Below are positions 1-64,000 of a DNA stretch of 64,000 nucleotides, piece by piece. Origin of the DNA: Candidatus Dormiibacterota bacterium. Its GTDB lineage: Bacteria > Chloroflexota > Dormibacteria > Dormibacterales > Dormibacteraceae. Position 1 is the first letter of the stretch. Every line of letters starts with the position of its first letter. A model generated the notes under the pieces. That model searched no databases. It had not been told where the DNA came from and worked only from the letters and a program-made list of their open reading frames with translations. The DNA lies in assembly GCA_036570165.1 (NCBI GenBank), contig DATCPI010000116.1:28107-92106 (forward strand), read 5' to 3'. The position numbers and the translations under genes are program-made.

Positions 1-2792
1 TCGATGAATTTGTCTGCGAGTTCGAGATCGCCCAAGACGAGCGCTGCCAACCCGCGGAGTCCGAGCAGCTCGCTGCGATTCCAGCGCTCTCCGCTCGTTT
101 CGCTCAGCTCGAGCGCCTGATCGATCGCTTGTGCGGCTTCAGCAAACCGTCCGGCAGAAATCAACGTGTAGCCCACAAATCGAAGCGCGCCGATGTGCTG
201 CTGGACGGCTCCTGCCTCCCGGGCGGCAGTTTCGTATTGGCGGAAGTAGTTTTCTGCCGCTGCGAGATCGCCTGGGTTCAAGAAGGTGGCGCCACGGTCG
301 CACATCAGACGGGTCGTGATACCTCTGAAGCCGTGTTTGGTGGCAAGGGCGTCGGCATCTACGAGGTGCCTCTCTGCGATGTGGGCGTTTCCCCGCATCG
401 TTTCGACATTCACCAGCCGCTCGGTGATCGCCGCCTCGCGAGCGACGTCTCCAATCGCCCGTGCTTGCTCGATCAATCGCTCGTTGATCTCGACGAACTC
501 GGTCAGGTGGCCGCTCGCATACTGGACGTTGCTCTGGACGTGACGGGCCTCGATCTCGCCGGGCAAGTCACTTGCTCTGCGGCAGGCGTCGACGGCCGCC
601 TCGAAGACTCGACTGAAATCCTCCATCGAGCCTTCGCCGGTCCAGTTGTAGATCCACGCCTCCGCGAGGCGCGCGGTGGCGACCAGCGGCAACAAACCAG
701 CTTCATCGGCCAGCGACGCCGCCTCAGCCGCGGCTTGACCGGCGGCGCCGTAGTCGCCTTTGATCACCAGCAGCTGAGCTTCGAGCAATCGGACTCGAGC
801 CCTGGTTTCGAGGCCGCCGCCATCTGGCAGCACGGCCAGCGCCGATCGAATTACGGTGAGGGCTGAGTCCACAACGCGGACTTCGTGGCGTGTGCGCGCC
901 CGATCGCCCATGGCCAGTGCCCACTCCACCGCTCGCAGCGCACGATTCGAAAGAACATCACCTTGCACACCGACCTCGTTCGACAGGGTGAAAGCTCTTT
1001 CGGCGTGGTGGGCGAGGATCTCGGTGAGCTGCGCTGCGTCACCCGCCTGACGCTCCAGCACGGTGCCGAATCGATCGTGAAGTGCTGCGCGTTCTGATTT
1101 CGGGAGCGAGCCGTAAGCCGCATCGCAGATGAGGAGGTGGCGAAAGGCAAGCTCGTCGTCGCCGCCGTCATCGCCGATCAACAATCCCTTCCGGCGCAGC
1201 GATTCGATTGTGTCATCCAACTCGTTGCCACCGGTCATTTCTTGCAATTGCCCGAGCTGAAATCGCTGTCCAATGATGCTCGCAGCCTGCAGCGCGTTCT
1301 TTTCCGAATCCGGCAGGCCATCGAGTCGAGCCGCAAGGACGGCGTTGATGCTCTGAGGCACGCGGATCTGGTCGATCGCACCGGTCGCGCGCCAGCTCAT
1401 CCCCTCGTGGACCAGATGCCCTTCATCGATGAGCATGTGGATGAACTCTTCGCAGAAAAGCGGTGTGCCAGCAGAGCGTTCGATGATCTGGGCGCGCAAG
1501 TCGGAGGGCAGGGCCTCGATCTCGAGGAGCCGGGAGATGAGAGTTCCTGTGTCATGCGGGCTCAGCGGATCGAGCGTGATGGTGGTGGCGTTTGGTTTGC
1601 CGGAGCTCCAGTCGCGCCGATGCTCGAGAAATTCGGGGCGGGCGATGCAGATGATGAGCATCGGGGCTGCGGCGACGCGCTCGACGAGCTGGTCGATCGT
1701 GGCCAAGACAGGCGGCTCCGCCCACTGAAGGTCGTCCACCACCACGATCAGCGGTGCTGCTTTTGCGAGCGCTTCGAGGTAGCGCCGGATGCCCCAGGCC
1801 AGCTCGCGCTCGACACGTTCGGGAGGAGTGTCGGGCATCACCGACTCGGGAGTCTCGAATCCCAGCATCACCGAAAGGCGCGCCCTGATGGCCGGCCGCT
1901 GCGGGTCGTCGCGCAGCAGCTCGCCGAGCCACCGATCCAGTTTCTGGATGGCCACGTCGCGCTCGTCCGACAGCGTGATTCCGGTGTCCTGGCGAAGGAT
2001 TTCGATGAGCGGCCAGTATGTTATGCCTCGTCCGTAGGGTAGGCATCGGCCCCGCACCACACGTGCACCGGAGTTCGCCAACGCCGAGATTGCCTCGCTG
2101 ACCAGGCGCGACTTTCCGACTCCAGCCGAACCCACCAGCGTGAAGAGGTGCGGCCTTCGATCTTCGGCGGTGCGAGCAAACGTGTCGAGCAGCAGGCGCA
2201 GCTCGCGGTCGCGTCCGACGAGCGCCGAATGCAGGCCGGGCACTCCGCGCGCTTGTTCCGGCACCTGTGTACGTGGCTGCACCGCACGAAATGCCACGAG
2301 CGGCGCCGGCTTGCCTTTTGCGGCGACCGGTTCGTGCGGCTCGTACTCGCTCACCTTGCGAGTGAGCTGCTCTGTCAGTGGGCCGACGATCACCTCACCC
2401 GGCTCAGCGCCCTGCTGAAGCCGGGCGGCGACGTTCACCGCGTCGCCACTGACCATGAACTGGCGGTCTTCCCTAGCCGCGGTCACCGCCTCGCCGGTGT
2501 TGACTCCGACGCGCACAGCGATCTCCGTCGCTCCGTCGCGGATCTCAAGAGCGGCCCGTACCGCCCGCTCCGCGTCGTCGTCATGAACGGTGGGGATGCC
2601 GAACACGACCATGGCCGAGTCACCGGCGAACTTTTCGACAGTGCCTCCGTAGGCTTCCGCCACCTCAGCGATGCGCTGGAAGTAGCGCGCCATCGTCCCG
2701 CGGATGACTTCGGGGTCGCTCTGCTCGGCGAGCGCGGTGGAGCCCACCACGTCGGCGAACAGGATCGTGACGACCTTACGCTGCTCGCGCAC
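1..2792 (-). CDS. Class III adenylate/guanylate cyclase domain fused to a STAND/AAA ATPase and a TPR-like helical C-terminal region (3' end runs off the window)
   Basis: My own reverse-strand translation from GTG (2792-2790; in-frame TAG four codons upstream) stays open to position 1, which is why it is absent from the ORF track. N-terminus VREQRKVVTILFADVVGSTALAE...KFAGDSAMVVFG is cyclase-like. It is followed by LVGRDRELRLL...FTLVGSAGVGKSRL (P-loop), IVVVDDLQWAE (Walker B-like) and then helical repeats. The + strand ORFs 129-866, 1137-2042 and 2148-2825 are antisense shadows. Confidence 0.8.
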   Translation of the reverse strand, partial: MREQRKVVTILFADVVGSTALAEQSDPEVIRGTMARYFQRIAEVAEAYGGTVEKFAGDSAMVVFGIPTVHDDDAERAVRAALEIRDGATEIAVRVGVNTGEAVTAAREDRQFMVSGDAVNVAARLQQGAEPGEVIVGPLTEQLTRKVSEYEPHEPVAAKGKPAPLVAFRAVQPRTQVPEQARGVPGLHSALVGRDRELRLLLDTFARTAEDRRPHLFTLVGSAGVGKSRLVSEAISALANSGARVVRGRCLPYGRGITYWPLIEILRQDTGITLSDERDVAIQKLDRWLGELLRDDPQRPAIRARLSVMLGFETPESVMPDTPPERVERELAWGIRRYLEALAKAAPLIVVVDDLQWAEPPVLATIDQLVERVAAAPMLIICIARPEFLEHRRDWSSGKPNATTITLDPLSPHDTGTLISRLLEIEALPSDLRAQIIERSAGTPLFCEEFIHMLIDEGHLVHEGMSWRATGAIDQIRVPQSINAVLAARLDGLPDSEKNALQAASIIGQRFQLGQLQEMTGGNELDDTIESLRRKGLLIGDDGGDDELAFRHLLICDAAYGSLPKSERAALHDRFGTVLERQAGDAAQLTEILAHHAERAFTLSNEVGVQGDVLSNRALRAVEWALAMGDRARTRHEVRVVDSALTVIRSALAVLPDGGGLETRARVRLLEAQLLVIKGDYGAAGQAAAEAASLADEAGLLPLVATARLAEAWIYNWTGEGSMEDFSRVFEAAVDACRRASDLPGEIEARHVQSNVQYASGHLTEFVEINERLIEQARAIGDVAREAAITERLVNVETMRGNAHIAERHLVDADALATKHGFRGITTRLMCDRGATFLNPGDLAAAENYFRQYETAAREAGAVQQHIGALRFVGYTLISAGRFAEAAQAIDQALELSETSGERWNRSELLGLRGLAALVLGDLELADKFI

Positions 2793-2813
2793 GGTCCGAT
2801 GCTAACCTCGGGA

Positions 2814-3224
2814 TCAAGCTCCTGACCATCCGGTCACGCGATCGAGGTGGAACGCGACGACAGGGCCGGCCGGGCGCTCGCGTCGGTGCTGCTCGTATTT
2901 GTTCGCGAGGAGCCCGATAGCGCGTTCGGCCTCCGCGCTGTCGGTGATCACTCGGGCCGTACCGTCGGCACGAACCCACCAGAGCATGGTCCAGTCGTCC
3001 TCGTAGTGATCCGCGAGAACCGAGACCGCGGGATTGGCCGCGATGTTCTTCAATCGCTTGAGGTTCGTCGTCGTTTTTGGTTTGGCGTCGACTGCGAAGT
3101 AAAGGGTCTCTGCATCGATGGCAAAAACAATCGGCACGATGTGAGGCAGGCCCTCCTTAGTTACCGTCGCCAGGCGAGCTACGGCCGAGCTGGAAAGGCG
3201 CCGCATGGCTTCTGCGGGTTCCAC
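2814..3224 (-). CDS. PPOX-class (pyridoxamine 5'-phosphate oxidase-like), probably F420-dependent oxidoreductase family protein
   Basis: ARLATVTKEGLPHIVPIVFAIDAETLYFAVDAKPKTTTNLKRLKNIAANPAVSVLADHYEDDWTMLWWVRADG matches the split-barrel PPOX/Rv0121-like pattern. The ORF extends to TTG 3275, but that would overlap the divergent gene starting at 3270. I prefer GTG 3224 (alternative ATG 3206). Confidence 0.65.
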   Translation of the reverse strand: MEPAEAMRRLSSSAVARLATVTKEGLPHIVPIVFAIDAETLYFAVDAKPKTTTNLKRLKNIAANPAVSVLADHYEDDWTMLWWVRADGTARVITDSAEAERAIGLLANKYEQHRRERPAGPVVAFHLDRVTGWSGA

Positions 3225-3269
3225 GCTGTCAAGTGTGGACGCTGCCCCATTTCGGATTATCGTTGAGCG

Positions 3270-3674
3270 GTGCAAAGGCTTCGCACGTACACGGTCGAGG
3301 AGGCGAACAACGAGCTGCCTCGCGTACAGAGAATCGTCGCGCAGATCGCGGAGCTTTCGGCTCTATTGCCTGAGCTAGAGGACCAGGCTCGCATCGCGGA
3401 GTACGAATCCAAGCGGCCGGTGGCCGGCACCGACGATCGCGAGCGCTATCAGCAGTCGCGCGATGCGGTCAGCGGCGCAGAGCTCGAGCTGCTCAAAGCG
3501 GTCGCGAGCTTGAACGGCATGGGCATCCAGCTCAAAGGCCCGCTCGAAGGACTGATCGATTTTCCCTCCTACCGCGACGGCGAGCTCGTCGAGCTGTGCT
3601 GGAAGTTGGGCGAGGAGCGAGTCGAGCACTGGCACCACGTCGGCGAAGGCTTCGCCGGCCGAAAAAAGCTTTAG
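3270..3674 (+). CDS. DUF2203 family protein
   Basis: YTVEEANNELPRV... and GIQLKGPLEGLIDFPSYRDGELVELCWKLGEERVEHWHHVGEGFAGRKKL fit the DUF2203 pattern. Confidence 0.65.
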   Translation: MQRLRTYTVEEANNELPRVQRIVAQIAELSALLPELEDQARIAEYESKRPVAGTDDRERYQQSRDAVSGAELELLKAVASLNGMGIQLKGPLEGLIDFPSYRDGELVELCWKLGEERVEHWHHVGEGFAGRKKL

Positions 3675-3855
3675 AGGCGCGGCCTGAAAGCCCTCGACGG
3701 ATCTTCGGCGCCCATGCGGCCCATCTCCGGGTTCAGCTCCTGCGCTGCTCGCTTACGAATACACGATGCGCTCGCTGCGCTGCTCGTCGCTTCACCCGGA
3801 TCTGAGCCACCTGGATCGCCGAATCTCTCGCCGAGGGTTTCGGCCGCGCCTCTAA
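3671..3855. repeat. Intergenic element with ~33-nt imperfect terminal inverted repeats between convergent genes
   Basis: The left arm is TTAGAGGCGCGGCCTGAAAGCCCTCGACGGATCTT (3671-3705). The reverse complement of the right arm (3822-3855) is TTAGAGGCGCGGCCGAAACCCTCGGCGAGAGATT. The outer 14 nt are perfect, and both arms include the stop codons of the flanking genes. Confidence 0.6.
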
Positions 3856-5741
3856 GCCTCCGTCACCTTCTTCCCAACAGATCCCTTCACGGCTTCGAAT
3901 ACCGACTTTGCGACGCCCGCCGCATCCAACCCATGCTCCTTGAGGATGTCCGAAGCTCTGCCCTGTGGCAGGAACTGATCGGGTAGCGCAAGAGTCCGCA
4001 CTCGCCCGGCCAGCCCGTGCGGAGCCAGCGCTTCGAGCACCGCGCCGCCAAAGCCTCCGGTGCCGACGTTGTCCTCGACCGTCATGACCACCCGATGCCT
4101 GCGCGCCCATTCGGTGATGCGAGGGTCGACTGGCTTAACCCATCGGGCATTGACGACGGCGCAGGAGACGCCTTGCATGTCCAGCCGCTCGGCCGCCTCC
4201 TTGGCGACCTCCACCATGCGGCCCACCGCGAAGATGACCGCGTCGTCACCCTTGCGCAGCTCCTCCCAACGGCCGACCGGTAGAGGCTCCACCGGCAAAT
4301 CCGGCGTCGCCGGCACCGGGCCCTTGGGGTAGCGGATCGCGACGGGGCCGTCAAGTGCGAGGGCAGTCTCCAGGAGTGCGCACAGCTCCGTCGCGTCAGC
4401 GGGCGCGGCGATCTTCAAGTTGGGGATGAGCCGCAGGAAGGACAGATCGAAGATTCCATGGTGTGAAGAGCCGTCCGGACCTGTCACGCCGGCGCGGTCG
4501 ATCACGAAAACCACCGGCAGCTTGTGCATCGCGACGTCCATCAGCGTCTGATCGAATGCGCGGGCGAGAAAAGTCGAGTAGATGCAGACCACCGGATGCA
4601 TGCCGGCCATCGCGAGCCCCGCTGCGAATGTGACCGCATGCTGCTCGCAGATGCCGACATCGAAGAACCGATCGGGGAATTCTTTCGCGAAGTTCAGAAG
4701 ACCGGTTGACGAAGCCATCGCCGCGGTGATCGCGCAAACCTCTGGACGTCTCGCCGCTGCAGTCATCAGAGCTTCACCGAAGACGTCCGTGTAGCTGACC
4801 TCGGTCGAGCGCGGACGGCCCGTCAACGGATCGAACGCCGACACGCCGTGCAGCTTGTCGACCTCATCCTCAACGGCAGGACCGTAGCCGTGGCCTTTCT
4901 CGGTGACCACGTGAACGACGACCGGCTCGCGAAGCTTCTTCGCGCGCGACAGCATCACCTCGAGTGCTGCCTCATCGTGGCCATCGACGAGTCCTGCGTA
5001 CTTGATGCCGAGGCTCTCGAAGATCGTCGACGGCTGAAGGAGCTGCTTCAAACCTTCCTTGACGCGATACGCGGCCTGGTCGGCGGTCGAGCCGACGAGC
5101 GGAAGGTCGCGGAGCAATCGCGAGATGTCGTCTTTGATCCGCTCGTAACGCGGGTCGACACGGAGCTGCGACAGGTGCCGCGCAAGGCCGCCGACGGTCG
5201 GCGCATACGAGCGGCCGTTGTCATTGATCACTATCACCAGGTTCGGCGGCTGAAGGTGGGCGATCTGGTTGAGTGCCTCATACGCCATGCCGCCGGTCAG
5301 CGCGCCGTCGCCGATGATCGCGACCACGTGGCCCCCGACGCGCTTGCGCAGCCGAGCCTCGGCGATGCCCAGCGCATAGCTGAGCGACGTCGACGCGTGG
5401 CTGTTCTCCACCAGGTCATGAGCGGACTCCTTGCGCGATGGATAGCCGGACAGGCCGCCGGCCTGCCGCAGCCGCGCAAAGTCCTTCGACCTACCCGTCA
5501 CGATCTTGTGGACATACGCCTGGTGACCGGTGTCCCAGACGATCGCGTCCTTCGGGCTGTCGAACACCCTGTGCAGGGCGAACGTGAGCTCAACCACACC
5601 GAGGTTCGGTGACAGGTGACCGCCGGTCTTCGAGGTCTGCTCGACGAGGAACTCACGAACTTCCTGGGCCAGCTCCGACAGATGCGTCTGGTCGAGCGCG
5701 CGAAGGTCGGCGGGCGAGTTGATGGTCTCGAGGATGCCCAT
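3852..5741 (-). CDS. dxs: 1-deoxy-D-xylulose-5-phosphate synthase
   Basis: Shows the typical Dxs N-terminus MGILETINSPADLRAL and the TPP motif GDGALTGGMAYEALN, with transketolase-like middle and C-terminal domains. I moved the start to ATG 5741 because the longer ORF (5792) would overlap the pepA stop at 5750. Confidence 0.95.
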   Translation of the reverse strand: MGILETINSPADLRALDQTHLSELAQEVREFLVEQTSKTGGHLSPNLGVVELTFALHRVFDSPKDAIVWDTGHQAYVHKIVTGRSKDFARLRQAGGLSGYPSRKESAHDLVENSHASTSLSYALGIAEARLRKRVGGHVVAIIGDGALTGGMAYEALNQIAHLQPPNLVIVINDNGRSYAPTVGGLARHLSQLRVDPRYERIKDDISRLLRDLPLVGSTADQAAYRVKEGLKQLLQPSTIFESLGIKYAGLVDGHDEAALEVMLSRAKKLREPVVVHVVTEKGHGYGPAVEDEVDKLHGVSAFDPLTGRPRSTEVSYTDVFGEALMTAAARRPEVCAITAAMASSTGLLNFAKEFPDRFFDVGICEQHAVTFAAGLAMAGMHPVVCIYSTFLARAFDQTLMDVAMHKLPVVFVIDRAGVTGPDGSSHHGIFDLSFLRLIPNLKIAAPADATELCALLETALALDGPVAIRYPKGPVPATPDLPVEPLPVGRWEELRKGDDAVIFAVGRMVEVAKEAAERLDMQGVSCAVVNARWVKPVDPRITEWARRHRVVMTVEDNVGTGGFGGAVLEALAPHGLAGRVRTLALPDQFLPQGRASDILKEHGLDAAGVAKSVFEAVKGSVGKKVTEA

Positions 5742-5749
5742 CGGGTGCT

Positions 5750-7258
5750 CTAACGCTCCGCGCCTGACATCAGTTCCGCGAGCGCGATGCACAGCCTGGT
5801 CCCGGCTCCACTCGGGCCGCGCAGCACCGTTGTCAGCTCAGTGTTCGTGTTCCAGCTTGACGAGGCGATGTCCAGGTGCGCCCAGGGTTTTCCTCCGGCG
5901 AACTCGCCGATGAACATGCCACCCAGGATGGTTCCGGCCTCGCCGTACTCGGCGTTGCGCAGATCCGCGATCTGGCTGCGAAGAAGGACCCGGTAATCGG
6001 CGTAGATCGGCAGCCGCCACACCCGGTCTCCGGCCTCCGCCGCGGCGCGTTCGACCAGGGCCCAGAAGGTGTCGTCGTTGCTGACCGCCGCCGTCGCGGC
6101 ATGCCCGATCGCGATCTTGGCCGCGCCGGTCAACGTCGCCAGGTCGAGGATGTGGGTCGCGCCGTTGCGCAGCGCGTGGGTCAGCGCGTCGGCGAGAACC
6201 AGCCGCCCTTCGGCATCGGTGTTGACGATCTCGACGGTCTTGCCGTCAGCGCTGACCTGCACGTCTCCGGGCCGCTGTGCCGACGGCCCAGGCATGTTCT
6301 CGGTCGCGGCGATGACCGCCATGACATCCAGCGGTACTTTGCGCGCGGCGATCACGTCGATGGCCGACAGCACCGCCGCGGCACCCGCCATGTCGGACTT
6401 CATCATGCTCATGCTTTCGGCCGGCTTGATCGAGATTCCGCCCGAATCGAACGTGACGCCCTTGCCCACAAGGGCCAGCGCAGGAGCTCCGCCGTCGGCA
6501 TGGCCGCCCGGACGCCCGCCGCGATGGCGCAGGCGGATCAGGCGCGGAGGCTTCGCCGAGCCTGACGCAACACCGAGTAACAGGTTGTAGCCTCCGGTTC
6601 GCAGCTCGGCCGGCCCCAGCACCTCGATCTCGAGCCCGTGCCTCTGCGCGATCCGAGTCGCCTCCTCGGCCAGCGCCTCCGGCGTCAGCTCATTCGGCGG
6701 TGCGTTCTGCCATTCACGCGCGCGGTTGGTGGCCTCGCCGTTCTCCTGCGCGGCGACAACCTCGTGCTCGCGACCGAGCCCGAAGCCGGTCAGGACGAGC
6801 TCCTCGATCTCGCGTCGTTCCGGCTGCGCACCCGTCTGCCGCGAGCGCCGCTCGAAGGTGCCCATGACGCAGCCCTCGACCACTGCTTTCAATGTGTGTA
6901 TGGCCAGCGGGGGGTCGGCGCGGACAAGACCGATGCGCTTGTAGCCGTAGGTGCGTGAAGCGCGAATCAGCTCGTGGTGGGCAGAGCGCAGCCGCTGGCC
7001 GTCGAGGTCGTTTATGGCTCCGACTCCATAGAGGATCACCCGTCGGGGTCCCGCCTTGCTGCCATGTACTGGCACAGGGAGGACCTCATGGATTCGGCCG
7101 CGGAACTCGGCGCTGGCGATCATCTCGGAAAGCACTCCACCGAGCGCCTTGTCCAGCTCGAGGCTGGCGCCCGACAGCCGCTGGCCGGTGGCGACCGCGA
7201 CCGCAAGGGCGTCGACCGGGAGCTCGGCAGGCGGTGTTGCGACGAGGCTGATCTTCAC
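5750..7258 (-). CDS. pepA: Leucyl aminopeptidase (M17 family)
   Basis: Carries VGKGVTFDSGGISIKP and the M17 signature NTDAEGRLVLADAL. Confidence 0.9.
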   Translation of the reverse strand: MKISLVATPPAELPVDALAVAVATGQRLSGASLELDKALGGVLSEMIASAEFRGRIHEVLPVPVHGSKAGPRRVILYGVGAINDLDGQRLRSAHHELIRASRTYGYKRIGLVRADPPLAIHTLKAVVEGCVMGTFERRSRQTGAQPERREIEELVLTGFGLGREHEVVAAQENGEATNRAREWQNAPPNELTPEALAEEATRIAQRHGLEIEVLGPAELRTGGYNLLLGVASGSAKPPRLIRLRHRGGRPGGHADGGAPALALVGKGVTFDSGGISIKPAESMSMMKSDMAGAAAVLSAIDVIAARKVPLDVMAVIAATENMPGPSAQRPGDVQVSADGKTVEIVNTDAEGRLVLADALTHALRNGATHILDLATLTGAAKIAIGHAATAAVSNDDTFWALVERAAAEAGDRVWRLPIYADYRVLLRSQIADLRNAEYGEAGTILGGMFIGEFAGGKPWAHLDIASSSWNTNTELTTVLRGPSGAGTRLCIALAELMSGAER

Positions 7259-7277
7259 GAAACGCTAAGCCTACCGA

Positions 7278-9347
7278 TCAGACCAGGTGCTCCGCGACCA
7301 GCTCCAGCACGTGGGCCACGCGCAGGTCGATGCGGCGCTGGCGCGCCGCCGCCTCTATGTGCATCAGGCAGCCAGGATTGTCCGACGCGACCACCGTGCA
7401 GCCCGTCTTGGCGATGGCGTCCAGCTTCCACTGCGCAAGCCGCCCCGCGACGCGCGGCCATTCGAGGCTGAAGGTGCCGCCGAACCCGCAGCAGTTGGCG
7501 ATATCCGGGATGTCGACCACCTCGTAGCCGGCAAGCTCGAGCAGGCGGCGCGGCTCGCTCTTGAGACCCAGCTGGCGCAGGCTCTGGCACGAGTCGTGGT
7601 AGGCCACCTTCAGGCTCATCCGGTTCCCGTCGACGAGTCCCGGGTTGCGGTCCAGGACGTCGAGGACGAACCGTGTGGAGTCGCGCATCCTGGAGCGCAG
7701 GTCACTCGAGGCCGGAGTGCCCCAGTCGGCGGCGTCGATCGTGAACGCGCCGAAGCACGAAGCGGAAGGCGTGACGATCAACCCCTTGGAATCTCCAAGA
7801 CTCTCGGCCAGGCTCGAGTGAAGGGCGGCTCCACCCTCGAAGTCGCCGGCGTTGGCGGCGATCAGGCCGCAGCACCACTGACCCTTGGGAAAACCAACCT
7901 TGAAGCCAGCCGCCGTGGCGATCCGCTCCAGCGCCACCGCCGCCTGAGGCCGAACCCGGTCGACCATGCAGGAGGCGAAGATCGTGAGCGGCTCGCCGTC
8001 CACCTCGCTCGGAGCGACGGTGTCGCGATAGGGGACGCGAGCGAGCGTGGGCGTGCCCGGCACCAGCCCGCTGAAAGGCGCGCCTGCTCGCAGCACACGG
8101 TCGGCCAGCTCCGGGCGCTTCCACAGGCCAAGCACGGCCTTCTTGCGCAGCGACTTGCGACCTTTCTTGCGGTGCTCGAGGATCTGCCGCGGCAGTGGGA
8201 TGTCGACGGGGCAGATCTCCTGGCAAGCGTTGCACTGGGTGCAGAGGGTGTTGGGCAGGTCGGCCGCCTCGAGCCCGTGGTGGAAGGGCGTGAGGACGAG
8301 CCCGATCGGGCCGTTGTAGATGTGGCCGAACTGATGGCCGCCCACGGCCATGAAGGGAGGACAGGCGTTGGAGCACGCGCCGCAGCGGATGCAGGTCAGC
8401 GCCTCGCGGAACAGGGGGTCGGCGCGCATCTCCTCGCGCCCGTTGTCGAGGATCACGCAGTGCATCTCGCGTGGACCATGGACTCCGATCGTCAGCGACT
8501 GCTCGATGTCGGCTGACCGCGACGGACCGGTGATCCAGTTCACATAGCTGGTCATCACCTGGCCTGTGCCGCTGCGGGGCAGCATTCGAAGCACCGCCAC
8601 CGCGTCGTCGAGCGTGGCCACCACCTTGTCCGCGCCAAAGAGCGCGATGTGCACCGGCGGGAGAGTCGTGGTGAGGTCGGCGTTGCCCTCGTTCGTGACC
8701 AGGACGATGGTCCCCGTCTCGGCGATCGCCATGTTGGCGCCGCTGATGCCGACGGCGGCGTCGATGAACTTCTGGCGCAGCGATTGCCGCGCGTGCTGCT
8801 GGATCGCCTCGACCGTCGGCTCCGTGCCGAATACGTTGGCCGCGTCCTCCTTCGTCAGGTGAATCGCCGGCGCGATCAGGTGCGACGGATGCGTGTGCGT
8901 CAGCTGCACCATTCGCTCGCCCAGGTCGGTCTCGACGACCTCCATGCCCAGCGCTTCCAGGTACGGGTTCAGCTCGATCTCCTCGCCGGCCATGGTCTTG
9001 ACCTTGGTCACCACCATGCGCCCGCCGCCAGAGCGGGAGCTCCCGGCGTTCCAGCAGATCTGGGCGATGATGTCGCGCGCCTCTTTAGCGTCCTTGGCGA
9101 AGTGGACCTTGCCGCCGACCGCCTCCAGCCGTTGCGTGAACTGTTCGACGAGCTCGGGCAATCGCTCGAGGTTGGCCCGTCGCCGCCGTTTCAAATCGGC
9201 GCGGCCCTTGGCGAAGTCGAAGCTCTCGAAGGCCGTATCGCGCCGGGTACGGAGGCCGGTCATGGCGTGGATCAGCGCTCGCTGCAGGTCCGGGTCGTTT
9301 AGAGCCTTGTTGACCCGGCGTGAAAAGTGCCGCCGGGATTCAGGCAC
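7278..9347 (-). CDS. LutB-like (LUD domain + 2x[4Fe-4S]) fused to a LutA/GlcF-like CCG-domain Fe-S oxidoreductase
   Basis: The N-terminus RRVNKALNDPDLQRAL plus a LUD/DUF162-like region is followed by CIRCGACSNACP and CTQCNACQEICP. The C-terminal half carries two CCG motifs (GQWCCGLIAANAG, ANCCGFGGTFS). GTG start. Confidence 0.8.
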   Translation of the reverse strand: MPESRRHFSRRVNKALNDPDLQRALIHAMTGLRTRRDTAFESFDFAKGRADLKRRRRANLERLPELVEQFTQRLEAVGGKVHFAKDAKEARDIIAQICWNAGSSRSGGGRMVVTKVKTMAGEEIELNPYLEALGMEVVETDLGERMVQLTHTHPSHLIAPAIHLTKEDAANVFGTEPTVEAIQQHARQSLRQKFIDAAVGISGANMAIAETGTIVLVTNEGNADLTTTLPPVHIALFGADKVVATLDDAVAVLRMLPRSGTGQVMTSYVNWITGPSRSADIEQSLTIGVHGPREMHCVILDNGREEMRADPLFREALTCIRCGACSNACPPFMAVGGHQFGHIYNGPIGLVLTPFHHGLEAADLPNTLCTQCNACQEICPVDIPLPRQILEHRKKGRKSLRKKAVLGLWKRPELADRVLRAGAPFSGLVPGTPTLARVPYRDTVAPSEVDGEPLTIFASCMVDRVRPQAAVALERIATAAGFKVGFPKGQWCCGLIAANAGDFEGGAALHSSLAESLGDSKGLIVTPSASCFGAFTIDAADWGTPASSDLRSRMRDSTRFVLDVLDRNPGLVDGNRMSLKVAYHDSCQSLRQLGLKSEPRRLLELAGYEVVDIPDIANCCGFGGTFSLEWPRVAGRLAQWKLDAIAKTGCTVVASDNPGCLMHIEAAARQRRIDLRVAHVLELVAEHLV

Positions 9348-11079
9348 GGCTGGTCGAGGCTTCTTTCAACGCTTCGACAACACCTTCCGGAGTCGACACA
9401 GGCGCCAAGCATATGGTCCCGACGCACACGACAGCTTTTTGATCTCCGCTGGGATCGACCACCGCGTACGGATGCGCGAGAACAGCGGCGCGCGCCAGCT
9501 CAGGGTTGCGCGTGGTCACCTTGATCGCATGACGCGTGCGGTCGAGCGCCCGCGCGAAAGCTGCCGCCATCAGGCCGTACTGCCTCGGCAGCGCCGCCAC
9601 CGATTCGAGGGCGCGACGCGCGCGTGCCAGGTGCGGCGCGTTCGGATCGCCTGCCAGCATGTCGAGCTCGACGAGCGCCATCGCCGCGACCGAGTTCTCG
9701 GCCAGCGGCTTGATCGGCTCGGCCAGGCGGCCGAGCGCGCCGGCGGCGGCATGGTCGAAGTAGCCCCCGGCGTGGGCATCGCCGTAACGCTGGTCGAGGT
9801 GCGCGGCCAGATCCAGCGCCGCCGGCATCCACTGGTCGCCCAGTCCAGCCTGATGGGCGCGAAGCGCGGCCCACAGGCTCCAGACGTGGTCGGTCAACTG
9901 AGCGCCGACTCCCTCGGCATGGCTCATGCCCTCACCGCGTCGATAAGCGGCCTGGAAGAGACGCTCGAGAAGTTTTTTCGCCTGTTCACGAAGCGCGGGC
10001 CGATCCAGGCGCCGGGATGCGTCGAGGTAGGCGATCGCGAGGGCGGCGTTCCACGACGTGTAGACGCGCCTGTCGACGTACGGCGGCGGCGTCTGCGACC
10101 GCTCCTCGCCATCCATGGAGTAGTAGTGCTCGTCCGCGTCCTGGCTGCCGGCGTACAGCCCGGTCTTCGGGTCGCGAAGGACTCGGTCGAGGTAACCGGT
10201 GGTGGAGTCGAGCACCGTATCCATTCCGGCCAAGGCAAGCGCGCCCACGAGGCCGGAGTGGTCCTCCACCATCTTCTCGAAATGCGGGACGCTCCAATCC
10301 TGGGTCGTCGAGTAGCGGAAGAAGCCGCCCTCGACGTGGTCGTACGTGCCGCCTCCCGCCATCTTGTTGAGGGTATGGACGGCCATCTGGCGCAGCTCTG
10401 GGTCGGAGCGGAGCTGCGACTGTTCCAGCAGCAGGAGGATGGCGTCGGTTTGAGGGAATTTGGGCGCGCTGCCGAAGCCCCCGTACTCCGGATCGTAGGC
10501 GGCGGTGGCAGCATCGAGGATCGAATCCACCATCCCGTCGTCGAGCGATCCGGCGCTCCGGGCGACGGCTGAACTCGCGCGCCGCCGCGCCTCGAGGACC
10601 CTGGTCGCGATGTCGGTTTGATTGGTCTTGTAGTAGCCGGCCACGCGGCTGAGCGCGTCGGCCATCTGGTCCGGTGGCAGATAGGTGGCGCCCGTGAGGA
10701 TGTCGCCTGAGGAGGTCAGGAAGGCGGTCGATGGCCAGCCGCCCATGTTGTAGCGCTGGTTGATGTCGGGTCGCACGTCGTTGTCCACACGTACCGCCAC
10801 GTACTCGCGGTTGATCAAATCGATGATTCCCGGATGTGAGTACGTCGTTTCGTCCATGACGTGGCACCAGTGGCACCAGACCGCCGAGATGGAGAGCAGG
10901 ATGGGGCGGCCGGTCTGCTTGGCTTCCTCGAAGGCGCCCTCCGACCAGGGGTGCCAGTTGATCTCCGCCGCGCGGTTCGGCCGGGGCGAAAAGTGGAACT
11001 CTCCGCTCACAAGAGGGGCCGCCGCGAACTCAAGGCGAAGCCTCGGAGTTCGTGGGGATGAGCTTCGGCCACACGACAA
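9340..11079 (-). CDS. Thioredoxin-domain protein of the DUF255/YyaL type (thioredoxin fold + alpha/alpha-barrel-like domain)
   Basis: INWHPWSEGAFEEAKQTGRPILLSISAVWCHWCHVMDETTY is the characteristic N-terminus. Start is uncertain (TTG 11079 or GTG 11010). Overlaps the downstream gene by 8 nt. Confidence 0.85.
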   Translation of the reverse strand: MSCGRSSSPRTPRLRLEFAAAPLVSGEFHFSPRPNRAAEINWHPWSEGAFEEAKQTGRPILLSISAVWCHWCHVMDETTYSHPGIIDLINREYVAVRVDNDVRPDINQRYNMGGWPSTAFLTSSGDILTGATYLPPDQMADALSRVAGYYKTNQTDIATRVLEARRRASSAVARSAGSLDDGMVDSILDAATAAYDPEYGGFGSAPKFPQTDAILLLLEQSQLRSDPELRQMAVHTLNKMAGGGTYDHVEGGFFRYSTTQDWSVPHFEKMVEDHSGLVGALALAGMDTVLDSTTGYLDRVLRDPKTGLYAGSQDADEHYYSMDGEERSQTPPPYVDRRVYTSWNAALAIAYLDASRRLDRPALREQAKKLLERLFQAAYRRGEGMSHAEGVGAQLTDHVWSLWAALRAHQAGLGDQWMPAALDLAAHLDQRYGDAHAGGYFDHAAAGALGRLAEPIKPLAENSVAAMALVELDMLAGDPNAPHLARARRALESVAALPRQYGLMAAAFARALDRTRHAIKVTTRNPELARAAVLAHPYAVVDPSGDQKAVVCVGTICLAPVSTPEGVVEALKEASTSRA

Positions 11080-11105
11080 GGTTACGCGGGTGAAACAATG
11101 GCACT

Positions 11106-12464
11106 GTGATCTCGACGAGCGCGGTCGACGCCTACATCGAGAAGAACTCGCAGCGGTTCGTCGACGAGCTCAAAGAGCTCTGCGCTTTCCCGAGCATCTC
11201 GAACCATGGACGGGAGGCGGTCGAGCCGGCCCGCGTGTGGCTTGCCGATCGTCTTTCTCGTTTCACCGACCGGGTCGAGACGCTGGACGCCGGCGGCATG
11301 CCTGCCCTGTACGCGGAGGTGCCGGGGGCGGGACGGCGCAAACTGCTGCTCTACCAGCACTACGACGTGCAGCCCGTCGATCCGATCGACCTCTGGGCCT
11401 CGCCTCCTTTTGAGCCTGTGGAAGAGGATGGGCGGATCACCGCTCGCGGGGTTGCCGACGACAAGTCCGACGTGATGGCCCGAATCCACGCCCTCGAGAC
11501 ATTGAAGGGCCTTGGTCCCCTGCCGGTGACGCTGCGCTTCCTCGTCGAAGGCGAGGAGGAGATCGGATCGAAGACCTTTGAGAAGATCGCGCACGACCAC
11601 TCGAGCAAGCTCTCGGCCGACGGATGCCTATGGGAATCCGGAACCTCGTTTGACGACGCGGGAAGGCCGACGATCCAGTTCGGATGTCGCGGCCTGCTGT
11701 ACGTGCAGCTGCGCGTGAAGACGCTCGACTTCGACCAGCACTCAGGTTTCGCGTCCATCTATCCGTCGGCGGCCATGTACATGGTCGGCGCGCTGGGGAG
11801 CTTGCGCGACCAGGAGATGAACATCCGGATCGACGGCTTTTACGACAAGGTGGTCAAGCCAACCGAAGGCGATCGCCGGATGATGGCGAAGATCGACCCG
11901 GAGGTCGACAAGCGCAAGAAGCTGGTCGGTTTCGAGCGCCTGGTACGCGATCCGAAGCCGGGCGAGGTGATCGAGCAGATGCTGTTCACCCCGACCTGCA
12001 ACATCGCCGGAGTCACGACGGGTTACCAGGGGCCTGGCTCAAAAACGGTGCTGCCCGCCGAAGCGACCGCGAAGCTGGACTTCCGGCTCATCCCCAACCA
12101 GGATCCCGCCGACGTTCTGTCGCAGCTGCGCAATCACCTCGACTCTCACGGTTTCGAAAAGGTGGAGATCGTGTGGAGCGACGGCGAGAAACCGGCCCGC
12201 TCAGACCCGGATTCGGCCATCGGCAAGACGGTGATCGACTGCGTTCGCGAGCTCCATGGCGAGCCGGTGCTTTGGCCGTTCATGCCGGCCACAGGTCCCA
12301 TGCACCCGGTCGTCGCCGACCTGGGCATCCCGACAGTGCTCCCGGTGGGCGTCGGCCGCCCGGACAACCGGATTCACGCGCCCAACGAGAACATCCGAGC
12401 CGCGGACTACGTCAACACTGTGCGTCTGATGTGCCGGGTTTGGGAACGGTTCGGAGCGGGGTAG
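11106..12464 (+). CDS. M20 family metallopeptidase (dipeptidase / ArgE-DapE-like)
   Basis: LYQHYDVQPVDP, ARGVADDKSD and VEGEEEIGS metal-ligand motifs. GTG start. Confidence 0.85.
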   Translation: MISTSAVDAYIEKNSQRFVDELKELCAFPSISNHGREAVEPARVWLADRLSRFTDRVETLDAGGMPALYAEVPGAGRRKLLLYQHYDVQPVDPIDLWASPPFEPVEEDGRITARGVADDKSDVMARIHALETLKGLGPLPVTLRFLVEGEEEIGSKTFEKIAHDHSSKLSADGCLWESGTSFDDAGRPTIQFGCRGLLYVQLRVKTLDFDQHSGFASIYPSAAMYMVGALGSLRDQEMNIRIDGFYDKVVKPTEGDRRMMAKIDPEVDKRKKLVGFERLVRDPKPGEVIEQMLFTPTCNIAGVTTGYQGPGSKTVLPAEATAKLDFRLIPNQDPADVLSQLRNHLDSHGFEKVEIVWSDGEKPARSDPDSAIGKTVIDCVRELHGEPVLWPFMPATGPMHPVVADLGIPTVLPVGVGRPDNRIHAPNENIRAADYVNTVRLMCRVWERFGAG

Positions 12465-12468
12465 GGGT

Positions 12469-12756
12469 TTGGAGAAGCTCACCGACAAGCTCTTCACTGT
12501 CAAGTACAACGAGGACACCGGGCGTCCCCACATCGAGATCGTCGACCAGGCCGTGTGCACCACCAAGTGCATCGGCAAGTACTGCAACCACTTCTGTCCC
12601 GCTGGCGTATACGAGTGGAACGAGGAGCAGAAGAAGAACCTGGTCAGCTCCGGCAACTGCATCGAGTGCGGCGCCTGCTCGATCGGCTGTCCCTTCGACA
12701 ACATCGAGTGCCATACCCCGCGGGGGGGCTTCGGCGCCCAGTTCAAGTACGGGTAG
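12469..12756 (+). CDS. FixX-type ferredoxin-like protein
   Basis: 95 aa with CIGKYCNHFCPAGVY and CIECGACSIGCP clusters and a ...GGFGAQFKYG end. TTG start 5 nt after the M20 stop. No fixABC/ETF genes in the window. Confidence 0.7.
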   Translation: MEKLTDKLFTVKYNEDTGRPHIEIVDQAVCTTKCIGKYCNHFCPAGVYEWNEEQKKNLVSSGNCIECGACSIGCPFDNIECHTPRGGFGAQFKYG

Positions 12757-12801
12757 CGCGGCGGAATACGGACCCCGCCTGCCCCAATTCAACTTAGTGC
12801 A

Positions 12802-13734
12802 GTGAGCGATCACGATGTCGTCATAGTCGGAGGGGGGCCCGCCGGGCTGGCGGCTGCCCTTTATACCGCCAGGATGGACCTGAAGACGGTGGTGGTCGAC
12901 CGGGGTCCGCTCGGCGGGCAGCTCCTGAACACCGAGCTGATCGAGGACTACCCGGGCTTCGAGTCCATCCTGGGCTCAGAGCTCGCCACCAAGATGGGCG
13001 AGCACGCCCGCAAGTTCGGAGTCGAGGTCCGCGAGTTCGAGCCTGTCAAGGAGATCGACGTCCAGGGCAAGACCCGGGTCGTGCGCCTGGAGTCCGGCGA
13101 GGAGCTGCGCGCGCCGGCGCTGATCATGGCCGCGGGCGGGCTGCCGCGCTACCTGGAGGTTCCTGGCGAGAAGGAGTTCTGGGGTCGGGGTGTGAGCTAC
13201 TGCGCGGTGTGTGATGGCGCGTTCTTCAAGGGCGAGGAGCTGGCGGTCATCGGCGGCGGCGACGCCGCCGTGGAAGAGGGTGAATTTCTCACCCGCTACG
13301 CGTCAAAGGTCTACATCGTCCACCGGCGCAGCCAGCTGCGGGCACAGCCGATCCTGATCGATCGGGCAAAGGCGAATCCGAAGATCGAGTTCATCTTCGA
13401 CGCGCAGGTGAAGGAGATCAAGGGCGACAGCAAGGTGCACGTCGTGCGCTACGAGCAGAACGGCACGATCAAGGAGCTTTCCGTCGGTGGTGTGTTCATC
13501 TTCATCGGTTTCGTGCCGAACTCGGGTCTCTTCAAGGTGCACGTGAATCACGACGACGCCGGCTATATCGTCACCGACCGCAACATGCAGACGTCGGTGG
13601 AAGGCGTCTGGGCTGTAGGCGACGTCCGCTCGCAGCTGACCAAGCAGATCGCGACGGCTGTCGGTGACGGCACGACCGCCGCGGTGGCCGCCTCGATGTA
13701 CGTCACCTCGCTGAAGGACGCTGCCCGAACCTGA
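12802..13734 (+). CDS. trxB: Thioredoxin-disulfide reductase (NADPH type)
   Basis: VVIVGGGPAGLAAA (FAD), redox centre CAVCDG, GGGDAAVEEG and HRRSQLRA (NADPH motifs). Confidence 0.9.
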   Translation: MSDHDVVIVGGGPAGLAAALYTARMDLKTVVVDRGPLGGQLLNTELIEDYPGFESILGSELATKMGEHARKFGVEVREFEPVKEIDVQGKTRVVRLESGEELRAPALIMAAGGLPRYLEVPGEKEFWGRGVSYCAVCDGAFFKGEELAVIGGGDAAVEEGEFLTRYASKVYIVHRRSQLRAQPILIDRAKANPKIEFIFDAQVKEIKGDSKVHVVRYEQNGTIKELSVGGVFIFIGFVPNSGLFKVHVNHDDAGYIVTDRNMQTSVEGVWAVGDVRSQLTKQIATAVGDGTTAAVAASMYVTSLKDAART

Positions 13735-13744
13735 GGCGCGGCCT

Positions 13745-15349
13745 CTAGGGGGTAACGTCGATCCAGACCAGGCCGGGCGGCAAGCTCAGCGCCTGGCCGC
13801 CGTCGAGCGTGAACGTAAGCGGTCCGTGCGCGTCGGTCGAGGTCCAGAATCCCGCGTACTGCATGCCCTTGTAGAAGATGTCGACCCGGCCGCTCGAGTC
13901 GAGGTCGTAGTCATGGATGTGCGCTCCATGTCCGTCGCCAACATTCAGAAGCGACTGTTTTGTGTGCAGGATGATTAGCATCTCGATGCGCAGCGGTTTG
14001 CCAAGACTTGCATCGGAGTATGGGTGCGTCTCTTCGGATTTCTGATAGGTGCCCATGACCGGGTCGTACTTGTAGACGGAGTAGTGCTCGTCGACGTTGA
14101 TGGACGCCACTGAATTGCCTGCGGGCAAGACAGGCCTGGCTTTGGGGATCGTGTAGGCGGGAATCCAGGAGAAGAAGTTGTCCTCGGCAGCTTTGACCGC
14201 AGGACCTTTGATCATCAGGTTGTCGGGTGCGTAGCGCGGTGGTCCGGCGCGGTACTGGTAGCCGATGGTGTCGAAGAACTGCGGAGTCGGGTCCTGTGCC
14301 GCCCGGGCCAGTGTCGCCTGCGACTCTCCGGACTGAAACAGGAGCCCTTTGTAGTGGCGGCCGATTTTCAGGGAGATGAAGCGCGCTGAGCGCATCGGGC
14401 CGATGAGGTCGGGAGCGTTGTCGTAGATCGCCGTCAGGCGTGTTATGCCGCCTTCCGCAACGTACTCGAAGATCATGTCCGCCGCCTGCAGACCGTTCTG
14501 GTCGCGCGCGAACTCGTCGTTCGGGATCTGAATCAGCGCCGGGTATTTCAGCGGGGTCACGTGCTCGCGATCGTGGTAGTAGACGCCGGTCTTGAATATG
14601 AACGTGCCGGGGACAGCGTGGCCCGTCTGGTCGCGTCCGCCCGCTGCGAGCTGAACTTGAAGCGGTCCGGATGGGACGGCGGTGGTAGAGAACGTGGCGC
14701 TCTTGTTGTCGGTGGCCCACTTGAGGTCGATGGGCTGCGTTCCTAGGGTGACCTTGATGGTGCTCGGTTCCATCGTGTCATTGAAATTGAGCCTTAGCGT
14801 GGCTCCCGGGTCGATTTCCGCGCCGTCGGCGAGTGGGGGGTCTGTGGATCCGGGTCCGGTGATCGAAACGACTCGCGGCACGATGAGAGTCGTGAAGCTC
14901 CATGTACTGCCCTGAACTTTGTGGTGGCCTACGTCGAGAATCGGCTTCATGGTCACCGTGTAAGTAGTCAGCTCGCTCAGTCGCTTGGTGGGCGCCCACG
15001 CGTACTGCGTCTGGCCGGCAATTGCGGTGATCGCGCCGTCCGTGGCCGGGCTGATCGAAAAGGCCGCCTCCACGGCGGACTGAGCGACGGGACGGTTGAA
15101 GCTGAGGAGAACCCGACCATCCGCCGGCACGTCCTTCTGGCCATCTTTGAAGTTCGTCGCGAATTTCGTCGGCAGCGTGTTGTCGTAGGCGAGAAATGCG
15201 CCGGCGCCGATGAGGACCACGAGGCAGGTAAGGCCTGTGGCGATCCAGCCGCGACGCGAAAAACGAAGCCGACGGCGCGAGCGGCGCCCGTAGGGCGGGG
15301 CCGTCGGAGATTCGGGCTCGACCTGTGGGAACGACGTGGATATTGACAA
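13745..15349 (-). CDS. Membrane-anchored DUF3048 (YerB-like) protein with Ig-like N-terminal region
   Basis: N-terminal basic stretch plus a TM segment (WIATGLTCLVVLIGAGAFLAY), then a beta-rich region. ITRLTAIYDNAPDLIGPMRSARFISLKIGRHYKGLLFQSGES resembles DUF3048. Confidence 0.65.
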   Translation of the reverse strand: MSISTSFPQVEPESPTAPPYGRRSRRRLRFSRRGWIATGLTCLVVLIGAGAFLAYDNTLPTKFATNFKDGQKDVPADGRVLLSFNRPVAQSAVEAAFSISPATDGAITAIAGQTQYAWAPTKRLSELTTYTVTMKPILDVGHHKVQGSTWSFTTLIVPRVVSITGPGSTDPPLADGAEIDPGATLRLNFNDTMEPSTIKVTLGTQPIDLKWATDNKSATFSTTAVPSGPLQVQLAAGGRDQTGHAVPGTFIFKTGVYYHDREHVTPLKYPALIQIPNDEFARDQNGLQAADMIFEYVAEGGITRLTAIYDNAPDLIGPMRSARFISLKIGRHYKGLLFQSGESQATLARAAQDPTPQFFDTIGYQYRAGPPRYAPDNLMIKGPAVKAAEDNFFSWIPAYTIPKARPVLPAGNSVASINVDEHYSVYKYDPVMGTYQKSEETHPYSDASLGKPLRIEMLIILHTKQSLLNVGDGHGAHIHDYDLDSSGRVDIFYKGMQYAGFWTSTDAHGPLTFTLDGGQALSLPPGLVWIDVTP

Positions 15350-15382
15350 CGAACCGCCGGGGATTATCTCAGATGTCGACCG

Positions 15383-15640
15383 TTATGCCCCGAGGCCGCG
15401 CAGGTACGGGAACGTGTAGATGCCCGTCGCGTGCCCGCTTTCGAATGCGATCTGCACCGCGTACTGGCCGACGAGAGTCACATCCTTGATGCGCAGCTCG
15501 TCCGGGCTCAGCGCCTTGACCCTCGCGAGCCGCCCCGGTGCGCCGCCCTCGCCGCGACATTCGGCGCAGGGACAAGCCCATCGCAGCTGCTCACCGGAGT
15601 ACGTGCTTCGCTTTCCGTCCTCCCAGACGATCTCCATCAT
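15383..15640 (-). CDS. DUF971 family protein
   Basis: Only the last 85 aa of the 263-aa ORF look genuine. MMEIVWEDGKRSTYSGEQLRWACPCAECRGE...VQIAFESGHATGIYTFPYL is the DUF971 pattern, and the upstream part overlaps the Mrp gene. It sits immediately downstream of the Mrp gene, which I recall as a common arrangement. Confidence 0.65.
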   Translation of the reverse strand: MMEIVWEDGKRSTYSGEQLRWACPCAECRGEGGAPGRLARVKALSPDELRIKDVTLVGQYAVQIAFESGHATGIYTFPYLRGLGA

Positions 15641-15705
15641 CTGGCGTGCGCGGTCGACGTCGACGTTGACCGGAAACGGATCGGGATCTTGCAGCGGCGT
15701 GGCGC

Positions 15706-16791
15706 CTAGTGGACGTTGATGACCGGCAGCTGGCGAAACGATTGGATCGACGTGCGGGCGGCAACCTGTGAGGCGATGTGCTCGAACGCTTTTGCACCGG
15801 CGGAGTCCGGCCGCGAGATCACCACAGGGATGCCTTTGTCCGCGTCGGCGCGGATGTCGTCTTCGAGAGGAATCGCCCCGAGGAACGGCACGCCTAATCG
15901 CTTGGCTGATGCCTCCGCTCCGCCGTGACCGAAGATCTCGTGCCGGTGTCCGCACTCCGAGCAGATGTACCAGCTCATGTTCTCGATGAGACCGAGCGGT
16001 GGGACGTTCAACTTCCTGAACATTTGTAGCGCCTTGACCGCGATGTCGGTGGCGACGTCCTGCGGTGTGCAGACGATGGCGACGCCTGTCAGCGGAACAG
16101 CCTGAGCCAGCGTCAGCGAAGCGTCGCCGGTGCCGGGAGGTAGGTCGATCACGAGGTAGTCGAGGCGGCCCCAATCGACCTGGACCATCATCGCTTCGAT
16201 TGCCTTGCCGACCATCGGGCCGCGATAGATGGTGGGTTGCTCGCCGGGATAGATGTGGCCGAACGACATCAGCTTCAGCCCATGAGCTTCGATGGGCTGC
16301 AGCCGGCCATTGACCTGCTCGGGCACCGACCTGGAGCCGGTCATCGCCGGGACCGAAGGTCCGTAGATGTCCGCGTCGAGCAGGCCGACCTCCGCACCGC
16401 TCTTGCGCAACGCCGCGGCGACGTTGACCGCGACTGTCGACTTGCCGACGCCGCCTTTGCCCGACGCGACGGCGATCGTCTGCTTCACGCCCGGCAGAAT
16501 CTCGGACGGCTTCGGCCGCATGAACGACTGCCGAACGTTGGCCGTCATGCGCACTTCGACGCCGGTCACGCCGGGGATGTCGCCCACGAGGTCTTGCGCC
16601 TGGGTCTTGAACCGATCGCGAACCGGGCAGGCGGGGGTGGTGAGCTCGAACGTGAAGCTGACCTTGCCGTGCGGGCTGACCTCGAGCTCTTTGATCATGC
16701 CGAGCGTCACCACGTCGCGGCCCAGGTCGGGGTCCTGGATGTGACCCAGCACTTCGAGGACCTGCTGCGAGGAGGGGACGGCCATCGTCAC
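15706..16791 (-). CDS. Mrp/NBP35 (ApbC-type) Fe-S cluster carrier ATPase
   Basis: DUF59-like N-terminus (VLEVLGHIQDPDLGRDVVTLGMI), deviant Walker A ASGKGGVGKST, and CSECGH. Confidence 0.9.
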   Translation of the reverse strand: MTMAVPSSQQVLEVLGHIQDPDLGRDVVTLGMIKELEVSPHGKVSFTFELTTPACPVRDRFKTQAQDLVGDIPGVTGVEVRMTANVRQSFMRPKPSEILPGVKQTIAVASGKGGVGKSTVAVNVAAALRKSGAEVGLLDADIYGPSVPAMTGSRSVPEQVNGRLQPIEAHGLKLMSFGHIYPGEQPTIYRGPMVGKAIEAMMVQVDWGRLDYLVIDLPPGTGDASLTLAQAVPLTGVAIVCTPQDVATDIAVKALQMFRKLNVPPLGLIENMSWYICSECGHRHEIFGHGGAEASAKRLGVPFLGAIPLEDDIRADADKGIPVVISRPDSAGAKAFEHIASQVAARTSIQSFRQLPVINVH

Positions 16792-16887
16792 GGCATGTTA
16801 CCGGGACCCTTACCCGCCCATTTGAGCCGACCCGTCAGACGTGCAGAATTTCGTGCCGGACGACCCTGGCTGCTAATTTCGCAGGAG

Positions 16888-17508
16888 ATGACAGGTCGCG
16901 CCGCGCTGCTCACTCTTCAGGCTTCGTGTCGCGGCTGTCACGTCTGCGTCGACGAGGGCATCATCCCCGAGGCGAACCCAACCTTCGAGGGGCGGTGGGG
17001 CGCGCCGTTCTTTCTTGTCGGCCAGGCTCCGGGTCCTGTCGAGCGGGAATCGCGACGGCCGTTTTCGGGGCGGGCCGGCAAAGAGCTCGATCGATGGATG
17101 GTGCGCGCGGGGTTCCAAAGCGCCGAAGAGTTCCGGCGGCTCACTTACATCGCAGCGCTCATGCGCTGCTTCCCTGGTCGCAATCGTGCCGGAAACGGCG
17201 ACCTCAAGCCGCCGCCGGCGGCGGTCGCCAATTGCGCGCATTGGCTCGAGTCCGAGCTGGGTCTCTTGAAACCAAAGGTGCTGCTCCTTGTCGGACAGCT
17301 GGCAATCAACCGATTCCTCGGACCAGGCCGGCTCGAAGATCGGGTGGGCAAAAAATTTGGCGACCGGCCGGTCATGGTTCCGCTGCCTCATCCCTCGGGT
17401 CAAAGCCGCTGGCTCAACGATCCGGCCAACCGCGAACGGCTTGCTTCTGCTCTCGCGATCGTCGGCGAGCTCCGTTCGACCCTTGCGCCAAAGCGTCCAA
17501 CCAGTTGA
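16888..17508 (+). CDS. Uracil-DNA glycosylase superfamily protein (family 4/5-like)
   Basis: CRGCHVC..., FLVGQAPGPVE...RPFSGRAGKEL (motif A-like) and VPLPHPSGQS (motif B). The upstream part of the 423-aa ORF is antisense to mrp. Confidence 0.75.
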   Translation: MTGRAALLTLQASCRGCHVCVDEGIIPEANPTFEGRWGAPFFLVGQAPGPVERESRRPFSGRAGKELDRWMVRAGFQSAEEFRRLTYIAALMRCFPGRNRAGNGDLKPPPAAVANCAHWLESELGLLKPKVLLLVGQLAINRFLGPGRLEDRVGKKFGDRPVMVPLPHPSGQSRWLNDPANRERLASALAIVGELRSTLAPKRPTS

Positions 17509-17530
17509 AATTAAGCGAAGTCCGAAAACG

Positions 17531-17866
17531 ATGAAAAAGAAATCCGCGATCAAGTACGTGCTCGTTTACTACGGAGGTGGCATGCCCGCGGGAGCTACCG
17601 CGCAGGCCCGCGCTTTGAAGCAGTGGGCAAGCTGGTACGAGAAGCTTGGCGACGCCATCGTCGATGGCGGCCACGCATTTTCTGGGGCGGTCAGCAAGAT
17701 CAAGCCGGGCAACATCGTCGCCAAGGGTCCGATCGGCCAGCGCGCGTCGGGCTACAGCATCGTCGAGGCGCCATCGCTCGAGGCGGCGACGAAGATGGCC
17801 AAGGGTTGCCCAATCCTGAGAAGTGGAGGTCAGGTCGCGGTCTACGAAACCTTCGAAGCGATTTGA
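17531..17866 (+). CDS. YCII-related / dimeric alpha-beta-barrel superfamily protein
   Basis: 111 aa. KYVLVYYGGG...WASWYEKLGDAIVDGGHAF...GYSIVEAPSLEAATKMAKGCPILRSGGQVAVYE fits the YCII-like pattern. ATG at 17531. Confidence 0.5.
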   Translation: MKKKSAIKYVLVYYGGGMPAGATAQARALKQWASWYEKLGDAIVDGGHAFSGAVSKIKPGNIVAKGPIGQRASGYSIVEAPSLEAATKMAKGCPILRSGGQVAVYETFEAI

Positions 17867-17883
17867 TCCTGCTCAAGTAACCG

Positions 17884-18552
17884 TTGCCGGCATTTTTTGC
17901 GCGACGTGAGGGCGATCGGGCGGTAATCGAGGGCGGCGATGCTCGCCACCTCGCGCGCTCCTTGCGCGCCAGGGTGGGCGAGGAGATCGAGGTGATCGAC
18001 CAGGCCGGTTACATGCTCACGGTCCGCCTCGAATCCGTTTCGCTCGAACGCGTCGAGGGTGTCGTCATCTCGGAACGACCCCACCAGCCAGAGCCGGCCG
18101 CCAGGATCACGATCGCGATCGCCAACCTGCCGGCGCCTGCCCTCGAGCTGGTGCTGTCCCGGTGCACGGAGGCCGGCGCCTTCGCCTTCCACGTTTTCCA
18201 GGCCGATCGCAGCGTTGCGCGCGGAGCCAAGGTTGAACGGTGGCAAACCATATGCCGTGAGGCGGCAATGCTGGCGGGCCGGCTGCGTGTGCCGGCGTTA
18301 GGCGCGGCTCTCTCCCTGCAGGAGGTGTTGAAGGTTGTCGAGCACCCGGTGATGCTCGTCCGCGGCGCGCCGCAGGCCCTCGCCGGGATGCCCAGCCCGC
18401 GCGACATCACCCTTCTCGTCGGCCCCGAGGGAGGGTGGACCGACCGAGAGCTCGCCCTTGTCGAAATCAAGGCCGGGCTCGGTCCGCGCAACCTCCGCGC
18501 CGATACCGCCGCTCTCGTGGGACTTGCCGTCGCCCTGGCCGCTCGCGAATAG
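17884..18552 (+). CDS. rsmE: 16S rRNA (uracil1498-N3)-methyltransferase
   Basis: PUA-like N-terminus (FFARREGDRAVIEGGDARHL) and the SPOUT knot motif LLVGPEGGWTDRE. TTG start. Confidence 0.85.
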   Translation: MPAFFARREGDRAVIEGGDARHLARSLRARVGEEIEVIDQAGYMLTVRLESVSLERVEGVVISERPHQPEPAARITIAIANLPAPALELVLSRCTEAGAFAFHVFQADRSVARGAKVERWQTICREAAMLAGRLRVPALGAALSLQEVLKVVEHPVMLVRGAPQALAGMPSPRDITLLVGPEGGWTDRELALVEIKAGLGPRNLRADTAALVGLAVALAARE

Positions 18553-18585
18553 TTCGCTTCCACTGTCGCTTCGGAATGAGATAAG

Positions 18586-19356
18586 ATGAAGCATGGGATG
18601 GCGGAGCGACTGCTGGAAGGCAATTTCGCCGGGGACCGGCTCGCCGAATCGAGCGGGCCTATCTCCATCGACCTCGCCGTCTTCACGCTCGTTGGTCGCG
18701 AGCTGAGCGTGCTGCTGACCGAGCGCACGGACCCTCCATACCCCGGCTTCTGGGCGCTCCCCGGCAGCCTTCGCGGGCCCGGCGTCGCGCTTGACGCGCA
18801 GGCGCGAGCCCTCCAGGCCGCGGTCACCGGGGTCGAGGGCCGCTGGATCGAGCAGCTCAAGACTTTTCACCGGCCGCAGCAGGTCGATGCCAAGGGACAC
18901 GTTGTCGTGCCCGGTCGCGATCCCCGCGGCGATGTGCTCTCCGTCGCGTACATCGCGATAGTGCCAAGCGCGCTCGCCGAGTCGTGCGCCGATCGCAAGG
19001 GCGAGGGGCAGCAGCAGTGGCATCCCGTGCGCCGGCTGCCGGTGGAGATGGCGTTCGACCACCGCGAGATCGTCGACTACGCGGTACGCCGCCTGCGCAG
19101 CAAGGTGGGCTATTCGTCTCTCGGCTTCCAGCTGCTTCCCTCGGAGTTCACGATCACCGAGCTGCAGCAGGTTTACGAGGCCGTGCTCGGCCTCTCGATC
19201 AATCGCGGCAACTTCTGGCGCAGGGTCGTCGACCGCGGCGTCATCGAGCCCACGGGCAAGGAGCGCAGCGTGCGCGGCAAGCGCGCCTATCTTTTCCGCT
19301 TCACCCAGCAGGCATTCGGCTTGCGCGAGGAGCCCGATGGTTTTATCGAAGCCTGA
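18586..19356 (+). CDS. nrtR: NrtR-type regulator (degenerate Nudix domain + C-terminal winged HTH)
   Basis: The Nudix box is degenerate (GSLRGPGVALDAQARALQAAVTGV lacks the REUXEE glutamates). The C-terminus FDHREIVDYAVRRLRSKVGYSSLGFQLLPSEFTITELQQVYEAVLGLSINRGNFWRRV is NrtR-like. The gene sits directly upstream of, and overlaps, nadC. Confidence 0.75.
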   Translation: MKHGMAERLLEGNFAGDRLAESSGPISIDLAVFTLVGRELSVLLTERTDPPYPGFWALPGSLRGPGVALDAQARALQAAVTGVEGRWIEQLKTFHRPQQVDAKGHVVVPGRDPRGDVLSVAYIAIVPSALAESCADRKGEGQQQWHPVRRLPVEMAFDHREIVDYAVRRLRSKVGYSSLGFQLLPSEFTITELQQVYEAVLGLSINRGNFWRRVVDRGVIEPTGKERSVRGKRAYLFRFTQQAFGLREEPDGFIEA

Positions 19357-20191
19357 CCTCGACCTGGTGGTGGGCCTCGCGCTCGAGGAAGACCTCGGTC
19401 AGCATCGCACCGACGTAACCACCGAGGCGGTCGTCGACCCAGAGCTCATGGGCGAGGCGGTTGTGATCGCACGCAAGCCCGGAGTGCTCAGTGGCATGGA
19501 TGCGGCGGCGAAGGTCTTCGAGTTGGTTCGCCCGCCATGCGAGTTTCACGCGCTGCTCGCGGATGGCACGAGGCTGGAGGCCGAAGACCAGCTGGCTCGC
19601 GTCAGCGGACCTCTGGCGTCGATTCTCACCGCGGAGCGCGCCGCGCTCAACTTTCTGCAGCGGTTGTCCGGTATCGCAACCATGACGCGGCGCTACGCCG
19701 ACGCACTTGGAGGCTATCCCGATGTAAGGCTGCTCGACACGCGCAAGACGACGCCGGGATTGCGTTTTCTCGAGCGCGCCGCTGTGCGAGCCGGAGGCGG
19801 ACACAACCACCGCGATGGCCTTTGGGACGCGATCCTCATCAAGGACAACCACGTGGCCGCGGCAGGCAGCGTGACCGAGGCGATCAGTAGGGCGCGACGC
19901 GCGCGAATGCCGATCGAAGTTGAGGTCGACACGCTCGAACAGCTTCGCGAGGCACTCGACGCGGGGGCCGAGATGGTCCTTCTGGACAACATGTCGCCAG
20001 AGCTCATGCGTCGCGCGGTTGAAATGACCGCCGGCCGCGCGAGGTTGGAGGCGTCGGGTGGGATGACGTTGGAAGGTGCGGTGGCCGCGGCGAAAGCCGG
20101 AGTGGATCGAATCTCTGTCGGAGCGCTGACTCACTCGGCGCCGGCCCTGGACCTGAGCCTGGAGGTTACCAAGACATGGCGGTGGAGGTGA
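19337..20191 (+). CDS. nadC: Nicotinate-nucleotide pyrophosphorylase (carboxylating)
   Basis: LLDTRKTTPGLR, HNHRDGLWDAILIKDNH and MVLLDNM motifs. Overlaps nrtR by 20 nt. Confidence 0.9.
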   Translation: MVLSKPDLDLVVGLALEEDLGQHRTDVTTEAVVDPELMGEAVVIARKPGVLSGMDAAAKVFELVRPPCEFHALLADGTRLEAEDQLARVSGPLASILTAERAALNFLQRLSGIATMTRRYADALGGYPDVRLLDTRKTTPGLRFLERAAVRAGGGHNHRDGLWDAILIKDNHVAAAGSVTEAISRARRARMPIEVEVDTLEQLREALDAGAEMVLLDNMSPELMRRAVEMTAGRARLEASGGMTLEGAVAAAKAGVDRISVGALTHSAPALDLSLEVTKTWRWR

Positions 20192-21180
20192 TTTCCCTCG
20201 AGGAGGATGCCGCCGAGTACTCGCGGCGCAGCCTTCCTCGCGACATCGCAAGCATGAGCCGAGAGATCCGCGAGCTGGCGCGCGCCCGCAACGCGGTCAT
20301 CCTCGCGCACAACTATCAGGTCCCGGAGGTCCAGGACGTTGCGGACTACGTAGGCGACTCGCTCGGCCTCTCACGCCAGGCTGCGGCAACCGAAGCGGAC
20401 GTAATCGTGTTCTGCGGGGTCCACTTCATGGCCGAGACCGCGGTGATCCTGAGCCCGAACAAACGCGTGCTCACCCCCGACCTCGAGGCAGGCTGCTCGC
20501 TAGCGGCGACGATCAACGCGACACAGCTCGCGGCCTGGAAAGCCGAGCACCCTGGTGCGGTGGTGGTGTCCTACGTCAACACCACCGCCGAGGTGAAGGC
20601 GCTGAGCGACTACTGCTGCACGTCCGGCAACGCCGAGCGTGTGATCCGGGCGATCCCTGAAGACAAGGAGATCCTGTTCCTGCCGGACATGTTTCTGGGC
20701 ACGTACCTGGAGAAGGTCACGGGCCGCACGATGCACGTTTGGCCGGGAGAGTGTCACGTGCACGCGGGCATCAGGCCGGCCGACATCGATCGCGCGCGGC
20801 GCGAGCACGGGGACGCGGACTTGCTGGTCCACCCCGAATGCGGATGCGCGAGCCAGTGCATGTACTTCAAGGCGAACGGGGACATCGACGCGGACCGCAC
20901 GCACATCCTCAGCACCGAGGGGATGGTGAAGCACGCACAGAAGCACCCCGCTCGCAGCTTCGTCGTCGCGACCGAGCTCGGCATCATGCACCGCCTGTCG
21001 AAGGAGGCGCCGCAAAGTCGCTTCTACGCCGCCAGCGAGCGCGCGATCTGCCGCTACATGAAGAAGATCACCCTCGAGAAGCTGTTGACCTCGCTGCGCG
21101 AGGACGTGTTCGAGGTCACGGTCCCTCAAGACGTCGCGGACAAGGCACGGCTTGCCATTCAGCGGATGGTCGAGCTGTGA
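20176..21180 (+). CDS. nadA: Quinolinate synthase
   Basis: VILAHNYQVPEVQDVADYVGDSL, FCGVHFMAETA and the downstream Cys ligands. Confidence 0.95.
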   Translation: MAVEVISLEEDAAEYSRRSLPRDIASMSREIRELARARNAVILAHNYQVPEVQDVADYVGDSLGLSRQAAATEADVIVFCGVHFMAETAVILSPNKRVLTPDLEAGCSLAATINATQLAAWKAEHPGAVVVSYVNTTAEVKALSDYCCTSGNAERVIRAIPEDKEILFLPDMFLGTYLEKVTGRTMHVWPGECHVHAGIRPADIDRARREHGDADLLVHPECGCASQCMYFKANGDIDADRTHILSTEGMVKHAQKHPARSFVVATELGIMHRLSKEAPQSRFYAASERAICRYMKKITLEKLLTSLREDVFEVTVPQDVADKARLAIQRMVEL

Positions 21181-22550
21181 AAACAGACGTCCTTGTAATC
21201 GGTGATGGGCTGGCCGGTTCAGCGGCGTCGCTGGAGGCGGCCCGCCTTGGAGCGTCGGTGGCCCTCGTCTCGGCAGAACATGGCTCGTCCGACCGTGCCC
21301 AGGGCGGCATCGCGGCCGCGACCCTGCCCGAGGACTCGCCGAGCCTCCACGCGCTCGACACGATCGCGGCCGGAGGCGCGCTGTGCGACCCGAGCGCGGT
21401 GGCGATGCTGACCGCGGCCGGTCCGCCCACCGTGAGCTGGCTCGAGTCGCTCGGCGTTCGCTTCGATGGCGGTTCGGCGCGTGAGGCGGCGCACTCGTTG
21501 CCGCGAGTCCTACACCTCGGTGGCGACCAGAGCGGCAGCACGCTGATGGGCTTCATGCGTGCCGCGATCGAGCACGAGCCGAACATCACGCGATACCGCG
21601 CGCGCCTTCAGTCGCTTATCGTCGACGAGTCGTGTAGCGGCGCGGTCTTCTCTGGCGGTCTTGTCGTGCACGCAGGGGCGACGGTGCTCGCGACCGGCGG
21701 CTATGCCGGTCTCTTCGGGCGGACGACCAACAGCCGGATCAGCAATGGCAAGGGAATTCTCGAAGCGGCTCGGGCCGGCGCCCGCGTCGCCGACCTGGAG
21801 TTCATCCAGTTTCACCCGACGGTCTTCGACGGTGCCCATGCTTTCTTGATCACCGAGGCGCTGCGTGGCGCGGGCGCATACCTGGTCGACGAACATGGCG
21901 AGCGTTTCGTGGATGAGCTTTTGCCGCGCGACCAGGTGGCGCGAGCGGTAGCCGTGCGCCGCCACCGTGCGTTCCTATCGGCGACCCACCTGGACCCCAA
22001 TTTGCTGAGGCGGAACTTTCCGAACTTCATTCGCAACTGCCGCCACGTCGGCATCGACCCGCTCCGGCAGGTCGTGCCGATCACGCCGGCCGCTCACTAC
22101 ACGATGGGTGGCGTTGTCACCGACCTCGACGGCCGGTCGTCGGTGGATGGTCTGTACGCGGCCGGCGAATGTGCGCGCACCGGCGTGCACGGCGCGAACC
22201 GACTCGCCAGCAACTCTCTTCTAGAGGCAGCTGCGTTCGGCCGCCGCGCGGCCGCTGCCGCGGTCAGCGCGCCGCGAATGCAACGGGCCGGTGAGGCCCG
22301 GCCAAACGTGTGGCGACGCGGCGGCCTCACGGTTGCGCAGGTGGGGGAGCTGCTCGACTCGGCCGCCGGAGTTGTGAGAACCGGAGGCGCGCTGAATTAC
22401 GCGCTGAGGCGTCTGCGTTCGGGCGCGGTCTCTCCCGTCGCGGCTGACGCCGCCGAGATGGCCTCGATGATCTGCTCCGCGGCGCTCGCGCGGCCGATCA
22501 GCCTCGGCGCGCATCAAAGGCTGGACGCTCCGATTGCAGTCGCTGTTTAG
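21177..22550 (+). CDS. nadB: L-aspartate oxidase
   Basis: GTG 21177 overlaps the nadA TGA (GTGA). VLVIGDGLAGSAASLEA (FAD), HYTMGGV and RTGVHGANRLASNSLLE. The first ~146 aa of the 603-aa track ORF are an alternative frame of nadA. Confidence 0.9.
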   Translation: MKTDVLVIGDGLAGSAASLEAARLGASVALVSAEHGSSDRAQGGIAAATLPEDSPSLHALDTIAAGGALCDPSAVAMLTAAGPPTVSWLESLGVRFDGGSAREAAHSLPRVLHLGGDQSGSTLMGFMRAAIEHEPNITRYRARLQSLIVDESCSGAVFSGGLVVHAGATVLATGGYAGLFGRTTNSRISNGKGILEAARAGARVADLEFIQFHPTVFDGAHAFLITEALRGAGAYLVDEHGERFVDELLPRDQVARAVAVRRHRAFLSATHLDPNLLRRNFPNFIRNCRHVGIDPLRQVVPITPAAHYTMGGVVTDLDGRSSVDGLYAAGECARTGVHGANRLASNSLLEAAAFGRRAAAAAVSAPRMQRAGEARPNVWRRGGLTVAQVGELLDSAAGVVRTGGALNYALRRLRSGAVSPVAADAAEMASMICSAALARPISLGAHQRLDAPIAVAV

Positions 22551-22560
22551 AGGTGCGGCC

Positions 22561-22629
22561 GCGCCATCGGGGCCCATTTGGTCGTATCTCTGGCGGTGAT
22601 AGCGCCATCGGGGCCCATTTGGTCGTATC
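22561..22629. repeat. Perfect 28-nt direct repeat x2 (GCGCCATCGGGGCCCATTTGGTCGTATC) separated by 13 nt
   Basis: Copies lie at 22561-22588 and 22602-22629, between the nadB stop (22550) and the convergent gene stop (22648). Confidence 0.9.
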
Positions 22630-22647
22630 CCCAGGCTGGCTGCGCAG

Positions 22648-22980
22648 CTAGCGCTTCAGCCCCCGGTAGGTCTCGACCTCGCCGGCGATCGCGATGACAG
22701 ATGCGATGCCGAAAGTCATCGCTCCCAGGACGAGCAGCGCAGCGCCGACCGGAAGGAGTCGAGCAGTCACGGCCAGGCCCACGCACATGATTCCGATCGC
22801 AAGCACCAGCGTCGAGTAAGTCCTGAAGCCCCGGCGGCTGGCCGCGAAACCTGGGGCCAACTCTCCGAGTGATCGTGACGTGACGCGGCGGATGACAAGG
22901 TCGCCCACGCCGAATAGGTTTACGAGCAGGACCAGCCCCGCCACAACGAGCAGCACGCCGATCGCCAGCACCAAGCTCAC
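22648..22980 (-). CDS. Small integral membrane protein (3 predicted TM segments), function unknown
   Basis: Hydrophobic segments SLVLAIGVLLVVAGLVLLV, LVLAIGIMCVGLAVTARLL and AALLVLGAMTFGIASVIAIAG. The remainder of the 428-aa ORF is antisense to lepA. Start is uncertain: GTG 22980 is preferred because ATG 23079 would put a repeat hairpin (23017-23053) inside the CDS and leave 6 nt to lepA. Confidence 0.45.
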   Translation of the reverse strand: MSLVLAIGVLLVVAGLVLLVNLFGVGDLVIRRVTSRSLGELAPGFAASRRGFRTYSTLVLAIGIMCVGLAVTARLLPVGAALLVLGAMTFGIASVIAIAGEVETYRGLKR

Positions 22981-23016
22981 GTCCCCAATTTTCGCCCAGC
23001 GGAGCGCGCCCGGAGT

Positions 23017-23053
23017 CCTCGGCGGATCTTCGGCGCCCAATCTCTCGCCGAGG
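23017..23053. repeat. Palindromic element related to the arms of the 3671-3855 element
   Basis: CCTCGGCG-N21-CGCCGAGG. The 31 nt at 23023-23053 equal 3698-3714 plus 3822-3836 joined. Confidence 0.7.
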
Positions 23054-23085
23054 ATCCGGTCGCCCTCCGCCTCTAGCATTGCAGC

Positions 23086-24888
23086 GTGCCCACCACCCAG
23101 GATCGAGTGCGGAACTTCTGCATCATCGCCCACATCGACCACGGCAAGTCCACGCTTGCGGACCGCCTGCTCGAGTACACGGGGTCGATCAGCAAGCGCG
23201 ACATGCAGGCACAGGTCCTCGATTCGATGGACCTGGAGCGCGAGCGTGGGATCACGATCAAGCTGCAGGCGGTCCGCATGACTTATCCGGCCAAAGACGG
23301 CAAGACCTACGAACTGAACCTCATCGACACGCCCGGGCACGTCGACTTCGCCTACGAGGTATCGAGGTCGCTCGCCGCGTGCGAAGGCGCGCTCCTGGTC
23401 GTCGACGCCGCGCAGGGCATCGAAGCCCAGACGCTCGCCAACCTCTACCAGGCGGTGGAGGCAGGGCTGACGATCATCCCGGTGGTGAACAAGATCGACC
23501 TCGATGCCGCGCAGCCAGAGATGGTGGCAGAGGAGATCTCGGACGTCACCGGCATCCCGCGAGACCAGGTCATCTTCGCCTCCGCCAAGCAGGGCATCGG
23601 CACCCAGGAGATCCTCGAGGCGGTGATCGCCAGAGTGCCACCTCCGCGCGGCGACCCTTCGAAGCCACTGCGCGCGCTCATCTTCGACTCTCACTACGAC
23701 ATCTACCGCGGCGTCATCACCTACGTGCGCGTCGTCGATGGCGAGATCATCCCTGGGACCAAGATCCGCATGATGAACACCGGCTCCGTCCACGAGGCCG
23801 ATGAGGTCGGCTGGTTCGCGCCCGCGCCGCGCCCCGCCGAAAAGCTGACCGCAGGCGAGGTGGGTTACGTAATCGCTGCGATCAAGAACGTCGTCGATGC
23901 GCGAGTGGGCGACACGATCACCACCGCCGAGCACGGCGCGACGGCGCCGCTGCCTGGCTACCGACTCGTCAAGCCGATGGTCTTCGCGGGCCTCTTTCCG
24001 ACCGATTCAGCCAGTTTCTCGGACCTGAAGGAGGCCCTGGAAAAGCTTCAGCTGAACGACGCCGCGCTGTCCTACGAGCCGGAGAACTCGGCAGCGCTCG
24101 GATTCGGCTTTCGCTGCGGGTTCCTCGGTCTGCTGCACCTGGAGATCGTCCAGGAACGCCTCGAGCGGGAGTTCGAGCTCGACCTGATCACCACCGCGCC
24201 GACCGTGGAGTACCAGGTGAAGCTCAGACGCGGTGAGGTGATCGCTGTCGACAACCCGGCAACCCTGCCGGATCCGACCCTGATCGAATCCATCGCCGAA
24301 CCTTACGTGAAGCTCTCCATCATCGTGCCGTCCGCGTACGTCGGTCCGATGATGGAGCTGTGCCAGGACCGCCGTGGTTCGTTCAAGCATCTCGAGCACC
24401 GGCCGGGAGACAGGGTCGTGATCGAGTACGAGATTCCGCTCGGTGAGATCATCCACGACTTCTACGACCAGCTGAAGTCCCGCTCTAAGGGCTACGCGTC
24501 GATGGACTACGAGATGATCGGCTTTCGCGAGGGCGACCTGGTCAAGCTCGACGTGCTCGTGGCGGGCGAACCGGTCGACGCGCTGTCCCTCATCACGCAT
24601 CGAAGCAAGGCTCAGATCCAGGGTCGCAAACTTGTCGAGAAGCTGAAGACGATCATTCCGCGTCAGATGTTCGAGGTCCCGCTGCAGGCGGCGATCGGGG
24701 GCAAGGTGGTCGCCCGCGAAACGATTCCGGCGATGAGAAAGGACGTGCTTGCGAAGTGTTACGGCGGTGACATCACGCGCAAGCGCAAGCTTCTGGAGAA
24801 GCAGAAGGAAGGCAAGCGACGGATGAAGCGGGTCGGTTCGATCGAGATTCCACAAGAGGCGTTCATGGCGGTGCTGAAGCTTGGCTAG
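23086..24888 (+). CDS. lepA: Translation elongation factor 4
   Basis: [33 protein letters not shown] and a LepA-specific C-terminus. GTG start. Confidence 0.95.
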
Positions 24889-25939
24889 CCGAGCCCTGCG
24901 CTTGGTCGCGTTGATCGCCGTGTTAGCCCTGATGGCGAGCGCTTGCACGCGCTCCTCATCGCCCAGCGCGAGCCGGGTGCAGCCCGCGGACCTTTATGGA
25001 GCCAACCCCAGCCTCATCGACGTGCGGTCACTGCTTGGCAGCGGTGACTGGTGGCCAGGGCCGCCATCTTTCGGAGTGCGACCCCTCGACTCGGCGTCGA
25101 TGGCCGCCAAGGAAAAGTTCCAGGTCGTCACGCGTTTTGTGCACATCGGAACCGCGGAAACTTTCGAGATCGGGTACATGGTGTGGGACTCGAGCTCATC
25201 GGCAACCAATTCGATGAACAACGTACAGGCCGCCCTCGGAACCTCCGTCACTGGTCCGAAGGTAGGGGACCGAGTTCTCTATTACGGCGCACAGGGCTCT
25301 GGGGCGGCGCCCTATGGCTATATCACCATCGTCCGCATCGGGCAGATTGTCACCACCATCGCGCTGAACCTGAAAGATCCGTCTGCCAAGGTCGCGCAGC
25401 TGGCGAAGATCGCGACCAAGGTCACGTCCCGGCTCAAGGACGTGCTCGCCGGCAAAGTGCGTGTAAGTCCGCTTCCCACCGCAGATGTGTCCTTGCTGCC
25501 GCCCCCCGGTCCGGAGATGACCCTTCTCGCCTCGGTCAGGCTCCCGATCGAAGCCATCGTGGTCATGCTCGACTCAACCTCCCCTGATGCCATCGCCGGG
25601 AGCTTGCACACCGCGGGCGTCGACAGCATCGTGTTTGGCGACTACGTGCTGGACAACGACACGCACATGGAAGTTCGCGCGAGCGTGTTCAACTTCATGA
25701 ACGCTGAGCAGGCCACCACCTGGCTGGAAGCCCTCCGAGGCGCCCATCGCGTCGACTCTAACGGCATCAGTTTTTTCTATGACGACCCAACTGCGCAGTA
25801 TTTCAGCCTGATCGCGGCGGGCACTAAGAGCGCGGTCCTCGTGTGCCGGTCGACCACGTCAGGCGAAGCGGCTTCACGGTCGTGCGAGGCGCCGCTGTCG
25901 CGGGTCGCGCCGGCGTGGCAGATCAGCCTTACGGGTTGA
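24881..25939 (+). CDS. Secreted protein / putative lipoprotein, function unknown
   Basis: Signal peptide [16 protein letters not shown] with a lipobox-like ASAC followed by a Ser-rich linker. TTG start overlaps the lepA end. No family recognised. Confidence 0.5.
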
Positions 25940-26915
25940 GGCTAGCGGTCGTTTTCTGCCGGCCGCGCTCCGCCTGGAACCACTCCCACTGCTTGGTCAG
26001 GCCTTCGCGCAGAGCCACTCGCGGCTCCCAGCCGAGTCGCTCCCTGGCGAGGTTGATCGAGGCGCCGGTATGTCTCGGATCGCCCGGCGCCGCGAGCAGG
26101 TTTTTCCTTCGCGCCTTCACCCGGCTGATGTCCTCGAGCGTCGCGAGCACTCGGTTGATCGTGACCCGGCTTCCGCCGCCAAGGTTCACGACCTGGCCGA
26201 CGACGTCCGCGGTCGCCGCCTTGATCGTGCCTTCGACTGCGTCAGAAACGTAGGTGAACTCGCGCGTCTGCTCGCCATCGCCGAATACCTCGATCCGCTC
26301 GTCGTCGACCAACGCCTGCATGAAACGGGCAAAAGCCATGTCGGGCCGCTGTCGCGGGCCGTACACGGTGAAGTACCGGACGGACACGACAGGAAGGCCG
26401 AAGTTTTTCGTGTAGAGAAGGGCGAGGTGCTCGGCCGCAAGCTTGGTCACGCCGTAAGGCGAAACCGGGCGGGGAAGAGCTGACTCCTTCGTCGGGAACA
26501 TCTCAGCATCGCCGTAGACCGAGGAGCTTCCCGCGAAGACCAGCCGGTTTACGCGCGTCGTTTTCAGGGACTCGAGAAGGCGCTGGGTCGCGATGATGTT
26601 GTCGCGGACGTAGCTGTCGAACTGCTCGCCCCAGCTCGGACGCACGCCTGGGCGGCCGGCCAGGTGATAGACCACGGTTGCACCACGCAGCACACGCCGG
26701 AGGTCAGCGTCAACGAGGTCGAGCTCTTCGAAAGTGAAGTCCGGATGAGCCCTCGAGGCTTCGAGGTTCTCGTCTTTGCGCGCGCGCTCGTAAAAGTCGG
26801 TGAAGCTGTCGATGCCCGTGACCTTGTGGCCAAGCGCGAGGAGCCGCTCACACAGGTGTGAGCCGATGAATCCGGCGGCGCCGGTAACTACCGCGCGTTG
26901 CGACTGAGATGCCAT
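25929..26915 (-). CDS. SDR-family NAD-dependent sugar-nucleotide epimerase/dehydratase
   Basis: VVTGAAGFIGSHL (Rossmann) and the catalytic YGVTKLAAE (YxxxK). Confidence 0.85.
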   Translation of the reverse strand: MASQSQRAVVTGAAGFIGSHLCERLLALGHKVTGIDSFTDFYERARKDENLEASRAHPDFTFEELDLVDADLRRVLRGATVVYHLAGRPGVRPSWGEQFDSYVRDNIIATQRLLESLKTTRVNRLVFAGSSSVYGDAEMFPTKESALPRPVSPYGVTKLAAEHLALLYTKNFGLPVVSVRYFTVYGPRQRPDMAFARFMQALVDDERIEVFGDGEQTREFTYVSDAVEGTIKAATADVVGQVVNLGGGSRVTINRVLATLEDISRVKARRKNLLAAPGDPRHTGASINLARERLGWEPRVALREGLTKQWEWFQAERGRQKTTASLNP

Positions 26916-26980
26916 CGCTGAGTAGAGTGCGGTTCCGCAGCGCCCGTTTGCAACCGTCGCGCCTCCTATCCTGTCAATCG

Positions 26981-27436
26981 ATGAGGCGATTCGAAGCGTG
27001 GCTCGCAGGACGCGACACTGGCCTTGCCGTGAAGGAGTTTCCCGCCGGCACGCGAACGGCGGTCGACGCCGCCCGTGCGGTCGGCTGCGAGGTGGGGCAG
27101 ATCGTCAAGTCGCTGGTGTTCGTGGCCGCGGGAAAACCGGTGGTGGCCCTGGTCAGCGGCGCGAACAGATTGGACGAAAAACGCCTTGCGGCGGTTGCCG
27201 GCGAGCCGGTGCTCAAGGCTGATGCGGAGACCGCGCGGACGGCGACCGGTTATTCGATCGGCGGTGTCCCGCCGTTCGGCCACGCGACCGAGGTCCCGGT
27301 GTTCATGGACCGGGACCTGCTCGGCTATGAGGTGGTGTGGGCCGCGGCCGGTCGGCCGGACTCGGTATTCGAGATCGCGCCGGATCGCCTACGCGAGCTG
27401 AGCGCGGCTAATGTGACTGACCTGAAACTCACATGA
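26981..27436 (+). CDS. YbaK/EbsC-type aminoacyl-tRNA deacylase domain protein
   Basis: QIVKSLVFVAAGKPVVALVSG.NRLDEKRL and GYSIGGVPPFGH motifs. ATG at 26981 inside the longer ORF. Confidence 0.8.
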   Translation: MRRFEAWLAGRDTGLAVKEFPAGTRTAVDAARAVGCEVGQIVKSLVFVAAGKPVVALVSGANRLDEKRLAAVAGEPVLKADAETARTATGYSIGGVPPFGHATEVPVFMDRDLLGYEVVWAAAGRPDSVFEIAPDRLRELSAANVTDLKLT

Positions 27437-27756
27437 GCAGCATTCTCGTTTTCTGCCGGGACTGCGGCAAGCAGGTCCCGAGCTCGGAAACCCGCGACGG
27501 CCGGTGTCTCGACTGCCAGGTGCGCAAGTCGGTCGCGGACCTGCGGGAGGAGCACGCTCGACTCTGGCGCAAGCGCGAGAGGTACCGCAGCCAGCAGGCC
27601 AACGTCGAGCAGATCGGCCGGCAGATCGCGCGTGTCGAAGACCGCATGGGCCAGCGGATCAAGCAGCTCGTGCCCAACGAGAGGCAAGCCGTCGACTACC
27701 TGCGGCGCGAGCTCGAAGCCGCGCGTGGCCAGCGCTACACGATCAAGGGCGTATGA
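27433..27756 (+). CDS. Small zinc-ribbon + coiled-coil protein, function unknown
   Basis: CRDCGKQ-N12-CLDCQ followed by a heptad-like Arg/Glu-rich helix. ATGA overlaps on both sides (27433-27436 and 27753-27756). Confidence 0.5.
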   Translation: MSSILVFCRDCGKQVPSSETRDGRCLDCQVRKSVADLREEHARLWRKRERYRSQQANVEQIGRQIARVEDRMGQRIKQLVPNERQAVDYLRRELEAARGQRYTIKGV

Positions 27757-28859
27757 AGCCGATCAAGCACCTCTACCTTCACATCCCGTTCTGCAAGCAC
27801 AAGTGCGGGTACTGCGACTTCAACGCGTATGCGGGCATGGACCGGCTGATGCCCGACTACGTCGACGCGCTCGAACGTGAGCTGTCCCTGGCGCGCGATC
27901 TCTACCCGTTCGAGCCCCTGGAGACCGTCTACCTCGGCGGAGGCACGCCGAGCCTGCTGCCCGCTGAGCTCGCGACCCGATTGCTCGGCTACATCCGGGC
28001 CAACTTCGACCTCGCTCCCGACGCCGAGGTCACGCTCGAAGCCAATCCGGCCAGCACCGACGAGGCAAAGTTGACCGCCTGGCAGGAAGGCGGCGTCAAC
28101 CGCCTCAGCCTCGGCGTCCAGGGTTTTGACGGACGCGCGCTCGCGGTGCTGGAGCGAAGGACGGACGCCGCCCAGGCGACCCGCGCCTTCGAGCTCGCCC
28201 GTTCGATGGGGATGCGCAACATCAGCATCGACCTGATCTATGCGGTCCCGTTCCAGGATCTCGAGTCATGGCTGGAGACGCTGCGCCGCGGGCTTGCGCT
28301 CGGTCCCGACCACGTCTCGACGTACTGCCTCACGTTCGAGGAAGGCACCCTTTTGTGGCGCCGTCGCGCTGCGGGTCGGGTACCCGAGGTCGATTCCGAC
28401 CTGCAATGGGACCAGCTCGACGCAGCGTGTGTCGAGATGGAGCGGGCTGGTTTCCGACGCTATGAGGTCTCGAGCTGGGCCCGACCAGGATTCGAATCGG
28501 GACACAACCAGGCGTACTGGCGGTGCCGGCCGGTGTATGGAGCCGGTGCCGGTGCGCACTCGTATGCCACCGACGGCTTGACCGCTCGCCGGTGGTGGAA
28601 CGTCGCCAGGCCTCGTGACTACATTGCCGCGTGCCCCAAGCCAGTGGCGGATGGGGAGGACCTGGCGGCCCGCAAGACGGCGGCCGAGTTTCTGATGTTG
28701 GGCCTACGGACCGCGGAGGGGATCGCGCCCCCGGCGGGGTTCGACTCCGAGCTCGCCCAGCTGGCGACGGGCGGCCTCATCGACTATGTCGACGGCCGGG
28801 CCGTGCCGACCCGGCGCGGCATGGACCTGCACAACCAGATCGCGCTCGCGGTACTTTAG
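27753..28859 (+). CDS. hemW: Radical SAM heme chaperone HemW (HemN-like, oxygen-independent coproporphyrinogen oxidase family)
   Basis: LYLHIPFCKHKCGYCDF (CxxxCxxC), GGGTPS, and a HemN_C-like end. Confidence 0.9.
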   Translation: MKPIKHLYLHIPFCKHKCGYCDFNAYAGMDRLMPDYVDALERELSLARDLYPFEPLETVYLGGGTPSLLPAELATRLLGYIRANFDLAPDAEVTLEANPASTDEAKLTAWQEGGVNRLSLGVQGFDGRALAVLERRTDAAQATRAFELARSMGMRNISIDLIYAVPFQDLESWLETLRRGLALGPDHVSTYCLTFEEGTLLWRRRAAGRVPEVDSDLQWDQLDAACVEMERAGFRRYEVSSWARPGFESGHNQAYWRCRPVYGAGAGAHSYATDGLTARRWWNVARPRDYIAACPKPVADGEDLAARKTAAEFLMLGLRTAEGIAPPAGFDSELAQLATGGLIDYVDGRAVPTRRGMDLHNQIALAVL

Positions 28860-28862
28860 TAC

Positions 28863-28889
28863 CTAGCACTCTGCCTGGCAGAGTGCTGA
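28863..28889 (+). promoter_or_regulatory. CIRCE operator (HrcA binding site)
   Basis: CTAGCACTC-TGCCTGGCA-GAGTGCTGA, compared with the consensus TTAGCACTC-N9-GAGTGCTAA. It lies 6 nt upstream of the hrcA ATG. Confidence 0.85.
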
Positions 28890-28894
28890 AAGCC

Positions 28895-29905
28895 ATGGAA
28901 AACAGGAAACAGGCGATCCTTCGGGCGGTGGTGAAGGAGTTCACCACGAGCGCCGTGCCCGTCGGTTCCCAGGCGCTCCAGAGCCGCTACTTCGTCAATC
29001 TCTCGTCCGCGACGATCCGGAGCGAGCTGGCTGAGCTCGCCGATCTGGGCTACCTGGCCCAGCCGCACACCTCGGCCGGCCGGGTGCCGACCGACTCGGG
29101 TTATCGGTACTTCGTCGACTTTCTAATGGACCTCGAGACGATCCCCGAACAGGTCGGGTCTTTCATCGACCACGAGCTCCGGCAGGCGCCCGCGGACGTC
29201 CAGGGCATGGTCGAGAAGGTGGCGATGACGCTTGCCGCCGTGACCCAGAACGCGTCCGTCGCCAGCGCGCCGCAGGGCTCGCAAGCTCGGATCAAGCACC
29301 TGGACCTGGTTTCCCTCGAGCCAACCGAGGTGCTGCTGATCCTCCTGCTGGAGGGGAACCTCCTCCGCCAGCAGGTGGTCACCGTCACGCAGGAAGCAAC
29401 CCAGGCCGAGCTCACCGCGCTCACCGCGAGGTTCAACTCGACGCTCTCCGGCCAGGGAAGCGAGGACGCACGCCGCCTCTACGACAGCGCCGAGCTTGGG
29501 CTCGAAAAGGAGCTGCTTGGACGGGTCGTGACCGTGCTCGACATCTACGAGCAGGGCTCCGAAAGCCTTGTCGTCCACGATGGCGTCCGCAACCTGCTGC
29601 GACAGCCTGAGTTTGCGGAATCCTCGCGCCTTCACCAGGTGCTGGAGGTGCTGGAGGAGACCCGCTACCTGACCGTGCTGCTCCGCCAACTCATCGGCGA
29701 GTCAGACCTCCAGATCGTAATCGGGTCCGAAAACGCCTCGAGCCAGCTGCAGGGATGTGCCGTGGTGCTGACGACATATGGTCCGTCCAACCGGCTCAAG
29801 GGCGTGCTTGGCGTGATCGGGCCGACGCGCATGGCGTACAGCCAGACGGTCGCCCGTCTCCAGGCGGTCGCCCGCAGCGCGAGCGAGCGCATGGCCGAGC
29901 AGTGA
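28895..29905 (+). CDS. hrcA: Heat-inducible transcription repressor HrcA
   Basis: MENRKQAILRAVVKEFTTSAVPVGSQAL is the winged-helix N-terminus. The upstream part of the 424-aa ORF overlaps hemW in another frame. Confidence 0.9.
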   Translation: MENRKQAILRAVVKEFTTSAVPVGSQALQSRYFVNLSSATIRSELAELADLGYLAQPHTSAGRVPTDSGYRYFVDFLMDLETIPEQVGSFIDHELRQAPADVQGMVEKVAMTLAAVTQNASVASAPQGSQARIKHLDLVSLEPTEVLLILLLEGNLLRQQVVTVTQEATQAELTALTARFNSTLSGQGSEDARRLYDSAELGLEKELLGRVVTVLDIYEQGSESLVVHDGVRNLLRQPEFAESSRLHQVLEVLEETRYLTVLLRQLIGESDLQIVIGSENASSQLQGCAVVLTTYGPSNRLKGVLGVIGPTRMAYSQTVARLQAVARSASERMAEQ

Positions 29906-29952
29906 GGCTCTGAAAGTTTGAAACTGCGCTTTTTCGCGGTATCTAGCAATTA

Positions 29953-30519
29953 ATGACCACGCGCAAGCATCCACACGACCCGCACGAGCCAGAGCTGCGC
30001 AGCGAAACGGTCGATGGGCCGGATTCTCGGGCCGTCGCTTCGATGGAAGCCAAGATCGCCGAGCTGGAATCAGCGCTCGCCGAGACCAAGGACCGCTACC
30101 TGAGACTGGCCGCCGACTTCGACAACTTCAAAAAGCGGACTCGCCAGGGCCAGCTGGACACGATCCAGCACGCGTCTGCAGATCTGATCGCCCGGCTCCT
30201 GCCCGCCCTCGACGACCTGCGCAAGGCGCTCGACCACAGGCCGGATGACGTTGACGAGGCATGGGTCAAGGGCCTCGAGCTAAGCGTCCGCAAGCTCGAG
30301 GAGGCGCTCGGTGCGCACGGCCTGGAGCCGATCCAAGCCGTCGGCGAGAGCTTCGACCCGAAGCTCCACGAGGCGATCGGGTATGAAGAGTCCGCTGAGC
30401 ACCCTGAGGACACGGTGACCTCAGAGCTGCGGCGCGGCTACCGGATCCGCGACCGTGTCGTCAGGCCGGCGCTCGTGAAGCTGGCGCGGCCGCCCGCGCT
30501 TCCAACCTCAGACAGCTAA
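29953..30519 (+). CDS. grpE: Nucleotide exchange factor GrpE
   Basis: YLRLAADFDNFKKRT and FDPKLHEAI motifs. Confidence 0.9.
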   Translation: MTTRKHPHDPHEPELRSETVDGPDSRAVASMEAKIAELESALAETKDRYLRLAADFDNFKKRTRQGQLDTIQHASADLIARLLPALDDLRKALDHRPDDVDEAWVKGLELSVRKLEEALGAHGLEPIQAVGESFDPKLHEAIGYEESAEHPEDTVTSELRRGYRIRDRVVRPALVKLARPPALPTSDS

Positions 30520-30535
30520 CCCCACAGACGATAAT

Positions 30536-31657
30536 TTGGCAGTCAAGCGCGACTACTACGAGGTCCTGGGTGTGGCCCGTCAGTGCTCTCCCGAGGACCT
30601 CAAGCGCGCCTTTCGCAAGATCGCGATGGACTCGCACCCCGACCGCAACCCTGACGACCCCATCGCGTCCGTCCGGTTCAAGGAAGCCAGCGAGGCGTAC
30701 GGCGTGCTCTCCGACCCAGGACGGCGTCGCACGTACGACATGTTCGGCCACGCCGCGGTCGAGTCGGGCGGTGGACCCGGCGTCGACTTTTCCGACATGC
30801 CGTTCGCGGACATTTTCGACACCTTTTTCGGCGGGGGTTTCAGCGGTCGCGCGAGACGCGAAAGGTCCAACCGCGGCGACGATCTCCGGTACGACCTGAC
30901 GATCACCTTCGACGAGGCGTTCACCGGCGTCGAAAAGCAGGTCGACATCGCGAGACTTGCCACCTGCGACCGATGCTCCGGCAGCGGCGCCGAGCCTGGT
31001 ACAGGCGAGGAGACGTGCCCTGGGTGTCGCGGGTCGGGCCAGGTCCGGCGGCAAGCGCAATCGATCTTCGGCCAGGTCGTGACCACGGCCACCTGTCCAA
31101 CCTGCCGTGGTGCGGGCAGGCTGCTCAAGAACCCGTGCCTGGAATGCCGCGGCCAGGGCCGCATCCAAAAGCCGAAACGACTCGCGGTCAAGATTCCGGC
31201 CGGCGTGGACACCGGCTCGCAGATTCGGATCAGCGGGGAGGGGGAGTCCGGGCTCAGGGGCGGCCAGCCAGGAGACCTCTACGTCGTCCTGCGCGTCAAG
31301 GCCCACCCGCATCTCGCCAGGCACGAGCAGGACGTCGTGTACGAGCTCCGCGTCAACATGGTCCAGGCGGCGCTCGGCGACCGGATCGAGATCCCGACGC
31401 TCGAAGGGACGGTCGAGATCGCCATCCCGGGCGGAACTCAGAACGGCCAGTCGTTCCGCCTTGCCGGGCGCGGCATGCCGGACGTCCGGGGCGGACGCCG
31501 CGGCGACCAGTACGTCGTGGTCCAGGTGGTCGTCCCCAAGGACTTGACCCCGGAGCAGAAGGCTCTCCTCCGCAAGGTGGGCGGGCTCACCGGCAAGCCC
31601 GAGAAGGTGGCCAGGGGCTTCTTCGAGAAGCTTCGGGACGCCATCAGCCTGGATTGA
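30536..31657 (+). CDS. dnaJ: Molecular chaperone DnaJ
   Basis: DYYEVLGV...HPDRN J-domain, a G/F region, and four CxxCxG repeats (CDRCSGSG, CPGCRGSG, CPTCRGAG, CLECRGQG). TTG start. Confidence 0.95.
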   Translation: MAVKRDYYEVLGVARQCSPEDLKRAFRKIAMDSHPDRNPDDPIASVRFKEASEAYGVLSDPGRRRTYDMFGHAAVESGGGPGVDFSDMPFADIFDTFFGGGFSGRARRERSNRGDDLRYDLTITFDEAFTGVEKQVDIARLATCDRCSGSGAEPGTGEETCPGCRGSGQVRRQAQSIFGQVVTTATCPTCRGAGRLLKNPCLECRGQGRIQKPKRLAVKIPAGVDTGSQIRISGEGESGLRGGQPGDLYVVLRVKAHPHLARHEQDVVYELRVNMVQAALGDRIEIPTLEGTVEIAIPGGTQNGQSFRLAGRGMPDVRGGRRGDQYVVVQVVVPKDLTPEQKALLRKVGGLTGKPEKVARGFFEKLRDAISLD

Positions 31658-31771
31658 ACCTGGTTCTGAGCAACTTTTAAGGTTTCGGGCTTAAGCTGGC
31701 ATAACTTCTGGGTCGATGGGGTAGTTATTAGATCCGGCAGTAGCTTTGGGCCGTATATAAGAAGGAAGAGA

Positions 31772-32062
31772 GTGGCAAAGACGATCGATCTGGAGTTGAC
31801 GCGGGCCGAAGTGGAGGTCCTGGAGCTGGAAGCCCGGCTGCGGGTGGTTCCCATGAACGACACCCAGCTTTCCGACGCCCTGAAAACCGCCCTGGCAGCC
31901 AAGAAGGACCGTCTGATCAAGCTGCGGACGCTGCACGCCGCCGCCGGCCGGGCTGCCAACTCGGACAAGGACCAGGACAAGGCCAGCGCCCTCCACGCCC
32001 TGCGCCGGCCGCCGCTCAAGCGCACGGTCCCCCAGCGCCCGCAGGCCAAACCCGGCAAGTAA
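31772..32062 (+). CDS. Small hypothetical protein (coiled-coil N-terminus, basic C-terminus)
   Basis: GTG start preceded by GAAGGAAGAG. No family recognised. Coding status is supported only by ORF length and an RBS-like purine run. Confidence 0.35.
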   Translation: MAKTIDLELTRAEVEVLELEARLRVVPMNDTQLSDALKTALAAKKDRLIKLRTLHAAAGRAANSDKDQDKASALHALRRPPLKRTVPQRPQAKPGK

Positions 32063-32151
32063 CCCGCAAGTAACGGGAAGATCCGGCTCGGCCCCGTAAC
32101 CCAGCCGGACAGGCGGCCGAAGCGCACTGAACTGCGGGTTCGACCGTTATC

Positions 32152-35100
32152 GTGATCGAGTTGGCGAGCGATCAAGAGGCGTCCCTGCCTACGTCCACAA
32201 CCTCTTCCGCCCTGGACGCGGTAGCCGAATGGGCCAATGAGGGCCGGCGGCTGCATCGGTGGGCGCGACTCCTTCCCGTCATCACCGGGATCGCCGCCAC
32301 GCTCATCCTGGCTGCGGTCGGCTACCGGCTGTGGAGGGCGGACGTCGGCGCCGGTGAGCTGGTGGCCTGGGGTGGGGCTCTCTTCGTCCTGGCCGGCCTG
32401 GCTTACCTCAGCCAGCGCGTGCTCGACCGCAGCCTGGCGCGGCAGGCCCAACGACAGGCCTCGCTCCTCCAGGCGATCAGCGACATCGGCGAAGGGCTGG
32501 TGATCACGGAGAACGGCCGCTACATTGCCTCCAACGCCGCGTACCAAACCCTGACCGGGTACGACGCCGCCGAGCTCAGGGCCTTTGGATCTCTGATCGA
32601 GCTGGCCCCCGAAGAGGAGCGCCAGGGGCTGACCGACCAGCTTTCCAGCCGTTTGGTCGGCGGCGACGTGCCGCACCGCTACGAATCGGCGCTGATGACG
32701 AAGGATGGGCGCCACATCCAGGTCGAGACCGCCGTCCGCCGCCTGGCCGCCGAAGGCAAGCACCGGCTGCTCGCCCTCGTTCACGACATCAGCGAGCGGC
32801 ACCGCATGGAGGAGGCCGAGCGCGAGAGCGAGACGAGGTTCCGCACCCTGTTCGAGCAGGCTCAGGCGGGCATGGCCTTCGCGGCGCTGGACGGCCACAT
32901 CACCACCGTGAACCCCGCTTTTTGCCAGTTGGTGGGCTTCAGCCACGCCGAGCTTTCAAATCTGTCGCTGATCGACATCACCTACCCCGAAGAGGTCCCC
33001 GCCCTTCAGCAGGCGATGTCCCGCATGCTGGCGGGCCAGGAAGAGGGGACACGCATTGAGATGCGATACACCCGAAAGGACGGCGAGCCGGTTTGGGTAG
33101 ACGTCACGACCCGACTCGTGCGTGGCCCAGACAACAATCCGCTGTACCTCCAAACCGTCGCGGTCGACATTCGCGACCGCAAGCGAGCCGAGGTTCTGCA
33201 AGCGGCCCGTTTCGCGGTCACCCAGGCGCTGGTCACCTCGCCGGGCTGGGAAAAGGCGGCGCCGGGCGTCCTCGAAGGGCTGTGCATGACGCTCGATTGG
33301 GAGCTTGCCGAGTACTGGGAGGTCGATGCGGAACGCGAAGCGATGCACTTTGTGACCTCATGGAAAAGGCCGGGGCGGGACACTTCGAGCTACGAGGCCA
33401 CCGCGTCTCAGACGAGCTACAAGCGCGGCGAGGGATTGGCGGGGCGAGTATGGGAAACGGGTACTCCCGTTTCGATACAGGACGTCGCCTCCGACGATTC
33501 GCCACGCTCGGCCGCCGCCGTCGCCGCGGGCCTAAAGGGAATCGTGGGATTCCCGGTGCGGAGCGGGCGCCGGGTCGTTGGGATGATCGCGCTTCACACG
33601 TGGGCGCCGCGCGACCTCGACGAGGGCTTGCTAGCGGTCATGAACGACGTCGGTTCGCAGATCGGCGAGTTCGTCGAGCGCAAGCGCGCCGAGGTGGCGC
33701 TGCAGGAGAGCGAAAAGCGGATGCGCTCAGTCCTCGACAACGTCTCGGACGGGATCGCCACGATCGAGCAGACAGGCATCATCGAGTCCGCCAACCCGGC
33801 TGTCGTCAAGCTGTTCGGCTATTCAGAGCAGGACCTGGTCGGTCAGCAGGCGGACGTGCTGATCGCGACCACGCATCGCAGCGCGTTCATCAACTACCTG
33901 GAACGGCGGCTCAAGCTCGACATCCCGGTCAGCGGCGCGCACGAGACGATGGGCAAGCGCAAGAACGGAAGCCTTTTTCCTCTCGAGTTCGTCGTCAGCT
34001 CGATGCAGATCGGCTCGCGTCATGTGTTCATCGCCACGCTCCGCGACATCTCGGAGCGCAAGGCGCACACCGATGCGCTCGAGTACCAGGCTCTGCACGA
34101 CGCGCTGACCGGGCTGCCAAATCGCAGCCTTTTCGGCGACCGCCTCCGCCAGGCGCTGTTGGCGGCGCGCCGCAACCAGAAGATGTTCGGCGTTCTGCTG
34201 CTCGACCTCGATCGCTTCAAGGACATCAACGACGCGCTCGGTCACGACCGCGGTGACAGCCTGCTGCAAGAGGTGACCGCGCGCCTGCGCGGCGTCCTGC
34301 GTGCGACCGACACGATTGCCCGGCTCGGCGGTGACGAGTTCGCGGTGCTCACCACCGACGCCAAGCATCCCGATGACGTGGTGTCCACCGCACGCAAAAT
34401 CCTGGCCGCCCTCGAAGGGCCTTTCGCGATCGCCGACCAGATGGTCGAGACAGGCGCCTCGATCGGCATCGCGATGTACCCCGTCCACGGGGACGATCCG
34501 AGCACGCTGCTGCGCCGCGCGGACGTTGCGATGTACGTTGCCAAGCGCTCGGGCGGCGGGTTCGCCGTGTACGCGCCGGAGCAGGAGGCGCAGACGCTGC
34601 GCCGTTCCGGGCTGGCCGGCGAGCTGCGGCGGTCGATCCCCCAGGGTGAGCTCGTCCTGCATTACCAACCTCAGGTCACCCTCGCCACTGGCGCGATTCA
34701 TTCGGTCGAGGCGCTGGTGCGCTGGAACCATCCCCGAGAAGGGCTCATGCCGCCCGACCGCTTCATCCCCATGGCCGAGGAGACCGGCATCATCCATCCG
34801 CTCACCGCGTGGGTCCTGGATTCAGCGCTCGCGCAGCTGGTCAAGTGGCTCGAGGACGGGCTGGACGTTTCCGTATCGCTCAACGTGTCGCCTCGCAACA
34901 TCGAAGACCACTCGTTGGAGGAGATGGTCGCGAGGGCCCTCGGCACGTTCAAAGTCGAGCCGCAGCGGCTCACGCTCGAGATCACAGAGGGTGTGGCGAT
35001 GGCCGCGGCCGCGGCCAAGGCGCTGCACAGGTTGAACGAGATGGGTGTGCGGCTGGCCCTCGACGATTTCGGGACCGGCTACTCCTCGCTGCTGTACCTC

Positions 35101-35382
35101 ATGCGCCTACCGGTTAACGAGATCAAGATCGACCGCTCATTCGTGTCGGCACTCGCCTCCGACCCTGACTCGGGCGCGATAGTGCGCTCGGCCGTCGGGC
35201 TGGGTCATAACCTCGGCCTGCGAGTGGTCGCGGAAGGTCTGCAGGACCGCGCCGCGGAAGCCATCCTGATCGAAGCCGGCTGTGATGCGGCGCAGGGATT
35301 CCTGGTGGGGCGGCCGACCGCCGAGCGCGACATGACGGACCTCCTGCTTGCTCACTCAGGCCTCGCCAAACAGCTGGACTGA
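32152..35382 (+). CDS. Membrane-anchored PAS-PAS-GAF-PAS-GGDEF-EAL c-di-GMP signalling protein
   Basis: Two N-terminal TM segments and repeated PAS-like blocks (VITENGRY..., ...TVNPAFCQLVGFSHAEL, ...ESANPAVVKLFGYSEQDL). I-site RATD sits 5 aa before an intact RLGGDEFAV. Intact EAL (VEALVRW), DDFGTGYSSL and EIKIDRSF. Confidence 0.9.
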   Translation: MIELASDQEASLPTSTTSSALDAVAEWANEGRRLHRWARLLPVITGIAATLILAAVGYRLWRADVGAGELVAWGGALFVLAGLAYLSQRVLDRSLARQAQRQASLLQAISDIGEGLVITENGRYIASNAAYQTLTGYDAAELRAFGSLIELAPEEERQGLTDQLSSRLVGGDVPHRYESALMTKDGRHIQVETAVRRLAAEGKHRLLALVHDISERHRMEEAERESETRFRTLFEQAQAGMAFAALDGHITTVNPAFCQLVGFSHAELSNLSLIDITYPEEVPALQQAMSRMLAGQEEGTRIEMRYTRKDGEPVWVDVTTRLVRGPDNNPLYLQTVAVDIRDRKRAEVLQAARFAVTQALVTSPGWEKAAPGVLEGLCMTLDWELAEYWEVDAEREAMHFVTSWKRPGRDTSSYEATASQTSYKRGEGLAGRVWETGTPVSIQDVASDDSPRSAAAVAAGLKGIVGFPVRSGRRVVGMIALHTWAPRDLDEGLLAVMNDVGSQIGEFVERKRAEVALQESEKRMRSVLDNVSDGIATIEQTGIIESANPAVVKLFGYSEQDLVGQQADVLIATTHRSAFINYLERRLKLDIPVSGAHETMGKRKNGSLFPLEFVVSSMQIGSRHVFIATLRDISERKAHTDALEYQALHDALTGLPNRSLFGDRLRQALLAARRNQKMFGVLLLDLDRFKDINDALGHDRGDSLLQEVTARLRGVLRATDTIARLGGDEFAVLTTDAKHPDDVVSTARKILAALEGPFAIADQMVETGASIGIAMYPVHGDDPSTLLRRADVAMYVAKRSGGGFAVYAPEQEAQTLRRSGLAGELRRSIPQGELVLHYQPQVTLATGAIHSVEALVRWNHPREGLMPPDRFIPMAEETGIIHPLTAWVLDSALAQLVKWLEDGLDVSVSLNVSPRNIEDHSLEEMVARALGTFKVEPQRLTLEITEGVAMAAAAAKALHRLNEMGVRLALDDFGTGYSSLLYLMRLPVNEIKIDRSFVSALASDPDSGAIVRSAVGLGHNLGLRVVAEGLQDRAAEAILIEAGCDAAQGFLVGRPTAERDMTDLLLAHSGLAKQLD

Positions 35383-35544
35383 GGTATGAGGGAAAACCCG
35401 GATGGTTTTCCCTCATCGCGCGTGTGGCTTCGCCGCAGGCGCTGCTCCCATTCCGGTATATCGATGGGACTTGATTAAGAGTCTGAAGCCGGCATCGCAT
35501 GGAGACAAAGAGACAAAGTCGCGACCGGGCGGAGCCCGGTCGCC
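35383..35544 (+). repeat. Hairpin-rich ~160-nt intergenic repeat, copy A (candidate structured RNA; strand tentative)
   Basis: About 92% identical (hand alignment) to 36417-36577. Hairpins: ATGAGGGAAAACC/GGTTTTCCCTCAT (35386-35416), GCGCGTGTGG/CCGCAGGCGC (35418-35442), TCCCAT/ATGGGA, and GCGACCGGG/CCCGGTCGC (35521-35543). Confidence 0.7.
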
Positions 35545-35556
35545 CCGGCCACGCTT

Positions 35557-36393
35557 GTGAAAGCGATTGTGCTCGGGGCCGCAGGGCAGCTTGGGTCGGC
35601 GCTTGCACGGCTGATCGGCGAGGACTCCGGTGTGACGCATGCGGAGGTGTCTGTCACCGATCAGCATGCTCTTGATGCTCTCCTGAACAGCCGGAGTCCG
35701 GAGCTGGTGTTCAACTGCGCCGCATACAACGCGGTGGACCGGGCAGAGGCGGAGCGGGCCCTGGCCTATGCGGTCAACTCGGAAGGCCCGGCCAACGTCG
35801 CCATGTCGTGCGCGCGCCATGGGGTCCGGCTCGTCCATTTCTCGACCAACTTCGTGTTCGACGGTGCCCTCGAGCGCCCTTACGTCGAGACCGACATTCC
35901 GGCGCCGCTCAGCGTCTACGGATCATCCAAGCTCGAGGGGGAGCAGAGGGTGCTGGATCTTCTGCCGGAGGCGCTCGTGATCAGGACCTCCGCAGTCTTT
36001 GGTGACACGGGCTCGGCAGTCAAGGGCGGGAGCTTCCCCGAACGGATCGTGTCGCGTGCCCGGCTCGGTCTGCCGCTGCGAGTTGTGGCCGACCAGAGGG
36101 TCAACCCGACTTACGCGGGCGACCTGGCCCCGGCCGCGATCAAGCTCGCGGAAAGCCGCCTGGAAGGTGTCGTCCATGTCGTCGCCGCGGGTTGCGCGGG
36201 CTGGGACGAATTCGCCCGTGCGGCGCTGTCGGAGCTGGGCGTCACTGCGAAGGTGGAAGCCATTGTGTCCGCCGAGCTGGCCACGCCTGCGGCAAGACCG
36301 CTCAACGGATGCCTTGAGTCCAGTCGGGCGGCCCCGCTGAGGCCCTGGCGGGAGGGGCTCCACGAATGGGCCGTGAGGCGTCGTGGAGCATAA
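35557..36393 (+). CDS. rmlD: dTDP-4-dehydrorhamnose reductase
   Basis: MKAIVLGAAGQLGSAL, FNCAAYNAVDRAE and STNFVFDG...PLSVYGSSKLEGE (YxxxK). GTG start. Confidence 0.8.
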   Translation: MKAIVLGAAGQLGSALARLIGEDSGVTHAEVSVTDQHALDALLNSRSPELVFNCAAYNAVDRAEAERALAYAVNSEGPANVAMSCARHGVRLVHFSTNFVFDGALERPYVETDIPAPLSVYGSSKLEGEQRVLDLLPEALVIRTSAVFGDTGSAVKGGSFPERIVSRARLGLPLRVVADQRVNPTYAGDLAPAAIKLAESRLEGVVHVVAAGCAGWDEFARAALSELGVTAKVEAIVSAELATPAARPLNGCLESSRAAPLRPWREGLHEWAVRRRGA

Positions 36394-36416
36394 AAAAGGC
36401 TCGGGCCGGGCGATTA

Positions 36417-36577
36417 GGTATGAGGGAACACCCGGATGGTTTTCCCTCATCGCGCGTGCGGCTTTGCCGCAGGCGCTGCTCCCATTCCGGTATACGGATG
36501 GGACTTGATAAGAGTCTGAAGCTGGCGTCGCGTGGAGACCAAAAAACAAAGTCGCGACCGGGCGAAGCCCGGTCGCC
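36417..36577 (+). repeat. Hairpin-rich ~160-nt intergenic repeat, copy B
   Basis: Direct-orientation copy of 35383-35544 with 13 differences including a 1-nt indel. It is flanked by a perfect 28-nt duplication (36388-36415 and 36594-36621). Confidence 0.7.
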
Positions 36578-36887
36578 ACGAGCAGGATCCGAGGCATAAA
36601 AAAGGCTCGGGCCGGGCGATTTCTCGACACCGGCTCCGAGCTTGGCTGCGGGGGGTGAGGATCTAACTGATGATGATGACCCCGAATTAACTTTTCCTCT
36701 CTGCTCCCATCCCTTTGACGGTGCGCGCGCGCAGACGCGCACGTTAAAAGTGTAGGAGTGAAGAGGCGCGGAATCCGCGAGCAATTTGTTGGATCTGTGC
36801 ACTTTTTCAACGACGAAACGACTACGTCAGTCGGGGATTACCAAGCCTGAGCAGTTGTGCAGGCGACCGCCAGATGCTTAGGATGCG

Positions 36888-37268
36888 TTGGTTTCAGCAA
36901 ACGAATTGCACACTTTGATCACATCGAACGATTTAGCAACTCGCCTTGGCGTGAGCCGGGCCACCGTTCTTCGCGCCGTGGCGAGGGGGCTCCTCAAGCC
37001 CGCCTCTGTCACCCCGGGAGGCCACCGCCGATTCCTGCCTGAGGACATCGAGGACCTAGCCGGCCGGCTTGAGGCGCGGCCCGCGGAGCTGGTCAGCTCG
37101 AAAGAGGCGGCGCGGCTCCTCGGGGTCAGCCAGCAGACGGTGAACCGGGCCGCCCGGGAAGGGCGGCTGCATCCAGCCTCGGTCACGCCGGGCGGGCATC
37201 GACGCTTTTCCCGCTCGGCGATCTATGACTCGCTGCGCGAAGTCGATCACAACGGGACGAGAGCCTGA
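36888..37268 (+). CDS. Tandem-duplicated BldC/excisionase-type (MerR-like HTH_17) DNA-binding protein
   Basis: There are two homologous halves: LATRLGVSRATVLRAVARGLLKPASVTPGGHRRFLPEDIEDL and AARLLGVSQQTVNRAAREGRLHPASVTPGGHRRFSRSAIYDSL. Start is uncertain (in-frame TTG at 36888, 36906 and 36915). Confidence 0.7.
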   Translation: MVSANELHTLITSNDLATRLGVSRATVLRAVARGLLKPASVTPGGHRRFLPEDIEDLAGRLEARPAELVSSKEAARLLGVSQQTVNRAAREGRLHPASVTPGGHRRFSRSAIYDSLREVDHNGTRA

Positions 37269-39694
37269 TGGCGGGGGACGAATCGGGTTCGCATTCGGAG
37301 CCGCGGGCTGACCGCGGTCAGCTCGTCTGGAGCATCCTTCTGAACCTCATCCTGATCGCCGCGGTCGTCCTTGGGGTGATACCCATCGTCGCCATCGCTC
37401 GTGGCTTTGTCGAGCTGGTGACCGAGTCGAAGACTCGCAGCGGGGCGGACTGGGTCGGATACGGGTTCGCGTTCACCGGCCTGTTTCTCGGTGCGGTCTT
37501 CTTCGCATATGCGATCAAGTACTACCTCAGCACGGCCATCGTGCTGCTGACGACGCTGGCGTTCGGGGGTCCTCGCAACGGCAACGGCAACGGCAACGGT
37601 CACGGCTCGCCGAACCTCACCGGCCACAGCCGCATCAACGCCAATGGCAACGGCAACGGCTACCACATCGATCTCGGCTATCACCCGTTCGTCTCAATCC
37701 ACGTCGCCGCATACAACGAAAAGCGCGTCATCGAGCGCCTTCTCCAAGCACTCGACCAGCTCGAGTACCCCGAGTACGAGGTCGTCGTGGTCGATGACTC
37801 GAACGATGAGTCGGTGCAGATACTGCAGGCATGGCGGAACAGGCCACGCTTCAAGATCCTCCACCGCGCCACCCGCAAGGGGTACAAGGGGGGCGCGCTC
37901 CAGGAGGCGCTGAAGGTCACCGACCCCAGGGCCGAATACATCGTCGTCTTCGACGCCGACTCGGTCCCATTCCCGGACTCGATCGATCGTCTTCTGCCTC
38001 ATTTCTATCGAGTCAGCGAGGGCACGGCCAACCGGATGCTGGAGTCGAACTTCGGTCGCGCTGAGCCTCCGTCGGAACCTGGGCAGATCAAGCGCAGGAC
38101 AGAGGTCGCGGCCGTGCAGAGCTACCAGTGGCACGTCCTCAACAAGTCGGAGAGCTGGCTGACCGAAGCCGTGAGGGCCGAATACTCCGGCAGCTACATG
38201 GTCGAGCGCCCATTCCAGGACGCCGTCGGCGCTCTGAAGATGATCGCGGGCACCGCCTACATGATTCGCGCGGACGTCCTGCGCCAGGTCGGCTGGGGCA
38301 CGAGCATCACGGAGGACTGGGAGCTCACGCTCAAGCTCTACGCGCGCGGCTACAAGGTCGCCTACACGCCCTGGGCTGAGACGCCCGCCGAATGCGTCAG
38401 CACGTTCGCTCGGCTCGCCCGTCAGCGAATGCGGTGGGCCGAAGGCCACACCTACAACGTGCGCAAGTGGTTCCTGCCGATCATGCGGTCACCCTTTTTG
38501 ACCCCGCTGGAGAAGGGAGAGTTCCTCTTCGACTCCACCTATTACCTGCAGGCCGGGCTCTTCGTGGTCGGGACAGTGAGCTGGCTCATGTCGGAGACCG
38601 TGTTTCACACCCACGTGCCCGGCTGGACAGCGGTGCTCGGATGGTCGCTGCTCTTCTCCAACATCTTCGCGCTGCCGCTGATGAACCTGGGAGGGCTGAT
38701 CCTGGAAGAAGCCCCGAGGCGCGACATGCAGGGAGTATTTGGCGCGTTGGTGCTGTCCTTTGCGCTGGTTCCATTTCAGGGCTGGGCGGCTTTCAAGGGC
38801 CTCGTCAGCAAGGACGAAGGGCCGTGGTTCCGAACCCCAAAGACGGGTCGCGTCACAGACGAGGTCCACCACCTTCGCCGGCTCCAGCTCTTGCGGCGGT
38901 GGCTGTTGGGCCGGCGGGCTCGGCGACTGGAACTGACACCGATTGCCCGCACGGCGACGCCGGCGGTGGCACGCACCGTAATTCGGTCGCGGAATCGGTG
39001 GATCGGCTGGGGAGTCGCCCTCGCCATGCTCGCGTCCTTCGGCGGTTTGGCCTGGCTGGCTTCGCGTGCCCCTGTCGTCAGCGCCGCAGGCAACCCCCTG
39101 TACCTGCACGGCGGCGGCGTGGCGCCATGCACCGCCAGCACGCTCGACCAGGCGATCGGGATCCGGCCATTGGCGTCTGCGTGCTCGATCGGTGTGGGGA
39201 TCACGACGACCTGGGGATTCACGAACCTGCCTGCGCAGACCGTGGCCGCGGGGATCTGGAGCTTCACCATGTACTGGAGCGGGGGAACCGGGAACGCCAG
39301 CAACACGGTGGCGGTCAGCGCCGGCGTGTCCCTGACCGCCAGCTGCGCGACGTTCGTCGCGACGATCCCGAATCCGGGCACCACGTGGACGACGGACTTT
39401 GGATCTCTAGCCACGAACACCTCGAGCCCGTTCACCGTGAGCACAAGCGCGAGCCAGCTGCCGCTGGTGATTCCGCCAGGTGGGTCCCTTTGTCTGTCCG
39501 TCACTCTGACGCACAACACCGGCGGACCCGTGTTGATGCTCTATGACGGGGCGGCCGGCGTCGCGGACACGCGGGCGGTCCCGCCGAGCATCATCGTGCC
39601 CGAGTCAGTCCTGGGCCTGGTGGGGTTTGCCCTCCTGATACCTCTATTCACACGCCGCAAGCGCGTCCTCGAGCTCTTTAGGTTTCGGACATGA
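37268..39694 (+). CDS. Processive-type family 2 glycosyltransferase (synthase) with an extra C-terminal TM anchor, a ~190-aa extracytoplasmic domain and a PEP-CTERM-like tail
   Basis: The GT2 core has VSIHVAAYNE, VVVVDDSNDES, VVFDADSVP, ITEDWELT and the QxxRW motif RQRMRWAEG, plus multiple TM segments. The module at 38999-39694 is described in the findings. The ATG overlaps the upstream TGA (TGATG). Confidence 0.85.
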   Translation: MAGDESGSHSEPRADRGQLVWSILLNLILIAAVVLGVIPIVAIARGFVELVTESKTRSGADWVGYGFAFTGLFLGAVFFAYAIKYYLSTAIVLLTTLAFGGPRNGNGNGNGHGSPNLTGHSRINANGNGNGYHIDLGYHPFVSIHVAAYNEKRVIERLLQALDQLEYPEYEVVVVDDSNDESVQILQAWRNRPRFKILHRATRKGYKGGALQEALKVTDPRAEYIVVFDADSVPFPDSIDRLLPHFYRVSEGTANRMLESNFGRAEPPSEPGQIKRRTEVAAVQSYQWHVLNKSESWLTEAVRAEYSGSYMVERPFQDAVGALKMIAGTAYMIRADVLRQVGWGTSITEDWELTLKLYARGYKVAYTPWAETPAECVSTFARLARQRMRWAEGHTYNVRKWFLPIMRSPFLTPLEKGEFLFDSTYYLQAGLFVVGTVSWLMSETVFHTHVPGWTAVLGWSLLFSNIFALPLMNLGGLILEEAPRRDMQGVFGALVLSFALVPFQGWAAFKGLVSKDEGPWFRTPKTGRVTDEVHHLRRLQLLRRWLLGRRARRLELTPIARTATPAVARTVIRSRNRWIGWGVALAMLASFGGLAWLASRAPVVSAAGNPLYLHGGGVAPCTASTLDQAIGIRPLASACSIGVGITTTWGFTNLPAQTVAAGIWSFTMYWSGGTGNASNTVAVSAGVSLTASCATFVATIPNPGTTWTTDFGSLATNTSSPFTVSTSASQLPLVIPPGGSLCLSVTLTHNTGGPVLMLYDGAAGVADTRAVPPSIIVPESVLGLVGFALLIPLFTRRKRVLELFRFRT

Positions 39695-40275
39695 GAACTC
39701 GAGACCGCGACAACCTCAACCTGACGCTGCTTGCGCTGCTGTGTGCGCTGCTCATGCTGCTGCCGTTGGTGACGACTTTCGACGACCTCCTCACTGCGTG
39801 GGCGATGGGGCTCGGTGCGAACAACCCATTGCAAACGATCGTCCCGGTCGAGGCGCGGATGGTGGTGGGTCTCCTCGGCCTGGCGGGAATACATGCGGCG
39901 GCGTCCGGAAGTCACCTCGTGGTCTGGGATGGGAGCGGCGCGATGCACACTCTGTACATCTCGTGGAACTGCATCGGTTGGCAGAGCCTGATCCTGCTTG
40001 GTGTAAGTTTGCTGTCCGGCCTGCGCGGGCGACATCCACTCGAAGCTCGCGTCCAGGTCATCGTCATCGGCGTTGCCGGCACGATGCTGCTCAACCTCTT
40101 GCGCGTCGCTGCGGTCGCGGGCATCGCCGCTACGGTCGGCGTCACGCCCGCCGTCCTCTTTCACGATTACGGAGGCACGATCCTTCTCATCTCATTCCTC
40201 TTTGTGTTCTGGATGTTCGTTCAACGGTGGATTCTCGGTTCGGTGCCGTCAGACGAGCTTGAGGTGGCCGCGTGA
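39691..40275 (+). CDS. Minimal exosortase/archaeosortase-family protein (194 aa)
   Basis: Polytopic protein with ordered motifs: ISWNCIGWQSL (Cys94), LLNLLRVAAV (Arg138) and VLFHDYGGTIL (His158). The spacing resembles the Cys/Arg/His core of exosortases. ATGA overlap with the GT2 gene. Confidence 0.7.
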   Translation: MRTRDRDNLNLTLLALLCALLMLLPLVTTFDDLLTAWAMGLGANNPLQTIVPVEARMVVGLLGLAGIHAAASGSHLVVWDGSGAMHTLYISWNCIGWQSLILLGVSLLSGLRGRHPLEARVQVIVIGVAGTMLLNLLRVAAVAGIAATVGVTPAVLFHDYGGTILLISFLFVFWMFVQRWILGSVPSDELEVAA

Positions 40276-42500
40276 ACCGATGGCTTCGACTCGTCCTTCA
40301 GACAGCCCTTGGCCTGGTGCTGCTGTGGTTGTGGCTGCGCACCGTTTCGCTCACCGAGGTGATGAGCCATGCGCGAGTCCACAGCTGGGCCCCGGTGCTC
40401 CTGATGATCGCCCTCTTCCTACTGACGAGCCTCATCAGGGCCCGCCGCTGGCTGATTCTGCTGCGCCCGCTCGCCCCGGTCGGGATGGTCAGGGCGTTTG
40501 CCATGAACGCGGCCGGCGGACTCCTCAACTACGTGCTGCCGATTCGCTCGGGAGACGCCGCGCGCGCGTGGTGGCTGTGGCGGCGCCATCGCGTGCCGGC
40601 GGGATCGGCCCTGGCCACCATCGTGGTCGACAAGGCCTGCGACCTCGCCGCGGTGGCATTCGTCCTGGCGCTGCTCGAGGTGATCGCCTTGACCGGGATC
40701 GTGAGCGCTCCGCGCGGGCTCCTGGGCGCTGCCGCCCTGGCGGTCGCGCTGCTTGTCGCCGTGCTGGGAACGGCGCTGCTCGGCCCGCGGCTGGCGCGGT
40801 CATGGCTGGCCAAAAGGTTGCTGCCATCACGATTTGCGACGGCGATCGCGGGTCAAGCCTTTGCGTTCCGGGCCGGGGCTCGAGGTTTGTGGACTCCGGC
40901 GCTGGCAAGCCGGCTTGCCCTCCTGACGGTGCTGGCGTTGGTGATCGACGCCTTCAACTTCACGCTGCTGTTCGCCGCGGTGGGGATCTCGGTTCCGCCG
41001 CTGAAGGCGATGGCCGCGTATCCAGCGCTGCTGCTGAGCTTCGCCGTTCCGGCCGGGCCTGGATACGTCGGCAACCTGGAGGTGGCGGGGTCGCTGGTCC
41101 TGGGTGGCGGCCTGGGGTTGGCCCCGGCGGTTGCCGCCGGCGCCATCGTCCTGTACCACGCGCTCACAGCGGGATACGCCCTCGTCCTTGGACTCCTGGG
41201 CTTCCTTCTCGTCGGGGGCCGGCGCGCTGTTCGCGCCGGGGGGCCGCGCCGCGTAGCGGTCTTCCATTGCGGATTCACGTATTCGGGCGGCGGCGAGCGG
41301 ATCGTCATCGAAGAGGTGTTGGGACTACGAAGACGTGGTTACGACGTGGAGTGCTACGCGCCGACCGTCGATGAGTCGCGGTGCTACCCGGATTTGATTG
41401 GCGAGGCGCGCGTCCGAACTTTTCTGCCGCAGCTGCCGCGCTGGTTCCCGTTGCGGGAGGCAGTTCAGATGGCGGCTACTTCTTTGCTGATGCCTCTTTA
41501 TGCGTGGCGCTTTCGCGGAGTCGACGCCATCGTCGGGTGCAACCAGCCGAGCGCATGGATCGCCTGGTGGGCGGCGAGGTTGATGGACGTGCCCTACGTG
41601 GTCTATCTGAACCAGCCGAATCGCCTGGTGTATCCGCGCAACATCGACCGCGAGACGGGATGGGTGGCCAACGCCGACTACAGGCTGCTGGCGGCGATCG
41701 TGCTGCGCGCGACGCGATTCGTTGCGTGGGCCGACCGGCGCTCCGTGCAGGAGGCGGACCAGCTGCTCGTCAACGGCGATTACATCGGCGACATCATCCG
41801 GCGCACTTATCGTCGCGAAGCGGCTGATTGCCCGGCGGGTTGCCATGTTGCCGCGTCGGGCTTTCCGCTGCCCGTCGATGCGCGCTTTGCAGGTGGTTTG
41901 ACCATCAACGGTTATCCGATCCGGCGGCCGTACGTGCTGCTGACCAATCGTCACTACCCGCAGAAGCGATTCGACCTCGCGATCAGGGCGATCGCCGAGG
42001 TGCGCAAGCTCCACCCGCGAGTACAGCTCGTGATACCGGGTCCCTTCACTACACACACGGAGTCGCTCCAGGCACTGGTCGCGGAGCTGGGGCTGGCGGA
42101 GGCAGTGCTCTTCCTCGGCCCGATTGCAGAAGACGAGCTGCAGAAGCTGTACGAGGGAGCCGCCGTCTACGTATATCCGGCACCTGAGGAAGATTTCGGC
42201 ATGGGGGTCATCGAGTCGATGGCCAAGGGCGTGCCGGTGGTGGCGTGGAACCAGGCGGGGCCGACGGTCACTGTCGGGCCTGGCACGGGGCACCTTGCGG
42301 AGCCGCTCGTGGTGAGCGATTACGCGGCGGGCATCTCGCGGCTGCTTGACGATCCGTCGGAGAACCAGGCGACGGGAACACGTGCGTTCGAATGGGCGCG
42401 GCGGTTTGACTGGGAACGACACATCGACACGATGGAAAAGGTCGTCCTCGAGGTGGCACGCTCCCACGAACGATTCGCGGCGGAGGCTGCCACCGCTTGA
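40272..42500 (+). CDS. Flippase-like (LPG-synthase-TM / UPF0104) membrane domain fused to a GT4 (GT-B) glycosyltransferase
   Basis: The N-terminal ~320 aa are polytopic and carry LIRARRWLILLRPL...AGGLLNYVLPIRSGDAARAWWL. The C-terminus has a GT4 E-x7-E region (EEDFGMGVIESMAKGVPVVA). GTGA overlap. Confidence 0.8.
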   Translation: MNRWLRLVLQTALGLVLLWLWLRTVSLTEVMSHARVHSWAPVLLMIALFLLTSLIRARRWLILLRPLAPVGMVRAFAMNAAGGLLNYVLPIRSGDAARAWWLWRRHRVPAGSALATIVVDKACDLAAVAFVLALLEVIALTGIVSAPRGLLGAAALAVALLVAVLGTALLGPRLARSWLAKRLLPSRFATAIAGQAFAFRAGARGLWTPALASRLALLTVLALVIDAFNFTLLFAAVGISVPPLKAMAAYPALLLSFAVPAGPGYVGNLEVAGSLVLGGGLGLAPAVAAGAIVLYHALTAGYALVLGLLGFLLVGGRRAVRAGGPRRVAVFHCGFTYSGGGERIVIEEVLGLRRRGYDVECYAPTVDESRCYPDLIGEARVRTFLPQLPRWFPLREAVQMAATSLLMPLYAWRFRGVDAIVGCNQPSAWIAWWAARLMDVPYVVYLNQPNRLVYPRNIDRETGWVANADYRLLAAIVLRATRFVAWADRRSVQEADQLLVNGDYIGDIIRRTYRREAADCPAGCHVAASGFPLPVDARFAGGLTINGYPIRRPYVLLTNRHYPQKRFDLAIRAIAEVRKLHPRVQLVIPGPFTTHTESLQALVAELGLAEAVLFLGPIAEDELQKLYEGAAVYVYPAPEEDFGMGVIESMAKGVPVVAWNQAGPTVTVGPGTGHLAEPLVVSDYAAGISRLLDDPSENQATGTRAFEWARRFDWERHIDTMEKVVLEVARSHERFAAEAATA

Positions 42501-44125
42501 GGCTGCTGCCCAGGATCCTTCCCACCGAAGAGGAAGAGGAGCAGCGACTCGAGCAGCCAGATCCCGAGCCCCTGGGAGACACGAACGGTCCGTCGCTTCA
42601 TTGGGGCGGGCCGGCAATCGTGGCGGCGGGCGCCGCGATCCCGCGTCTCATTTATCTGTTCGCGTTCACGGATCCACAGAACGCAGGCCACGGGTTCACG
42701 GATGCCTATCACCACTGGCAAATTGCCTACTTGACCAAAGAGATCGGGCTCACCCACGGGCTACGCCTTTGGGACTTGCGGGGATGGGAGTACTACTGGG
42801 GGCTGCTGCACCCGGCTCTCACGGACCTTCTCTTTTTCGCCACCGGGTCACCGGACATCGTGCTGGCCCGGCTCCTGAGTCTTGTCTTCGGCTCCCTCAC
42901 CGTGGTGCTGATTTTTCTTCTCTGCCATCGCTACTGGGGCACAACCGTTGCGGTGGCCGCCAGCGCGTTTGCCGCGCTGGCACCGGCGAGCGTCTTCAAC
43001 GATGTCGCCGGCATGGCCGAACCGATTGGAGTCGCCCTGGTTCTCTTTGGAATCTGGTTGACGCCGAGGCATGGTTTCTGGGCAGGCGTGTCCTGGGCGT
43101 GCGCGGCGATGGCGAGGGTAGAGGCGTGGCTCTTCGGAGCGGGTCTGATCGTTGCCTGGCTGTTGGGAAGACGTCGGGGTCAGCCGCGGTGGTCGTTGGC
43201 GGCCGGCTGGGTGCTTGTGCTGGCTCTCTATGCGAAGTTTCTTTACGACCGGACCGGAAATCCCATCTATCCCGTCTACTGGAGCTTCCAGTTCGTCGCA
43301 TTTGGAGGGTTCGACTCGGGAGCGGTGGTTCCATCGGGCCAGGAGATGCTGGGGTTGCCGCTGGCTGGAGCCGTTGCGGTCTCGGCTGCCGGACTCGCTT
43401 GGTCCTTGTGGAAGCGACCACCTTCGTATTTGCTTCTCGTCTACGGATTCGGTTATTCGGCGTACAGCTTCGCCACGTTCCTGAAGGTCGATGACTGGAA
43501 AGAACGCCGCTTTGAGTTTCCAATGGACTTTGCCGCCATCCTCGTCGCAGTTCTGCTGTTCAAAGTCCTTCCGGAGCGGCGTCGGGGACTCGAGCCTCTA
43601 GGGTGGGCGATCGCGATTGCGGGTCTCCTGGTCGTCCAGATCTTTTGGATCCCGATCCAGAGTGCGTATTCCGCCACCGAACCTGGGTTCCGGGATCAGG
43701 TGCGCCTGGGACGTGCGATCGGGGTGGTCTACAACCGTCCGGAGTACAAGGGCGGGGGACTGACCGTGCCGGGCGACGATCCAACTCTGGTCTACGTATT
43801 GGTGCGTAACGAAAAGGTTCCGGGCGCTCGAATCTCGAGTGAGTTCTACGATCCTTTCTATTACCTGCCAGCCGGCTACCGGTATGCCGACCATAAGGAG
43901 AGCGTCGGAGCGTTGCTGAAATGCTGGCTGGCAAGCACGCAAACCCGGCTGCTCTTGGTGACGCCGCCCAGCGCGTTCAATCACTCGGTGGCGGATTACA
44001 ACGCCTTCATCGCCGACCATTCCCAGTGGTTTGTAGATACCGGGGCTCAATTGGACCCAGGGTGGTCACTCGTGGCTGTTCAGGTGCCAGCCCCTGGCCC
44101 GCACGAGTGCCCAGGGTCAGGGTAG
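42497..44125 (+). CDS. Polytopic membrane protein, GT-C (ArnT/PMT-like) putative glycosyltransferase
   Basis: About 11 hydrophobic segments, an acidic/aromatic first loop (FTDAYHHWQIAY) and a soluble C-terminal domain. Family assignment is by architecture only. TTGA overlap. Confidence 0.5.
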   Translation: MRLLPRILPTEEEEEQRLEQPDPEPLGDTNGPSLHWGGPAIVAAGAAIPRLIYLFAFTDPQNAGHGFTDAYHHWQIAYLTKEIGLTHGLRLWDLRGWEYYWGLLHPALTDLLFFATGSPDIVLARLLSLVFGSLTVVLIFLLCHRYWGTTVAVAASAFAALAPASVFNDVAGMAEPIGVALVLFGIWLTPRHGFWAGVSWACAAMARVEAWLFGAGLIVAWLLGRRRGQPRWSLAAGWVLVLALYAKFLYDRTGNPIYPVYWSFQFVAFGGFDSGAVVPSGQEMLGLPLAGAVAVSAAGLAWSLWKRPPSYLLLVYGFGYSAYSFATFLKVDDWKERRFEFPMDFAAILVAVLLFKVLPERRRGLEPLGWAIAIAGLLVVQIFWIPIQSAYSATEPGFRDQVRLGRAIGVVYNRPEYKGGGLTVPGDDPTLVYVLVRNEKVPGARISSEFYDPFYYLPAGYRYADHKESVGALLKCWLASTQTRLLLVTPPSAFNHSVADYNAFIADHSQWFVDTGAQLDPGWSLVAVQVPAPGPHECPGSG

Positions 44126-44140
44126 TGCGCACGGCGACTT

Positions 44141-45199
44141 CTAGTTGACTGTCGCCGCCCAGGCGATGAGGTCATTGAGCCCTCGATCGAAAGAGACCTG
44201 TGGCTCCCAGTCCAGGACCGCCTTCGCCTTGGTGATGTCGCTTACGTAATAGGTCTGGTCGCCCTCGCGCCAGTCGGTGAACGTGTACTGCGGCTTGCGG
44301 TTCGTCAGCTCGCCGATCTGGGCGATGACCTCGAGGAGGTTTCGCTGGTTCTCCGGGCCACCGCCGACGTTGAAGATCTCGCCACGCGTCTCGTCGATCT
44401 TCTCGATGACGGTGGCGTACAGCGCGCATAGATCCCGCGCATCGAGCAGGTCACGCACCTGGGTGCCATCGCCATAGATCGTGAGCGGCCGGTCATTGAG
44501 GATCGAATGGGCGAAATGCGCGACCCACCCCTGGTCCTCGGTCCCGTACTGGTGCGTGCCGTAGATGCAGCTCTGCCGGAGGACGACCGTGTTCATATGA
44601 AAGCAGCGGGCGTAGTCCCTCACGTACTGGTCCGCCGCGCCCTTGCTGCAGCCGTACGGACTGTGGAAGTCGATGGGCTGCGTTTCTTTACAGGCAACGT
44701 TGTTCTTGTCGAGCTTTCCGTACACCTTGTTCGTCGATGCGAAGAGAAACGGAGCTTCGGGGTTGTGCAGCCGCACCGCCTCCAGCAGATTCAGGGTGCC
44801 TCTCGCGTTGACGTCGAAGTCCGTGACAGGATCGACCAGCGAGGTCGTTACCGCGACCTGGCCGGCCAGGTGCAGGATCGCGTCCTGGTTTTTGACGTGC
44901 TCGGCCACGGCGCCGGCGGTCCTCACGTCTTCTTTGATGAAAGTCGTCCGAGTTGGATGCTCGGTGATCAACCACTTGAGGTTTCGCTCTGTCCCCGGCC
45001 GGCTGAGATTGTCGAGCAGGGTCACGTGCCATCCGTCGGCGATCAGATGCAGCGCAGCGTTGACCCCGAGAAAGCCCGCTCCGCCGGTGATCAGGATGCG
45101 GCGGCCGGCGTTTCGTGCGGAGGCGCGAGCGGTGCGTACTGCAACGCGGGGGAGCGTTCTTGGCTCTGCCATCAGCGCACTCGGATCCATCAGGGGCAC
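44141..45199 (-). CDS. SDR-family NAD-dependent epimerase (CDP-paratose/tyvelose 2-epimerase-like)
   Basis: ILITGGAGFLGVN, YGCSKGAADQY and TEDQGWVAHF...YGDGTQVRDLLDARDL. The start may be internal. Confidence 0.8.
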   Translation of the reverse strand: MPLMDPSALMAEPRTLPRVAVRTARASARNAGRRILITGGAGFLGVNAALHLIADGWHVTLLDNLSRPGTERNLKWLITEHPTRTTFIKEDVRTAGAVAEHVKNQDAILHLAGQVAVTTSLVDPVTDFDVNARGTLNLLEAVRLHNPEAPFLFASTNKVYGKLDKNNVACKETQPIDFHSPYGCSKGAADQYVRDYARCFHMNTVVLRQSCIYGTHQYGTEDQGWVAHFAHSILNDRPLTIYGDGTQVRDLLDARDLCALYATVIEKIDETRGEIFNVGGGPENQRNLLEVIAQIGELTNRKPQYTFTDWREGDQTYYVSDITKAKAVLDWEPQVSFDRGLNDLIAWAATVN

Positions 45200-45314
45200 C
45201 TACGTTAAGACAATCACCCGCACGCGGCCGCGCCGGCGGGGGTGCCGGCTGCGCTTCGCGGTGTCGCCCACGACCCGTCCCTACGATAGACGCGTGCGCC
45301 CACCCGAGCCGTCG

Positions 45315-46472
45315 ATGTCTGCCACCGACACACGGTCGGTCCGCTTCAACTGGGAGAGCGAGGCTCGCATGGCCGATGTCTATGAAGCGCTTGCCGGCGT
45401 CACCTCGGATGTCCGCCTCAAACACCGCTTGATGGCGCTTGCCGAGACCGAACAACGACATGCCGATGCGTGGGCGGCGCTCCTGGACTCCGATGGCGGC
45501 AAATCCCAGCGACATAAACCTCAGCTTGCCGCCCGCTTGCTCGCCGGGCTAGCGCGCGTGGCCGGTATCGGCCCAGCGCTAGCACTGGCCGGCGCCGCCG
45601 AAGGGCACGCCCTGCGCTCCTATCTTCGCCAGGTTTCGAGCGTCGCCGACGACCGGGCGCAGGGAGTGCTGCGCCAGGTGCTGCCCGAAGAACTCGATCA
45701 CCAAACCGCCGAGGACGTGGCCGGGGAATCCGGTTCCACCGCGGAGCACGAGATTCCGCTCGACTCGGCCGAGGAGTGGCATGGCGGCGGAACCGAAAGC
45801 ATCCGGAACGTGATCTACGGAGTCAACGACGGCTTGACCGCAACCCTGGGCGTGCTTTCTGGCGTTGGTGGTGCGAGCGTCGACCCCAAGGTCGTGCTGA
45901 TCGGAGGGCTCTCGGCCATGGTCGCTTCCGGCGTATCGATGGCAGGTGGGGCGTACCTTGCCAGCAAGTCGCAGCGGGAGGTGTACGAAGGACAGCTGGC
46001 CCGCGAGGCGGCTGAGATCGAGGTGATGCCGGACCTCGAGCGTGCTGAGCTGGTCCGGATCTACCGCTCCAAAGGTCTGACTCCCGCGGAAGCCGAGACC
46101 ATCGTCGGGCGAATCACCGCCGACAAGAAGGTCTGGCTGGAAACGCAGGCTCGCGAGGAGCTTGGATTGGACGCGACTCAGTTCGAGAACCCTGCGCGCG
46201 AGGGGCTCGTGGCTGGAATCTCCACGCTGATCGGCGGAGCCATCCCGGTGGCCGGCTACCTGGTCGGCCGGCAGCTGCTCGGGTCCTTCGTCAATGGGTT
46301 CGGGGCGCTGGTGATCGCATTTGTCGTGAGCGCCGGCTTCCTGTTCGGAATCGGGGCGGCGCGCTCGTTCTTTACCGGGAAAGGCGCCGTCCGGTCGGGG
46401 CTCGAAATGCTGGCGGTCGGATCTGTCGTCGCGGCCCTGACCTATGGAGTGGGCCTGCTTTTCCGTGGCTAG
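45315..46472 (+). CDS. Ferritin-like (erythrin) domain fused to a VIT1/CCC1 iron-transporter domain (MbfA-like)
   Basis: E..ARMADVYEALA...LAETEQRHADAW is ferritin-like. IRNVIYGVNDGLTATLGVLSGV and the C-terminal TM bundle are VIT1-like. ATG 45315 (alternative GTG 45294). Confidence 0.8.
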   Translation: MSATDTRSVRFNWESEARMADVYEALAGVTSDVRLKHRLMALAETEQRHADAWAALLDSDGGKSQRHKPQLAARLLAGLARVAGIGPALALAGAAEGHALRSYLRQVSSVADDRAQGVLRQVLPEELDHQTAEDVAGESGSTAEHEIPLDSAEEWHGGGTESIRNVIYGVNDGLTATLGVLSGVGGASVDPKVVLIGGLSAMVASGVSMAGGAYLASKSQREVYEGQLAREAAEIEVMPDLERAELVRIYRSKGLTPAEAETIVGRITADKKVWLETQAREELGLDATQFENPAREGLVAGISTLIGGAIPVAGYLVGRQLLGSFVNGFGALVIAFVVSAGFLFGIGAARSFFTGKGAVRSGLEMLAVGSVVAALTYGVGLLFRG

Positions 46473-46474
46473 CG

Positions 46475-46849
46475 TCAGCCGGTGGCGATGCCCCGAAAGA
46501 AGGCGATGCCAACCACCCAACAGGCGCCGGCCAGGATCACAGCCTCTCGCCGGCGATTTCCGCCGTGGGCCCAGAAATATGCGCCGGGAAGGAACAGGAC
46601 TGCAAACGCTCCATACACGAGATGGAGGAGAGTTTTCGGATGGCCTCCAGTGGCAAACGCCGCGAGGCCCAGAAGGCCTTGAAGCGCGGTCACGCCGGCC
46701 ATGATCAGGTAGCTCGAGCGAAAGCCTGCGGAGATGGCGGCCTTGCGAAAGTATTGAAAGGTGCCCCAAATCGCGAGCGCCACTGCGAACAAGAGCAGGA
46801 CTCGCGCGCCGAGGGTGTGAAGGAAGGCCAGTGGGTTGACGAGATTCAC
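46475..46849 (-). CDS. Small 4-TM membrane protein, function unknown
   Basis: 124 aa and strongly hydrophobic. Its start overlaps the stop of the upstream epimerase gene by 4 nt. Confidence 0.5.
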   Translation of the reverse strand: MNLVNPLAFLHTLGARVLLLFAVALAIWGTFQYFRKAAISAGFRSSYLIMAGVTALQGLLGLAAFATGGHPKTLLHLVYGAFAVLFLPGAYFWAHGGNRRREAVILAGACWVVGIAFFRGIATG

Positions 46850-47784
46850 GGAAGGGCTTTCACCTGTTCACGGAAATAGTCGACGGTGAGGCTCAGGCCC
46901 TTTTCGAGATTCACCCGAGGTTCCCAATCGAGGTCGTCTCGCGCTTTCTGGTTGTCCAGCGCGATGCGGAACACGTCACCTTTACGCGGGGGACCGAAGT
47001 TGGGCTCGAGACGGTAATCGGTGAGCAGGGCCAGCTTTCTGAAGAGGTCGTTGACGCTGACCGCGATCCCCGTGCTGATGTGGAAAGTGCCGCCTGATCC
47101 CTTCTCGAGCGCAGCGAGATTCGCCGTCGCGACGTCGCCGACGTGAAGCATGTCGCGCGACTGCTCGCCAGTCCCATCGATGGTGACGGGTTGGTCCATG
47201 AGCATCCGGCTGGCGAAGATGGCGACCACGCGACCTTCCGCGGCGTAGAAATCCTGCCGCGCGCCATAGATGTTCGCGTAACGCAGCACCGTGTAGTCCA
47301 GCCCGAACGTGCGGCGGAAGGTACCCAGGTACTGCTCGAACGACAGCTTGCTCGTGCCGTAGGGCGAGAGAGGCCGAATCGGATGGTCTTCGGCGGCGGG
47401 CACCACGTCCGGCTCACCGTAAAGCGCACCGCCCGTCGAGCTGAAGATCACCTTGCGCACCTTGTGATCCACGCAAGCTCGGAGAAGATTGAGGCCGCCG
47501 ATGATGTTCACCTGTGCGTCGTACGTCGGGTCGGCGACAGACTTCGGCACCTCCGACTGCGCGGCATGGTGGTTCACAAGCTCAGGCCGGAATGCCGCGA
47601 CCGCTTCTTCCACCCGTGGTTGATCGCGCAGATCGACACGGTGCACAGTCGCTGCCGCGTTGACGTTGTCCTCACGCCCGGTGCTGAAGTCGTCGAGCAC
47701 GGCGACCTCATGGCCGGCGGCGACATACGCATCGACGACGTGGGAGCCGATGAACCCGGCTCCACCAGTGACCAGAATTCGCAC
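46846..47784 (-). CDS. UDP-glucose 4-epimerase family (GalE-like) SDR
   Basis: VRILVTGGAGFIGSH from GTG 47784. STGGALYG...YGTSKLSFEQY (YxxxK). The first 114 aa of the track ORF are discarded. Confidence 0.85.
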   Translation of the reverse strand: MRILVTGGAGFIGSHVVDAYVAAGHEVAVLDDFSTGREDNVNAAATVHRVDLRDQPRVEEAVAAFRPELVNHHAAQSEVPKSVADPTYDAQVNIIGGLNLLRACVDHKVRKVIFSSTGGALYGEPDVVPAAEDHPIRPLSPYGTSKLSFEQYLGTFRRTFGLDYTVLRYANIYGARQDFYAAEGRVVAIFASRMLMDQPVTIDGTGEQSRDMLHVGDVATANLAALEKGSGGTFHISTGIAVSVNDLFRKLALLTDYRLEPNFGPPRKGDVFRIALDNQKARDDLDWEPRVNLEKGLSLTVDYFREQVKALP

Positions 47785-47808
47785 GGCGACTGACTCTAAC
47801 GGGTTTAC

Positions 47809-48282
47809 TTGCTGACAGTGGCTGAGCGCGCGAGGCTTGAAATCGAGGTTGTCAAAGCGGTGCGGGTGCCGGTTCCACCGGCGTTCTTGCGCAGTGTTCT
47901 GCAGCGAGCGGCTTCCATACCCGAACTCGAAGCGCGCCTTCCGGCGGGGACGGCGACGGTCGCCGTCAGGCTGACCACTGATGACGAGCTGCGACTTTTG
48001 AACCGCGACTACGCAGGCCATGATTCTGCGACCGACGTCTTGTCGTTCGAAGGTTCCAGCCAGCACGTCGGAGATCTCGCCATTTCGTGGCCGACGGTCG
48101 TCCGCCAGGCGCGTGAGCACGGACATTCAGAGCAGACGGAACTGTGTCTGTTGGCCGTTCACGGCTTGCTGCACCTGTTGGGCTGGGATCACGTGTCGGC
48201 CGCCCAGCGAAAGGAGATGTCGCGTCTCACGATCGCAGCGCTGGCGCTGTCCGGACTGCGGCCGGCGCCAGGACGCCTCTAG
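47809..48282 (+). CDS. ybeY: rRNA maturation endoribonuclease YbeY
   Basis: TDVLSF and the zinc motif HGLLHLLGWDH. Confidence 0.85.
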   Translation: MLTVAERARLEIEVVKAVRVPVPPAFLRSVLQRAASIPELEARLPAGTATVAVRLTTDDELRLLNRDYAGHDSATDVLSFEGSSQHVGDLAISWPTVVRQAREHGHSEQTELCLLAVHGLLHLLGWDHVSAAQRKEMSRLTIAALALSGLRPAPGRL

Positions 48283-48357
48283 CTCCGCGTAAACTCACTC
48301 CCAGCAGAGGGTCTGCGGCACTCGCCGCGGGCCTAATTGCGTCTATTTGGATTTTGG

Positions 48358-48987
48358 ATGGAAGAAAACAGACATAAAGAAGACGAGGCAGGCCTCAAGC
48401 GGTTGATCGTCGGCCTGGGCAACCCTGACGAGGAGTATGCCGACACGCGCCACAACCTCGGCTTTGCCTGCGTGCATGAGCTCGCGAAGAGGTTGGGCGT
48501 GCGGATCGACCGCAAGCGATGGCAGTCGCTCGTCGGTCATTCGGAAGCGCGCGGCGTCTGGCTGATGATGCCGCAGACCTACATGAACCTTTCCGGACAG
48601 GCGGTGGCCAAGGCGTTGAAGGACATTCATGTGCCGCCGCAGAAGGTCTGGGTCGTCTACGACGAGCTTGACCTACCCCTGTGCCGGATCCGCATCAAGC
48701 GCGGAGGCTCCGCCGCCGGACACAACGGCGTCAAATCTCTGATCAGCTGTTTGGGCACCGACGATTTCGTGCGTTTCCGGGTCGGCATCGGCAAGCCGGC
48801 GCGAAAGGGCTCTCACTCGGGACGTCAGCACGTGCTCGGGCGTTTCACCAAGGCCGAGGCTGCGCGCCTTCCGACCGTCATCGACGGGGTCGCGAGCGCC
48901 CTGGAGCTGGCGCTCGAGGCGGGCGTCGAGCGCGCCATGGACGTTTACAACCGCCCCAACGCGCTCGGTTGTGAGGAGCTGGCATGA
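48358..48987 (+). CDS. pth: Peptidyl-tRNA hydrolase
   Basis: LIVGLGNPDEEYADTRHNLGF and GHNGVKS motifs. Confidence 0.9.
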   Translation: MEENRHKEDEAGLKRLIVGLGNPDEEYADTRHNLGFACVHELAKRLGVRIDRKRWQSLVGHSEARGVWLMMPQTYMNLSGQAVAKALKDIHVPPQKVWVVYDELDLPLCRIRIKRGGSAAGHNGVKSLISCLGTDDFVRFRVGIGKPARKGSHSGRQHVLGRFTKAEAARLPTVIDGVASALELALEAGVERAMDVYNRPNALGCEELA

Positions 48988-51900
48988 GCCCGCTCTGGAA
49001 GAGCGCGATCGAAGCCGCACCGGCGCTGGAAGGCTGGATCGGAGGCTCGTCGACAGAGCTCGAGGTCGGCCGCCTGCCCCGGCCTGCGTGGCCGATCGTC
49101 GCTGGAGCCATTGCCAGGGCCTGCGCCGCGCGACGACGGCCGATCCTGGTCCTCGTTCCGGCACCCGAGCGCTTCGCCGACGAGCTGCGTCCGTGGCTTG
49201 CGGGGTATCCGCCCGTGCGCGTCTTCGCCGAGGTCGGCATTTCGTTCCTCGATCGCCCGCCGGCCTTTGACGAGGCGGTCAACAAGCGCCTGGATGCGCT
49301 TGCGACATTGGCGACTGACGAGCCGGCCGTCATCGTCTCGTCGCGGCGCGCCATCACGCGGCAGACCATTTCCCGTGCGGACCTCGCCGAAGGGTCAGTG
49401 TTGCTTGCCCCTGGACGAGGACCGGATCCCGTCGCGGTGGCCACGCGCCTTGTCGAGCTCGGCTATTCGCGAGAGGCGCTGGTTGAGGGTCGCGGCCAGT
49501 TTTCGCTGCGCGGCGGCATCCTCGACGTGTTTCCTACCGCCGCTGACGCGCCGGTGCGAGCCGAGTGGGCCGGCGACGTGATCGAAACGCTTCGCCTGTT
49601 CGATCCGGAGAACCAGAGATCCGTCATGGCGGTTCGCGAGGCCTCGATCAAGACAGGCCGGGAGCTGCTGCTTGGCCCGGAACGCGGCGCGGCGGCAGTC
49701 GCGCGTCTGCGCAAGTCGGTTTCGCTGCTGGCCCTTCGCGCGGACGTCCTTTCGGATTGGGAGGACGAGCTGGCAAGGCTCGAGTCCGGTGCCGCATTTC
49801 CCGGTGTCGAGTACTACGCCGCCTATCTCGATCCCTCACGGCCTTCGCTGCTCGACCATCTTCCGGCTGGGGCGGCGGTGCTGGATTTCGAGCCGGAGCG
49901 TCAGCTGGCGGACGCTCGGTCCCTCATCGAAGAAGCCAAGATGCTCGCCGCGGCAGAGGCAGGAGGTGGGGAGCTGCCAGGCGGTTTCACGCTTCCGATG
50001 GTGGATCTTGACCGCCTCGACGATTTCGCCGGGCGGACTCGACTCCGTCTCAAGGCCGGTGAGGCGGGCTCGGACTCGATCGACCTTGGCTGGGTCGGCT
50101 TGGAACCACTTGTCGGGCGGCCTCGGGCGGTCGCCGACCTTGCCGCCATGGGGGAGAGTGCGACCGTCATCTTCGCAACGGAACAGGACGAGCGGCTGAG
50201 AGCGCTGCTCGACGAGAACGGGGTCAAAGCGGATGTTCCCGAGGTTGATCTGGACCTCGATCTGGATCTCGAACCGGCACTGCGGTGCGCGGACATCGAC
50301 ATCACTGCCGGGACTGCGCAGCCGGAAATCGGCTTTCACCTCGCCACCGACGCCGAGCTTTTCGGCCGGCTGCGGCGACCCTCCCGGGCCGGCCGCAGTG
50401 GCAAGACACGAGGCAAGACGCGAGCCCAGGACCTGACCAAGGAATTCACTCTCGATTTCTCCCCGGACGAGCTGGTCGTTCACGTCGACCATGGCATCGC
50501 CAGGTTCAAAGGCATGCGGCTCATCGAGTCGGAGGGCGCTCACCGCGAGTACCTGGAGCTCGAATACGCCGAGGGTGACCGGCTCTTTGTCCCAGTGGAG
50601 AACCTCGATCGGGTCCAGAAGTATCTCGGAGGTGAGGCGCAGCCCGGGCTCCACCGGCTGGGTGGTGGCGACTGGTCGCGAGCTCGCGGGCGGGCGAAAA
50701 AAGTCGTCCAGGACGTGGCCGACGAGCTGCTCAAGATCTACTCGCTCCGAGAGGCCAGGCCCGGAATCGCATTCGCCCCGGACACACCCTGGCAGCAGGA
50801 GCTCGAGGCTTCCTTTCCTTATGAAGAGACACCCGACCAGGTGGTGGCACTGGCGGAGATCAAGGCGGACATGGAGTCCGACAAGCCGATGGACCGGCTC
50901 CTGTGCGGCGACGTCGGTTTCGGCAAGACGGAGCTTGCGCTCCGCGCGGCCTTCAAGGCGGCGATGAGCGGAAAGCAAGTCGCGGTGCTTGCCCCGACGA
51001 CAGTGCTCGCACAGCAGCACTTCCACGTCTTCAGCGAACGGCTGGCGAAGTTCCCGGTCGTCGTCCAGATGCTTTCGCGATTCGTCGACGACGAGACACA
51101 GGCCCAGACCATCGAGGGCATCAAGGCCGGACAGGTGGACATCGTCGTCGGCACCCACCGGCTCCTTCAAAAGGACGTGCGCTTCAAGAGGCTGGGCTTG
51201 CTGATCATTGATGAGGAGCACCGCTTCGGCGTCATGCAGAAGGAGCGGTTGAAGAAGCTGCGCACGCAGCTTGATGTGCTATCACTGTCCGCGACGCCGA
51301 TTCCGCGAACGCTGCACATGGCCGTGGGAGGGATCCGCGACATGAGCGTGATCCAGACGCCGCCCGAAGAACGCCAGCCGATCAAGACTTATGTCACCGC
51401 GGATGAGGACACCCTCGTCCGTGAAGCCATCACCCGAGAGCTGCAGCGTGGCGGTCAGGTTTACTACGTCCACAACCGCGTGCGCACCATCCAGAAAGCC
51501 GCCGACCGCATCCGAGAGCTGGTGCCGGAAGCTCGCCTCGCGATCGGGCACGGACAGATGGGCGAAGACGAGCTGGCGCGCGTGATGGTCGAGTTCGAAT
51601 CGGCGAAGCATGACGTGCTCGTGTGTACGACGATCATCGAGTCGGGGCTCGACATCCCCAACGTCAACACGATCATCATCGAGCGCGCCGACCGCTTCGG
51701 ACTGGCCCAGCTCTATCAGCTGCGCGGCCGTGTGGGACGGTCGGGAAGGCGTGCTTACGCGTACTTCCTCTACGACCCACGTCGCTCGCTGACCGAGCAA
51801 GCAGACAAGCGGCTGGACGTCATCTCCGGACTGCACGAGCTGGGGCAGGGGTTCAAGATCGCGCTTCGCGACCTCGAGATCCGCGGCGCCGGCAACTTGC

Positions 51901-52487
51901 TTGGCACCGAGCAGCACGGCGCGATCGCGGCAGTGGGATTCGAGATGTACCTGCAGATGCTCCAGGGCGCGGTCTCGAAGATGCGCTCGGGTGACGAGGA
52001 ATCCGCCTTGGGCGATGTGCTCTCGACCGTGGAGATGAATCTGGACCTGCCGCTCGACCACTTCATCCCGCGTTCGTACATTCGCGACGAGAAGCTTCGT
52101 CTGGGTGCGTACCGCCAGCTGGCCGGGACCGAAGACGAGCAGGAGCTGGATGGAGTGCTGCGCTCACTCGAGGATCGCTACGGCCCCGGCCCGAAGCAGC
52201 TCGACAACCTTGCGTACTCGCTGCGAGTCAAGCTACGCGGACAGCGGATCGGCCTGCGTGGCGTGGTGGCCGACGGCCACGACATCGTGATTCGGGTCGA
52301 CCCGGAGCGCTTCCTCGACGTTGACGAGCTTTCGAGACGAATGGCCGGGCGGATCGCCATCGCGCCGAACCGCTTGAAAATGCGAAGGCAGGGAGAAGGT
52401 TGGCAGGCGGATCTGCTGCAGCTGCTCGATGAGATGGCCGCCCTTTACGAGTCAGGCCGCGCCGTCGTCGCAGTACCTGGGCGCTAG
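48984..52487 (+). CDS. mfd: Transcription-repair coupling factor
   Basis: 1167 aa. UvrB-homology N-terminus, CarD-like region ([11 protein letters not shown]), and SF2 helicase motifs ([27 protein letters not shown]). ATGA overlap with pth. Confidence 0.95.
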
Positions 52488-53294
52488 TTGATGCCAGAAT
52501 CAGGACAGATGCCTGAATCGAACGAGAAGCCGTACTCGCCTGGAGTTCAGGCGATCTTCGAGGTGGTCGCTCGGCTGCGGGCGCCCGACGGCTGCCCGTG
52601 GGATCGCGAGCAGACGCACGAGTCGCTGCGTCCGTACCTGCTCGAAGAGACCTACGAGCTGCTGGAAGCGATCGACTCAGCTGACGACACAAAGATTGAG
52701 GAAGAGCTGGGAGACCTTCTGCTCCAGGTCGCCATGCACGCCGAGATCGCCGCGCAGGAAGGACGGTTTAACGCGGCGGAGGTGTCGGAGGGGGTCGCGG
52801 CCAAGATGGTCAAGCGCCATCCACACGTGTTCGGTACCACGTCCGTCGCCAACGCGGACGAGGTGCTGCGCAACTGGGAGCACCAGAAGGCGCACGAGGC
52901 GCGCAAGGAAGGGAAGGACCAATCGGTCGTGGACCGGGTCCCCAAAACTCTGCCGGCGCTCGCCTGGACGCTTGGACTTCAAAAGCGCGCCGCGCGGGTG
53001 GGCTTTGATTTCACGTCACCTAAGGAGGCGGCCGAATCGGTCGCTGAGGAAGCGCGTGAGCTGGCAAATGCAAGCGATCCGCAACAGACCTTCGAGGAGA
53101 TGGGGGACCTGCTGTTCGCAATCGTCTCCCTGGCTCGCCGGCTGAAGGTCAATCCCGAGGATGCGCTGCGAGTCGCCGGTGAGCGGTTCCGCAGTCGCTT
53201 CGCCAAAGCCGAGGCTTCGCTGCGCGAAGAGGGCCGCACGTTCCGCGACCTGGATGCCGCAGAGCTGGAATCGCGCTGGGAGGAGACGTCTTAG
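52488..53294 (+). CDS. mazG: Nucleoside triphosphate pyrophosphohydrolase MazG
   Basis: CPWDREQTHESLRPYLLEETYE and EELGDLLLQV, with a second MazG repeat EEMGDLLFAIV. Confidence 0.85.
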   Translation: MMPESGQMPESNEKPYSPGVQAIFEVVARLRAPDGCPWDREQTHESLRPYLLEETYELLEAIDSADDTKIEEELGDLLLQVAMHAEIAAQEGRFNAAEVSEGVAAKMVKRHPHVFGTTSVANADEVLRNWEHQKAHEARKEGKDQSVVDRVPKTLPALAWTLGLQKRAARVGFDFTSPKEAAESVAEEARELANASDPQQTFEEMGDLLFAIVSLARRLKVNPEDALRVAGERFRSRFAKAEASLREEGRTFRDLDAAELESRWEETS

Positions 53295-53345
53295 GGGGCG
53301 TTTGTTATAGTCGGCTCCCCTTCGGGTTTCACCTAACGACGCAGC

Positions 53346-53714
53346 ATGAGATACAGCAAAGTCATCGTCGCCAACGGCACCGTGCGCACGAACACGCTCG
53401 GGTTGCGTCACGCCGTCGTCATCGCAGTGGTTGCTGTTGGCGTCATCTGGGCAGGCGTCGCGTTTGCCCAGGAGGGATACATCGGGCACAAGCTGACTCA
53501 ACAGGTGACCGATCTGCACAAGCAGAATGCGGTCCTCGCCGCCCAGAACCAGGGCTACCGCAAAGACGTGCAGGCGATCACCTCAGGCTCCGCCGACGAG
53601 GAGGAGGCCAGGCTCAACGGGTACGCCCGACCAAGCGAGCGCCTCTACCTGGTCACCGCCGTGCCGACCCCGTCGCCGACGCCATCGGCTTCGCCCTCAC
53701 CCCGCACCCATTAG
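53346..53714 (+). CDS. FtsB/DivIC-type septum formation initiator-like protein
   Basis: Single TM segment, then a coiled coil (LTQQVTDLHKQNAVLAAQNQGYRKDVQ), ...EEEARLNGYARPSE, and a Pro/Ser tail. Confidence 0.55.
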   Translation: MRYSKVIVANGTVRTNTLGLRHAVVIAVVAVGVIWAGVAFAQEGYIGHKLTQQVTDLHKQNAVLAAQNQGYRKDVQAITSGSADEEEARLNGYARPSERLYLVTAVPTPSPTPSASPSPRTH

Positions 53715-53743
53715 GCCCCGCGGGCCAGTGGCGAGCCCGGCGG

Positions 53744-53749
53744 TATACT
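53744..53749 (+). promoter_or_regulatory. -10-like hexamer TATACT, 5 nt upstream of the tRNA 5' end
   Basis: Sequence inspection only. No convincing -35 hexamer. Confidence 0.35.
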
Positions 53750-53754
53750 TTGAG

Positions 53755-53829
53755 AGCGGAGTGGAGCAGCGGCAGCTCGTCGGGCTCATAACCCGAAGGT
53801 CGTTGGTTCGAATCCAACCTCCGCAACCA
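53755..53829 (+). tRNA. tRNA-Met(CAT), initiator type
   Basis: Hand-folded cloverleaf: acceptor AGCGGAG/CTCCGCA with a 1:72 A.A mismatch, D arm GAGC/GCTC, and anticodon arm TCGGG-CTCATAA-CCCGA (three G:C pairs next to the loop). T arm GTTGG-TTCGAAT-CCAAC. CCA is encoded. Confidence 0.85.
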
Positions 53830-53845
53830 TCCTGCACCCAACCAC

Positions 53846-53879
53846 GGAGCCATACATGCTTGGCTCCGCCTCATTTTTC
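53846..53879 (+). terminator. Possible weak intrinsic terminator after the tRNA
   Basis: GGAGCC-N10-GGCTCC followed by GCCTCATTTTTCT. Confidence 0.3.
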
Positions 53880-53889
53880 TGGAGAAGGC

Positions 53890-53973
53890 TTGAACAAGAG
53901 AAAGCGAGTGGCGCTGGCCAAGCGACGGGTGAAGAAGCGAAAGCTGAAGGCGCGCGCGCAAACCGCAAGATAG
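53890..53973 (+). CDS. Candidate 27-aa highly basic micro-protein (bS22-like composition)
   Basis: TTG start 5 nt after GGAGAAGG. Peptide (M)NKRKRVALAKRRVKKRKLKARAQTAR has 14 of 27 residues K/R. Not called as a separate ORF in the track. Confidence 0.3.
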   Translation: MNKRKRVALAKRRVKKRKLKARAQTAR

Positions 53974-54028
53974 GATCTTCTCTTCTATCTTCTCCTTTTG
54001 GGGCGCCCGGCTTGCGCCCGGCTTGCGA

Positions 54029-54104
54029 GGTGCCGTAGCTCAGGTGGTAGAGCGCGCGACTCATAATCGCGTTGTCGCTGGTTCGAGTCCAGCCGGCACC
54101 ACCA
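54029..54104 (+). tRNA. tRNA with CAT anticodon, probably tRNA-Ile2 (lysidine-modified) rather than elongator tRNA-Met
   Basis: Acceptor GGTGCCG/CGGCACC, D arm GCTC-AGGTGGTA-GAGC, anticodon arm CGCGA-CTCATAA-TCGCG, T arm GCTGG-TTCGAGT-CCAGC, ACCA end. The anticodon and T arms resemble E. coli ileX as I remember it. It is directly fused to tilS. Confidence 0.8.
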
Positions 54105-55441
54105 TGCTTCGAACAGATTCCTCATTACCAGTGCCGGAAGGCATCCGCCAGTCCGGTCTCATCAAACCAGGGGAGCGCGTGCTGGTGGCCGTGTCCGGAG
54201 GCCCGGATTCCACCGCCCTGGTTGTCGCCCTCAACGAGCTTGGGTGCAACGTGACGGCAGCGCATTTCGACCATGCGCTCCGCGACGGTTCGGAGCAAGT
54301 CGCGGAGCTGGTCGGCGCCATGTGCGTGAGGCTTGGCGTGGGACTGCTGAGCGAGCGTCGCCAGTCACCCATGCCGCGTGGCTCAGTACAGGCAGGCGCG
54401 CGCGTCCTTCGCTACGAGTTCCTGGAGCGTGCCCGCGTGGAGGCAGGCGCGGATGTCGTTGCGCTGGCTCACACCGCGGACGACCTGGTGGAGGGCGCCG
54501 TGCTGCACCTCATGCGTGGATGTGGATTCGCGGGCCTGCGTGGCATGCCGGCGAGCCGCGGCGCGTACGTACGGCCGATGCTGGCGGTCTGGAGAAAAGC
54601 GGTCATCGAATTCCTCGGCCAGCGTGGAGTCAGCGCCTACGAGGATCCGGCGAACGCGGACCTGAAGTACGCGCGCGCGCGCGTGCGACACCAGATCCTC
54701 CCCGCCCTCGAGCGAGACAGGCCCGGCATCGGCAGGCGGTTCTACGCGGCAGCGCGGCAGGCTTCCGCCATGCAGGAGGCGATCGAGAGCGCGGCCCGGC
54801 TTGTGCTCGGCGCCGGCATGCCCACGCCAGCCGAGGTGGCCGACCTGCCGGAACCAGTTGCTATTGAGCTGATGCGTTTTCTGTACTCGAACTCAGGCGG
54901 ATCGCAGCCGGGCCTGTCGCGATCACACCTGAGCTCGATGCTGCGTCTGGTCCGGGGCGGACCGGGTGGGCGAGGCGTCGACCTTCCTGACGGCCGGCGT
55001 TTTCGTATCGTGGGTCACCACATGGAAGTCGTCGCGCCGCCAAGCTCTCGTGCGCGAGGCAGCTCTGAGCCTCAGCTTGTGGTCAGACGCTGCAATGGCT
55101 GCGCCGATCCAAACGCGGCGCACCTGCGATCGGACCTTTCGCTGCATTTGGGATTCCGGCGGCCGGGATTGCGGATGCGGCCGGCCGGCGGCCGAGGTTC
55201 GCGCAAGCTGCAGGACATCCTGGTCGACGCCCGTGTTCCGCGTGAGGATCGCGACTCGTGGCCGCTGGTTTTCGCCGGAGAGAGACTTGCGTGGGTGCCC
55301 GGGATCGCAGTGGACGCCGACCTCGTCAGCGTTTCAGGCGTGGCATCCCAGCACGTCGCGATCTCGCCAATGCCGGACCGCTGGCAGCCAAAAATTGCTA
55401 GGCTAGGAACGCCCATCAGCCCTCGAGGAGAGTCGAGTTGA
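54104..55441 (+). CDS. tilS: tRNA(Ile)-lysidine synthase
   Basis: PP-loop [14 protein letters not shown], with ...[17 protein letters not shown] and a C-terminal substrate-binding region. The ATG at 54104 shares its A with the tRNA CCA end. The track ORF start (54023) runs through the tRNA. Confidence 0.85.
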
Positions 55442-57285
55442 GTCGTTTCCCCCGCTCCAGCCTGTTTTATTTCGCACTGGTCGTCGTGCTCGGCCTCGTG
55501 TTCTACTTCACCTGGCAGTCGCTCCAGAGCGGCCAGAATGCCAACGACTGGCACTTCTCGACTCTGATGAGCAACGCGCAAAGCGGCGGAGTCAAATCGC
55601 TCGAGATCAACGGCACCGATGGAATTGCGACCGACACCTCGGGCAAAAAGCACAACGTCGTCCTGCCCGACCCGAACGGCAGCGCCCCGTGGCTCACCGA
55701 GCTTCAGAACCAGGACCACGTGGACGTCTGGTTGGACAAGAACAACAGCGGCAGCTATCTGGTCAGCGTGCTGCTCCCGAACATCATCCTCGTGATCTTG
55801 ATCGCCGCCTTCATGTGGTGGGTTCTCCGCCAGACGCAAAGCGGCAACAACCAGGCGATCTCCTTCGGACGCTCGCGCGCGCGTCTCATCGCGGGCGACA
55901 AGCCCGCCATCACATTCGCCGACGTCGCAGGCGTGGAGGAGGCGAAGCAGGAGTTGTCGGAGATCGTCGAGTTCCTGAAGTACCCCGAGAAGTTCGTCGC
56001 CCTCGGGGCGCGGATTCCGAAGGGAGTGCTCCTCGTTGGACCGCCCGGCACTGGTAAGACACTCCTGAGCAAGGCAGTGGCAGGCGAAGCGGGAGTGCCC
56101 TTCTTCTCGATCTCCGGTTCGGAGTTCGTCGAGATGTTCGTCGGTGTCGGCGCGAGCCGTGTCCGCGACCTGTTCGACCAGGCCAAGAAGAATTCGCCCT
56201 GCATCGTTTTCGTCGATGAGATCGACGCCGTCGGACGCCAGCGCGGCGCCGGCCTGGGCGGCGGCCACGATGAGCGCGAGCAGACCCTCAACCAGCTGCT
56301 CGTCGAGATGGATGGATTCGACACGAACACCCACGTGATCGTGATCGCGGCAACGAACCGGCCGGACGTGCTCGACCCGGCTCTCCTACGACCGGGTCGT
56401 TTTGACCGCCACGTCACCCTCGACCGGCCGGACATCAAGGGGCGCCGCGCGATTCTGGACGTGCACGCACGCAACAAGCCGCTGGATTCGACGGTCGACC
56501 TCGATGTGCTCGCGCGCCAGACGCCCGGCTTCAGCGGCGCCGACCTGGCCAACCTGATCAACGAGGCGGCCATTCTTGCCGCGCGCGCCAACCAGAAGGT
56601 GATCGGGATGATCCAGCTCGAGGAGGCGATCGCGAGGGTGATCGCAGGCCCCGAGCGCAAGAGCCGGCGCATCTCAGACCGCGAAAAAGAAATCATCGCC
56701 TACCACGAGGTCGGCCACGCGCTGGTCATGAAGGCCCTTCCTCACACCGACCCGGTGCACAAGATTTCGATCATCTCGAGAGGCATGGCGCTGGGCTGGA
56801 CGCTGAGCCTGCCTGAGGAGGACAAGTACCTCATCTCGCGGGACGAGCTGATGGACCAGATCGCCGGGATCATGGGCGGCAGGGTGGCGGAGGAGATCGT
56901 CTTCGGCGACATCACGTCCGGGGCCGAGAACGACATTCAGAAGGCAACGCAGATGGCCCGGAGGATGGTGACCCAGTGGGGCATGTCGGACAAGCTGGGC
57001 AACGTTTCGATGGGTCACCACGAAGAGCTCGTCTTCCTCGGTCGTGACCTCGGCGAGCAGAGGAACTACTCCGAAGAGGTGGCGGCCATCATCGACGAAG
57101 AGATCCGCAGCATCGTCAACCATGGCTACCAGACAGCGAAGGCGATCCTCACGCAGCAGCGCCACAAGATGGACGTGGTGGTCGAAAAGCTGAAGGTGGT
57201 CGAGACGCTCGACGGCAAGGAGCTGGACGAGCTCCTGGCCCGCGAGGCTCCCGAAGCGCCCGCCGCCAGCTCAACCGCCTCCTAG
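55438..57285 (+). CDS. ftsH: ATP-dependent zinc metalloprotease FtsH
   Basis: Two TM segments, [22 protein letters not shown] region [20 protein letters not shown], and zinc site HEVGHAL. TTG start overlaps the tilS stop. Confidence 0.95.
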
Positions 57286-57304
57286 CACGCCAGCGCCTCA
57301 GCCG

Positions 57305-58177
57305 CTGTTCGTCGCCGGCCGCGGCAACCTGGGCCGCACGCTGGCAACGGCGTTCAATTCCGCCGGGCATCCGGCTCTGCTCACGCCCGCTCGGAGAGGC
57401 CTCCCGGGTCTGATCCGCAGCCTGGAATCGCTTCCCAACGCGATAGTTTTCCTGGCCGTTCCTGACGACGCGCTATTGACCGTCGCCGGCCGTTTGGCTG
57501 GGACGGGCGGGCGGATCCCGGGGACGGTCGCGTTCGTGCACCTCAGCGGCGCCCAGCAGCTGAACGCCCTCGATCCCCTAGGAGTGAGTCACCCCGTCGG
57601 CTCGTTCCATCCCCTGCAGTCCTTCCCGGAACCGCGCCCGCCGGCCTCGCTGCACGGCGTCGTGGTCGGAGTCGACGCGAGCACCGCAGCGCTGCTGCGT
57701 CGCCTCGCCAGCCTGGCTCGCGCCCTGGGCGCCCGGCCCAAGCAGGTGAGCGACAGCCAGCGGGCGCTGTACCACGCGGCGGCGGTGTTTGCTTCGAACT
57801 ACGTCGACGTCTTGCTGGGCACCGCGGTCAGGCTGCTCCAGCTTGCTGGTTGGAGTGAGAAGGAGGCGGTCTCCGGACTGCTTCCCCTGACAGAAGGTGT
57901 GCTTACGACATTGCACAGGCGCGGCCCGGTCCAGGCGCTGACTGGACCGGTTCGGCGAGGTGACGTCCACACTGTCGAGCGCCACCTGGCCGCGCTCAGC
58001 AAGCTCGCCGGCTCGGCCAGGTCGCGTTCCGCGCCGCCGGTCGCCGACCAATACCGTATGCTCGGATTGATCGCGCTCGAGATCGCAGTGGAGGCGGGCC
58101 TTGAGCCTGCGGCGGCGGAGCGGATGCAAAGGGCGTTGACCCAAGCGGCAGCGACCCGAAGGAGACTCCGGCCATGA
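57305..58177 (+). CDS. Rossmann-like + DUF2520 domain protein (putative oxidoreductase of the pantothenate cluster); non-canonical start
   Basis: LFVAGRGNLGRTLATAFNSAGH (GxGxxG) is in frame upstream of the track ORF, but no ATG/GTG/TTG exists between TGA 57191 and TTG 57476. CTG 57305 is taken provisionally. The DUF2520-like C-terminus is ...SQRALYHAAAVFASNYVDVLL...TGPVRRGD. Confidence 0.6.
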   Translation: MFVAGRGNLGRTLATAFNSAGHPALLTPARRGLPGLIRSLESLPNAIVFLAVPDDALLTVAGRLAGTGGRIPGTVAFVHLSGAQQLNALDPLGVSHPVGSFHPLQSFPEPRPPASLHGVVVGVDASTAALLRRLASLARALGARPKQVSDSQRALYHAAAVFASNYVDVLLGTAVRLLQLAGWSEKEAVSGLLPLTEGVLTTLHRRGPVQALTGPVRRGDVHTVERHLAALSKLAGSARSRSAPPVADQYRMLGLIALEIAVEAGLEPAAAERMQRALTQAAATRRRLRP

Positions 58178-59031
58178 CGACGGTTCTGGACGTTCAGCGA
58201 TTCAAGGACGAGCATCGTCGCTTCCCGATGATCACGGCGTATGACTATCTGAGCGCACGGATCCTCGACGAGGCGGGCATTCCGATCCTGCTTGTCGGGG
58301 ACAGTTTGGCGATGGTCATGCTCGGCTACTCGACCACGTTGCCCGTGACTCTCGACGAGATGATCCACCACGCCAAGGCGGTGGCTCGGGGTTCCCGCCA
58401 GGCGCTGCTGGTGGGCGACCTGCCGTTCATGTCCTACCACGTTTCGATCGAGCAGGCGATCGCCAGCGCCGGACGTTTTCTCCAGGAAGGCGGCATGCAC
58501 GCCGTCAAGCTGGAAGGCGGCGGACCCAGCGTCGAGATCACCCGCCGCCTGACCGAGCTCGGCATTCCGGTCATCGGTCACCTTGGCCTCACACCCCAGT
58601 TCATCCATCAGATGGGTGGATTCAAAGTCCAGGGCAAGAGCCAGGCCCAGGCCGCTCGCATCCTCGCCGACGCCAAAGAGCTCGAGCAGGCCGGCGCGTT
58701 CAGCATCGTGCTGGAGGGAATGCCCGGCGAGCTTGCGAGCCGCGTCACGCAGGCGCTACGAATTCCCACGATCGGCATCGGCGCGGGTGCCGGAACCGAC
58801 GGCCAGGTGCTGGTCTACCACGACCTGCTCGGGCTGACGACAGGCAAGGCGCCGAAGTTCGTCAAGCGATACGCCAACCTCGCCGAGGACATCGGGAACG
58901 CCGTCCAGCGTTACGCTCGCGAAGTGGCGAGCGGCGAGTTTCCGGGACCCGAACACGTTTACTCGGCCAATGGCGCGGCGCCGGCGACGAGCACTGGAGA
59001 CAGAGAAGAGGTCAAGTACGGCGCCGGATAG
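58174..59031 (+). CDS. panB: 3-methyl-2-oxobutanoate hydroxymethyltransferase
   Basis: MITAYDY, LLVGDSLAMV, VKLEGG and GHLGLTPQ motifs. ATGA overlap upstream. Confidence 0.95.
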   Translation: MTTVLDVQRFKDEHRRFPMITAYDYLSARILDEAGIPILLVGDSLAMVMLGYSTTLPVTLDEMIHHAKAVARGSRQALLVGDLPFMSYHVSIEQAIASAGRFLQEGGMHAVKLEGGGPSVEITRRLTELGIPVIGHLGLTPQFIHQMGGFKVQGKSQAQAARILADAKELEQAGAFSIVLEGMPGELASRVTQALRIPTIGIGAGAGTDGQVLVYHDLLGLTTGKAPKFVKRYANLAEDIGNAVQRYAREVASGEFPGPEHVYSANGAAPATSTGDREEVKYGAG

Positions 59032-59062
59032 CCATCTCGCCGTCTTCGACAATCCCGGCACG

Positions 59063-59878
59063 ATGCTCGAGGTGTCGCGGCTGTGGCACCGCGACGGCCT
59101 CGACATCGGGCTAGTGCCCACGATGGGGGCGCTCCACGCCGGACATCTCAGCCTGGTGCGCGAAGCCCGTCGCAAGAACGGGATCGTTATCGTCAGCATC
59201 TTCGTGAACCCGATCCAGTTCGGGCCGGGTGAGGATTTCTCGCGCTACCCGAGGGATGTGGATCGTGACCTAGACCTCCTGCGGCGGGCAGGGATCGACG
59301 CCATCTACCGGCCGTCTGTGGACGTGATGTATCCGCCCGGATCGAGCACTCGGATTCACGTCTCCGGCGTGTCGGAGCCACTCGAGGGCGCGGCCCGCCC
59401 TGGGCACTTCGAAGGCGTTGCCACCGTGGTCACCAAGCTCTTTGCCGCCGTCGAGCCCGACCAGGCGTATTTCGGCCAGAAGGACGCCCAGCAGGTGGCT
59501 GTCGTGAAACGGATGACGCACGACCTGGATTCGCCGGTGCAGATCTGGGTGTGCCCGACGGTTCGGGAACCAGACGGTCTGGCCCTCAGCTCGCGGAACG
59601 CCTACCTGAGCACCCAGGAGCGCGAGGCGGCTGTCTGCCTGAGCTCGGCCCTGCGGCTTGCCGCCGAGGCATATTCGAAGGGCGAACGCCAGCCGGAACA
59701 GCTTCGGAAGGTGCTTTGGGCCAGGCTCGAAACCGAACCGCTGGCGAAGGTCGACTATGCCGAGCTAGTCGATCCCGAGACGTTCAGGAGCCCGGGAACG
59801 CTCGCCGTGCTTGCCGTCCGGATCGGAGGCACCCGGTTGATCGACAACCATGATCTCTCGAATCGTCTTCCGGGTTAG
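59063..59878 (+). CDS. panC: Pantoate--beta-alanine ligase
   Basis: LVPTMGALHAGHLSLV, SIFVNPIQFG and FGQKDAQQ motifs. Start is uncertain: ATG 59063, or ATG 58970 with a 62-nt overlap of panB. Confidence 0.9.
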   Translation: MLEVSRLWHRDGLDIGLVPTMGALHAGHLSLVREARRKNGIVIVSIFVNPIQFGPGEDFSRYPRDVDRDLDLLRRAGIDAIYRPSVDVMYPPGSSTRIHVSGVSEPLEGAARPGHFEGVATVVTKLFAAVEPDQAYFGQKDAQQVAVVKRMTHDLDSPVQIWVCPTVREPDGLALSSRNAYLSTQEREAAVCLSSALRLAAEAYSKGERQPEQLRKVLWARLETEPLAKVDYAELVDPETFRSPGTLAVLAVRIGGTRLIDNHDLSNRLPG

Positions 59879-59970
59879 CCTGAAGGTTCTGCGTTACACT
59901 GTGAGTTCGTATTGGCGGAGGCCGTTATGACGACCAACACCACATCAATAACTCTTAGGGGGTACGTCCG

Positions 59971-61164
59971 TTGTCCAATGAGTCTGGTGTTGTCCTGACC
60001 GAACCGAAGGAGGGGACCGAAGACTCAGCTTACGCGATGACCATGGAGGACTACCTCCACTACGAGGCGGAGGCCTTCAAGACCCCCAACCACGGGGACA
60101 TCGTGGATGGGATCGTGGTCCGCGTCGACGCGGACGAGGTCCTGGTCGACATCGGGGCCAAGGCCGAGGGTGTCATTTCGAGCAAAGAGCTGGGCCTGCG
60201 CGGCGACCTGGATTCGATCGGGCTTGTGGCCGGCGACCAGATCAAGGTCTACGTCCTCCAGCCGGAGAACGACGAGGGCAACGTGGTCCTCAGCCTGCGC
60301 CGGGCGCGAGCGGAGACCACGTGGATCGTCGCCGCGGAGAAGCAGGCCGACGGCTCGGTCATCGACGCGGACGTACGCGAGCAGAACAAGGGCGGCCTGA
60401 TCGTCAACATCCTTGGACTTCGAGGGTTTTTGCCTTCAAGCCAGGTGGCGCGGGCGTACGCGGGCAGCCTGGAGTCGCTGGTCAGCCAGCGGATCCCGGT
60501 GAAGATCCTCGAGGTCAACCGGAAGCGCAACCGGCTGATCGTCAGCCAGAAGGCTGCCGAAGATGAGGATCGCGCGCGCAAGCGCGAAGAGCTCTTCAGC
60601 CGGCTCCAGACGGGGACCACGGTCAAGGGCACTGTGTCCGGAATCACCAGCTACGGAGCGTTCGTGGACATCGGTGGCGCGGACGGGCTGATTCACATCT
60701 CCGAGCTGTCGTGGGACCGGGTCTCCAAGGTCACGGATGTCCTGCAACTGGGCGATGAGGTCACCGTGAAGGTGATCAAGCTCGACCCGGAGCAGACGCG
60801 CATCTCACTTTCCCTGCGGCAGCTGCAGCAGGACCCGTGGGAGAGGCTCGTGCAGTCGATGCCGATCGGCTCGATCGTGGAAGGCCAGGTCACGAAGACC
60901 AAGAAGTACGGGGCCTTCCTCCAGATCATGCCCGGGATCGAGGGCCTTCTCCACATCTCGGAGCTCTCGTGGGCCCACGTGGAGCGGACAGAGGACGTGC
61001 TCAAGGTAGGGGAGACGCTGCAGGTGAAGGTGATCGGAATCGACACCGCGCGCCGCCGCATCTCGCTCAGCCTGAAGCAGCTCTCGGCTCCGCCGGCCAC
61101 CCTCGCCAACGGGCACTCCGAGCGGCGGCCGAACGAGTACGACGAGACAGAGGACGAGACCTAG
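59971..61164 (+). CDS. rpsA: 30S ribosomal protein S1 (four S1 domains)
   Basis: Repeated S1 motifs (GDIVDGIVVRV..., GLIVNILGLRGFLPSSQ, GTVSGITSYGAFVDIGGADGLIHISEL, GQVTKTKKYGAFLQIMPGIEGLLHISEL). TTG start 8 nt after AGGGGG. Confidence 0.9.
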   Translation: MSNESGVVLTEPKEGTEDSAYAMTMEDYLHYEAEAFKTPNHGDIVDGIVVRVDADEVLVDIGAKAEGVISSKELGLRGDLDSIGLVAGDQIKVYVLQPENDEGNVVLSLRRARAETTWIVAAEKQADGSVIDADVREQNKGGLIVNILGLRGFLPSSQVARAYAGSLESLVSQRIPVKILEVNRKRNRLIVSQKAAEDEDRARKREELFSRLQTGTTVKGTVSGITSYGAFVDIGGADGLIHISELSWDRVSKVTDVLQLGDEVTVKVIKLDPEQTRISLSLRQLQQDPWERLVQSMPIGSIVEGQVTKTKKYGAFLQIMPGIEGLLHISELSWAHVERTEDVLKVGETLQVKVIGIDTARRRISLSLKQLSAPPATLANGHSERRPNEYDETEDET

Positions 61165-61230
61165 CTCTATCCCGGTAGCTTCGTCTTTACAGCCAGGCTT
61201 GTTTTTTGTTCGCCCGCCTGCTTGAGTTGA

Positions 61231-61289
61231 AAGCGGCAGGTGTTGGTCGGCTCGGGGGAGGGGAGGGCCCGACGGGCCAGCTGCCGCTT
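61231..61289. terminator. Long GC-rich hairpin between convergent rpsA and the O-antigen-ligase-like gene
   Basis: AAGCGGCAG (61231-61239) pairs with CTGCCGCTT (61281-61289), with inner GTCGG/CCGAC pairing. It lacks a clean U-tract, so its function as a terminator is inferred only. Confidence 0.35.
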
Positions 61290-62875
61290 CAGCTTCCCAG
61301 GGCCGCGAGGCGCTGCTTCGCCGGAGCGTAATAAGGATCGATCTCGAGGGCCCTTTGATAGTGCCGGCGCGCGTCGGCCGTTCGGCCCAGCTCCGCCTCG
61401 CGGTCGCCAAGCTCGACGTAAAGGCTGGGATCGGTCTCGCCGAGGTCGGCCGCGCGCCTCATCTCGTCCACCCCTCGCTCTACCGAGCCTTGGGCTACGA
61501 GGCCCTGCCCGAGCGCCCAGTGATAGCGCGACTGAAGCGGATCCACGACCACCGACAGATCGACCCTCCCCTGCCGGTACCACACGTCGGCCAGCAGCGG
61601 AAACGCTGCAAGCCCAATCGCAAGTAGGGCCAGACCAATCGCCACGCCAGTGCGCCAGAACGCCGGACCGGGCGTCGCCGGAGCAGCCGCAACAGAATTG
61701 CTGCCTGCATCGGATTCGGCAGCTCGGACCGCCGACCATGCTGTGCCGGCCAGGAGCCAGAAGACCCCGGTGGCCGGAGCCCAGTCGAAGTTGAAGACAA
61801 CCCATACGGTGTAGCCGATGCAGGCTGCGGTCAGCGCTCCGACGTCGCCGGCGAAGCGCCAGCGCCATGTGCCGCGGAACAGGATCACCAGGACCAAGCC
61901 GATCGTCGCCAGGCCGAGGATGCCCTGCGTGGCCGCGGTTTCGAGTATCCCGGAGTGGGTTCGGTCGTAGATGATTCCAGGCGCCCAATCAGCGCTGACG
62001 AAGCGCCCAAACGCCAGGCCGGTCGCATCCTCGCCCCAGCCGGTCACGGGTCGTGTAGCGATCATGCGAAGCGCGTCGGGCCACAGCTGGAGCCGGCTTC
62101 GTGCCGGATCGTTGTTGAGGAGGCTGAGCGGGCCGAGCACGATCAGCCATAAGCCCGCCAACAGCAACCCGCTGGACACAATGGCCGACGTGGCCACCCA
62201 GAGCCGGCGTCGAAACGCAAAAACAGCCAGGGCCAGGCAGCCCGCAAGCGCACCCAATCCACCGCTGCGGGAGGTTGACACCACGAGTCCGCCCGCCATC
62301 ACTGCCGCGCCCAGCCACCACGCCACGACGAAACGGTCACCCCGAAAACCACGTGCGACCGCGAGTGGGAATCCCACGGCGATCAATGCGCCGAGAAGGT
62401 TGGCGTTCCCGGTGTTCCCGTCAGGCCGAAAGCTGACCCCGGCGGCAGACTGCATCAGCGCTTCAAGGCTGACGACAGTGGTACCGAAAACGAAGGCCGG
62501 AACCACCCAGTTTCGCGGCCGCGAATCCCGCAAGAGCCACACCGGAACCGCAAGCAGTCCGAGATAGCCGAGACGAACCGGAAGCGACTCGTAGCGCGAA
62601 TACGAGCCGGCGAAGCTTAAAGGCCAGGAGATCGAGAAAACGAAGGCCAGGATTGCCGCCCCAGCTGCTGCGAAAAGCGGCCACCGGAGCCTTCCCAATC
62701 CAGGGCCGCCGGGCGCCAATAGAGCCACACCGGCGCCGAGGCAGGCGCCCACGATCACGATCGAGGCACGAGGCAGGATGAATTCATCCACCAGGTTGGG
62801 TATAAAGACGATCGGAAGGGCCAGGGCGATGGCCGCGGGGAGATAACCACCGAGGCGTCCGAGAAGGGGCCTCAT
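61289..62875 (-). CDS. O-antigen ligase/polymerase-like (Wzy_C-type) polytopic membrane protein with C-terminal TPR repeats
   Basis: About 11 TM segments with a central periplasmic loop (…SRLQLWPDALRMIATRPVTGWGEDA…). C-terminal TPR-like ...DARRHYQRALEIDPYYAPA. ATG 62875 is preceded by GGAGG. Confidence 0.7.
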   Translation of the reverse strand: MRPLLGRLGGYLPAAIALALPIVFIPNLVDEFILPRASIVIVGACLGAGVALLAPGGPGLGRLRWPLFAAAGAAILAFVFSISWPLSFAGSYSRYESLPVRLGYLGLLAVPVWLLRDSRPRNWVVPAFVFGTTVVSLEALMQSAAGVSFRPDGNTGNANLLGALIAVGFPLAVARGFRGDRFVVAWWLGAAVMAGGLVVSTSRSGGLGALAGCLALAVFAFRRRLWVATSAIVSSGLLLAGLWLIVLGPLSLLNNDPARSRLQLWPDALRMIATRPVTGWGEDATGLAFGRFVSADWAPGIIYDRTHSGILETAATQGILGLATIGLVLVILFRGTWRWRFAGDVGALTAACIGYTVWVVFNFDWAPATGVFWLLAGTAWSAVRAAESDAGSNSVAAAPATPGPAFWRTGVAIGLALLAIGLAAFPLLADVWYRQGRVDLSVVVDPLQSRYHWALGQGLVAQGSVERGVDEMRRAADLGETDPSLYVELGDREAELGRTADARRHYQRALEIDPYYAPAKQRLAALGS

Positions 62876-63012
62876 CGCGCCTCCAGCTAAAGGAAAGCTA
62901 CCGGTCGACTTGGACGTTATATTAGGTGTGGAGGTACCGGCGGGTACCAAAGCAAACGTTGGAGGAGGTGCTGGCCCCACCCTAGACGTAGGAATCCCAG
63001 GAGGAAAGAACC

Positions 63013-64000
63013 TTGTATCCGTTTGAGAGATTTACTGAGCGAGCCAAGAAGGTTTTGACTCTCGCTCAAGAAGAAGCAGAACGATCGCACCACAGCTACA
63101 TAGGCACCGAACACTTGCTCCTGGGCTTGCTCCGTGAGGGTGAAGGCCTGGCTGCCAAGGTTCTCAACAACCTTGGCGTGGAAATCGGGAAGGTCCGCCA
63201 GACCATCGAATCTGTTCTAGGTCGCAACGAGCGGATCATCATCCAGCAGATCATCCCAACGTCGCGTGTGAAGAAGGTGATCGAGATCTCCTTCGAAGAA
63301 GCGCGCCGGATGGGTCACAACTACGTCGGCACCGAGCACCTCTTGCTGGGGCTTTTGATCGAGGGCGAAGGCATCGCCGCTCATGTTCTCGAGGACCTGG
63401 GCGCCACGCTCGAAAAGGTCCGGTCCGAGATCGAGCGTCTGCTCCACGACTCGAGCGCGGAGACAGAGGCCGAGCCCGCTCCGAAGAAGCCATCGAAGAC
63501 GCCTCTGCTCGACCAGTTCGGTCGCGACCTCACTGAGCTCGCCCGCCGGAATCAGCTCGATCCGGTCATCGGGCGCGAGACTGAGATCGAGCGCGTCATC
63601 CAGATCCTGAGCCGCCGAACCAAGAACAACCCGGCCCTCATCGGCGAGCCTGGCGTGGGCAAGACCGCGATCGCCGAGGGTCTGGCGCAGCAGATCATCC
63701 AGGGCAACGTCCCTGAGTCGCTGCAGCACAAGCGCGTGCTGACTCTCGACATGGGCGCCCTGGTCGCAGGCACCAAGTACCGCGGCGAGTTCGAGGAGCG
63801 GCTCAAGAAGATCCTCGACGAGATCCGGTCGAGCCGTGAGGTGGTGCTCTTCATCGACGAGCTTCACACTCTCGTCGGTGCCGGCGCGGCCGAAGGCGCA
63901 ATCGACGCCGCCAACATCCTCAAGCCGGCTCTGGCTCGTGGAGAGATCCAGTGCATCGGCGCGACGACCCTGAACGAATACCGCAAGTACATCGAGAAGG
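63013..64000 (+). CDS. clpC: ATP-dependent Clp protease ATP-binding subunit ClpC (3' end runs off the window)
   Basis: Own translation from TTG 63013 (GGAGGAAAG upstream): [40 protein letters not shown], a second Clp_N repeat, then [10 protein letters not shown] (Walker A) and LFIDELH. Not in the track because it is edge-truncated. Confidence 0.9.

Follow-up and report, generated by a model that had tools for sequence, protein, structure and literature searches.

The window, the whole stretch of 64 kb of DNA analysed here, encodes a small protein of the exosortase/archaeosortase family (194 aa, ATG start, positions 39691-40275, forward strand). We read it, with a probability of about 0.7, as a minimal-core member of the exosortase/archaeosortase superfamily, a cysteine protease/transpeptidase that belongs to an unnamed subfamily and is dedicated to the C-terminal tail of the GT2 glycosyltransferase encoded directly upstream. 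The pair probably provides a polysaccharide synthase operon with a dedicated sortase-like processing step, in which one enzyme serves one substrate. As a single gene the sortase is ordinary, and close homologues in Dormibacterota MAGs are already annotated by the pipelines as ‘exosortase/archaeosortase family protein’; the interest lies in its substrate.

Family membership and conserved motifs

The first-pass annotation had placed the protein in this family from three motifs, and both the profile search it had proposed and an alignment of relatives identified a genuine member. The signature TIGR04178 was matched with 33 bits against a curated cutoff of 23 (E = 5.4e-8), over residues 89-178 of the protein and positions 2-93 of 97 of the model. 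The same signature was matched by all 55 diverse relatives in our alignment, which have 22-49% identity to the window sortase and include all fusion proteins.

The exosortase motifs C-x-G, N-x-x-R and H-x-x-x-G were defined by Haft 2006 (PMC1569441). All three are present in the window sortase as C94-I95-G96, N135-L-L-R138 and H158-D-Y-G-G162, within the stretches ISWNCIGWQSL (from residue 90), LLNLLRVAAV (from residue 133) and VLFHDYGGTIL (from residue 155). The translation gave Cys94 (TGC, 39970-39972), Arg138 (40102-40104) and His158 (40162-40164) at the positions noted earlier, with 44 residues from Cys to Arg; the codon of Asn135 is located at 40093-40095. Arg138, His158 and Gly96 are invariant among the relatives (55/55), Cys94 is kept in 54 of them, the one exception being an alignment gap, and Asn135 in 52. 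The glycine at +4 from the invariant histidine was found in only 21 of the 55, the others having mostly Ala or Ser, and the alignment thus presents H-x-x-x-G as intact in the window sortase and relaxed across the subfamily. In P0265, a thaumarchaeosortase-type relative of 361 aa, residues C243, R288 and H308 align to the Cys94, Arg138 and His158 columns and, within one residue, to the same TIGR04178 model positions. The earlier claim of a Cys/Arg/His catalytic core therefore holds as regards the placement of these residues in the family-defining motifs, and is softened for His158, whose part in catalysis is suggested by conservation only.

None of the named Xrt/Art subfamily models of NCBIfam accepted the window sortase or came near its cutoff. 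Partial matches in the same region were obtained for XrtX, XrtG and XrtR, and in the relatives for XrtH, XrtM and XrtY too. Membership was rejected for XrtG (TIGR03110; 17 bits against a cutoff of 102.75, E = 0.0043), XrtX (NF046081; 25.6 bits against 170, the best E-value of this model among the 55 relatives being 2.4e-8), XrtR (13.6 bits against 150) and archaeosortase C (TIGR03762, the enzyme of PEF-CTERM targets; 30.4 bits against 100, with no sorting-signal model match for the GT2 tail either). No ArtA model was among the NCBIfam matches of the window sortase and the 55 relatives. Since all scores for named subfamilies are far under the cutoffs, the window sortase and its relatives form a separate clade that is unnamed in NCBIfam release 20.0. 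This not yet named subfamily is distributed in Dormibacterota, other uncultured bacteria and Bathyarchaeota. A Pfam search with the window sortase (E<=1) returned no family, PF09721 (Exosortase_EpsH) included; precomputed PF09721 matches do exist for two distant relatives, P0288 and P0136. A tblastn search against the PLSDB plasmids gave no match.

With 65% GC and many spurious long ORFs in other frames, the window is of a kind in which a chance frame could be mistaken for a gene, or a motif likeness could be coincidental. The probability of this being the case is negligible here, and the idea is refuted by several lines: the TIGR04178 match is above its curated cutoff, homologues number 1452 at E<=1e-3 (the best 120 of these 1452 being 193-200 aa long and 80-91% identical), the position in the operon is conserved, GC3 (0.77) is in line with that of adjoining genes, and the AlphaFold2 model has a pLDDT of 92.8.

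Size and predicted structure

The protein had been described as unusually small, which was not borne out. Named subfamilies are as small as 194 aa or smaller, with NCBIfam model lengths of 150 (XrtM), 158 (XrtH), 160 (XrtR), 167 (pacearchaeosortase), 168 (XrtX and XrtY) and 187 (XrtG), and for this reason we rejected the view that it is minimal beyond known members. Like the window sortase, those with models of 150-168 residues comprise little beyond the catalytic core.

Hydropathy and the AlphaFold2 model agree with the original description of a hydrophobic protein, predicting a compact helical membrane protein. The model contains a small three-stranded sheet (residues 69-89) directly ahead of Cys94, followed by helices at residues 97-110, 117-148 and 151-182. 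Judged from this secondary structure, Cys94, Arg138 and His158 would each be located near the outer end of one of three successive helices, and the loop at 111-116 (RGRHP) is basic and therefore predicted to be cytoplasmic. Searches of the PDB by sequence and by fold returned no solved structure related to the sortase, and consequently no structural template for its catalytic geometry.

The upstream glycosyltransferase and its tail

The gene 5' of the sortase (37268-39694, forward strand) encodes a membrane GT2 synthase-like glycosyltransferase of 808 aa, the candidate sole substrate. As the first-pass annotation observed, the sortase ATG overlaps its stop codon (ACATGA). The cytoplasmic catalytic domain covers residues ~135-440 (37670-38587) according to Pfam and NCBIfam match coordinates, with Pfam matches to Glyco_tranf_2_3 (3.3e-23) and Glycos_transf_2 (1.4e-20); the closest NCBIfam models, PgaC/IcaA and CelA, are both under cutoff. 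Hydropathy indicates transmembrane (TM) segments at residues 16-52, 62-94, 461-479, 490-509 and 579-597, and a C-terminal one at 778-795.

The C-terminus of this protein is made up of a fused extracytoplasmic domain and a tripartite sorting-type tail. An internal TM anchor (residues 579-597; 39002-39058) is preceded by a basic cytoplasmic stretch and, by hydropathy and the positive-inside rule, takes the next domain outside; in the AlphaFold2 model of a GT2 fragment it appears as a helix over fragment residues 2-26. The domain that follows (residues 598-776; 39059-39595) is a Ser/Thr-rich beta jelly-roll, predicted by AlphaFold2 to be all-beta (pLDDT 88.5). In Foldseek, CocE/NonD-family hydrolase chains were the best PDB matches (E = 5e-6, TMq 0.53), ahead of CBM16 and CBM61; the matched part of the hydrolases is presumably their C-terminal jelly-roll domain. 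Close to its end the domain has a ‘YD’ pair with at least 90% conservation, archaeal fusion proteins included.

The tail itself (39596-39664) begins with V777-P778-E779 (39596-39604), continues with a TM helix (residues 780-795; 39605-39652) and ends in the basic cluster RRKR (residues 796-799; 39653-39664). Its pattern across the family is (I/V)VPE, then a Pro-containing TM helix, then RRKR. The glutamate is invariant, while the rest of the cargo domain is only 15-33% identical. The valine is invariant in set A3 and at least 90% conserved in set A2, the VPE proline reaches at least 90% conservation in set A3 but varies (S, D or R) in the more diverse set, and the proline within the TM helix is at least 90% conserved in both A3 and A2. 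The residue after V-P-E is S, G, H, L, Y, N, A, K, R, T or E, and never Pro in the sequences seen. Searches of NCBIfam and Pfam with the 45-aa tail and six related tails (limit E<=10) revealed no match to a sorting-signal model. A PEP-CTERM signal was rejected, as the tail has no second proline (no Pro-Glu-Pro core) and none of the seven tails matched NCBIfam at this limit. Within the 64-kb window, the VPE-type tail is found on the GT2 ORF only.

Gene neighbourhood and its conservation

Both genes belong to an overlapping string on the forward strand. Its first gene (36888-37268) codes for a small regulator with two HTH_17 (BldC/excisionase-like) repeats (Pfam HTH_17, 1.6e-23 in two stretches; NCBIfam BldC, 67.6 bits against a cutoff of 77); its stop shares one base with the GT2 ATG (TGATG), and it is present upstream in 50 of the 80 related loci. 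On the other side, the sortase stop overlaps the GTG start (GTGA) of a gene for a 742-aa fusion of a flippase-like LPG_synthase_TM protein and a GT4 glycosyltransferase (40272-42500; PF03706, 5.9e-31; Glycos_transf_1, 6.3e-26), a homologue of which is located no more than 6 kb from the sortase in 65/80 loci. A further overlap (TTGA) leads to a polytopic membrane protein of 542 aa (42497-44125), weakly GT-C-like (PMT_2/STT3), with all matches under cutoff (Pfam STT3, 0.0033, and PMT_2, 0.004; NCBIfam TIGR04154, 0.0061). Its homologues occur in 50/80 loci and, in paralogous modules, directly 3' of the sortase.

A GT2/cargo homologue with the conserved tail adjoins the small sortase in 78 of the 80 GTDB loci, and in almost all 80 the ORF ending at the sortase start has the same tail. 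In 0.8 Mb of flanking sequence, 72 such tails were found, every one (72/72) on this neighbouring ORF, and two paralogous modules carry tail variants of their own (VVPEH... and IFIPEL...). Distant sortase relatives (29-41% identity) retain the cargo partnership. In one sub-clade (L088 and L089) YfhO and a methyltransferase are encoded alongside, and VPE-type cargo is not recognisable there. Single-chain proteins exist in two arrangements, GT2-cargo-signal-sortase (P0167, 946 aa; P0191, 1227 aa) and sortase-cargo-signal (P0163, P0198, P0203, P0215, P0219 and P0251), the P0203 cluster taking in the Bathyarchaeota protein MCD6479982.1. In locus L090, a separate cargo protein of 245 aa is encoded between sortase and GT2.

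Proposed function and alternatives

The first-pass annotation had pointed to the upstream gene product as the candidate substrate, and the comparative sequence evidence (adjacency, conserved tail, fusions) strongly supports this candidacy. We infer cleavage and its exact site, a transfer reaction rather than hydrolysis, and the acceptor, along the following lines. GT2 and sortase would be translationally coupled, with the GT2 tail as the sole substrate. The jelly-roll domain would be held at the outer membrane face, between the internal TM anchor and the (I/V)VPE-TM-RRKR signal, and the signal helix would dock alongside the helices of the sortase. Cys94, helped by Arg138 and His158 at the outer face, would attack the chain at or beside the invariant glutamate, the C-terminal helix would be cut off, and the new C-terminus would, by analogy with sortase and ArtA, probably be passed on; conceivable acceptors include a lipid, a component of the envelope and the nascent polymer. 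As its N-terminal TM helix would keep the jelly-roll domain tethered even after cleavage, this would not be ‘sorting’ in the usual sense.

It is possible, and we propose it tentatively, that GT2 synthase, jelly-roll cargo, VPE-type signal and small sortase form an undescribed exosortase system, in which the substrate resides within the synthase and cleavage couples rather than releases. The enzyme would act once per substrate, on the same polypeptide in some archaea and bacteria, and the outer domain of the synthase would form a covalent link with an envelope component or the nascent polymer. No description of such a pairing of sortase and glycosyltransferase tail was found in the family libraries or the literature searched.

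One alternative is that the sortase is active on true substrates elsewhere in the genome, the C-terminal helix of GT2 being a mere membrane anchor and the two genes lying together because both serve the production of envelope polysaccharide, as is the case in classical EpsH loci. Classical exosortases in EPS loci do act on many dispersed PEP-CTERM proteins (PMC1569441), the L088 and L089 relatives have no adjoining VPE-type protein, and our tail searches were confined to the 64-kb window and the 0.8-Mb flanks. We nevertheless consider it unlikely. The helix-adjoining motif is conserved up to an invariant glutamate across cargo domains that are only 15-33% identical, every paralogous sortase has its own adjoining tail variant, the fusions join sortase and cargo-plus-signal module in either of two orders, and no further tail of this kind was found in the window or the flanks.

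The same fusions imply a one-to-one stoichiometry that is unusual for a turnover enzyme, and the cargo domain would stay membrane-tethered even with the tail cut. Both points would suit a sortase whose protease function was lost or never present, and which has a structural or gating role within the synthase complex, with the conserved GT2 tail helix as a permanent, uncleaved docking partner. Such a role appears quite improbable, as the Cys/Arg/His residues and their motif partners show no or almost no variation in 55 sequences, a degree of conservation for which it is difficult to account without catalysis.

Exosortases, although widespread, had not been analysed experimentally as of a 2018 review (PMC6098224), and the other literature that we found adds only indirect evidence; their cleavage site, acceptor and even transpeptidase activity are inferred from ArtA and sortase. 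If the tentative reading of an undescribed system were true, it would provide the first known case of a glycosyltransferase serving as a sortase-type substrate, and a natural, self-contained, single-substrate model for exosortase chemistry. One enzyme with one adjoining or fused substrate would make a reconstitutable system, and in the natural fusion proteins self-processing would be directly visible on a gel. Protein sorting chemistry would be physically tied to a polysaccharide synthase, which bears on the long-standing question why exosortases are located in EPS loci. The findings also add an unmodelled type of sorting signal and an unnamed sortase clade, for which annotation models are possible in Dormibacterota, an abundant uncultured soil phylum, and in Bathyarchaeota.

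Comparison with known sortase systems

Exosortase A/EpsH (TIGR02602, TIGR03109, PF09721) has the same three motifs as the window sortase. In EpsH they are located at the outer ends of successive helices, three in number, and the helices predicted for the window sortase would be compatible with such a layout. Further common features are the association with exopolysaccharide loci and a signal in which a Pro-Glu core precedes a TM helix and a cluster of basic residues. With eight TM helices or more, EpsH-type enzymes extend beyond the catalytic core, to which the window sortase is limited; their substrates are many, dispersed and provided with N-terminal signal peptides, and, unlike PEP-CTERM, the window tail has neither the second proline nor a match to a PEP-CTERM model.

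The archaeosortase ArtA of Haloferax volcanii has the superfamily signature in common with the window sortase. According to PMC9263693, the residues reported as critical in its mutagenesis are Cys173, Arg214 and Arg253. The Cys-Arg spacing of about 41, given in the first-pass annotation, is thus correct and compares with 44 here, and the third critical residue of ArtA in that text is an arginine, whereas the window sortase has the conserved His158. The ArtA/PGF-CTERM signal is likewise tripartite, with the motif abutting the TM helix. Cleavage of such signals by ArtA has been demonstrated experimentally, for one of them in a position that is not C-terminal (PMC6098224), which makes it a precedent for fusions of the GT2-cargo-signal-sortase type. 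Several PGF-CTERM proteins, the S-layer glycoprotein included, are processed by ArtA, with cleavage linked to lipid attachment; the window system has (I/V)VPE in place of PGF, and apparently only one substrate, itself a portion of a glycosyltransferase.

XrtG/Firmicu-CTERM of Firmicutes (TIGR03110) is similarly small, with a model of 187 aa against 194 aa here, and is likewise found in organisms that are not expected to use classical outer-membrane PEP-CTERM sorting. Its genes are arranged in the order target, small sortase and two glycosyltransferases (PMC12854382), and the operon thus resembles that of the window in combining one target, a sortase and glycosyltransferases. The layout is analogous only. 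In the window, the target module forms the C-terminal part of the GT2 synthase itself, this GT2 scores 31.2 bits with the XrtG-associated GT2 model TIGR03111 (cutoff 363.95), the downstream partners are the flippase-like/GT4 fusion and the GT-C-like protein, and the tail has no NCBIfam sorting-signal match at E<=10 in a library that should include Firmicu-CTERM. The layout of locus L090 (sortase, separate 245-aa target, GT2, GT2) comes very close to that of XrtG.

A small exosortase of an unnamed clade

The ORF at 39691-40275 (+) begins with ATG and encodes a protein of 194 residues (hereafter the sortase). The exosortase/archaeosortase core proposed for it in the first-pass annotation is borne out by the NCBIfam superfamily signature TIGR04178, by the motifs C-x-G, N-x-x-R and H-x-x-x-G, and by residue conservation. 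TIGR04178 scores 33 bits over residues 89-178, above its curated cutoff of 23 (E 5.4e-8), which places the protein in the superfamily; a Pfam search matched no family. All three sequence motifs lie where they had been described: ISWNCIGWQSL begins at residue 90 (Cys94 encoded by TGC, 39970-39972), LLNLLRVAAV at residue 133 (Arg138 codon 40102-40104) and VLFHDYGGTIL at residue 155 (His158 codon 40162-40164), giving C94-I-G96, N135-L-L-R138 and H158-D-Y-G-G162. In exosortases these motifs sit close to where three successive helices reach the outer side (Haft et al., PMC1569441).

Among 1.84 billion cluster representatives, searched exhaustively, 266 relatives were found at E<=1e-3, and 55 members, full-length or domain-trimmed and 22-49% identical to the window protein, were aligned. 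Gly96, Arg138 and His158 are present in all 55, Cys94 in 54 (the remaining one has an alignment gap), Asn135 in 52 and Gly162 in 21. In a long relative, P0265 (361 aa), C243, R288 and H308 share columns with these catalytic-type Cys, Arg and His residues and fall, within one residue, on the same TIGR04178 positions. The AlphaFold2 model built from the 55-member alignment is confident (pLDDT 92.8, pTM 0.84) and comprises a three-stranded sheet (69-89) leading into Cys94 and, after it, three helices (97-110, 117-148 and 151-182), with a basic loop at 111-116 (RGRHP). Cys94, Arg138 and His158 are presumably oriented in this model towards one common, outer, face. Searches of the PDB by sequence and by fold of the model found no similar solved structure. 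The nearest experimentally studied enzyme is archaeosortase A (ArtA) of Haloferax volcanii, whose Cys-to-Arg spacing had correctly been put at about 41 (Cys173 and Arg214); the third residue reported as critical in it is Arg253, not a His (PMC9263693), and the Cys/Arg/His triad is a proposal from conservation (Haft 2023 preprint).

The initial observation is confirmed and its exosortase interpretation supported, apart from the statement that the protein is 'unusually small', which fails because NCBIfam subfamily models are 150-187 long: XrtM 150, XrtH 158, XrtR 160, pacearchaeosortase 167, XrtX and XrtY 168, and XrtG 187. The window protein reaches no NCBIfam subfamily cutoff; its best scores are to ArtC (30.4 bits against a cutoff of 100), thaumarchaeosortase (27.3 against 250), XrtX (25.6 against 170) and XrtG (17 against 102.75). 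It is therefore a member of a clade unnamed in NCBIfam release 20.0. Its relatives match most named models with top E-values of about 1e-7 to 1e-8, i.e., with scores far under the cutoffs, and the lone strong subfamily match is that of P0265 to thaumarchaeosortase (E 2.5e-29, 102.7 bits against 250). Close homologues already carry the generic label 'exosortase/archaeosortase family protein' in source databases, and the gene call itself is routine.

Operon structure

Start and stop codons overlap at four consecutive junctions between 36888 and 44125 (TGATG, ATGA, GTGA and TTGA), the ATGA being the overlap of the sortase start with the upstream stop noted in the first-pass annotation. The genes so joined encode, in order, a tandem-HTH regulator, an 808-aa glycosyltransferase with an outer cargo domain (GT2-cargo protein, 37268-39694, +), the sortase, a flippase-like/GT4 fusion and a GT-C-like protein. 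As the overlaps occur at all four junctions, the five genes very likely form one translationally coupled operon. The GC3 of the sortase ORF (0.77) is similar to that of neighbouring genes, the GC content of the window is 65%, and the nearest sortase homologues belong to Candidatus Dormibacterota MAGs.

The regulator (36888-37268, +; 126 aa) contains two HTH_17 repeats and scores just below the cutoff of its top NCBIfam match, the BldC family (67.6 bits against 77). The GT-C-like protein (42497-44125, +) is a polytopic membrane protein of 542 aa with weak STT3/PMT_2 similarity; its single NCBIfam match is the archaeosortase A system-associated oligosaccharyltransferase TIGR04154, at an E-value of 0.006 and far under cutoff. 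Together with the flippase-like/GT4 fusion, it is consistent with a glycan-building context, and these downstream genes offer a speculative hint that the Ser/Thr-rich cargo may be glycosylated.

Upstream of the operon lie genes for a 1076-aa protein (32152-35382), whose counterpart in loci L001 and L002 is a multi-PAS/GAF sensor, and for an RmlD-like sugar-nucleotide reductase (35557-36393); the position of both is kept in these two loci.

The glycosyltransferase carries cargo and a putative signal

The GT2-cargo protein, the candidate substrate of the sortase, is a membrane GT2 glycosyltransferase; PgaC/IcaA and CelA are its nearest NCBIfam models, each with a score under cutoff. Its catalytic domain and TM helices are followed by a highly basic segment in the cytoplasm and a TM anchor (579-597); next come a domain of ~180 residues rich in Ser and Thr and the tail ...PPSIIVPE-SVLGLVGFALLIPLFT-RRKR.... 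No other ORF in the window combines a hydrophobic helix at the C-terminus with a basic cluster after it. In an alignment covering the paralogue classes and archaeal proteins, the only invariant residue was the Glu of VPE; nearly invariant are a Pro-x-x-x-Val before it, a Pro within the TM helix and, ~19 residues upstream, a 'YD' pair. Seven tails of this VPE type were searched against NCBIfam and Pfam, and none had a match at E<=10.

In the AlphaFold2 model of residues 574-808 (pLDDT 88.5), an all-beta domain is flanked by a TM helix on either side. In Foldseek the cargo model best matches PDB chains from hydrolases of the CocE/NonD family (E 5e-6, TMq about 0.5), whose C-terminal jelly-roll domain would be the matched part; weaker matches include the carbohydrate-binding modules CBM16 and CBM61. 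Carbohydrate binding by the cargo domain is plausible from this fold class.

Between the N-terminal TM helices and the catalytic domain there is an Asn-Gly repeat linker (37565-37672, residues 100-135; GGPRNGNGNGNGHG...NANGNGNGYH). Comparable NG-rich stretches occupy the same position in distant homologues (P0167, P0191 and the GT2 proteins of L086 and L067/L073).

Linkage of sortase and cargo across genomes

One genome for each GTDB species was scanned, giving 300 stretches with a sortase relative, the best 80 of which were analysed as loci. Genomic linkage is tight in this set: nearly all of the best 80 have a tail of the same kind on the ORF ending at the sortase start, the GT2-cargo gene adjoins the sortase in 78 of them (tblastn), and of the 72 tails of this kind that 0.8 Mb of flanking DNA contains, every one belongs to a GT2-cargo gene adjoining the sortase. 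The HTH regulator is kept upstream of GT2 in 50 of these best 80 loci.

Some Dormibacterota genomes harbour second or third paralogous modules, with sortases 54-63% identical to the window protein, each of which has a GT2 partner and a tail variant of its own (...IVVPEHGSPL... or ...IFIPELVLPF...). Two or more modules are present in the MAGs CF_78, CF_93 and SMAG_U11587 (within L066-L082), for example at L067 (3632-5995 and 6001-6543) and L066 (548-2890 and 2923-3432). Every module has a distinct tail variant (VVPES/G, VVPEH or IFIPEL), which suggests co-divergence of each sortase with the signal it is paired with. Most paralogous modules lack the regulator, an exception being a weak 44% match in L081, and in several (L067, L073, L077 and L081) the GT-C-like gene lies immediately 3' of the sortase.

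One sub-clade departs from this pattern: its sortases are fused to a class I methyltransferase (L088, 4079-5233) or adjoin one (L089, 6001-6612), and also adjoin a YfhO-family membrane protein. Its substrate may differ, as no VPE-type cargo was recognisable in these loci.

Six loci (L006, L036, L042, L044, L068 and L069), with 58-91% identity to the Dormibacterota sortase, belong to SMAG-series MAGs labelled Nitrosotalea, Micrarchaeaceae, Nitrosopolaris or Eisenbacteria. They are probably mis-binned Dormibacterota contigs, not real archaeal occurrences.

The same three parts (GT2, cargo with signal, and sortase) were seen in four arrangements. Cargo is separate in L090, where the order is sortase, a 245-aa protein ending ...VLPE-RLLPLLLVAPSIPLIA-KK..RRGRR, and GT2. 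It forms the GT2 C-terminus in the window and also alongside sortases just 35-41% identical, on contigs of 49% and 65% GC with the tails ...VSVPEY... and ...VTVPEY.... All parts are physically linked in P0167 (946 aa) and P0191 (1227 aa; found in JGI and ENA assemblies), which are single GT2-cargo-signal-sortase chains. The fourth arrangement is a sortase-cargo-signal chain of 428-474 aa, encoded without glycosyltransferase neighbours; one such cluster contains an NCBI protein of a Bathyarchaeota archaeon. None of the fusion proteins has lost the Cys, Arg or His motif. Natural fusions of this kind are classic Rosetta-stone evidence for joint action of the sortase with the module of cargo and signal, usually along with GT2.

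Putative processing and comparison with known systems

In the conserved tripartite tail the motif abuts the helix, as in signals of membrane-embedded sorting enzymes. We infer that the sortase would cleave the chain on the outer face, at the invariant Glu or next to it, and so remove the C-terminal helix; the new C-terminus may then pass to an acceptor, as the analogy with sortase and ArtA suggests. Release from the cell is an unlikely purpose, because in every arrangement the cargo remains tethered by an N-terminal helix, whether to GT2, to the sortase or alone. The more likely purpose is maturation or covalent coupling.

The nearest known layout is that of the XrtG system, in which a Firmicu-CTERM target is accompanied by a small XrtG and a pair of glycosyltransferases (PMC12854382). 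ArtA also processes an internal tripartite signal (PMC6098224). Unlike both systems, the one in the window has a sortase of a distinct clade, a VPE-type signal without a model and a cargo that belongs to the synthase itself, and its type includes enzyme-substrate fusions in bacteria and archaea. A literature search found no description of the GT2-cargo/sortase arrangement; it did not cover the key 2012 archaeosortase/exosortase survey, so an earlier description is possible. The novelty lies at the level of the system and not of the single gene call.

Other features of the window

Two tRNA-Met (CAT) genes are located 200 bp apart (53755-53829 and 54029-54104). The second overlaps the start of the mechanically listed ORF 54023-55441, so the true start of this ORF probably lies further downstream.
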